Shown here piece after piece: positions 1-36,277 of a stretch of 36,277 nt of DNA. The translations under genes and the position numbers were made by a program. Source of the DNA: Paramecium tetraurelia (taxonomy: Eukaryota). Position 1 is the first letter of the stretch. The number at the start of each line of letters is the position of its first letter. Under the pieces are notes generated by a model. It searched no databases and was not told where the DNA came from. It was given only the letters and a program-made list of their open reading frames with translations. The stretch is taken from NCBI GenBank assembly GCA_000165425.1, contig CT868007.1, forward strand, positions 248,001 through 284,277, in the 5' to 3' direction.

Positions 1-1430
1 GTATGAGCTATAAAATATAATTACTTAGAACTCCAATCAACTAGTAATCTCTTGTATCTAAACCATTCCATGTTTCCAATATAACTAATCATCATGATTC
101 TTGATATCCACTTGTTATTTTTTCACCTTAAATTACTTGTAAATTTCTCTGGTATCACCATTTTTCCAGATGCCTCTAAATCTTATTTGAAAATATTCCA
201 ACTAGTGTGTTTCTTTTTTCGTACTCTCTTCCAGCTTGCAACAATTCTTGTAATTCAGAAGCGCAAAAGTCATGTATATCTATTATTTTAAGGAATGCCA
301 CATTTCACAATATTTTGACCTTCCCTCCTTCCTTGCCTTTACACTCAATTTCCAATTAAATCTAACCATTTAACATAATAAATTAATTGGCTTTTTAATG
401 TATATACATACATCTTACCAATTTACAATTTTGTTGTGTCTTTTATACGCATGGATTTATTGATCTATCTCAGATGCTTTCTCTAATTATCTTTCCAAAC
501 TCACTGTAATTCCTTCCAATAAGATATTGACTGGTTTGCTCTGATTATCAATTATATACTTCAACTTTTTCCCTTATCGATGCTGACTTGTCTGGAAGAT
601 CCTAATTCCCAAGTGTTGATTTCAATTAGATTTAAACAAATCTTTAACAAAGTTATGTTGTTGCCCTTCTTCATTCTCATTTGAAGTCAAAGGCTAGATT
701 GTTTAATGTATATTATAAAACATTCATCTAGCATCATATCATTTGACTGCCATTTGATTTTCTCTTTAATCTAATTCAAGATATAACTAAAATTGGGTCT
801 AGAATTAAATTGGAATTTGATTGCGCTTATTAAATTAGAGGTTGAAATGCTTCACCCTTGAGTTCAAGATTTTAGAAGTCATCATTAAATGAATAAAAAA
901 CTTTATATTTTATCCTATTTTTTGTTATTCTTTGCTCATTCATTAAACAAGTTGACTCCCCTGAAAATTAAATTGAGGCATGCTTATAAAATGCATTTCC
1001 TAATTTGAACAATCATATTTGTAGAACAATCTGAAATTTTTAGAGATTATAGTAGTACCCCTGCATTCTATTTCGATAGTATTTCCTTTTCTTCTGGACT
1101 GAGATCTTCTTCAAATATTGTTTGCCCAATTTCAAATTTAAAAGATGCTCTTATTGTTCACACATGCCCATAATTTATTACCGCTTAGATTAAAATGCCT
1201 AGTAGGCTTTTGAGATTCGATTTCGATAGATCTTAGTTAGCTTTCAAAAGAGATCCCTTTATCATATTCTTTCATTTTTCAATCGGAAACCTGAAAAATT
1301 CTTGAAGGGTCTCCTAGAATTTGAGCATAGTTTCATTCAGATCAATGGGTATGTGTTTAAGGATTTCTGTAGTATACTTGATTTCAAATAATATAATCTT
1401 TTGTTCTTCTATTTGAGCAATTCTTGATTA
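1..1430 (-). pseudogene. Decayed protein-coding gene of unknown function, running to or near the left edge
   Basis: Protein-like code-6 segments (IAQIEEQKIILFEIKYTTEILKHIPIDLNETMLKFQETLQEFF; FEEDLSPEEKEILSKQNAGVLLQSLK; LKYIIDNQSKPVNILLEGITVSLERQLEKASEIDQQ) are broken by in-frame TGA (1272-1274, 1158-1160, 622-624) and by frame switches that tiny introns do not rescue. No clear ATG. Confidence 0.6.
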
Positions 1431-1461
1431 AATATTATTTTTAAATTAATTTGTTATTAAA

Positions 1462-2292
1462 ATGAATCCAAATACACCTTTCAATGAACGCTTCCATAAG
1501 ATTCAAGAGAAATTGAATTCAATCCCATTACAACATGATCACTCAAAGGCTCATCGTATTGATACGATATGTGGAAGAATTACAGCAGTTGAAGAGAGAA
1601 CTCAAGATACAATTACATCTTACAATAGAAAGCTTGTAAGTTTGATGAAATATGAATCGATTAGCACTCATTAAAAGATGAGATAGTTCGTTTTTAAAAA
1701 CAAATTGAAGAAGAAAACAATGCATTTGAAACTCAATTTGAACAAAGAGTAAGAGAGATTGCAGCATTTGAAAGTCGCATCACAACCAAATTGGAATAGG
1801 AAATAGCATTGAGAAGAGATGGAAATCTAAAATTACAAGGATACTTGGATGAGAAGGTTTCAGATAAATCTTAATATTATAGGTTGTATACTTGAAATCT
1901 GATATCCAGACTGAAGGCAAAATCAGATAAGAATAAATAGAGAACATTACTACATCCTTAGAGAACGATCTACCAAAATTATATGACATGGTGAAAACAG
2001 AAGGATAAGATAGAGAAGATAGTGACAATGGTACCTTGAGAAGAGCTGGAGATGAAATACGTCGTCTTAATGAAGGAGTGGCTAATCAAAAGAAATTGAG
2101 GTAAATTCTTTATTTTAGAACTTTCTTAGAGAGGAATCAGAAACAGCCATCTTTGAGATGCTCAAGGATCTAGTGTCAAGAGTAAAGAGTGAAATAGAAG
2201 AGGAGAAAAAACTAAGAGAAGAATCGCAAGAATCATTATTAGGTTTACTCGAAGATGCAGCAAATAAAATTTATAAGGCAGCCAAAGATTGA
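1462..2292 (+). CDS. SF-assemblin/beta-giardin family coiled-coil protein (striated rootlet / kinetodesmal fiber component)
   Basis: ATG at 1462; introns 1636-1664, 1857-1882, 2101-2128; TGA at 2290-2292. About 250 aa of segmented coiled coil ending REESETAIFEMLKDLVSRVKSEIEEEKKLREESQESLLGLLEDAANKIYKAAKD, which resembles the SF-assemblin C-terminus. Confidence 0.8.
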
Positions 2293-2794
2293 TCATTCAA
2301 AGAAAAAAAGTATATAAACACATTCAAATAAATTTTATTTGTTTTAATTTATTTTAATTACTATTTCTTTATCATGTTATTATACTACACCTTCTGAAAT
2401 GTGTCTAACATTACCCAGAAATTACTGAATGCACACCTAACTGAGGACTAATTCTAAATTCCTGCAAGGAGTTTAATAAAATTTAAGAAGCAAGCTTATA
2501 CATAAAACACCATCCTCTTTCCCCTCCTTAAATAAAATCAAGTTATATATATAAATATATCAATAAATTCACATAAAAATAGAGATTTAATTAAAAACTT
2601 AAACCTTATGTTTCTTTGACTACTTTTAACAATAGGATTCTGGTCCCTTGAGAATAATTAAAATTCTTACATTAAAAATTGAACATTTTAAATTATATCC
2701 AAACATGTTATTAATAGATTTATTCTAAAATAAAAAAATCTTATAAATAAAGCAAAATTTAATTAATTTATAGAATTAGAAAATTATTTCATAA

Positions 2795-5700
2795 ATGTAG
2801 AAAACTGATTTTAACTTCAAAATATGCGCTTGCGGAAAAGTATTTGAACCTTACTCTTCCTTTGAAGCATAAGTTAAATGTGACACTTGTTTAGAAAACA
2901 AAAAATTTTCAACAAATCAAACAGAAAAAGTACTCTTGGATCAATAACAAGAATAATATGCTAATTAAAGTGGTGACAATTAAATTAAATCTATTAGGTA
3001 ATACAAAACAAAAGTAAGAAGATGAAGAATCTATTATAGAATTTGATAAGCCAATTAAATTAAATTCAAATTATGGAAACTATGATCATCATATTGGTAT
3101 TAAAGCCTAATTACAAACATTAGGAAATGCCTTATAAAGTTTAAATAAATATGAAGAATCAAATATTGAACAGGAGAAGGCGATTCAAATTGATCCAAAT
3201 AATTGTTGTGACTACATCAATAAAGGTATTAAAACATCATTACAAATATTAGCAAAAGCTTTAATGAAGATAAATAAATTTGAAGAAGCAATTTATGAAA
3301 TTGATAAGGCAATTTAATTGAATCCAAATGATCCCATCTGTTATAATATGAAAGGTATAAAGCATTATTACAAAAATTAGGAAATTCATTATAAAGTTTA
3401 TATAAATATGAAGAATCAATTACCGAATATGAGAAGGCGATTCAATTAGATTCAAGTAATAGTAACTACCATTAAAATAAAGGTATCAATCTTAAATTAA
3501 AACATTAGCAAAAGCATTACATCAGTTAAAAGATTATGAAGAAGAAGTTATTGAACATGATAAGATATTAAAAGTGACTTAAAATAATCCTGAAAAGGAA
3601 ATTTTTACTAGTATCAAAGCGTTATTTAATAAATTAGGAAATTAATTATATAAATACGAAGAATATGAACAATCAATAATATAAGTTGACAAGGAAATTG
3701 AATAAAATCCAACTAATGCTAATTCATATTATAATAAAGGCATCAATATAAGATTATATCATATAGGATTACTCTTATAAGATTTAAAAATGTTTGATGA
3801 ATCAATTATTTAATTTAAAAAGGCAATTGAAATAAATCCAAATAATGCCATGTACTATAATAAAAAAGGTATAAAGTTATTAATAAATTATTAGGAGATG
3901 TTCTATGCTAGATACATAAATATGAAGAATCAATTATAGAATATAATATGGCAATTTAATTAAATCCAAAATCTCCTACGTACTATTTTCATAAAGGTAT
4001 TTATTTTCTAATGGTTAAATTAGGTAAAGCATTACTAAAATGCAATAAATCAATCATTGAATTTGAAAAGGGAATTGAATTAAATCTAAATGAAGCTAAC
4101 TACTTAAACAAAAAAGGTTTAAATATACAAACAAACTATTTAGGTTTCCCTTTATATAATTTAAACAACAATGAAGAATCAATTATAAAATATGATAAAG
4201 CAATTGAATTAAATCCAAATAATGCTAAATACTATTATAGTAAAGGTTGAAATCTATAAATAATTTAATTAGGAAATGCTTTATACAATTCAAAGAAATA
4301 TGAAGAATCAATTATAGAATATGATAAAGCAATTGAATTAAATCCAAATGATGCTGAATACTATAATAGTAAAGGTTGAAATATATTAATAATTTAAATA
4401 GGATATGCCTTATATGAGTTATATAAATATGAGGAATCAATTATAGAATTTGATAAAGCAATTGAATTAAATCCAAATTATGATGATTACTATAATAGTA
4501 AAGGTTGAAATATTTAAGTAATTAAATTAGGAAATGCTTTATGCAATTAAAAGAAATATGAAGAATCAATTATAGAATATGATAAAGCAATTGAATTAAA
4601 TCCAAATTATGATGATTACTATAATAGTAAAGGTTGAAATCTATAAATAATTTAATTAGGAAATGTTTTATGGAATTTAAAGAAATATGAAGAATCAATT
4701 ATAGAATATGATAAAGCAATTGAATTAAATACAAATTATGATGATTACTATAATAGTAAAGGTTGAAATATATAAATAATTGAATTAGGATTAGCATTAT
4801 AAGAGTTATATAAATATGAAGAATCAATTATAGAATTTGATAAAGCTATTGAATTAAATCATAATTATTCTTAATACTATTGCAACAAAGGTTGAAATCC
4901 ATAAATAATTTAATTAGGATAAGCATTATACAATTTAAAGAAATATGAAGAATCAATTAAAGAATATGATAAAGCAATTGAATTAAAACCAAGCTATGAT
5001 GTTTACTATAACCGTAAAGGTTGAAATATATAAATAATTTAATTAGGATAAGCATTATACTATTTAAAGAAATATGAAGAATCAATTATAGAATTTGATA
5101 AAGCAATTAAATTAAATCCAAATTATGATGATTACTATAATAGTAAAGGTTGAAATATATAAATAATTTAATTAGGATAAGCATTATACAATTTAAAGAA
5201 ATATGAAGAATCAATTATAGAATTTGATAAAGCAATTAAATTAAATCCAAATTATGATGATTACTATAATAGTAAAGGTTGAAATATATAAATAATTTAA
5301 TTAGGATAAGCATTATACTATTTAAAGAAATATGAAGAATCAATTATAGAATTTGATAAAGCAATTAAATTAAATCCAAATTATGATGATTACTATAATA
5401 GTAAAGGTTGAAATATATAAATAATTTAATTAGGATAAGCCTTATACAATTTAAAGAAATATGAAGAATCAATTAAAGAATATGATAAAGCAATTGAATT
5501 AAATCGATATCATGCTGAATACTATGATAATAAAGGTTGAAATATATTAATAATTTAAATAGGATATGCCTTATACAATTTAAAAAAATATGAAGAATCA
5601 ATTAAAGAATATGATAAAGCAATTGAATTAAAACCAAGCTATGATGTTTACTATAATAGTAAAGGTTGAAATATATAAATAATTTAATTAGGATAAGCAT

Positions 5701-8700
5701 TATACTATTTAAAGAAATGTGAAGAATCAATTATAGAATTTGATAAAGCTATTGAATTAAATCCAAATGATGATGTTTAATATAATTGTAAAGGTTGAAA
5801 TATATAAATAATTGAATTAGGATTAGCATTATAAGAGTTTTATAAATATGAAGAATCAATTATAGAATTTGATAAAGCTATTGAATTAAATCAAAATTTA
5901 TTCTTAATACTATTGCAATAAAGGTTGAAATCCATAAATAATTTAATTAGGATAAGCATTAATGCAATTTAAAGAAATATGAAGAATCAATTATAGAATA
6001 TGATAAAGCAATTGAATTAAATCCAAATTATGATGATTACTATAATAGTAAAGGTTGAAATATATAAATAATTGAATTAGGATAAGCATTATACAATTTA
6101 AAGAAATATGAAGAATCAATTATAGAATTTGATAAAGCAATTAAATTAAATCCAAATTATGATGATTACTATAATAGATAAAGGTTGAAATATATAAATA
6201 ATTTAATTAGGATAAGCATTATAAAATTTAAAGAAATATGAAGAATCAATAATAGAATTTGATAAAGCAATTGAATTAAATCCAAATGATGATGATTACT
6301 ATAATTGTAAAGGTTGAAATATATAAATAATTTAATTAGGATAAGCATTATACAATTTAAAGAAATATGAAGAATCAATTAAAGAATATGATAAAGCAAT
6401 TGAATTAAAACCAAGCTATGATGTTTACTATAACCGTAAAGGTTGAAATATATAAATAATTTAATTAGGATAAGCCTTAATACTATTTAAAGAAATATGA
6501 AGAATCAATTATAGAATTTGATAAAGCAATTAAATTAAATCCAAATTATGATGATTACTATAATAGTAAAGGTTGAAATATATAAATAATTTAATTAGGA
6601 TAAGCATTATAAAATTTAAAGAAATATGAAGAATCAATAATAGAATTTGATAAGGCAATTGAATTAAATCCAAATTATGATGATTACTATAATAGTAAAG
6701 GTTGAAATATATAAATAATTGAATTAGGATTAGCATTATAAGAGTTATATAAATATGAAGAATCAATTATAGAATTTGATAAAGCTATTGAATTAAATCA
6801 TAATTATTCTTAATACTATTGCAATAAAGGTTGAAATCCATAAATAATTTAATTAGGATAAGCATTATACAATTTAAAGAAATATGAAGAATCAATTAAA
6901 GAATATGATAAAGCAATTGAATTAAAACCAAGCTATGATGTTTACTATAACCGTAAAGGTTGAAATATATAAATAATTTAATTAGGATAAGCATTATACT
7001 ATTTAAAGAAATATGAAGAATCAATTATAGAATTTGATAAAGCAATTAAATTAAATCAAAATTATTCCTTAATACTATTGCAATAAAGGTTGAAATATTT
7101 AAGTAATTAAATTAGGAAATGCTTTATGCAATTTAAAGAAATATGAAGAATCAATTATAGAATATGATAAAGCAATTGAATTAAATCCAAATTATGATGA
7201 TTACTATAATAGTAAAGGTTGAAATATATAAATAATTGAATTAGGATTAGCATTATAAGAGTTATATAAATATGAAGAATCAATTATAGAATTTGATAAA
7301 GCAATTAAATTAAATCCAAATTATGATGATTACTATAATAGTAAAGGTTGAAATATATAAATAATTTAATTAGGATAAGCATTATAAAATTTAAAGAAAT
7401 ATGAAGAATCAATTATAGAATTTGATAAAGCAATTGAATTAAATCCAAATTATGATGATTACTATAATAGTAAAGGTTGAAATATTTAAGTAATTAAATT
7501 AGGAAATGCTTTATGCAATTAAAAGAAATATGAAGAATCAATTATAGAATATGATAAAGCAATTGAATTAAATCCAAATTATGCTGAATACTATAATAGT
7601 AAAGGTTGAAATATATTAATAATTTAAATAGGATATGCCTTATACAATTTAAAAAAATATGAAGAATCAATTATAGAATATGATAAAGCAATTGAATTAA
7701 ATCCAAATGATGATGATTACTATAATATTAAAGGTTGAAATATTTAAGTAATTAAATTAGGAAATGCTTTATGCAATTTAAAGAAATATGAAGAATCAAT
7801 TATAGAATATGATAAAGCAATTGAATTAAATCCAAATTATGATGATTACTATAATAGTAAAGGTTGAAATTATATAAATAATTGAATTAGGATTAGCATT
7901 ATAAGAGTTTTATAAATATGAAGAATCAATTATAGAATTTGATAAAGCTATTGAATTAAATCAAAATTATTCTTAATACTATTGCAATAAAGGTTGAAAT
8001 CCATAAATAATTTAATTAGGATAAGCATTATGCAATTTAAAGAAATATGAAGAATCAATTATAGAATATGATAAAGCAATTGAATTAAATCCAAATTATG
8101 ATGATTACTATAATAGTAAAGGTTGAAATATATAAATAATTGAATTAGGATTAGCATTATAAGAGTTTTATAAATATGAAGAATCAATTATAGAATTTGA
8201 TAAAGCTATTGAATTAAATCAAAATTATTCTTAATACTATTGCAATAAAGGTTGAAATCTATAAATAATTTAATTAGGATAAGCCTTATTCAATTTAAAG
8301 AAATATGAAGAATCAATTATAGAATTTGATAAAGCAATTAAATTAAATCCAAATGATGCTGACTCCCATTTTAATAAAGGTGTTAACAATGAAGTATTTA
8401 AATAGGACAAGCCTTATACATGATAGACAATTTAGAAGAAACAATTTTTGAATTTGATTAAGCAATTTAAATAGATCCGAAAATAGCAATTTATTACATT
8501 TATAAAGGTTATTCTTAGTGATATTGATTAGGAAATTCGTTATTAGATTTGAATCGATTTTAGCCATCTATTTTTTCACAAGATGAGTTACTGAATTTAC
8601 CTCATCAATAATTATTATCAAAACAAATTCATGTTTAAAATTACTTATATAATTAGAATATGTCTAATCAAAATTATAGCCACTAAATGATTTAAAGTAA

Positions 8701-8734
8701 TAGTGAATTTATAAATGAATATTTAATTAAATGA
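2795..8734 (+). CDS. Multi-TPR protein (about 44 repeats) with an N-terminal CxC..CxxC motif; one intron per repeat; five +1 exonic insertions in this assembly
   Basis: Starts MQKTDFNFKICACGKVFEPYSSFEAQVKCDTC. Repeated 102-nt exons encode e.g. GQALYNLKKYEESIIEFDKAIELNPNYDDYYNSK, matching the TPR consensus (Y4, G8, A/S20, Y/F24, A27, P32). Phase-1 introns start at 2973, 3097, 3226, 3355, 3483, 3611, 3740, 3869, 3997, 4117, 4246...8251, 8380, 8508. TGA at 8732-8734. Confidence 0.9.
4144..8379 (+). repeat. Near-perfect tandem array of 129-bp units (27-nt intron + 102-nt TPR exon), with 32 GTTGAAAT..TAG introns
   Basis: Intron starts at 4246, 4375, 4504, 4633, 4762, 4891, 5020 ... 8122, 8251. 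Spacing is 129, or 130 where a base is inserted. Confidence 0.97.
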
Positions 8735-9879
8735 ATCAAGCCTATTAACATTTATTTGATATTCAAATAAGATACCTCTTATCCTTAAATTTTAATGCAC
8801 AAATTTATTATTAATTAAAATATTAAAAAGCGAAAATAATTTTAGTATCATTTATTTGATACGCTTCATTTAAGATTAAACAAAAAATAGTCAGCATTAT
8901 TGTTAAATTATATAAAGTGTTTCTTTTATAATATACTCGATATTTGTGAATGCATATGATTCTAGAACTTATAAATTTCAATTTAAAATTATATAATAAT
9001 TAATAAATAATAATATTATCTAACTAAAAGTCTGAATACTAAACTCTTAGTTTATTATTGAGCTGGAAAATATATCTGTTAAATTATCAAATTTGATTTA
9101 GATTGATAATATTTTACCTTCACCATAAATTCTGTTGAATTAGCATATTGCAATTAATCATAAAAGCATAATGTTCGATTTTATCTTACATATTTAAAAT
9201 ATTTTCTCTTTATTTGATCTCTTCTTGTTTTATAGAATTTATTTTCTAGTAAAATTTAACTTTCCAATAATAGACTATAGTAATCTTTTCAATATAAATT
9301 AGTTCTCACCATTTAGATTTAATAAGATTAAAAATAGTTTCATGCAAATTTTTAAATCAAAAGCAAATAATATTGATTTAGATGATAACGACATTGAATG
9401 AAAATGACTAATTTTAGTTCTCATGAAAAGCACAAATAATATGTCCACAAATACTTTTCTAAAAACCTTTCAAAATTTATAGAAATCTGCGAATCAAATA
9501 AATACCTAAGCAAACTACTGAAATAAACACTTTGTATCTTCAAAAATGCAAAATAAAAATAAAATTTATTGCTACAATTTAATGTGAGAATTGAATAGAT
9601 AGAACTATAATTCAAATAAAACATACATTTTATTCAGATTAAATAATTTATATAATTTATAATATATTAGCTTATAATCAGCGAAATGTCTGTTATTGTA
9701 ATACGTAAAAGCATAACAATAGATGAGTATTCAAAAATTAATATTTATATTAAAATGTCTGGTATTTAAATTACATTAAGAAAACGATATTCTAAATTCT
9801 ATAGTTTTTGAGAGGGAACCAATCCAAATTATGCTATCAAATAATTACAAAATTTAGATTTATTAAGTAATTAAAGTTA

Positions 9880-11120
9880 ACTTTTCATCGGAATTCTATG
9901 GTTACAGTTTTATCTGAGTTTAAAGTGATAATTATGGACTATTTTTTTAGCCATCTTTAACTTTCCATTTTTCATCTGCACATTAATCATCATAAACTTC
10001 TTTTCGATAAATAGATTGTTGAAATTTTATGAAAGAAATTTAAGTTATTCATAATTCGAGAATTCTTTCTCCATGTTACATTCTCGATATATTTGCATTA
10101 GGTACAAATACGATGTATTGTTTAAATCAATGTTTTAAATCAATTTGCAAAAAGAATTTTTAGAATAGCACAAGTTTTGTGTATTTATACAATTAGAACA
10201 AAATTATTTTGCATTTGTTTCGCAATAAAAAGGAATTGCTCGGATTTAGGAAAATTTGATTAAAATTTTGTGATAATGCAATTATGTAATGGACCAATTA
10301 AAAAATTCTGTTTAAATTAACTGGCTTTAGGTGTCAATAATAAAATTTAAGCATTAAAAATATGTTATTGATTACATCTCTTTAATATCTTTAAAGGATT
10401 TAGTAATTTTTTAGAGTTTCTATGTGTTTTCATCAGTCATTACTTCAAATTCTCTAGTTCCATTTTCGTTTTTGGAGCTTTTTCTCATTAGCATAAAAAT
10501 TACTCTGTTGCTTCCATTTGATAATAGGTGCGGATTTTATGTACTATTAGAGGCACAAATAAAATCAATTTTATTATTAATTAAGATTCATCTCTTTAGA
10601 GTTTCCAGTTTGGATGATGAGAAGTGATTTGCATTAAATTTTCCCAAAAACATTTAGACAGTTTATTAGTAAATAGTCTAATATTGATAAAATATCTTAT
10701 TTTATAATTTTCTGTATTTTTTTCGTTAGAATAGCTTTTAAATATGACCTTAGCTGAATGGGAAAATCATAAAGCAAATTAGAACTATAAAACTTGATTT
10801 TATGATCATTTGAATCTCGAAGAAGTTTCTTTTCTAAATTTTTCTAAGCCAACATTTAATACTGGGTTTTTGTTTTCCTCCTTCCAATTTTTAAGAATTA
10901 GCATATTAGTAAATGATTCATTCTTCAATATATATATATTATTGTACATTATTTTCTTTAATATTTCTTCAATCTATCATAATAATAGAAAACTTATGTC
11001 GACTTATTTTTTTAAAAGTTCTTAAATCATCGTTTTCAAATAAATTATTTCATCAACTTGCTTAGCCAATTTTAATGTAGACTTCACAGAATGACCTAAT
11101 TCTTCAGAACTAATTTACAT
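9880..11120 (-). pseudogene. Degraded gene with a Cys-rich, FYVE-like zinc-finger remnant
   Basis: ATG at 11120 (MQISSEELGHSVKSTLKLAKQVDEIIYLKTMIQELL). Later fragments FYCETNAKQFCSNC and HRICTQCK lie in different frames, with internal TGAs. Confidence 0.45.
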
Positions 11121-11490
11121 TTTTAATGTCAAGTCAATAAAAATAAATTTTAGTATTGAAATGATTAATTTTTATTAAAAAGCAATGAAATTAATATTGT
11201 AAAAGAACTTGTTAAAAAAAATATCTTTTTTGTAATCCTTAAGTATATATAATCTCTCTCAAAAACAGACCATAATTATTAAATCACGTTATTTAAAATT
11301 GTTTTAAAATTAATACCTAAAATTGTATTCTGAGTATGCATAATTCATTAATTAGTATTTTCTGATCAATAAAGCTAAGCAGCAAATATTTGATTCGTTT
11401 CAATGAGAATAGGACTAAAAATAGAAATTGAAAAAAATAAGGAGTTTCTTATTTTTAATATCAGGCCTAAATTGTTTATTTATTAATTTA

Positions 11491-12500
11491 ATGAAATCTT
11501 CAAAGTCGATTTCAAGCAACAAAACTACAACCTCAAGTACTTCCTTCATTCTCAATACTTTACAGACTTCAAGGTAATAGCATCTCTAATATATAAAGAA
11601 AACACAATCATAAGCCAAGTATTCAGCCTTAACAAAAGTCAACATCAATAATGAAAAAACCTTTCATAATGATATCTCCCAAATTAGTTTAGGTATTTGA
11701 TGAGAACAACACTCAAAGAACCAAACTACTTTTTGAAAATCGACTTTCCTTGTTGTAGACTAATGTACAATCTAAGTCTGAATCTCAAATTCCGAACATT
11801 GAAGGCTAGATTTTAACATCCAGAGTGAGAAAGCGAACTGCTCCAATTAGGTATTAGTTATTTATAAATGTAGATTATCATTGCGTTTTCCAACCCAACT
11901 TTGAATTACAATTTGAAGAAATTAATGATTTAAGAATCTATATATATTTTTAATAATTATGATAAAATCATATGAACAAAAACTCGCGTAAAATTGGCAA
12001 AATAATTTCAAACCTGTAAAAATATGAAGACATCACAAATTCAATAACAGGAATCATTTTATTAAAACTGATTCAATTACAAGATATAGAAGTTAAATAA
12101 TTTAATAGATATTTTTGTTTGCCAATTTATTCATTCATCATATTAAAATAAAAGTTTATTTGATGGCCTAATGATACCTTGAAAAAATTAACTTTTGACT
12201 CTGAAATAGGCTAAGCTTTCAATATGAAAGATATAGTCCTTATTTGTTCGTTCTATTTAATCTGTAAAATGAGTTCAACGCTGGATTATAAATATTTATG
12301 AACTAAGAATGTACATAGGAATGTAGAAAATTGTTGTTCTAAAATGAATTGTTTCGAAATTAAATAAAAATATCAATATGAATTTGTCGGAAAAGACTTC
12401 ATCTGAAGGATCCAAAATTAAACACTAACAATATTAAAGGATATTATTAAATGGGGCAATTGACATTTTCTTAAAGAGTAAATGAAAGTCAATTAAAAAT
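11491..12500 (+). pseudogene. Degraded gene relic of unknown function
   Basis: ATG at 11491 (MKSSKSISSNKTTTSSTSFIL) with plausible introns at about 11574-11598 and 11851-11873. Open to about 11900, then a frameshift and several TGAs in every frame. Confidence 0.5.
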
Positions 12501-12550
12501 GATTAATTGATAATGGAGGAATCATTGAGTTTATAATAAATTTATATTTT

Positions 12551-15319
12551 ATGATTGCTGAAGTTTAGAGTAGTGAAGATCTATTAGTAATGTGTAGGAT
12601 ATGTGAGAAATAAGTATGAGTGTGGTATAACATTTGTAGACAGATGCTTCATTGATTGAGAATCACCTAGTGAATTGCTAACAAATCTTTGAGGCTAGAA
12701 AGCATTTGCATCAATTGGATGTGCAAATTCAAAAATTAGCAGAGTAGGCTCAGAACAGCTTTCGTACAATAAATACAAAATATCAAATCCATAAGTCCAA
12801 GCAGGCTAGATATACAAACCAGGATAATCGTGGAATGAGGAGCAGTGCACCGTTGAAATTGAATCAACCAGATGATTGTGCAAGTGAGGAGACAGGTTCA
12901 AGAACAAACAAGGTTAGTGCAAAGCTGTGTATAATTTTAGTGCGCAGTCAAATCGAGGTTTGCGAACTTAGGAGCAAGTTTAGCAAATAACGAGGCCTCC
13001 CAAGAGTAGACTTAGTAGGAATGTGTGACTTAGACTGTTTAATAGTCCATTACGGGAGAGGATTTCGATCAAATAATGAAACAATAGATAAAGTTATCAA
13101 AGAAAATAGAATAATAGAAACAAGGAAATAAGTTTGTTTATTCTCCAGAAATCAAACAAATAAGTTCTCCGATATCGAATGGTATGGGAAGTCCATTTTC
13201 TCTTGAGTACTTAATTATGAATATATAATAGTGATAACACTGAAATTTTGAAAGATTTGAGACTACAGTTAGACTCTCTGTCCATCATCACTAAATATAC
13301 TGAAGAAACTCTTAGAACAAATCATGGTACTCAATCAATTTAATTTGATCTAAAAATACAAGTGGATTTGTTCAACATCAAACACACTCTCTAAAAGGAG
13401 GTCCAAGATCTAGTGAAACTGACTTTGAAACTGATTGAAGTACAATTGAATCATTATCTCATTTTAGGAGAAGGTGCAATGTACTTAAAAAATATCGAGA
13501 TTGCAGAAACTGATTTCGGAGGAAGAGAAAATAGAAAATCTTACATCTCCACGTCTCAAGATCAACAATGTAGAATTAGGAAATCGTAGGACTTCATTAG
13601 GAAATTCTCTATAAGGACATTTTGAAATGCTCAAGAACAGTGGTAATGGAGCCAAATGGTTGAATAAGTAAAACATAGTTCCGAATTCTGAACCCAGTAA
13701 GTAGACTTAATCGAAAACCTTCACTGAAGGTGTAGGAAAGGATTGTATCTTTTAGAAATGTCTGAGTGAATCTGAAGATGGAGGATAGAGTAGCAGTGCA
13801 TCAGATTCAGAGGGTGTGGTGTCTAAGGAAATCAAAAAAAATATTACTAAGAAATCACTGGAAGAATCTTTTGAAATGGATAACTATGTAAAATAATCAA
13901 AAAGCAATATGATTTCATTTAAGGATTTGAATCAACATCAGGTGGATAATCAGTGTGAGTTTGATAATGAGAAGGAACAGAAGGTTAAGGGGTATTACAG
14001 TGATGGAGATTTCAAGACTACTAAATTGGTGAAGAATAAATAATTGTAAATCATAACATTATTGATATTTTAGATTGAATGTTACTCTTTAGGACTTTGA
14101 ATTTATCCAGGTGTTGGGTGTCGGAGCATTTGGAGCAGTGTGGTTGGTTTGTAAGAAGAAGACTAAGGATTATTATGCAATGAAGGTGATAGATTGTAGA
14201 AATAAGAATATGAATGAAATTCAGAATTTAAGAGCTGAAAAAAATGTATTTGAAATCTTAGAAGGTGATTTTGTAGTAAAAGCATTTTATTCATTTATTT
14301 AAGACAATTGTTTATTGTTCTTGTTAGAATATATGATGGGGGGTGATTTCAGTTAAGTTCTTTATCAATATGGACGTATTTCAGAATCAGTGGCTAAATT
14401 TTATTTGGCTGAGTTGCTCTTAGCAATTGAATCATTACACAAGAAAAGAATAATTCACAGAGATTTGAAACCACAAAATATCTTATTGGATGCACAGGGT
14501 CATCTAAAGTTGGCTGATTTTGGGTTATCTGAAATCGCATTAGTGTAAAAGATTAAGGAAGGGAAAGACGGATTCAATAGTTCCATTGATCCTGAGGCAT
14601 TACCTATGAATGTTTCAAAGAGGAACATCAAAATGAAAAGCAATATTGAATTTCATCTACAAAAGACTGCTACTAAGACAAGTATTTAAGAGAGAACTCA
14701 ATCAGGAAAAAGATAGAATAGAATAATTGGAACTCCCGATTACATTCCCCCTGAAGTCATCTGTGGATAATCTATATCGAACTTTTCAATAGATTGGTGG
14801 GCTTTTGGAGTGATAGCATATGAATTTTTAGTAGGCATTCCACCATTCAATGATTCTAGCATTCCGAAGGTGTTTGAGAACATAATGAATGGGAGCATCG
14901 AATGGCCAGAGATAGGATGTGGAGAAGACTCGATGAGTTAGGAGGCATATGAGTTAATTAATTCATTATTAGAACCTTAATACCATAAGAGACTTGGAGA
15001 GAAAGGTGCTGAAGAAGTTAAATCTCATAAGTTCTTCAATGCAGTTGATTGGAATAACATAAGGAATCAGGAGGCTCCCATGATTCCAATACGAGATTTA
15101 GACTAATTGGAGGAGGAAGAGAGCAATATCACGAAGAAGAAGAATGAGGAGGTGAAAATGAAGGATAGATTGCAATCAGTGCAAGTCTCCCATGATGGAA
15201 ACCTAGATGATGTAGCCAATCTAACCAGAGTTGATCTATTGGCCAAGATCAGTTAGAAGGATGCTGAAAATGTCATGAAAAAAAGATCAATTCGGAAGAC
15301 TATTTAACAATTTCTATGA
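12551..15319 (+). CDS. AGC Ser/Thr kinase of the Rim15/Greatwall/MAST/IRE type with an N-terminal zinc-finger motif
   Basis: [34 protein letters not shown] gives the CxxC..H..C motif seen in IRE/Rim15. Kinase motifs [29 protein letters not shown], a long insert before [11 protein letters not shown], and DWWAFG are present, plus an AGC tail. Five tiny introns (about 12614, 12913, 13208, 13440, 14046). TGA at 15317-15319. Confidence 0.92.
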
Positions 15320-15332
15320 TTAATATATACTC

Positions 15333-18300
15333 ATGTTAAAGTACTTTCATGAATTATCTGATGAATATTCCAAAAGTACATACAATCCATAAACCATGGC
15401 TGGGTGCATCGAGGGTTTGTATGAGTATTTGAAACAAGAGAAGAATGAGGATCAATTCGTCATCAATAATGGAGGGATAAAACTTATCAATCAATCTTAA
15501 TGGCATTTCGAAAAGCAATATTCGATCTGCTTAACATTCAATCCTCAAGGGGATGGGACGATCTTCTAATTTTCATCATCTCATATCGATGGCAAGAGAA
15601 TCATAGCCAATGGAGTTCATTGTTACTTAATTGGTGGTGTAGTCTTCTACAAGAATGTTTACCAGAGGTTCACTCTAGAAAGAGTTCTTGTGGAAGACTA
15701 CTCTTCCAATAATCAGTTGGGTGAAGTCGTAATGAATGGATGGAATGAAATAATTATTTCTCATGAATAAGGAAAACTATACTCCAGACCCAAGTTTATA
15801 TATTCAATTAATCAGATTAAAAATACGATACAGATTGAGTATCCCAAAATCAGGAATCAAAATCTGGAGATGCTCTATTTCCAGAACATATAATGCAAAG
15901 TCAAAGAAATCTCAGTTTACAATGAAGTTGGCGACCAGCATTTGAAATCTCCTTTTTATTAAATCTACCCCCTATACGATCCTCACTAGACGAAGAGAGT
16001 CAACGATAGAATTCAGAACGTAATCTATGAACTTTAGGGAGACACCAAGATGACATCTTCATTATAAAAATACGATTTTGTAGAATACGGCGGTATTAAA
16101 ATTTTAATTCCACTTTTTGATCTAATTCAATATTACGATCATTCTTAAATTGATGACCTATTTAAAATCTTACTCTATACTTTGTTACAGGATAGTCAAA
16201 TCAACAAGAATTAAATTGTCGAAATGAAACTATTCCAACAGATAGCATAGATCATCAATGTAGACATCCCCAATCTAAGTTAAATTTTGCAGATCAAACA
16301 AAAAGTTGAGGATCAAGATATACTCAATCAACTATTGTTGTTAATTATTGATGTCAATTTCATCAAAAGAATCACCGATTAATAGTAATACTGCATTTTA
16401 TTACAGCAATTCTATATCAGTGATCATCAGAAATACTTACAAGTCACTCCCATCTAATATTTGGCTCAGTTATTGGTGAGTGTCAATCAGAAGAGTCTAA
16501 TCCAAGATCAAATTCTATAAATTATGATTTACTCCTGCTAATATAACTTTAATACATTGAAGGACTAATTCAAACTATTTTTAAAGGTCGCCGAAGCCTC
16601 ATCAATCGAACTCAAAATCAAAGCCATCTAAAGTGCAACCAGGTTGGTTTCTGACTTATTCAGAGATGATCAAGAGAATTTCATTGTATTCAGAAATCAT
16701 AACATTCAAAATAAGATCCTAAATGACATCTTTCTTCTACTCTAGACTGATAGCATGGATTGTTTGGTGGCGACCATCACCTTGTTAGGATAAATGCTCT
16801 ATGGCACCAAGGACCTATTAAGTCAAGGCATGATCTCTTATATTTCTAAGGCGATCTGTGTAAACAATAACTTTGACAATCTATTGAATGCATTAACTCA
16901 ATTACTAAAGATTAACTGCTTGTGTGTTGAAATTCTGTAGCATCTATACTCTTAGACTAAATAACAAAATATTCTGGATTACTATTTCAATTACGTCAAG
17001 AAAATTAGCATTGAATAATAATAACTCATACTTTAATAACACTCCATTTGGTTTTTGGATTAATTGAAGATCGAATAAAACGAAAGACTTCTTTAGATTT
17101 TTATGCATCTTCTAGATTAGAATCCTCAATATCTGAGTCAAACTTTGATTCATTAACAAATTCGATAAGATGTGCAAACACTTTTGGTGATTGTCACAGA
17201 AGTGATTGAGAAGTTTAATGAAGAGCAAATATTTCAAGTACAGTAGATAATGTTCTAAATATACTTCTCAGTGCAATCGTTTAAGAATTTTGAAGGATTT
17301 TTAACTAAATTAATTAAGTATATAATATATCTAGAAAATGAGCAAGAGTTATCAAAAATAGTTGAACAAAAAGAACTACCTTTTGGCATTCAAAAGATCA
17401 TCAACTTGAGTTGCCCAATTGACAAGTTGAAAGAATGGTTATTCTATTTCACCAAGCTTTTTGAATAAACACAGTATCTGAATACAGAAACAAGTGAACT
17501 CTTCATGATCCAAATAGTTGAACTGCTTAAAGCAATCCAATCCTAAACTTAGGATCAGTAAATAAAGGAGGTTATCGAATATTTCTTCACTCAAAATGTG
17601 CTAATTCTCTAATCACTTTCAGAGCAACAAGTGCAAGTCTTTGATTCAATTAAATTTCAGTAAGACTTTTAGGCTTTTCAGGAATCTTTGTTGCTTAAGT
17701 GGACTCAAGAATAATAATAGATCAAAATGACACAATCAGAACAATTATCAAAATTAACAGATGAAATTAATTATGCTGCTGCATCGATGCAAGTGTCAGT
17801 GTACAAGTTAATGAACAAGACTCGAAAGATTAGATAGAGATGGTGCAAACTTTGGCATAATCTACGTATCACCGTGTATAGACCAAAAGATTGCAGATTC
17901 CAAGTAGATGAATAAATCGATCATGATTACAAATTCAAAGAGAATCCTTATTACACCAATAAAATTGAGAAATACATCAATAAGTATTATTCACGTCCCA
18001 TTTTAAAAGTGAAGTTTAAGAAGAACCCTGAGTTTGAGAATGACGCATAAGTGCAGTTGGAAAAGAAACAACAATACAAATGCTTTTGGTTGAAGAGCTT
18101 ATACTTAAAGCAAGGGGGCGTTACAATAGGAGATGAAAAAATAACATTCTCCTATTACTCCTATACCTAAAAGGCGAATCATATAACTTTGTTGCCTCAC
18201 ACAATACCAAATCACAAGCCATTTAAGAAATCGTGGAGGAGGGATTAAATTAGGTGGCTGCATGAAAGGATTTATATCAGAAATAGAAATGCCATTGAAA

Positions 18301-20208
18301 TCATCTTCAAGGATGGAGAGTCCCTGTACTTGATATTTTAGGACGAGGGATTGAAGGAAGAGATTATTGAGAAGTTGAAAATACAACCCAAATAATGTGA
18401 TTTTAATAAGGTTAGCAACTTCAAGTATTTGATGTATCTGAATTTCCTATCTTGTCGTTCTTACATCGATTTCACTAGATATCCAGTGTTTCCATGGGTT
18501 TTAAAAGGAAATGCATCAGATTTTGATGACAATGATATAGCATCAATACAGAATGAGATCAATTACAGAGATCTTTCTTTACCAATAGGAGCTTGTGGAA
18601 GTGAAGTCAGATTAGATTAATTCATCAAGAGATTCGAAAATGAGTAGTTTTATTACGGAACACATTATTCTAGTCAGGCATTGGTGTCTCAATATTTGGT
18701 ACGATTGAGTCCATTTACAGAGGCTGCAATATCAATCTAGGATGGTAAATTCGATATTCCAGATCGAATGTTTAGATCGATCATGAAGTCATGGATAGAT
18801 TGCAATAATGAAATGGCTGACGTGAGAGAATTGACTCCTGAATTCTTTTATTTGCCTGAAGCCTTTATAAACATCAATGCCCATAATTTTGGTAAGTTGC
18901 AAAGTAGTTAAGTCGTAAACAATGTGCAATTGCCACACTACTCCAATAAGAATCCATTTTATTATGTCGCCTAGAATATGATAGCATTAGAAAGTGAGTA
19001 TGCTATTAAGATTGAATGAATGGATTGACTTGATTTGGGGATACAAATAGCAAGGAAATGCTGCTGTCGATTCCTTCAATGTGTTTTATCCACTAACTTA
19101 CTCTAATTTTGATGAAGGGAGTATAGAAATCAATGAATTAGCAATGGAAACTCAAATTGCTCATTTTGGATAAACACCAGAGTAACTGTTTTATAAGCCG
19201 CATGCTCAAAAAAATGAAGTAGTTGATAAGACTTAGTGGTAGGCGGCAAAGAATAAAAAGTCATAAAGTAAATTGATCTATTTAATTTGTAATAAGAACA
19301 AAGTAGTTAGCATTCAGGAAGATTTCACTTTAATCTAATGGTAGATTGTTAAAAATTAATAACAGTTTTAAATTGAGAAACAAGTGTAATTACCTAGAAT
19401 TCATTTTGATGCTATGATCAAATATGTATTACCACCAATATTAGTATTGATTGAATAGTCAACCGTATTATTCGGTGGGAATAACAATGGAACACTTCTA
19501 TACTAGTACTTAGACAATTTGAAGGTGTAGGGAGTGATCGAATTGGAAAGTGAGATAATCAACAATCATTGCACTGTGACCGTTCTAGAGTCAAATAAAC
19601 AATAAAATATAGTGATACTTGGAACCAATAAGGGTTTGGTTTATTATTATAGCAAGATTCTGTAAAATAAATAGGATATAAAATAAGAGGAATTACTAAA
19701 GGGCAAATATGTGATCTATGACACAACCTCGCAAATCAATTCAATCACGATTTCAGAATAACTCACCATCTTTTGTGTTGGAACTCAAGACGGAACGATA
19801 TTCTTATATAATTTGTATAATCGCACTCTTTACAGATTTATAAATCATCCAAAAAGACTGCCTATTTATTATCTAGCATTAAGTTATTCTCCATTGCCTT
19901 GTATTTTATTTAGTTCCCATGATGAACGGGTTGTAGCATATTCAATAAATGGATTCTTGCTACAATTACTGTAAGTCAAAGGAAATATAGAATACATTTA
20001 AATCAAGAAATCACCTATAAATACCTTAGTATAGCATTTATTATTAAATTGATAGGTTGTAATCACTGACAATAACGTCTTTGAATATAGACTGCCATTT
20101 TTAGATAGACTGTCAATTGTCTCGTCCCAAATGTGTACAAGATTTGTTTAGGCAACAAAACAAATTTCTATTTATGGTTGTAAATCAGGTGATCTGCGTG
20201 TATTTTGA
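15333..20208 (+). CDS. BEACH-domain protein (ConA-like N-terminus, helical region, PH, BEACH, WD40) with an apparent frameshift at about 19010
   Basis: SNFKYLMYLNFLSCRSYIDFTRYPVFPWVL, RDLSLPIGA, YGTHYSS, GKFDIPDRMF, DVRELTPEFFYLPE, WIDLIWGYKQQG, FGQTPEQLF, then WD40-like strands. TGA at 20206-20208. Confidence 0.9.
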
Positions 20209-20342
20209 GAATTTGTTCATATAATATTTCATATTAAAAATAATGTTCCATCTTATAAAATTGAAAAATAAGAAGTTATTCTTAAGAATTCTTAGATGTT
20301 GAATGAAAATGACATTTATTATATTGATATACAGATAAAATC

Positions 20343-23300
20343 TCAATCTTATGAAAAGATACGCTAGTCAACTGTTAATCCAAACTCTCCATCTGATGTT
20401 CCAAATGCTAAAATTGTTCTGTCTGGTGACAAAGCAAAAGAACTAATATCGTTCATTGATTGTTAGCAATCAGTCAATTATATTTCATTTCTTTTCTGCA
20501 AAAAGGGAGTTGTCAACATTAATATTTTCTTTTCCATGCACAACGGTAACACCTATTAAAATATAAAAAAAACATACAATAATATCAGTTAACTTTGAAT
20601 CTTTAACGACTTTGAGATGTCCTTAATTCACAATATATTATTTTAATTCAAGATGTGCCAAGAATTGCCCATTAATGCTATATGAATAAATATTTTTGTT
20701 TTCGTAAAATGCTATTCCATATAATGGAGTACAATAACTACAAACTTTGCTAATGGGCAAACCCTTAGGATGTCTATAACTTCTTAAGTATTTGCCAGAC
20801 CATTAATTATACATGTGAATCCAACCATCACTAGAACAAGTTATTACAACTTTGAGATCATTACATATAAATATATCCGTAATAGATTATTCGTGATGAT
20901 GATGCTTACTAATTGGAATGTATGAGTTATTTAACACTTTATATATAATAAGAGTGCCATCCTTACTACCAGTAGCCAATATTCTCATTTTGTAATCAAA
21001 TCTCATTACTGTTATAGTGTGTTCTTATTCGAATCTCTATTCAGAGATGATACCATTATTATAAATAAGCAGTCTTCCATCCCATATGCCTCCGATCAAT
21101 ACTTATTTTCCTCTATTTAAAACAGGGAGTTCATCATAATTACAAGTCCAATCAAATAGATTTTAGTTTTCATCCATAAATTTCCCAAAATTGATGGGTT
21201 GCTCTTTCTAATTAGTAAGATCAAATTTGTTATCTTTTAAATCTAATTTAATAGTAGCACATTCTCCATTCCGACGAATAATCCAAACTTTGTTATCACT
21301 TGAGAAATGTATTCTAATAATTGATTTGCTTCTCTAATAATTTGATGACTAAGGTTGTGGATTATTTTGTTTTTATCGAAGGATTCTCTTTTCTATTTTT
21401 TCATCAACAATTCTAAAAACAATTTTTTATTTTCCTCTGGCAATGTGAGCTCTATCCCAAATTTAACTAGGACATTAACCAAAATGAATTGCTTGAGATT
21501 CCAATGATATCTTTTGTTTTTCATTCTTGATTGAATCCCAATCTATAGAATTTTCATATGTCAAATAATAAAATGTATTTAGAGCTTTGACTGCTTCTTC
21601 TCCCTTTTGTTTATATCCAAAAATTAAATCAATCCAATTGCAAATATGCTATGAAACATAATCACTTTCCAATTCCATTCTGTGAGCACAAATGAACAAA
21701 TAGGGGTTTTATTAAGTCCAAAAAGGCAATTCTACATTGTTTACTCGCTACCCCAGTTTACTATAATCCATAGTCATACTTTGTTAAATTAAGAAACATT
21801 TCAGGCAAATAGAAGAATTCAGGTATCAATTCTCTGACATCACTCAATTCTTCGACTGCATTCCGATATGTCTCAATGAATGAGAAGAATAGACGATCTG
21901 CTAAATCAAACTTGCCTGATTGTAATTCCTTGGCTCCATCAGAAAACGGCTTCAATCTAATGAGATAATGGAATATGATTGCTGGACTTGAATAATGACT
22001 CCCATAGTGAAATTGTGGAACCTTATTAAAATGATCTATCATGTTGTATCTCTATTCAAACACCTCGATCCTATCTTTAGTACCCAAAGCACCCATGCTT
22101 TTAGTTAAATCGCGATATTTATGCAATTACTCGCCATCATTCATGATCCACGGAAACACTGGATATTAGGTCAGATCCTTATTACTCCTTCCAGAAATTT
22201 TATTGACTTTCATCAAGTATTCAAAAGTCGTGATCTTATAATTATACCACTTATTCATAGCCTTACTCTCGAACATGACACTCACTGGATCTAATTTACC
22301 GGATTAAATTCTGGGCTTTAGATTGATAGTTCGTTGTTTCTTCAGAGAAATCAATTTCTCTATCACTTTTTGATGATCTCCATTTTAAAAATTGAATACA
22401 AGTGTACTACCTTCCAATAGAGTCAACTCCAAGGATGTCCATCTACCAATGTATCTTCTAAATTAAATATCGTAGATTTATTCCAGATCCCACTACTTCA
22501 CCAATTAGGAGTCTTCAGGTACTCTAAATTTGATCAGACTCTAATGGGTTTCTTTTTGAGTTATGGATTCAAAATAAAAGATCAAATGCGTATCACTTAT
22601 TCGTAAAGATCCTATTCTAACTGTTAATGTCTTGATCCACTGGACTCTGTGAAGAATCACTTCGTCTTGTTCATGTTATTATGAGTAGAATGGGATGATG
22701 GTGTCAAATATGATTTCATGTATTTTCTTTCTTTGTCTCTCTGGTTATTTCTTATCATAGTCAGCCAAATTCATTATTCTAGTACTTTACTATTGAGATT
22801 GCATAATGTTATCAATTTGGGGATAATCATACAACTTAGGTTTGAGTAAGGGTCTGGATTTCTATTTGGTTTCATATTTCCACATCTTCCATGTAAATCT
22901 AAATTAAATTCTTTGTATTACATCTAATTTTATACGATGTTGTCATAATGCATATCTATCGACGCAAATGGCTTATCGATTTATGCCTTGAACTCTGGAT
23001 GAGCCCACCATTGATTGAATACACGGACTCTGTTGAATGACTTCTTAAACATGTATCTGGCTTGTCTCATATAGATTTATTCTGAGTCTATCCTCTGTAT
23101 TTTTTAATCATACGAGTAGGTTGACGATGATGATATCCTATATGTTATATATTTTAATGAATTTACATCTATGAAAACAAGACTTCCTCAATTCCTTGTC
23201 GCTATGATTACAATCTATCCTCTAAGGTTTTCTTCTTTTAAGAGAAAATTCTGTAGGATTCTTCAAAATCACACTTGGTTTTTAGGTAATACTCTTCATT

Positions 23301-26300
23301 CATGAAGAATGATTACTATATTTTTTACAATAACGTTTGATTTTCCACAAAAACTTGCTTTGCTGCTATCATTTTCTCCATAATCAATTTATTATTTAAT
23401 TTGAGGGACTTGGTTTCAACAACATCAAAGATGTGTGAACTGTCTTTTCTGATTAAATCATTGAGCATTTTCATTAAAAACAATTTGTGTTGTTTGTACC
23501 CTTCAAAAATGAGAGCTTAGAAAGACTCATTCTTATTTAAAATCTGAGTAAAACAATCCACATACACAATCAAAAACTTAAATGAGTAGAACAAGCAATT
23601 CTTCACAATCTGCAGTAATTCCTACTTGATCTCCTTATCGTAATTGATCTCTTTTATTTTATCCTCCATTTAATACAGAAATATGAAATGCGATCCAATA
23701 ATCGAATACACTACTTTATCTTGTGATTCCTCGATCTCTTTGTCCCTTAAAGTCTCCGATGCTATAATTAAAGTTCTAACTAATTTATCGAGTGTATTCA
23801 ATATCACCTGCAATTGCTTGATGTTTTCACTGCTCTGCACATTGAAGGCGAAGTATTCAGCATTCAATTACAGAAAGAGTTAACACACTTAGACGAAGAT
23901 GGGGGATTGACCTTATTCTAACCCTATATCGAATTCAAACATCATTGCAGCGAATGTTTTCTATGATTCTGTGGGATTCTTCTACTCCAAAAGACCTAAA
24001 ATTCCTTTTTAAACAATCTGATAATCATCCAAGTAACTAATTATTTGTGTCGAGAATTTGCCACAAAATTGATTCACTATGTCACAGATATTCACAATAA
24101 GAATGTGATCCACCCATTGTATAATTCCAAATTATTGCTTCCATTCTAGGGATATATTGGAATAATATTTACTTTTAGGCATTTCTTATTGCGAAATGGT
24201 TAACTAAAATGCAATAGGGGAGAACTTATGGAATAAATAGTAATGCTCATTTTCACTCTCATTCTCAATAGTTCTTGGATCAGCAGTCACTAGTCGGAAT
24301 GTTTCAAAAATAACAGAATATAAGTTGACCCAAAAGGTTGAAAATAAATCCAATTTATAACAATCCCTAATTGATTATATGAAAAATAATTACGAGAAAT
24401 TAGAGAGCAACTGCTTGTATATCAATCTCATCAATAATTAGGTTGCCTACTGATTAATCTGTTCTCCATTAATCTCTTCCAAAACTCTGCAATAACTCTA
24501 TAATTGAGCCAATCGCTGAAACCCATTCTTTTCGTTCTGAATACCAGCTTTGATCACATTGCAATATAGTTTCAATCCACTATCCCACACCCAGAATTCA
24601 AACTAAGCCAACTCTCTAATATTGTATTGGTTTTAGATTTCCAAGAGAGTCTTTAAGATCCACCAATGAAACTCCTCATTATTTAATAGAAAAATGGCAC
24701 TGGCTTGATTCCATTTAATCAGCATACATAAATCTTACATAATGCGACCCTTGACTGAATCCACACAATATTCGAAATAACTAATCAAAAGAGACAATCC
24801 ACCATCAGATTTAATGATAAGATTTTCATCTAAAATCAGTGTATCCGAATTGGTCTTTCCAACTCTAGTTTTGAGCATCCATTCCATAATCGCAACGTAT
24901 AGAGGTTCATAATCAATAATCCTTCTATTTGCCTAAACAATGTTTTTGTTCTGAATAGCAGGCTGCTTCTTCTTTTCCTCAACAAAATTCTATTGTTCCT
25001 CTTATTAATGGAAGACTAAAGCTTGATTTACTAATGGTTTTCTAGGTTGGAAATCATCATCTTCATCGTCTGAGTAAGCCTCTTGCACCTCAACTGCAGC
25101 GCTGTTACCTAGAGTATGTGCAATCCAATTAGCGATTTCTTTTTCATTTGGAGATTAATTGATGCGAATACTCTCTGCTATCAACTTGATGCAACTAGTT
25201 TTGACATCTGGACAGGAACATGTTGTTAGTAGATTCAATAGCATTTGCATCACTTCTTCTTGGATTAGAATCTGAGATATGGGATTATTACTCTTGGTCT
25301 CGTATTGAAATAATCCTTGTAGCTTTTTGAGTAGTAGTTGGTAAAAACAAGGAGAGCATTTTAATGTGAAGACTCTCGCAATGTCTATGATGTTGGATTT
25401 CTCAATTTTGGATTGTGATTGAAATAATTTATTATGGAGGATGGCGTCAATAATATCTAATAACTGTAAACATAACTGATACTTAAGTAGGAATCTATCA
25501 ATTAAGCGTAGGGGATGGTAGGTAATTAGAAGTTGGTATAACCCATTTGATTCGCATGTTCTTGGCAGCATAATCTATTCTTCGGATCAATGTCGTAGAT
25601 CAAAATCTCGAGTATTTTACCGATTCCGAAAATCGATATACAAAATTCAGGATTATCATTATATATCATTCGAATGAATTTTAAGTAGTCTTCTATGATT
25701 GAAAAGTTCTCTAGTTTATAAATTTATATTCTCCACAATAAATTGCAAATGAATTGCTATTTCAACTTCGTATCCTGAATGGAATTGTGCAATTGTGAGA
25801 GCAATTCTATAGTTTGATTGTTGATCATGTCAAGTCCAGAATCATTTAGTTTAAGGGCTATCAAACTTAAATATTCAGTTCGGATCGCATCTTGCTATGT
25901 TTCTGGTCTGGTCTTGATGATTTAACAGAATAGAGTCAATAGTTCGTTCAGCAATGAATCATAAGGTTAGATTTTAATAAATAGTAATAGAGGAACAAAG
26001 TTTTCAATTCTACAGAATTAAGAAAACTGCTATTTTTAAGTTATTCTTAAGTAGGAACCGCTGAATTATTGCAATGCCCCATCAAATTTATTTATTGGAT
26101 CTGTGATAAAATTGGCTCTGGCTCTCAGTGGAGTATAACATAAAACTAGTTTATTATTCCCATGGCATTTATGTAAATTCCTTAGGTGATCATTGGATTA
26201 AATACCCAGGTCTTTGTCACCGCAAGTTAAATCACTATAGGCATAATAGTAGTTAATACTTTCCATCAAATCCATCATTGTAAATTAACACAGAAGTGAC

Positions 26301-27285
26301 ATAACCATAAAAATTAGTAAAAAATTGGAACTCAATGACAAGAGAATCGTTTGAGATTTGAGGAAAATCGATTTTGATTTCCCGAAGTTATTGATTGCCA
26401 CAAGTCAAATATAAGTAATACGATTCCTGCATAAAGAACTTTTTGGATTAAATCTGGATGCTCAGCGATGACCATTCTTGATAGGGAATTTCAATCAAAC
26501 TTATTGGAACTTCGTGATTTGGGGCTGTTTTATAATTAGTAATAAAAATACAATTCAGATCCACATATTGATAAACCAATTTGTTGCCATTTAAAATAAA
26601 CTGACACCCTTTTTTTTTATCAGACATTAAGTACATAATTTTAGTTTCAACTTCTGATTTTATTGGTATTGGATAGAGCCAAGTTTATAGGGAAATGCCT
26701 TTACCAAAGAGCCATTTCATTTCTCTAGTGTCTACAACTAGTCCACTGTTGATGTAATTGAAGTAGAATGAGGCATATGGAGATTCATAACGAAATTCTG
26801 CGAAAACTTTCTATAAAATGAAAATCAGTTTGTACTTATAATAGTGATATGAATCTCTAAACTTTTTCATTTGTTAGTTAGGAATTGTACATTTGATTTT
26901 TGATGTAGATAAACATGCCTTTGAAATTCCGCCTTGTCAATGTTATAGATCTCAAAAACCAATTGATGATCCTAAATAATTATTGTGTATGCTGAAAATA
27001 TAGTAAAGGTAATACATGTTCATTTGTCAAACACAATTCCAATAGCAAATCTACAATCTGCTCATTTTAATTGTGTATTAATGTTAATGCTTACAATGGG
27101 GTGCATTGTAATAATTATTTCTCTAAATGATCGTAAAATTGCTATTAATCTTCTAAAGACAGTTAATCGACAGATTGTAATGCCTTTAAAAGGTAATCAG
27201 CTCTTCTAACTATCTTATTTTGTTTATAGTGTTCAATCAGAGCTGGCCTGAATTGATCCTCAAAAATGGCATCAATTAATTACAT
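20343..27285 (-). CDS. Large BEACH-domain protein, neurobeachin/Lvs-like (ConA-like, ARM-like, PH, BEACH, WD40)
   Basis: ATG at 27285 (MQLIDAIFEDQFRPAL). ConA-like KWLFGKGISLQTWLYP. BEACH motifs [72 protein letters not shown]. Stop TGA at 20345-20343. Internal introns were not all traced. Confidence 0.92.
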
Positions 27286-27299
27286 TTTATTAATATATT

Positions 27300-28410
27300 A
27301 TGCACAAAACCTTTCATTTAGTACTCTTCATAGTTTTAACTTTGGGAGCTGAATGGCAAACAGGTTTAGACAATGTGATCAAAAACCAGCCTTAATTAAC
27401 ACTCACAAGCAATTATCCAATCCACACCCAAGTCGAAATCCTATTTGATAAGCAATTCTCAGAGTATGTATCTCTCTCTTAAAAGAGTGCCTGAAGTATT
27501 GCTCATGTTTGAACAAGTAACCTTCGAATCAATGTTGGATGTCGATATTAATCTTTCATTGGGACAAGTGACCAAATCTGGTAGAATATGTACGCTCTCC
27601 TTTTAGGTTTCGAATTAAGGTATCGCTTGGGAGGTCCTTCACGAGTCCAATAACTTAAAGTCCGATGGGTAGCATTTGTGGATAATAAAGTACAACTTAC
27701 CTATCGTGAATTCAATTTCATGCAATTGAGAGAACTTCGTCAAGGTATTCGCTTCCCCCTCCTACATCACTAGGGTCTGGTATAAGAGAAGACGCATTCA
27801 CTCATCCTGTTAACGCCAACATACAATCTCCAAAAGTTAGCGCTTTTCTTGTGGGGTTCAAAATGAATCCAGAAAACGGACCATACGCTCTTTAAATAAA
27901 TTGTGCTCTAGATCCAGAAATGCAAAACGTCAATTTAAATCTCAAAACCAAAGACACTACTCATGTAAGATATGTCAAAGTTGCTTTGATTCTAGTTGGA
28001 ACAGGATCAAAAGCCATAACCAAATAAGGTGGTGTCGACTCAAGAGGTTTCAACTACTTTGAAGTAATTATTCCATTGTTTCCCCAAGGAATAAAGCACC
28101 ACAGGAATCAGAAGAATCGATTACAAATAAACTGTCCCAGATACTTTTTTAACGGCACCTTAAGATAATATTCTAAGTCAAGGACTGAGAGGATTTGAGG
28201 CAAATAGCACAGAAAGTGAACTTATTTCTATGAGCTTGGATAAGTATCATGTATTCGATGATAATTATGAAATGAACTTTGGTCCATGTATGGAGTACTT
28301 TTCTATTAAGAGTGAATGGCACTCTGATCTACAGTCTAGATTTCTCCATCTTGTTGCACGAACCAACCAAAATAGAGAAAATGACAATGAGTCATCTGCG
28401 TAGAAAATGA
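27300..28410 (+). CDS. Secreted protein with tandem H-type lectin-like domains
   Basis: Signal-peptide-like MHKTFHLVLFIVLTLGA. The segment ILFDKQFSEVPEVLLMFEQV..NLSLGQVTKSGFELRY..LKVRWVAF fits the H_lectin pattern, and two weaker repeats follow. Five introns (about 27464, 27581, 27745, 28064, 28288). TGA at 28408-28410. Confidence 0.72.
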
Positions 28411-28604
28411 GTTTAATAAAATAAATAACAGATATTTGGCAAGTTTAAATTGCCTTCCTTTTTTCTTTCCATTATTTTCTTAAATTCATTATATCAGGAT
28501 ATTTTTAAACATAGCTAATTTTGTGGTTTATATATTAATTAAATTTAAATCATTCCTTTTATTTTCTCTTCTACTACTTTTTTGAATTAAATTCGAAGTC
28601 AGAA

Positions 28605-31600
28605 ATGTAGTAGTGGATTCTTCATAAGTTTCTCAAGATTGAGCATAAAGTCTTATATAATTTATATTATTATTTAATATTTTATAATTTATCTCAGTAG
28701 AACAACATGCATACCTTTCGAAAATTTGCAAGAGGCTATATGTAAACAATGCTATATGGAGTTGAAGAAAGACCTAAGTTTAAAGTATCATACAGAATTT
28801 ATCAAATTAGATGGACGGTACATTTTACTTTATTTTGCATCTAATCAATCATTTTCAATATTTGTCTATCATCGTCAATGCAAATTAGAATAAACCTTAT
28901 AGCGACTTTAAATTAGCATATTCACAAAGCTTTTTAGAGTTTTTCATTTTAAATAACACCTTGAAGTCTTCAATGACATCAAATCTGGCATTTGTTCTAA
29001 TAGCGATCTCATTTGCCTCCCAATTGATCCTCATTTTATTTTTGATATTTTCCACATTCATTAGAATATGGACAGCCAACCTTATTAGAAGAGACGTCAC
29101 AGGAAGTGATAACATGAATTCCCAAATTTAGTAATGGGTCATGAGTTTTAATGAAACTCTTCATTGGTTTTTTGTCCTCTATCCTGTAATTTATCTCCAA
29201 ATTGCAGTAATTTCCTTCAGTTCCCTTACCTGCAACTCTGTAAGCATTTTTCCAAAATCAGAATGCGACATAGGAATAGGAACTCAGATACTAGCCATTG
29301 CTCCTTTAGTTATTTCTTACATCAATGGATAGATATTGATCTACATAATGAGGAATCATAGATTTCACGAACCCAATTCCTTAAAAAGAAGATACTCCTC
29401 CTTATTATTAGTAAATAACACAGTAATTCTGATAGAGATTTTTTCACATTATATCTATGATGTAAAATGATATCATTGAATTAATAGTTTGAAATAGCTC
29501 ATATTTTGAAGTACTCAATGGCTAACCTATTTGCCATAAATTAAATTGTAGATCAATTGACAAGCTTCCCTTACAGAGATCCTATCAGAATCCCATCCAT
29601 TAGATTGGCCTTTGTATATGCTTGGATAGTTTTATGTGTCACTGCCTTCAAATTTGGCCTTCTTGCCGAAGAAAATCTCTTTTTCTTCATTGTCTTGCCG
29701 TTGCCAGGATTAGCTATTGTTGGCGAGACTTTATCCTCTTTATTTCAGAATCACGCAATTTTGAATTATAACTCTAGCATTCAGATAGAAGAAAAACACA
29801 TTATTATTGCAGTTGATTAAATTCTATAAATACCACATTGACTATTTAAAAGTATAGATATTAGTAATTGAGTTTAGGACCCTCATGCTCAATTACAATA
29901 TTTTCAGTTTTTAATGATCCATCGCTTGTATTGCAAAAACAGTAAGTGCTACTCCAAAGTCAAACGCTTTTAGACCTTGAATGTGGATTAGAAGAAGGAT
30001 CTTAACATACTCACTCTGAGCATCATCAAATGTATATTTAAGGCAGCCCAGAACTGGCTGTTTTCTATGTACTCTTTATATTAATAAAATAGTCACAATC
30101 TCAATGCAGATTTATAATTCGAGCAGTTGTAATTATAGTATATTAGTTTCGTTTCAGAAATTGCTCAAAAGCCATTACTGGGATATTTGGAATTGAGACA
30201 ATATCAGAACAATAAATTGAATAACAATTCAACGTATTTCGTTGAGATCACTAATAAATTGGCAGATCAATTAAAAAAACAAATCACAGATAATTAGGTG
30301 AGATAAAACTCAAAGGCTGTTTTGGTTCATGAACAAAGAACATAACTAATTGAAATTTCACTAACTCAACAATGGTAAACTCAAAATCTGTATGAAAATT
30401 TATTATAAACATTTATAAAATTGGTAGATGAAAAAATAGAACACTGGTAAAATTTAATAAATGGATATCCTAGTTTGAATCCATTTTAATATAATACATA
30501 AAAATTATGTGAAAAAATCATGAATGTAATGTATGGACATATGATTAGCTTAGAATTTCATTGGATAAATATATAGGCGTACCTTAGGAGTGGTTTGATA
30601 TGAAAACAACCACAACTAAAGGTATTTCTGTAAAAAAACTGAGTCATGCTCAACTAAATATTAATGTAATAACATTAAAATTATATTCGCTGTTTTATTC
30701 CTTAGTAATGAATGATTTCGACAGAGTAATAATGCGATCTAAATTAGTCGGTGTACGTCGAACAGTACGTTAAGGACTTAACATCCAATGATAGATAAAA
30801 AGAAATAGATATAATAGACAACATATCTCTATACAATGATTCCACCACTATTATCTTGGTCAGCATTGTCAAGAACAAAGGAAAGATAGTTAACAAAAAC
30901 CAATTAGCTCTAGCCAATTTCTTTCATTACGTTGATGCAAATGACTTCAAAGAATCAGTCTCATAAGTACATAATCTACTCCCAAAAACTATGATGAAAG
31001 GCCATGAATATCTTATAGATTCCTTCATCTAGAAAGGACATAGTGAATATTTTATTCGAAAGATTTCTGGATATTATGAAAATAAGAAAGGATTTATTGA
31101 GAAATGTTATGTGAAATTAGGGAATTTGTTTGAGGAATTGGATGATTACGTTATTACAGCATCAATACTCAAATGCAATATATCTAATTAAATCATCATG
31201 GTTGATGCAGAAGGAAAAATCATAGGGATCACTGAAGAACTATATAAAACAATTAGCGCAAAGGTTCCTGGATTAAATGTTGAGTTTTTCAAAGAATTCT
31301 GCCATTTCTTTCTTATTTTCCCATCATTCTTGTCTATTTTGAACCAAAATCTTAATAAAATTAGTGAACTAGATCACTAATTTATTGAAGATGAAGAACA
31401 TCTATTCTATATACCTTCAAATCTTATTGAACTCAATTCTTTATTTGTTAGAGAATCTTATGAAAAGATAGGGAACACATTATAAGAAGGATTGGAAAGT
31501 TAAAATCTAAGTTCTTGGAGATCCTGGAAATCTGTATAAAGATCAATGAAAAGCGATCATTCCATTGGGCTTGAAAGAGGCAATACAACAATATTAGGAG

Positions 31601-34576
31601 AGAAGGTTCCAATTGCAGATAAATCTAACATAAATTTTCATTTTCAATTTATGAATTAACACAAAGATCAATTAGAGAAGGTATTCTATTTTCATCTAAA
31701 TTTGTAGTACACAATAATAAGATCCAAAATAAAGATGTCTTATTAGTTGATGAAAGTAAAGAGATATTCCTATCCTTACTTCATTATTGAATTGGAACAT
31801 ATGAATGAGATTAACACTTAGCATAAGTTTTTCAACAGATATCCAACCATGGGATAAAATTTCGAGGCTTGCACAACAATGTTCACTTCTGCCTTAAACC
31901 ATAAATCTTTAAATGAAACAGTACCATCTAGTGCAGAAAAATCAATTTATGATACCAAACCAATTAGTTTTTAACCTGATGCAGTTGTAGTTGAATAATA
32001 AAACAATAAATGGATAAACAAAACTACAAAAGTGAATGATGATAAAATTAAATAATTAATTTAGTAAGATGATAGTAACATCTTATTTGGAAATGATCAT
32101 TCTTAAATTAGATTATTTGATAAACCAAGTGCAATTGATGTTTAGGACGTTTCAGCACCACCCTCAGAAATTTTGTTACCATAAAATCCGTATAGACCAC
32201 ATTTTAGTGGTATACCTATTCAAGTAGATTAGGATAATGATTCTGATGAATTTTTTCAACTTCACAAGTAATTTGATGTAATAATTTATCATGTAATTTT
32301 AGGAAAAATCGTTCAAAGTTGAAGAGAAATAATTTTAAAGAGAAAAATCAAGTGATGATTTTAAAGATAAAGATGAATCATAGTAAGAAATAGAAGATAA
32401 CCTTGAGAGACATTCATCAAACTAAAATATTAATAAAAAAAACTTTATTTAATTATTAGTTGAGAATAAAAAACTGTAATAAGAGTAACTAAACCTCTTT
32501 ATTTTTTTAGGAATTAAAATGATAATGAAGAGGAGGAGAAGAAAAAAAGGTCTATTGCAAGCTCATCAAGAACTAGCACATCAAAGTCTCCTTCCTTACT
32601 TGTTCGCTCCTTGTATTAAGTAAGTACATTTGGAGGAGGAATTAAGTCCGTCATATTTGCCATATTATTGTATCTTGTTTTGCAATTCTGTCTCGTGTTT
32701 GTGAAATTAAGCATCATTCAAAGTAATTTTCATGTATAGTTTAGATAATTATGACATACTTTAAACCAATATTAATTATGTAACTTATCCTGAAACTTTA
32801 AATTTCTATTTCTAAAAAATAGCCTTTTTTGCTTGGATTAGTCTAGAGGAAAGACTTGATTTAATAAAATACAGTGAGTTCATTAAAAAATAACAATTAG
32901 AAGAACTGAAAGCTACTAGAGCAATCATAGATGTAAAATTAAATGAATTGTACTAAGGAATTATATAATTTGAGGAATAAATTATAAATGATGAACTTAA
33001 GCTAGTAAGCATTAATGACTTATCTTTTTCAGAATAATAACTAGATCTTACTTAATTGATTTAACAAATTCAGCTGCATTCGTTTAATTTTATAGATAAT
33101 GCTGAAGAAGGTGTCATATTCTCTGACAGTCTATTCTTTAGATTAAATATTCCATATGTTTACAAATTTGCTTATAAATATATCACCCTGCTAAATGAAA
33201 ATTTGATTTACTATGAAGATAGAATCATCAATGATGTAGTAATTTTGACCATGACTTTTATTTCTGTGAATAGTTGTATTATATTGTATATACTTTATAA
33301 TACATTTTTATTGACCTAATATGAGAGATAGATTTTGATGCTGATTACTAGAGTGTCCCATAAAACAGCTGAGGAAATCATGTCAAAACTAAGTGATGTG
33401 AAAACCATTTTGATTGAGCCTTCATAGCTATTGTGGAAAAGAGTGAATTATTTTGAAGTTAATTATGAGCAAGTCCAATAAAATCAATAGGTAGTAAGCC
33501 TTTTATTTGCAAAATCAGTTAAAACGTAATCGGTTACGAAATCAAATGAGTTATCTGGATAAAAGTCAAAAATAAAATCTAAAAGGTCATTCTAGAGTAA
33601 TTCTTTGGCTTAGAGAATTTATGATTTAACCTTAAGTTACCCTTCAAATCTTATTTTTCTATTTTTTCTATGGTTTCTAGCGATTTTATTTATTATTGGT
33701 GGAATTCTAGTCACAATCAGTCAAGTTTCAGATATTAAGCCAACCCTAAATCTTAATTTATAATTGATTCGCTTTAAACTTAGATTTGACACGCTGATAG
33801 TATTGGGAGAAGGTCTAAAAACTCAATAAGTTATTAGTGATTAATTTAAGGCGAAATTTGACAATTTTAACATCGATATGAATACTTAACTGATATTAGA
33901 TCTATTTAGTGAGTAAACTAATGGATTTTAGGATGCAATGAGAGGCATATATGATTCCCTTGCTAGTTAATCTGGACTCTTAGAATCTCAAAAGAAAGAG
34001 CTACTAATGTATTTTGAGGATAGTCTCTGTAATTATATGAGTGAGGAAATACCATTTTGTACTATAAGGGTATCGAATCAAAATTTTTCTGTTCCTGATT
34101 CCTTTAAAGCAACTTACGGCAATCCATGGCTGGAAGATAATAATTTTGATTACTTGTCTGGAGGTATAACAGGATGTGTGTAAGAGTTTATGAAGACTTT
34201 AAATTTGTATTTCTCAAAAGAAATTTCATCAAAATAGTTGCAAGTGAAAACAATCTCAGAAGCAGTATCGTTTCTAAAAACACAAATTCATATAAATCAA
34301 TTTGTAGAATATTTTCTTGACTCTGGAAAATTGTTGCAAATCATTGGAGACAATTTATTCGAATAAAATTAATCAAAGTTATAATAAGCCACAACGATTA
34401 TGCAATTATACATTTACATCACAGGACTAGGTTTGCTAATTATTCTAAGTTTTATCTCATATTTTTGGTTGAAGTATGTCAGTGCTAGAATGAAGCTTAT
34501 GAGGTTAAGTTTGACGTTAATCCCATATGAAATCCTACTTGAGCCAAAGACAATGAGTTCTTTAAAATAATTATGA
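28605..34576 (+). CDS. Large multi-pass membrane protein with a PAS-like domain (ciliate-expanded TmcB/TmcC-like family); alternative start at 28707
   Basis: N-terminal multi-TM block at about 28.8-29.8 kb. PAS-like ILVSIVKNKGKIVN..LANFFHY..VHNLLPKTMMKGHEYLIDSFIQKG..IIMVDAEGKIIGITE. Ser-rich SIASSSRTS before further TM helices. C-terminus RMKLMRLSLTLIPYEILLEPKTMSSLKQL with TGA at 34574-34576. Several 22-29 nt introns. Confidence 0.82.
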
Positions 34577-35029
34577 TATTTAGTTATTTAGGTTTTCTAA
34601 TTATTCTCTATTTTTGATAATTTATATTATAAAAAGTGTAATTTTTCTATAAATTATACAGGTTTTCAAATCCAAACATATAAGAAAATTATAGTATTTA
34701 TGTGCTTGGAGAAGGGTCAAAAACAAGAGCCAAAAACAATAGTCTAGTATTCGAAAATTAAAACTTGTCTAAGGTTTTAAGATAAAGGATATAACAACAA
34801 GCGAGTATTGCTCAAAAGAAATGAAATGATTTCATTTTTAATAAAGAGATTAAGAGTTTATTATCATAAATTAAGTTTTCTAATTAATAAAAATGAGTTA
34901 ATTAATTTAATGTTTTATCCATATTATAAATTAGTAGTTAATTAATGTAGAGGTTATATGGATGCAATTATAAAATCGTACGCAACTATGTTTTATAATT
35001 TATATAGTGTATATGTGTTTCATAAAAAT

Positions 35030-35317
35030 GATAGATGAGCTTTAGCGCCTTTGTCATAAAGATTGTAAGAAACTTCTTGTTAGTTATGGATTGCTGAATA
35101 CAATTTCTAAAGCTTCTTCGAATCTGTAAATCTTAACTAAAGTCTTAGCTAAAATATCATCCATTGTTTACTTTACCTTTAGAATAAAACAATTTTGAAT
35201 CCTCTGGATTTCTTTATATTGCTAAATCATAATTTTCCAAAGCTTCTTCAAATCTGCACATTTTATCTAGAGTGAAAGCTAAAATATCATCTATTTTTGA
35301 TTATACCTTTACTACCA
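35030..35317 (-). CDS. 3' end of a second TPR-array gene, truncated by the assembly gap; last repeat frameshifted
   Basis: Exon AFTLDKMCRFEEALENYDLAIQENPEDSKLFYSK is flanked by related 28-nt phase-1 introns (GTATAATCAAAAATAGATGATATTTTAG and GTAAAGTAAACAATGGATGATATTTTAG). The next repeat AKTLVKIYRFEEALE continues in another frame as YSAIHNQQEVSYNLYDK. Confidence 0.75.
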
Positions 35318-35467
35318 NNNNNNNNNNNNNNNNNNNNNNNNNNNNNNNNNNNNNNNNNNNNNNNNNNNNNNNNNNNNNNNNNNNNNNNNNNNNNNNNNNN
35401 NNNNNNNNNNNNNNNNNNNNNNNNNNNNNNNNNNNNNNNNNNNNNNNNNNNNNNNNNNNNNNNNNNN
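35318..35467. other. Assembly gap (150 N)
   Basis: Run of N. Confidence 1.
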
Positions 35468-35539
35468 AGCAAAAAATTTAAACTAGTTTGCTTTAAATAT
35501 TTATCATATTAGTAGCCAAGTGCTGTTACAGCTATTGTT

Positions 35540-36277
35540 TTTTAATAATTAAAATTCATATAGATCTTATTAATCTTAATAAAAAATCATCTCCTAAATT
35601 GATTCTTTCATCTAAGGCTGTCAGATGAACTAAAAATTTGAATAAATCAAGGATTATTTTTTTAGCATATTTTTGTGATCAGATCCTATTTAATTTATTG
35701 ATATTTATATAAAGAGTAATTCTGTTGATTAAATTCATGATTATTAATTGTTTTGAGAACATCTGTTATTCTCTTAAAGCTACTCTTTCCATCTTGGAGC
35801 CTTTCTTCCTTATCATATATAAGAATTTTCTACTGATAATATTTCCTATTCGACATGCAATTGATTTAAATTTTATGATACATCTTTAATTTTCTCCCTT
35901 TTGAAAATTTTGATGAGAATAGGTAAGGTTGATATGACCAATTATTTTTGATATTTATTTCCCAGTTAAGATTCCATAAATTAACAAAATTTCCATTGCT
36001 TAAAGCTAATGTCTTATTATTAGGGGAGAAGCTTATTGATATTACATCCCTCTCTACTAAAAATATAGATTTTATTTTTCCTGTTCTTACATCCCATATA
36101 AAAATGCAATGATCTTACTGCAAGAGGCTAATAATTTACAATTAGGAGAAAAGCCAACTAAGCTGACACATTCGATATGTCCATTTAACTTAATTCCCTC
36201 ATTTATCCTTAACTTCCTCCACCTACAATTAAATAGTTTGGCTTAATTTATAGACATTCCACTCCGACGGTAATTGG
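35540..36277 (-). pseudogene. Degraded member of the Paramecium-expanded WD40(/pentapeptide) repeat family
   Basis: KLNGHIECVSLVGFSPNCKLLASCS, DHCIFIWDVRTGKIKS, VISISFSPNNKTLA and NLWNL lie in shifting frames. They are followed by INNHEFNQQNYS..DLFKFLVHLTALDERI, which resembles the region preceding the pentapeptide repeats in this family. Confidence 0.75.

What the first reader, a model, noticed from the sequence alone, without database searches (positions are those of the whole stretch)
2795..8734. Modular one-exon-per-repeat TPR gene: candidate variable recognition receptor
Seen: about 44 TPR units, nearly all on a 102-nt exon bounded by phase-1 introns at the same position (the conserved TPR Gly8 codon). 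Any exon can therefore be duplicated, lost, reordered or skipped in frame. Known: Tetrahymena has analogous LRR genes built from 90-nt symmetric exons, and fungal NLRs (HET-type) use highly conserved, shuffled TPR/WD40 arrays for non-self recognition. Inference: this may be a ciliate TPR equivalent, a rapidly diversifying binding scaffold, for example against endosymbionts, pathogens or toxins.
Basis: partly seen in the sequence, partly recalled or inferred. Interest (0 to 1): 0.85.

Follow-up and report, generated by a model that had tools for sequence, protein, structure and literature searches.

The report
Paramecium-type gene, one exon per TPR
A ciliate gene encodes about 43 protein-binding TPR repeats, each on its own tiny exon, because a 129-base exon-plus-intron cassette was copied in tandem; it belongs to a gene family already seen in Paramecium, and nothing found shows that it is an immune-type receptor.

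Summary
On the + strand, 2795-8734, there are 45 exons and 44 introns. 43 internal exons each encode one TPR: 36 are 102 nt, 5 are 103, one is 99 and one is 93. Introns are 24-28 nt, and 41 of 44 split a Gly codon at TPR position 8, in phase 1. The uniform phase follows from tandem copying of a 129-nt exon+intron cassette (TRF). Edge units have diverged. Units 11-42 are 76-100% alike, with 2-3-unit blocks duplicated.

Four of these exons otherwise match an intact sibling at 0-1 mismatches, so I read the insertions as probable assembly errors. This is untested.

RNA contigs from three runs show two introns removed.

The product would be about 1,584 aa: a short Cys-motif head, then only TPRs. 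No membrane segment or Pfam signalling domain in head or tail.

Published P. tetraurelia tables show TPR genes with the same ~125-131-bp period and one small germline IES per unit. The receptor idea is not supported. Interest is moderate.

The parts
2795..8734 (+). Whole gene, from ATG to the TGA stop: 45 exons and 44 introns
   Evidence: Gene model. The stop codon is read from the sequence. The ciliate code (TAA/TAG = Q) is needed.
2795..2972 (+). Exon 1: a 59-aa head with a CxC...CxxC motif, plus the first base of a split Gly codon
   Evidence: Translation. No Pfam match even at E<=10. No relative found.
2973..2997 (+). First intron, 25 nt, phase 1 in G|GT
2998..4143 (+). Diverged 5' units 2-10 (exon plus intron each); pairwise 61-80% alike
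   Evidence: Identity matrix and nhmmer. A DNA contig of run X1 covers 2600-4218 with 0 differences.
3740..3766 (+). 27-nt intron-like segment that starts GC, not GT, and has no in-frame stop: either a GC-AG intron or a retained 9-codon insert
   Evidence: No RNA contig lay on it.
4144..8277 (+). Homogenised core, units 11-42. The cassette is a 102-nt exon plus a 27-nt intron of the form GTTGAAAT...TAG. Pairwise identity is 76-100%
   Evidence: All 32 core introns carry an in-frame TGA just after the splice donor.
5821..5923 (+). 103-nt exon 24. It equals exon 40 plus one extra T at 5897
   Evidence: 0 mismatches, 1 gap.
5951..6053 (+). 103-nt exon 25. It equals exon 41 plus one extra A at 5961
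   Evidence: 0 mismatches, 1 gap.
6081..6183 (+). 103-nt exon 26. It equals exon 19 plus one extra A at 6178
   Evidence: 0 mismatches, 1 gap.
6469..6571 (+). 103-nt exon 29. It equals exon 18 plus one extra A at 6479, with 1 mismatch
6986..7088 (+). 103-nt exon 33. By eye, its 5' part resembles exon 18 and its 3' part the exon 16/31/40 type, with an extra C near 7065
   Evidence: One search aligned it only against exon 18 (9 mismatches, 1 gap). The match of the 3' part to exon 40 is my reading of the sequences, not a separate alignment.
7863..7890 (+). 28-nt intron, one T longer than its siblings
8278..8531 (+). Diverged 3' units 43-44 with their introns
8380..8405 (+). 26-nt intron that is removed in RNA
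   Evidence: The join of exon 43's end to exon 44's start is seen in contigs of runs X20, X17 and X19. It is not among the loose ends of DNA run X1. Each half occurs once in the window and the joined form is absent.
8532..8734 (+). Last exon: a half-TPR cap, a 66-aa N/Q-rich tail and the TGA stop
   Evidence: no Pfam family.

Best explanation
This is a real, transcribed macronuclear gene of a Paramecium-type ciliate. It is most probably a member of the large, IES-dense, TPR-only gene family already noted in P. tetraurelia, and possibly the published example PTET.51.1.G1500001.

How it arose (shown from sequence). A 129-bp cassette, made of one 102-nt TPR exon and one 27-nt intron, was amplified in tandem. 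Every copy therefore inherited the same intron position (the Gly8 codon) and the same phase 1. The uniformity is a by-product of duplication, not a designed modularity. The ends of the array are old and diverged. The middle 32 units are kept alike and reshuffled by unequal crossing-over or gene conversion.

Introns. The founder intron of the core carries GGT|TGA. Retention of any core intron, which is a multiple of 3 in length, would therefore give a premature stop. I infer that nonsense-mediated decay would then remove such transcripts.

What it makes (inferred). The product is an acidic, soluble protein of about 1,584 aa: a 59-aa Cys-motif head, about 43.5 TPRs, and an N/Q-rich tail. I read it as a long TPR superhelix that acts as a multivalent protein-binding scaffold in the cytoplasm. 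It has no signalling or effector domain of its own.

Variation among units. Units differ mainly at the positions that line the concave ligand groove. This points to past selection on structure and binding rather than neutral decay.

The frameshifts (inferred, untested). The five 103-nt exons are most likely consensus errors in a gapped, scaffolded assembly of a near-identical array.
For: - Repeat structure: TRF; exon and intron model.
- TPR identity and intron position at profile position 8/9.
- Gradient of identity: edge units are mostly 61-77% alike, core units 76-100%, and units 17=28=32 and 18=20 are identical.
- Duplicated blocks: 12 pairs of 2-3 units at >=97% identity.
- Premature stops: 33 of 44 introns give an in-frame stop if retained.
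- Splicing in RNA: the join of exon 43 to exon 44 appears in 3 of 3 RNA-type runs laid. A core join (...AAAG|GATAAGC...) appears in 2 of 3. Neither is among the loose ends of the DNA run.
- Soluble protein: conceptual length 1,584 aa, maximum KD-19 0.56, D+E 251 against K+R 174.
- Where the units vary: 6 of the 7 published concave-face positions (2, 5, 9, 12, 13, 33, 34; PMC1261162, passage) are among the 12 most variable of 34 positions (hypergeometric p=0.004; Mann-Whitney p=0.0003). Helix B has pN/pS 0.54.
- Frameshifts as errors: there are 6 single-base insertions, 0 deletions, and 0-1 substitutions against sibling exons. The window holds a 150-N gap, so it is a scaffolded assembly.
- Family: Vitali et al. 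[quoted passage not shown] In their Table S2, 28 of 34 successive IES spacings in 5 TPR genes are 116-131 bp.
- Intron size: 24-28 nt fits the 18-33 nt, mean 25 nt, published for P. tetraurelia (PMC8997360).
Against: - As assembled, the frame breaks at codon 984. I could not check the insertions against reads, because I did not lay the core array.
- No close protein relative was found. A profile of the unit gave only generic TPR proteins: the 8 of 150 top hits I read look bacterial or STAND-NTPase type, at about 20-36 bits per repeat. The 5' units gave 5 weak hits and the head gave none. Membership of the family therefore rests on architecture and literature, not on sequence.
- The species is not confirmed. 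The neighbouring kinase's best named hits are Paramecium aurelia-group species and Ichthyophthirius at only 41-45% identity. True orthologues may lie outside the length window searched.
- pN/pS of 0.87-1.0 also fits relaxed constraint.
- Family members seen in Table S2 have TPM of only 0.1-0.8.
- The ligand and the cellular role are unknown. Vitali et al. say so for the whole family.
Confidence: 0.6

Rival explanations
1. Decaying or dead gene. The array is a recent, selectively unimportant expansion that has already picked up five frameshifts. Its transcripts are made but destroyed or useless.
For: - Five 103-nt exons, with the first in-frame stop at codon 984.
- pN/pS is near 1 in half of the repeat.
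- Similar family members have TPM 0.1-0.8.
- In a paralogous array on scaffold 100, one continuous series of IESs is split into two gene models. This suggests broken frames there too.
Against: - All six length changes are +1 insertions, with no deletions.
- Four of the five affected exons have 0-1 substitutions against an intact sibling. That pattern fits consensus error better than natural decay.
- Variation among units is concentrated on concave-face positions, and helix B has pN/pS 0.54.
- Spliced RNA of the 3' end is present in three runs.
Confidence: 0.2
2. This is a rapidly diversifying non-self recognition scaffold, the ciliate counterpart of the exon-shuffled LRR/TPR receptors, aimed at endosymbionts, pathogens or toxins.
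For: - Symmetric one-repeat exons and reshuffled blocks.
- Variation sits on ligand-facing positions.
- Precedents: 13 of 24 Ectocarpus NB-ARC-TPR proteins have 42-aa TPR exons with exon shuffling (PMC3341825, sections read), and Tetrahymena has 90-bp LRR exon arrays.
- Near-consensus TPR arrays like these sit at the end of STAND-type NTPases among the profile hits.
Against: - No NB-ARC, NACHT, kinase, death-fold or other output domain, and no signal peptide or membrane segment.
- pN/pS is not above 1.
- No dead exons in introns or on the other strand, unlike Ectocarpus.
- Exon skipping is not reported in P. tetraurelia.
- There are no data on infection or strain variation.
Confidence: 0.12
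3. Largely an assembly construct. The true locus has a different, perhaps smaller or variable, number of units, and the order in the window is a mis-join of near-identical reads.
For: - The window is a gapped scaffold (150 N).
- The six odd insertions cluster at 5897-7890, where units are most alike.
- DNA runs hold only 0.70-0.75 of the sampled words.
Against: - The 5' 1.6 kb is confirmed base for base by an independent run's contig.
- 15 runs hold half or more of the sampled words, and the 20 holders come from 14 studies.
- Even if the count is wrong, the cassette architecture, intron phase and splicing stay the same.
Confidence: 0.08

Closest known systems
IES-dense TPR gene family of Paramecium tetraurelia (example PTET.51.1.G1500001; Vitali, Hagen and Catania 2019, PMC6771405)
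   Same: - These are tandem 'TPR coding exons'.
- The macronuclear period of 116-131 bp, inferred from IES spacings in 5 genes of Table S2, matches the 129 bp here.
- Their function is stated to be unknown.
- G1500001 is the first gene of scaffold 150 and covers scaffold positions 2471-2500. In this window an in-frame ATG at 2429 precedes the array. The two could therefore be the same gene.
   Different: - Identity is not shown. Table S2 was cut when stored, and the rows for scaffold 150 are not visible.
- The 2471-2500 deletion is not TA-bounded in this window.
- No germline data for this locus were available, so the defining one-IES-per-unit feature is untested.
- I found no statement in print of the 102-nt, phase-1, Gly8 rule or of the TGA-guarded 27-nt introns.
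Ectocarpus NB-ARC-TPR genes with one TPR per exon (Zambounis et al. 2012, PMC3341825)
   Same: One repeat per symmetric exon of fixed length, tandem arrays, and exon duplication and reshuffling (sections read).
   Different: - There, exons encode 42 aa (a TPR plus a linker) and are described as phase 0. Here they encode 34 aa in phase 1.
- There, an NB-ARC domain precedes the TPRs, dead exons lie in long introns, and diversifying selection is reported (abstract).
- None of these three features was found here.
[quoted passage not shown] 2019, PMC6564038)
   Same: This is a ciliate with arrays of one-length exons in a single intron phase, explained by clonal expansion and ectopic recombination. 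TPR is listed there among the top domains of species-specific genes.
   Different: - The repeat type differs (LRR against TPR), as do exon length (90 against 102) and phase (2 against 1).
- Their introns are about 56 bp or longer, against 27 nt here.
- They describe tens of thousands of exons. The scale of the Paramecium family was not measured here.
- That paper says P. tetraurelia LRR genes lack such arrays, and it does not describe TPR exon structure.
Fungal HET-type NLRs with highly conserved, shuffled TPR/WD40/ANK repeats
   Same: Repeats with very high internal identity, with variation at a few surface positions. This is recalled knowledge; no paper was read here.
   Different: Those proteins carry a NACHT or NB-ARC domain and an N-terminal effector domain, and the repeats are not split one per exon. 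No such domains are present here.

Membership tests
TPR repeat (Pfam TPR_1/TPR_2/TPR_8/TPR_11) | A 34-residue helix-turn-helix unit that scores above Pfam's gathering cut-off | tested here: met
   Single exon 4275-4373: TPR_11 32.7 bits (cut-off 26.8) and TPR_2 27.9 (27). Exon 5178-5276: TPR_2 28.6. The two-unit piece 3126-3353: TPR_2 41.5.
TPR repeat (Pfam TPR_1/TPR_2/TPR_8/TPR_11) | Signature small or hydrophobic residues at positions 8, 20, 27 and 32 | tested here: met
   in 27 in-frame core exons: G8 27/27, S20 27/27 (small, in place of the usual Ala), A27 27/27, P32 21/27.
P. tetraurelia IES-dense TPR gene family (Vitali et al. 2019) | Tandem TPR-coding exons with a period of about 125-131 bp in macronuclear DNA | tested here: met
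   The period here is 129 nt. 28 of 34 IES spacings in 5 family genes are 116-131 bp (49 of 270 'tetratricopeptide' rows seen).
P. tetraurelia IES-dense TPR gene family (Vitali et al. 2019) | One 26-30-nt germline IES per unit, near the 5' end of the exon | not testable with these tools
   No germline (micronuclear or PGM-depleted) sequence of this locus could be read. The rows for scaffold 150 are cut from the stored table.
P. tetraurelia IES-dense TPR gene family (Vitali et al. 2019) | The organism is P. tetraurelia | tested here: inconclusive
   A TGA-only stop code and 24-28-nt introns fit Paramecium. 20 runs from 14 studies hold the stretch under coded organism names. The kinase neighbour gives only 41-45% identity to named Paramecium proteins.
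Exon-shuffled candidate receptors (Ectocarpus NB-ARC-TPR type) | One repeat per symmetric exon of constant length | tested here: met
   36 of 43 internal exons are 102 nt, and all junctions are phase 1 if the five +1 insertions are set aside.
Exon-shuffled candidate receptors (Ectocarpus NB-ARC-TPR type) | An NB-ARC (STAND NTPase) signalling domain in the same protein | tested here: not met
   The head (59 aa) and tail (66 aa) have no Pfam family even at E<=10. The rest of the protein is TPR units.
Exon-shuffled candidate receptors (Ectocarpus NB-ARC-TPR type) | Diversifying selection (dN/dS above 1) on repeat exons | tested here: inconclusive
   A crude Nei-Gojobori count over 351 non-independent pairs gives 0.87 overall, 1.0 for loop plus helix A, and 0.54 for helix B. 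No site model was run.
Exon-shuffled candidate receptors (Ectocarpus NB-ARC-TPR type) | Inactivated repeat exons lying in introns or nearby | tested here: not met
   nhmmer with the unit profile finds no further unit in the 36-kb window, apart from one weak hit (E=0.003) inside another gene at 35174-35255. Introns of 24-28 nt leave no room for dead exons.
Tetrahymena-type fixed-length exon arrays | Three or more consecutive exons of exactly one length in a single intron phase | tested here: met
   There is a run of 13 consecutive 102-nt exons (exons 11-23), and other runs.

The most novel reading that the evidence does not exclude
In these arrays each 34-residue repeat would be interrupted twice: by a 27-nt intron, and in the germline by a ~27-nt IES. 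The near-identical IES ends in neighbouring units could let the DNA-elimination machinery cut from one unit to the next. This would delete whole 129-130-bp units, in frame, each time a new macronucleus is made. The array would then be a somatically variable binding scaffold, regenerated at every sexual generation: a DNA-level counterpart of the somatic recombination that Zambounis et al. proposed for brown algae.

The one pointer comes from a sister array on scaffold 100. There, a 130-nt TA-indel is catalogued as an IES (position 774) and is retained in only 37-63% of macronuclear copies in all eight data sets listed in Vitali's Table S2.
Probability: 0.08. Interest if true: 0.8.

Novelty: new member of a known kind. 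Interest (0 to 1): 0.4.

Why it matters
The locus is a very clean natural example of exon amplification. One cassette was copied about 43 times, with the intron, its splice phase and its stop-codon guard copied along.

If the link to the Paramecium TPR family holds, the same cassette also carries a germline IES. These genes would then let one follow how exons, introns and IESs co-amplify, and how surveillance by premature stops shapes tiny introns. They would also show whether programmed DNA elimination can change repeat number in the soma.

It is also a practical warning. Such arrays are places where assemblies and gene models of ciliate genomes are least reliable. Here five exons break frame, and a sister array is split into two gene models.

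It does not by itself reveal a ciliate immune receptor.

Tried and rejected
1. A minimal-intron path from 2795 to 8734 (23 introns). Rejected because it only avoids stops by ignoring the repeat register.

2. An upstream in-frame ATG at 2429 as the start. Its 123 codons include 14 TAA/TAG and read like AT-rich spacer. I kept 2795, though an automatic annotation might choose 2429.

3. Relatives by sequence.
- The 5' three-unit piece against longer proteins gave 5 weak hits.
- A profile of 38 of the 43 unit exons (the five 103-nt exons were left out) against 1.84 billion representatives gave 24,524 hits. The 8 of the top 150 that I read were generic or STAND-type TPR proteins.
- The head gave no hit.
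- The unit profile was too short for the search for homologous proteins.
- The protein atlas does not take ciliate-code readings.

4. Two exact-pattern scans of metagenome contigs, one for the core intron and one for the core exon, gave 0 loci.

5. RNA cover of the 5' part. None of the three RNA-type runs had a contig on 2795-4160.

6. Depth in the core-like bins of DNA run X1 was up to 26,105, against 302 on the unique part. I did not use this as a copy number, as the tool warns.

7. The joints 2691>3818 and 4227>4461 have sides of only 21 letters and unrelated loose ends. I read them as contigs of other loci.

8. Identification with PTET.51.1.G1500001. It is suggestive but not shown. The rows are cut from the stored table, supplementary file 1 was not searchable, and the 2471-2500 deletion is not TA-bounded in this window.

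9. Species from the neighbouring kinase. Only 41-45% identity to named Paramecium and Ichthyophthirius proteins.

10. I did not send the core array (4.1-8.3 kb) to read laying, because that tool turns away stretches with a long repeat. The six +1 insertions therefore remain unchecked against reads.

11. Earlier notes of this scan held nothing relevant.

12. No whole genome is held for this window, so the genome could not be scanned for other 102-nt exon arrays.

Full report
**What is in the sequence**

Between 2795 and 8734 on the + strand lies a tandem array with a 129-nt period. TRF reports 41.4 copies over 3022-8354, and a core of 34.3 copies at 87% matches with no indels. The window only makes sense under the ciliate code, in which TAA and TAG read as Gln and TGA is the sole stop.

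I located GT...TAG segments of 24-28 nt at the repeat boundaries. This gave a model of 45 exons and 44 introns. The 43 internal exons are 36 x 102 nt, 5 x 103, 1 x 99 and 1 x 93. The introns are 37 x 27 nt, 4 x 26, and one each of 25, 28 and 24.

43 of 44 introns start GT, one starts GC, and all end TAG. The split codon is Gly in 41 of 44 cases.

Pfam scores single exons as TPR_2 or TPR_11 above the curated cut-offs. The first full residue of each exon aligns to profile position 9, so the intron lies in the Gly8 codon. A nucleotide profile of the unit finds 43 units, all on this strand, and none elsewhere of note in the window.

Five exons are 103 nt (5821-5923, 5951-6053, 6081-6183, 6469-6571, 6986-7088), and one intron is 28 nt (7863-7890). 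As assembled, the spliced CDS is 4760 nt and stops at codon 984.

Each odd exon was aligned to its nearest intact sibling, with these results:
- Exon 24 equals exon 40 plus one T.
- Exon 25 equals exon 41 plus one A.
- Exon 26 equals exon 19 plus one A.
- Exon 29 equals exon 18 plus one A, with one mismatch.
- Exon 33, by eye, is a mosaic of two unit types plus one C.

That makes six insertions, no deletions and almost no substitutions, all within the 2 kb where units are most alike. The window also contains a 150-N gap, so it is a gapped scaffold. I read these insertions as probable consensus errors, at roughly 70%, rather than as decay. I could not test this, because I did not send the core array to read laying.

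**How the array is built**

Units 2-10 and 43-44 are mostly 61-77% alike. Units 11-42 are 76-100% alike. Units 17, 28 and 32 are identical, as are 18 and 20. Twelve pairs of 2-3-unit blocks at non-adjacent places are at least 97% identical, for example 16-17 against 31-32 at 99.6%.

This is the usual signature of tandem amplification with unequal crossing-over or gene conversion: old edges and a homogenised middle. It also explains the identical intron position and phase. They were copied with the cassette, so they are not in themselves evidence of selection for modularity.

The older 5' introns begin GTA or GTT. The core introns all begin GTTGAAAT, which places TGA in frame straight after the split Gly. 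In all, 33 of 44 introns give a premature stop if retained. Six introns of 3n length in the old part do not. In P. tetraurelia, introns are 18-33 nt with a mean of 25. [quoted passage not shown]

**Expression**

I laid contigs of three RNA-type runs (X20, recorded as RNA-Seq; X17 and X19, guessed RNA) and one DNA-type run (X1) on 2600-4535.
- X1 has a 2,083-nt contig covering 2600-4218 with no difference.
- In all three RNA-type runs, a contig continues with the end of exon 43 joined directly to the start of exon 44. Each half occurs once in the window (8363 and 8406), and the joined form is absent from the DNA. Intron 8380-8405 is therefore spliced.
- A core join (...AAAG|GATAAGC...) is seen in X20 and X19.
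- Neither join is among X1's loose ends.

These joins could also come from an identical paralogue.

**The protein**

With the five odd exons masked, the conceptual product is 1,584 aa. It has no hydrophobic stretch (maximum 19-residue Kyte-Doolittle mean 0.56) and is acidic. The 59-aa head has a CxC...CxxC motif but no Pfam family and no relative. The 66-aa tail has none either. There is thus no NB-ARC or NACHT domain, kinase, signal peptide or membrane anchor.

Among the 27 in-frame core exons (22 distinct), variation is concentrated at TPR positions 9, 2, 12, 6, 1, 32, 34, 13 and 5. Fourteen positions, most of them in helix B, are invariant. Six of the seven positions that Magliery and Regan found most variable and exposed on the concave face (2, 5, 9, 12, 13, 33, 34; PMC1261162, passage) are among the 12 most variable here (p=0.004).

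A crude pN/pS is 0.87 overall, 1.0 for loop plus helix A, and 0.54 for helix B. The pattern fits a protein shaped by selection for fold and for a varied groove. It does not show positive selection.

**Comparison with what is known**

- Xiong et al. 2019 describe nearly 50,000 exactly 90-bp LRR exons with phase-2 introns in Tetrahymena. They ascribe them to exon shuffling and list TPR among the fastest-evolving domain families, but give no TPR exon structure (PMC6564038).
- Zambounis et al. 2012 describe Ectocarpus NB-ARC-TPR genes with one 42-aa TPR exon per repeat, dead exons and diversifying selection (PMC3341825; abstract and sections 16-17).
- Vitali et al. 2019 is closest. It shows that P. 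tetraurelia TPR genes are the most IES-dense in the genome, up to 10 per kb and 1,135 IESs in all. [quoted passage not shown]
- Arnaiz et al. 2012 note multi-copy IESs that arose by expansion of TPR or WD40 repeats (PMC3464196).

In the part of Vitali's Table S2 that is stored, I saw 49 of 270 'tetratricopeptide' rows. The five TPR genes with five or more IESs have 28 of 34 successive spacings at 116-131 bp, IESs mostly of 26-30 nt, and TPM of 0.1-0.8. A period of 116-131 bp for a 102-nt repeat implies one tiny intron per repeat, as here.

Table S1 places a deletion at scaffold 150, positions 2471-2500, inside G1500001. This window has an in-frame ATG at 2429 ahead of the array. The gene may therefore be that published example, but the rows that would settle it are cut off.

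My literature searches found no paper that states the 102-nt, phase-1, Gly8 rule for Paramecium.

**Verdict**

- The architecture is real and striking, and it is explained by tandem cassette amplification.
- The gene is best filed as a member of an already noticed Paramecium TPR family, and as a ciliate parallel to the known exon-per-repeat arrays.
- The 'variable recognition receptor' reading has no direct support and lacks the signalling domains of its models.
- The most novel reading still open is that per-unit IESs let programmed DNA elimination vary unit number in the soma. It is hinted at by a 130-nt element with 37-63% retention in a sister array.
- The integrity of the reading frame is the main open point.

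Noticed in passing
window 35160-36277 (- strand), with a 150-N gap at 35318-35467: A second gene with a TPR unit (TPR_1, E=1e-4) followed by WD40-type propeller matches runs off the end of the window. The assembly gap lies inside it. The unit profile gives a weak hit at 35174-35255.
   Followed up: partly
window 15333-19016 (+) and 20488-25571 (-): Two large convergent genes both carry PH_BEACH plus BEACH domains. One also has a neurobeachin-type WD40 propeller and a DUF4704 solenoid region. They look like a pair of neurobeachin/LYST-like paralogues placed tail to tail.
   Followed up: no
window 14075-15316 (+): A protein kinase ORF has a roughly 60-residue insert in the catalytic domain (two Pkinase stretches). 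Its best named relatives are Paramecium aurelia-group and Ichthyophthirius kinases at only 41-45% identity. The gene probably continues upstream to about 12600.
   Followed up: partly
Vitali et al. 2019 Table S2, scaffold 100 positions 203-1994 (not this window): Gene models G1000001 and G1000002 share one continuous series of 27-28-nt IESs spaced about 130 bp apart (218 to 1732). They are probably a single TPR array split by annotation. A 130-nt 'IES' at 774 is retained in 37-63% of copies in all eight data sets listed, which amounts to a one-unit length polymorphism in macronuclear DNA.
   Followed up: partly
window 4207-4357, loose ends: Both RNA and DNA contigs carry unrelated sequence next to 21-36-nt stretches that match the TPR exons. 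This shows that other loci with near-identical TPR words exist and are transcribed.
   Followed up: no
proteins P0014, P0017, P0021, P0062: Among the profile hits I read, the four with the highest score per repeat are long prokaryote-like proteins. They carry a P-loop (GEAGSGKTTLLY-type) NTPase region, and in two cases a SIR2-like start, followed by near-consensus TPRs very like the units here. The likeness probably reflects convergence on the TPR consensus.
   Followed up: no

Follow-up and report, generated by a model that had tools for sequence, protein, structure and literature searches.

A long array of near-identical TPR exons in Paramecium tetraurelia whose residue differences concentrate at putative ligand-groove positions

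Near-identical TPR units at a Paramecium tetraurelia locus raise the question of why the units differ where they do, and whether selection, relaxed constraint or the intron carried by each repeat accounts for these differences. We addressed it in a window of 36,277 nucleotides, the whole stretch of DNA analysed (NCBI GenBank assembly GCA_000165425.1, contig CT868007.1, positions 248,001 to 284,277 of the forward strand), and all coordinates below are counted from its first letter. An initial annotation had proposed that variation among the units sits at ten positions (1, 2, 5, 6, 9, 12, 13 and 32-34), most of them lining the peptide-binding groove, that reshuffling of exons at an intron in the Gly8 codon creates new binding faces, and that diversifying selection acts on binding specificity. 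With moderate confidence, we favor a reading in which the locus encodes an expressed TPR solenoid, expanded by tandem amplification, and selection created or preserved the groove differences between unit types.

Spliced in silico under code 6, the gene lies on the forward strand at 2795..8735 and comprises 44 exons and 43 introns, with one open frame of 1,593 codons from ATG to TGA after five single-base insertions are dropped. The protein of ~1,590 residues is almost wholly made of canonical TPR units (~43 repeats). The first exon (2795..2972), whose start codon is putative, specifies ~59 N-terminal residues that include a CxC...CxxC motif. Direct parsing of exons and introns places older, diverged TPR units at 2998..4245, in exons of 99, 102, 102, 102, 231, 102, 102, 93 and 102 nt in that order, the 231-nt exon (3509-3739) holding two TPR units without an intron between them, and 32 near-identical TPR exons with a 129-bp period at 4273..8379. 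The gene model ends with a last, diverged TPR exon (8406..8507) and a final exon (8532..8735) encoding a 66-residue Q/N-rich tail that stops at TGA. Within the array, exon length is constant: 27 of the 32 exons measure exactly 102 nt and the remaining five 103 nt, that is 102 + 1, and each encodes one 34-residue TPR unit. TRF reports a period of 129 with 34-41 copies; the array holds 26 distinct 129-nt units and 22 distinct exon proteins, many units being exact copies. At an E-value of 0.01 or better, Pfam detected no family in the N-terminal and C-terminal exons and no NB-ARC, ROCO, kinase or other attached signalling domain in the gene, and a search against longer proteins returned no homologue of the 66-residue last exon at E ≤0.001.

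The introns are very short: 36 of the 43 measure 27 nt, four 26 nt, and one each 24, 25 and 28 nt. The 32 amplified introns (forward strand, 4246..8277, the first at 4246-4272 and the last at 8251-8277) all begin with GTTGAAAT and end with TAG, fall into six sequence variants and share G/GT...TAG/GA borders with an invariant GT...TAG; all are 27 nt long except one of 28 nt, and all split the Gly8 codon behind its first base, in a single constant phase 1. The introns within 2998..4245 are 26-27 nt long and free of in-frame TGA, and the one at 3740-3766 begins with GC. The genetic code is of the Paramecium type, TAA and TAG encoding Gln and TGA being the sole stop, with introns of ~25-29 nt. If retained, an amplified intron would read GGT TGA in 32 of 32 cases, and retention would bring an in-frame TGA at 33 of the 43 introns, namely all 32 amplified introns and the 24-nt last one. 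TGA is wholly absent from the two long reading frames nearby, of 1,246 and 839 codons; because such long frames avoid TGA, yet most introns would introduce it in frame, we conclude that TGA is a stop. Stop-on-retention matches the known behavior of 3n introns in Paramecium, as given in PMC5014332.

The gene is expressed and spliced. Exon-exon contigs span 6183/6211, 6571/6599 and 7992/8020 (from X20, registered as RNA, and X19, presumed to be RNA), and an X20 contig also reaches the spliced border at 4918, while DNA contigs of X1 and X3 run through complete introns, as at 4245-4320, 8113-8201 and 8246-8319. The upstream tail of the X20 contig running into 4918 mismatches the upstream exon of the window, which points to a different arrangement or an assembler chimera. 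Some ciliates read TGA as sense, and the period of 129 equals 3 x 43, such that the frame would hold if there were no introns, TGA encoded an amino acid and the unit were a 43-residue repeat made of a TPR and a 9-residue linker. However, the RNA-type contigs lack exactly those 27 nt, the GT...TAG borders are invariant, the long neighbouring frames avoid TGA entirely, and the introns at the array edges measure 24-26 nt, five of them not divisible by 3. These observations contradict an intronless gene, to which we give next to no chance.

Five exons and one intron of the array carry single-base insertions, all six of them +1 on the forward strand. The extra base lies at 5897 in exon 5821-5923 (a unit that matches those at 7891 and 8149 in every other base), at 5961 in exon 5951-6053 (otherwise identical to the unit at 8020), at 6178 in exon 6081-6183 (where an RNA-type contig joined to exon 6211 lacks the base), at 6479 in exon 6469-6571 (the same unit position as in 5961), at 7065 in the mosaic exon 6986-7088 (where the sole X1 contig covering it, with a depth of 4.3, omits one letter) and, by direct intron parsing, at 7871 in the 28-nt intron 7863-7890. 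Read evidence on these frameshifts is thin, consisting of that one contig and of the RNA-type contig, whose tail possibly derives from a sister unit. In both neighbouring BEACH genes the frame changes within an uninterrupted Pfam domain that leaves no space for an intron and, because these neighbours are also frameshifted, the insertions in the array are probably assembly errors. The opposite reading, a decaying pseudogene array whose five exon frameshifts are genuine and whose variation results in part from decay, could explain why five of 32 exons measure 103 nt and why the insertions divide five to one between exons and introns, the length ratio expected without selection against frameshifts; moreover, at four of the five exonic insertions no contig backs the in-frame reading. 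We nevertheless find decay improbable: the frameshifted units differ from intact copies by just 0-2 substitutions, spliced RNA-type contigs cover units within the affected zone, an invariant helix B and an omega of 0.44 outside the ten positions indicate constraint, and the one-base frame breaks in both BEACH neighbours point to assembly. In the X1 and X3 DNA contigs, cover is almost zero at 2904-3900 and zero at 6372-6575, holes which prove nothing, and loose contig ends lie at 2754, 2771 and 4250.

Under code 6, each exon of the array encodes G8, then TPR positions 9-34, then positions 1-7, and Pfam matches exon residues 1-26 to profile positions 9-34 in both TPR_1 and TPR_2; the alignment of 32 exons in 4273-8379 as TPR units is borne out by both direct parsing and Pfam register. 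One 33-residue exon scores 32.7 bits against TPR_11 (cut-off 26.8) and 27.9 against TPR_2 (cut-off 27), and 25.0 against TPR_1, below its cut-off of 27.8. The TPR hallmarks G8, S20 and A27 are each present in 32 of 32 units and P32 in 24 of 32. Among proteins of solved structure, the designed consensus TPRs CTPR3 and CTPR8 come closest in sequence, followed by SGTA, STI1 and TOM70, and the protein is predicted to fold as a superhelical TPR solenoid. No orthologue was evident in a search of representatives, the best matches being long TPR arrays and the few named relatives prokaryotic, and a degenerate DNA pattern of helix B gave 0 matches in metagenome contigs.

Where do the units differ? All counts were made after removal of the inserted base from the six affected units. 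The helix-B core is almost invariant, as initially described, with K16, E18, E19, S20, I21, E23, D25, K26, A27, I28 and L30 each found in 32 of 32 units and Y17 in 31. The residues first listed for the variable positions are also correct: D/S/A at position 1, D/Q/V/E at 2, N/C/D at 5, S/N/R/C/I at 6, Q/N/L/Y at 9, Y/Q/C/W/F at 12, N/E/Y at 13, and PNY, PND, HNY, QNY, PSY and RYH at 32-34. To these we add F at position 5, TNY at 32-34 and six further variable positions (14, 15, 22, 24, 29 and 31). The groove set {2,5,6,9,12,13,33,34}, fixed beforehand from the literature, represents 24% of positions and 57% of the summed entropy (Mann-Whitney p = 7e-5 against the other 25 codons) and takes up 27 of the 47 minimum nonsynonymous changes in 8 of 33 codons (permutation p = 1e-5). 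The variable positions map to a single helix-A face (variability moment 0.49, permutation p = 0.0024). Per-site entropy, change counts and one-face clustering all agree that variation is concentrated at groove positions. These are the concave-face, ligand-contact positions of the literature, 2, 5, 9, 12, 13, 33 and 34 plus 6 in HOP (Magliery & Regan 2005, PMC1261162), the assignment to the concave face coming from that paper and from helical periodicity rather than from a model of this protein. This concentration recurs in each of the 98 other long TPR arrays matched in the representatives search, and the entropy profile of the window correlates with their mean (Spearman 0.73). The comparison arrays are protein sequences alone, from which the intron content of their genes is not readable; among ten whose records were looked up, none is labelled ciliate and one cluster is archaeal. 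As judged from these protein-only comparisons, groove concentration appears to be a general property of TPR arrays, unrelated to the intron.

Exact duplicates of units and of two-unit blocks recur at offsets of 11, 15 and 16 units. We propose that the array grew through tandem amplification of a module of 129 bp, made up of one 102-nt exon and one 27-nt phase-1 intron that interrupts the Gly8 codon; units were copied singly or as two-unit blocks, via unequal crossing-over or gene conversion. The packing positions and helix B are near-identical, which we ascribe to purifying selection and homogenisation, and a few unit types differ on one helix-A face and the following loop, the groove-lining positions in solved TPR domains. 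If this face binds, the selected differences would let a long binding groove present contacts that change from one repeat to the next. As for the intron, the helix-A halves on either side of it comprise 13 head types and 14 tail types, observed in 21 combinations. Across the intron these halves keep an association (z = 3.0) of about the strength seen across helix B between an exon's head and its tail (z = 3.4), and intron variants are linked to the head of the following exon (z = 7.8). In the two units that are clear mosaics, exons 6986 and 7245, the breakpoint falls within helix B rather than in the intron. The role first assigned to the Gly8 intron, as a site where exons are reshuffled, finds no specific support in these comparisons.

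Rates of change were obtained from one genome with recombination present among the units, and in Nei-Gojobori pairwise comparisons pN is 0.283 in the groove, against a pS of 0.130 and an intron pi of 0.070, and 0.048 at the 23 codons outside the ten positions. Tree-free minimum-mutation counts give 27 nonsynonymous changes over 20.8 groove sites (1.30 per site), 11 over 16.3 synonymous sites (0.67) and 8 over 27 intron sites (0.30), and tree parsimony, whose counts are inflated by recombination, gives 46 (2.21), 17 (1.04) and 15 (0.56) over the same sites, multi-nucleotide codon changes being counted base by base. Groove nonsynonymous change thus runs at ~2x the synonymous rate and ~3x the synonymous-plus-intron rate, a neutral reference which is small (16.3 synonymous and 27 intron sites) and in which tiny introns and AT-biased third positions may be constrained themselves. 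With all splits pooled, groove rate ratios range from 1.9 to 3.0 and one-sided binomial p from 0.043 to 1e-6, with p = 2e-4 and 1e-6 by the two methods against synonymous-plus-intron sites and only 0.043 in the tree-free comparison with synonymous sites alone. The groove excess is found in old links (p = 3e-8) and stems from deep splits among a few unit types. Across the 11 youngest links (≤3 nt apart), groove nonsynonymous change amounts to 0.24 per site versus 0.18 for synonymous-plus-intron sites (five changes against eight neutral ones, p = 0.42), and other nonsynonymous sites to 0.08. Of the diversifying selection first proposed, the excess over neutral references in old splits stands; since the youngest links show none, ongoing diversification is not supported. 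The type-defining differences exceed neutral divergence, which suggests that selection created or preserved them. As to the mode of selection on the array, long-standing differences that persist where gene conversion evens out everything else would fit the data equally well.

The same facts can be read with less selection or with more. A helix-A face that drifts freely, with a few old types recently amplified and no selection for difference, would make an omega above 1 an artefact of constrained or homogenised reference sites. Such relaxed constraint is consistent with the finding that the same positions are the most variable in all 98 other arrays and in TPRs at large (PMC1261162), with the near-neutral groove rate of the youngest links and with the weak test against synonymous sites alone, and the exact duplicates leave few independent events. 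Set against it are the roughly threefold excess over synonymous-plus-intron sites, obtained by two methods, and unit types that differ by multi-base codon changes, such as N to C at position 5, which takes three bases, and DD to SQ at positions 1-2, while adjoining introns differ at just 1-2 of 27 bases. Because the groove nonsynonymous rate exceeds the neutral references, we consider pure relaxed constraint unlikely, though well short of negligible. More doubtful still is the full initial model, in which diversifying selection is ongoing and the Gly8 intron reshuffles the half-faces 2/5/6 and 9/12/13. The number of helix-A combinations, the omega above 1 in deep splits, an intron that widens the recombination target between the two halves, and precedents in Ectocarpus TPR/LRR exons (PMC3341825) and Tetrahymena 90-bp LRR exons (PMC6564038) speak for it. 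But the association across the intron is no weaker than across helix B, intron type is tied to the next exon head, both recognisable mosaics break in helix B, recent changes are neutral-like, and the same pattern occurs in other long arrays, known as protein only.

Our preferred reading, an amplified solenoid with groove differences created or preserved by selection, reveals no new mechanism; the pattern is ordinary for TPR arrays and published for TPRs generally (PMC1261162). The array offers a clean natural, consensus-like TPR scaffold with nearly all difference confined to the binding face, useful for considering how long solenoids gain specificity, and a selected binding face would be a testable lead on the function of the large Paramecium TPR family, given as unknown in PMC6771405. 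A combinatorial recognition solenoid, in which helix-A half-cassettes are re-assorted by exchanges in constant helix-B and intron spacers, strikes us as a distant prospect; if true, it would be a ciliate counterpart of the repeat-receptor diversification of jawless vertebrates or that proposed in brown algae. If each exon start carries a germline IES, as reported for P. tetraurelia TPR genes, the somatic array could vary during macronuclear development; the window sequence itself shows no extra TA-bounded segments. The literature covered, subscription journals being outside its scope, holds no prior account of residue variation in ciliate TPR exon arrays.

Among known systems, TAL-effector and PPR repeats are near-identical, two-helix units of ~34-35 residues that differ at few specificity positions. 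Unlike them, the array varies at about ten positions, not two, and bears no sign of nucleic-acid binding or of a one-repeat-one-letter code. With generic TPR arrays it shares the 34-residue helix-turn-helix unit with G8, a small residue 20, A27 and P32, and with generic TPRs and designed CTPR (PDB 1na0, 8bu0; PMC1261162) variation at 2, 5, 9, 12, 13, 33 and 34 (and 6); it departs from generic TPR arrays in its ~43 repeats, each carrying an intron, within a eukaryotic gene. Relative to the 98 other arrays, P32 is unusually variable (entropy 1.25 vs 0.41), and position 6 likewise. The gene resembles the P. tetraurelia TPR-motif family, ciliate genes of serial 'TPR coding exons' with expansion-prone repeats (Vitali et al. 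2019, PMC6771405; Arnaiz et al. 2012, PMC3464196), and the available parts of these two papers treat germline IESs at exon 5' ends and IES retention, not residue variation. Ectocarpus NB-ARC-TPR genes also have one TPR per exon, and their description reports exon duplication and shuffling and site-model positive selection on repeat exons; their exons encode 42 residues (TPR plus linker), with NB-ARC attached and long introns (Zambounis et al. 2012, PMC3341825), whereas our gene lacks NB-ARC and its intron cuts helix A at Gly8. Tetrahymena LRR genes differ in repeat type (LRR), exon length (90 instead of 102 bp, '102' being absent from the main text of PMC6564038), phase (2 instead of 1) and introns (~120-260 bp against 27 nt). 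Like our array, however, they consist of amplified exon-plus-intron modules of constant exon length and phase with a codon split at each junction (PMC6564038); our array indicates that ciliate repeat genes beyond Tetrahymena LRRs also grow as exon-plus-intron modules.

The array lies in AT-rich DNA (18–35% GC across the window), in which Tandem Repeats Finder delineates a 129-bp period at 3022–8478 (34 copies, 87% matches) within a looser array of 41 copies. By direct parsing, each period consists of a 102-nt exon and a 27-nt intron with the borders G/GT...TAG/GA. Translated with TAA and TAG as Gln, every exon runs from Gly8 through TPR positions 9–34 to positions 1–7 of the next repeat, and the intron, in phase 1, splits the Gly8 codon behind its first base. 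In Pfam, positions 9–34 of the TPR_1 and TPR_2 profiles match exon residues 1–26, a single exon scoring above the cut-offs of TPR_11 and TPR_2 and slightly below that of TPR_1. The nearest solved sequences are designed consensus TPRs (CTPR3 and an 8-repeat CTPR), SGTA, STI1 and TOM70. Our gene model (+ strand) starts with an ATG at 2795 and closes with a TGA at about 8733; its 44 exons, separated by 43 introns (27 nt in 36 cases, 26 nt in four, and 24, 25 and 28 nt in one case each), encode 1,593 residues: a short N-terminal exon (2795–2972, +) whose CxC...CxxC motif could bind zinc, about 43 TPRs, the first ten or so diverged, and a Q/N-rich C-terminal tail of 66 residues. Neither end matches a Pfam family. 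A 231-nt exon in 3509–3766 holds two TPR units fused without an intron, and the intron following it (3740–3766) starts with GC, not GT.

The 27-nt segments are introns. All 32 amplified segments start with GTTGAAAT, end with TAG and, left unspliced, would read GGT TGA, and an in-frame TGA of this kind is found in 32 of the 37 introns whose length is divisible by three. Two neighbouring-gene frames of 1,246 and 839 codons contain no TGA, so TGA is a stop here. According to PMC5014332, Paramecium introns are tiny (about 25 bp) and those of 3n length are rich in in-frame stops. Judging by its genetic code and intron size, the DNA would come from a Paramecium-like organism. The stretch is contained in 20 public runs from 14 studies, and we compared contigs of four of them with the window. 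Contigs from X20, an RNA run by its record, and X19, presumed to be RNA, join exons directly at 6571/6599, 6183/6211 and 7992/8020, and those from the DNA-type runs X1 and X3 cover entire introns (for example at 4245–4320, 8113–8201 and 8246–8319). Because the segments are kept in DNA contigs and absent from RNA-type contigs, they are introns rather than germline-only eliminated DNA. One more X20 contig (window 4916–5011) is spliced into the exon starting at 4918 with an upstream tail unlike the exon that precedes it in the window, which suggests either another unit order in the source, the run being labelled as another organism, or an assembler chimera. In the gene upstream, candidate 29-nt introns with GTA...TAG ends lie at 1636–1664 and 2101–2129; tiny introns are thus a rule of this genome and not an oddity of the TPR gene.

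The initial annotation had listed the residues found at variable TPR positions and proposed that variation is concentrated on the ligand groove. A per-position check over the 32 units, with inserted bases taken out first, confirmed the residue lists. To prevent circular reasoning, the groove set (positions 2, 5, 6, 9, 12, 13, 33 and 34) was drawn from the literature: in PMC1261162, Magliery and Regan place the greatest TPR variability at 2, 5, 9, 12, 13, 33 and 34, which all belong to the concave face, and name 2, 5, 6, 9, 12 and 13 as the ligand contacts of HOP. Entropy in the array is highest at positions 12 (1.79), 9 (1.71), 6 (1.69), 2 (1.66), 13 (1.32), 32 (1.25), 1 (1.20) and 5 (1.08), followed by a second tier at 24, 14, 34, 29, 15, 33, 22 and 31; positions 7, 8, 11, 16, 18–21, 23, 25–28 and 30 are invariant. 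The focus on the groove was borne out, the eight groove positions holding 57% of total entropy in 24% of the positions, outranking the others (Mann-Whitney p = 7e-5) and, by minimum counts, taking 27 of 47 nonsynonymous changes (permutation p = 1e-5). In helix A the variable residues deviate from one face by at most about 65 degrees (moment 0.49, p = 0.0024), and helix B has no such one-face order (p = 0.72).

Diversifying selection had been the explanation first offered for this focus, the rival being pure relaxed constraint at groove positions. Mean pairwise Nei-Gojobori estimates were pN 0.283 at the groove, pN 0.048 at the 23 codons outside the ten positions initially listed as variable, pS 0.130 and intron pi 0.070 (0.087 excluding splice-site bases). 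In two further, count-based estimates the remaining class comprised the 25 non-groove codons. Per site, minimum counts made without a tree were 1.30 for groove nonsynonymous, 0.32 for other nonsynonymous, 0.67 for synonymous and 0.30 for intron changes, and parsimony, on a maximum-likelihood tree built from the 26 distinct units, gave 2.21, 0.50, 1.04 and 0.56, respectively. One-sided binomial tests placed the groove nonsynonymous rate above the synonymous rate (p = 0.043 by minimum counts, 0.004 by tree) and above synonymous and intron changes together (p = 2e-4 and 1e-6), for counts that come from one genome, on few neutral sites, and with tiny introns and AT-biased third positions that may themselves be constrained. 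Relaxation would leave groove positions free to vary, yet it is unable to lift a rate above neutral, and the observed excess over the neutral references therefore disfavours it as the sole cause.

The excess is not evenly spread over time. Links of a minimum spanning tree were split by age (young, at most 3 nt), in a count that visits one type's head twice via mosaic units. The 11 young links held 18 differences (nonsynonymous: 5 groove and 5 other; synonymous: 5; intron: 3), or 0.24 per groove site vs 0.18 neutral (p = 0.42), and the older links gave 2.40 vs about 0.69 (p = 3e-8). The rate excess thus sits in the differences that set a handful of unit types apart, such as the one carrying L9-Q12-E13-Y15 and S1-Q2-C5-N6. 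These type-defining differences include two- or three-base codon changes, and the adjoining introns differ at 1–2 of 27 bases. This pattern fits either positive selection in past bursts, at the origin of the unit types, or protection of old differences by selection while conversion homogenises the rest. Either would imply that the type differences matter; neither demonstrates an ongoing arms race.

A further idea, that exons are reshuffled at the Gly8 intron to create new groove combinations, fared less well, as nothing marks the intron as an exchange site. Within the exon, head type (positions 9–15) is associated with tail type (positions 32–34 and 1–7; mutual information z = 3.4), and a tail is tied nearly as strongly to the head beyond the intron (z = 3.0). 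The intron variant itself goes most closely with the following head (z = 7.8) and is also linked to the preceding tail (z = 3.1). Exon 7245 (exons are named by start coordinate) is a mosaic with the head of one type and the body of another, exon 6986 is the reverse, and the exchange points of both evident mosaics lie in the invariant helix-B stretch. Taken together, the associations and breakpoints indicate that the intron travels with the module. Mean site-by-site association is lower across the intron than across helix B (0.08 vs 0.17), a difference due to one type and gone at type level. The intron may slightly enlarge the exchange target between helix-A halves.

Among the 32 exons, five measure 103 nt, with extra bases near 5897, 5961, 6178, 6479 and 7065, and one intron is 28 nt long, with an extra base near 7871. 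Read literally, these would make the array a real pseudogene, which we consider unlikely; we think that all six are assembly errors, because the affected units differ from intact sister units by 0–2 substitutions (three are identical), all six indels are +1 insertions, removing the five exon insertions restores a single unbroken reading frame, and the neighbouring BEACH/PH-BEACH/WD40 genes, arranged tail to tail, carry frame breaks as well. In the + strand gene (14066–20052), the frame changes near 19005–19015 (18982–19019), midway through an unbroken Pfam BEACH match, at a point where 19 nt, too short for an intron, separate conserved Y and W codons. In the – strand gene (20485–26404), it changes near 21750 (about 21740–21760), at a GGGG run in the middle of the Pfam BEACH match, with no space for an intron. 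Both are probably one-base assembly errors. Direct support from reads is thin: the sole X1 contig over 7067 has one letter fewer, at a depth of only 4.3, and an X19 contig spliced into exon 6211 has a preceding tail without the extra base, a tail possibly from a sister unit.

Insertions 5961 and 6479 fall at one and the same place in the unit, some 10 nt from the exon start, in a TTA/T context. Germline IESs at exon 5' ends are described for P. tetraurelia TPR genes in passages of PMC6771405; the shared position may be coincidence (about 1 in 10 by chance) or reflect a common error-prone context. A protein-kinase frame (14066–15319) directly precedes the + strand BEACH gene and overlaps its first frame (15279 onward), making a kinase-BEACH fusion, or one further frame break, possible. 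Contigs of X1 and X3 leave 2904–3900 and 6372–6575 almost uncovered and have loose ends at 2754, 2771 and 4250, neither of which is interpretable, and a run of 150 N occupies 35318–35467.

The product would be a long cytosolic TPR superhelix, its concave groove presenting a series of differing contact surfaces made up from a limited repertoire of helix-A variants carried by a uniform scaffold, and such a solenoid may serve as a platform to which extended or multiple partners bind. Pfam found no signalling domain attached to the TPR gene, and PMC6771405 calls the role of the large TPR family of Paramecium unknown.

Groove-focused variation is not special to this gene and recurs far beyond it. 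A profile of the exons matched 22,819 proteins at E <= 0.001, and among the best 150 we compared the 98 with at least 8 ungapped repeats. Mean entropy was higher at the eight groove positions than elsewhere in 98 of 98 arrays, the top eight variable positions overlapped the groove set by a median of 5 (1.9 by chance), and their mean entropy profile resembled the window's (Spearman 0.73). Fifteen arrays among those listed are as uniform as this one (mean identity at least 0.8) and have the same focus. Database records, covering proteins only, were looked up for 10 of the 150: most lack an organism name, one cluster is labelled archaeal and none is labelled ciliate. A focus common to all 98 arrays, so sampled, does not point to the intron. 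Compared with them, the window's array is a little unusual in the variability of P32 and position 6.

The variable-face rule for TPRs is already published, and we found no prior account in the open-access literature of the variable residues within TPR exon arrays of ciliates. PMC6771405 shows serial 'TPR coding exons' of P. tetraurelia in passing, within work on germline-eliminated sequences, and ranks TPR genes as the most IES-dense. Modular growth by exons has parallels: extracts of PMC6564038 describe Tetrahymena LRR genes growing as 90-bp-exon, phase-2 modules, whereas the exon here is 102 nt and the intron in phase 1, and extracts of PMC3341825 describe Ectocarpus NB-ARC-TPR genes with one TPR per exon and report positive selection.
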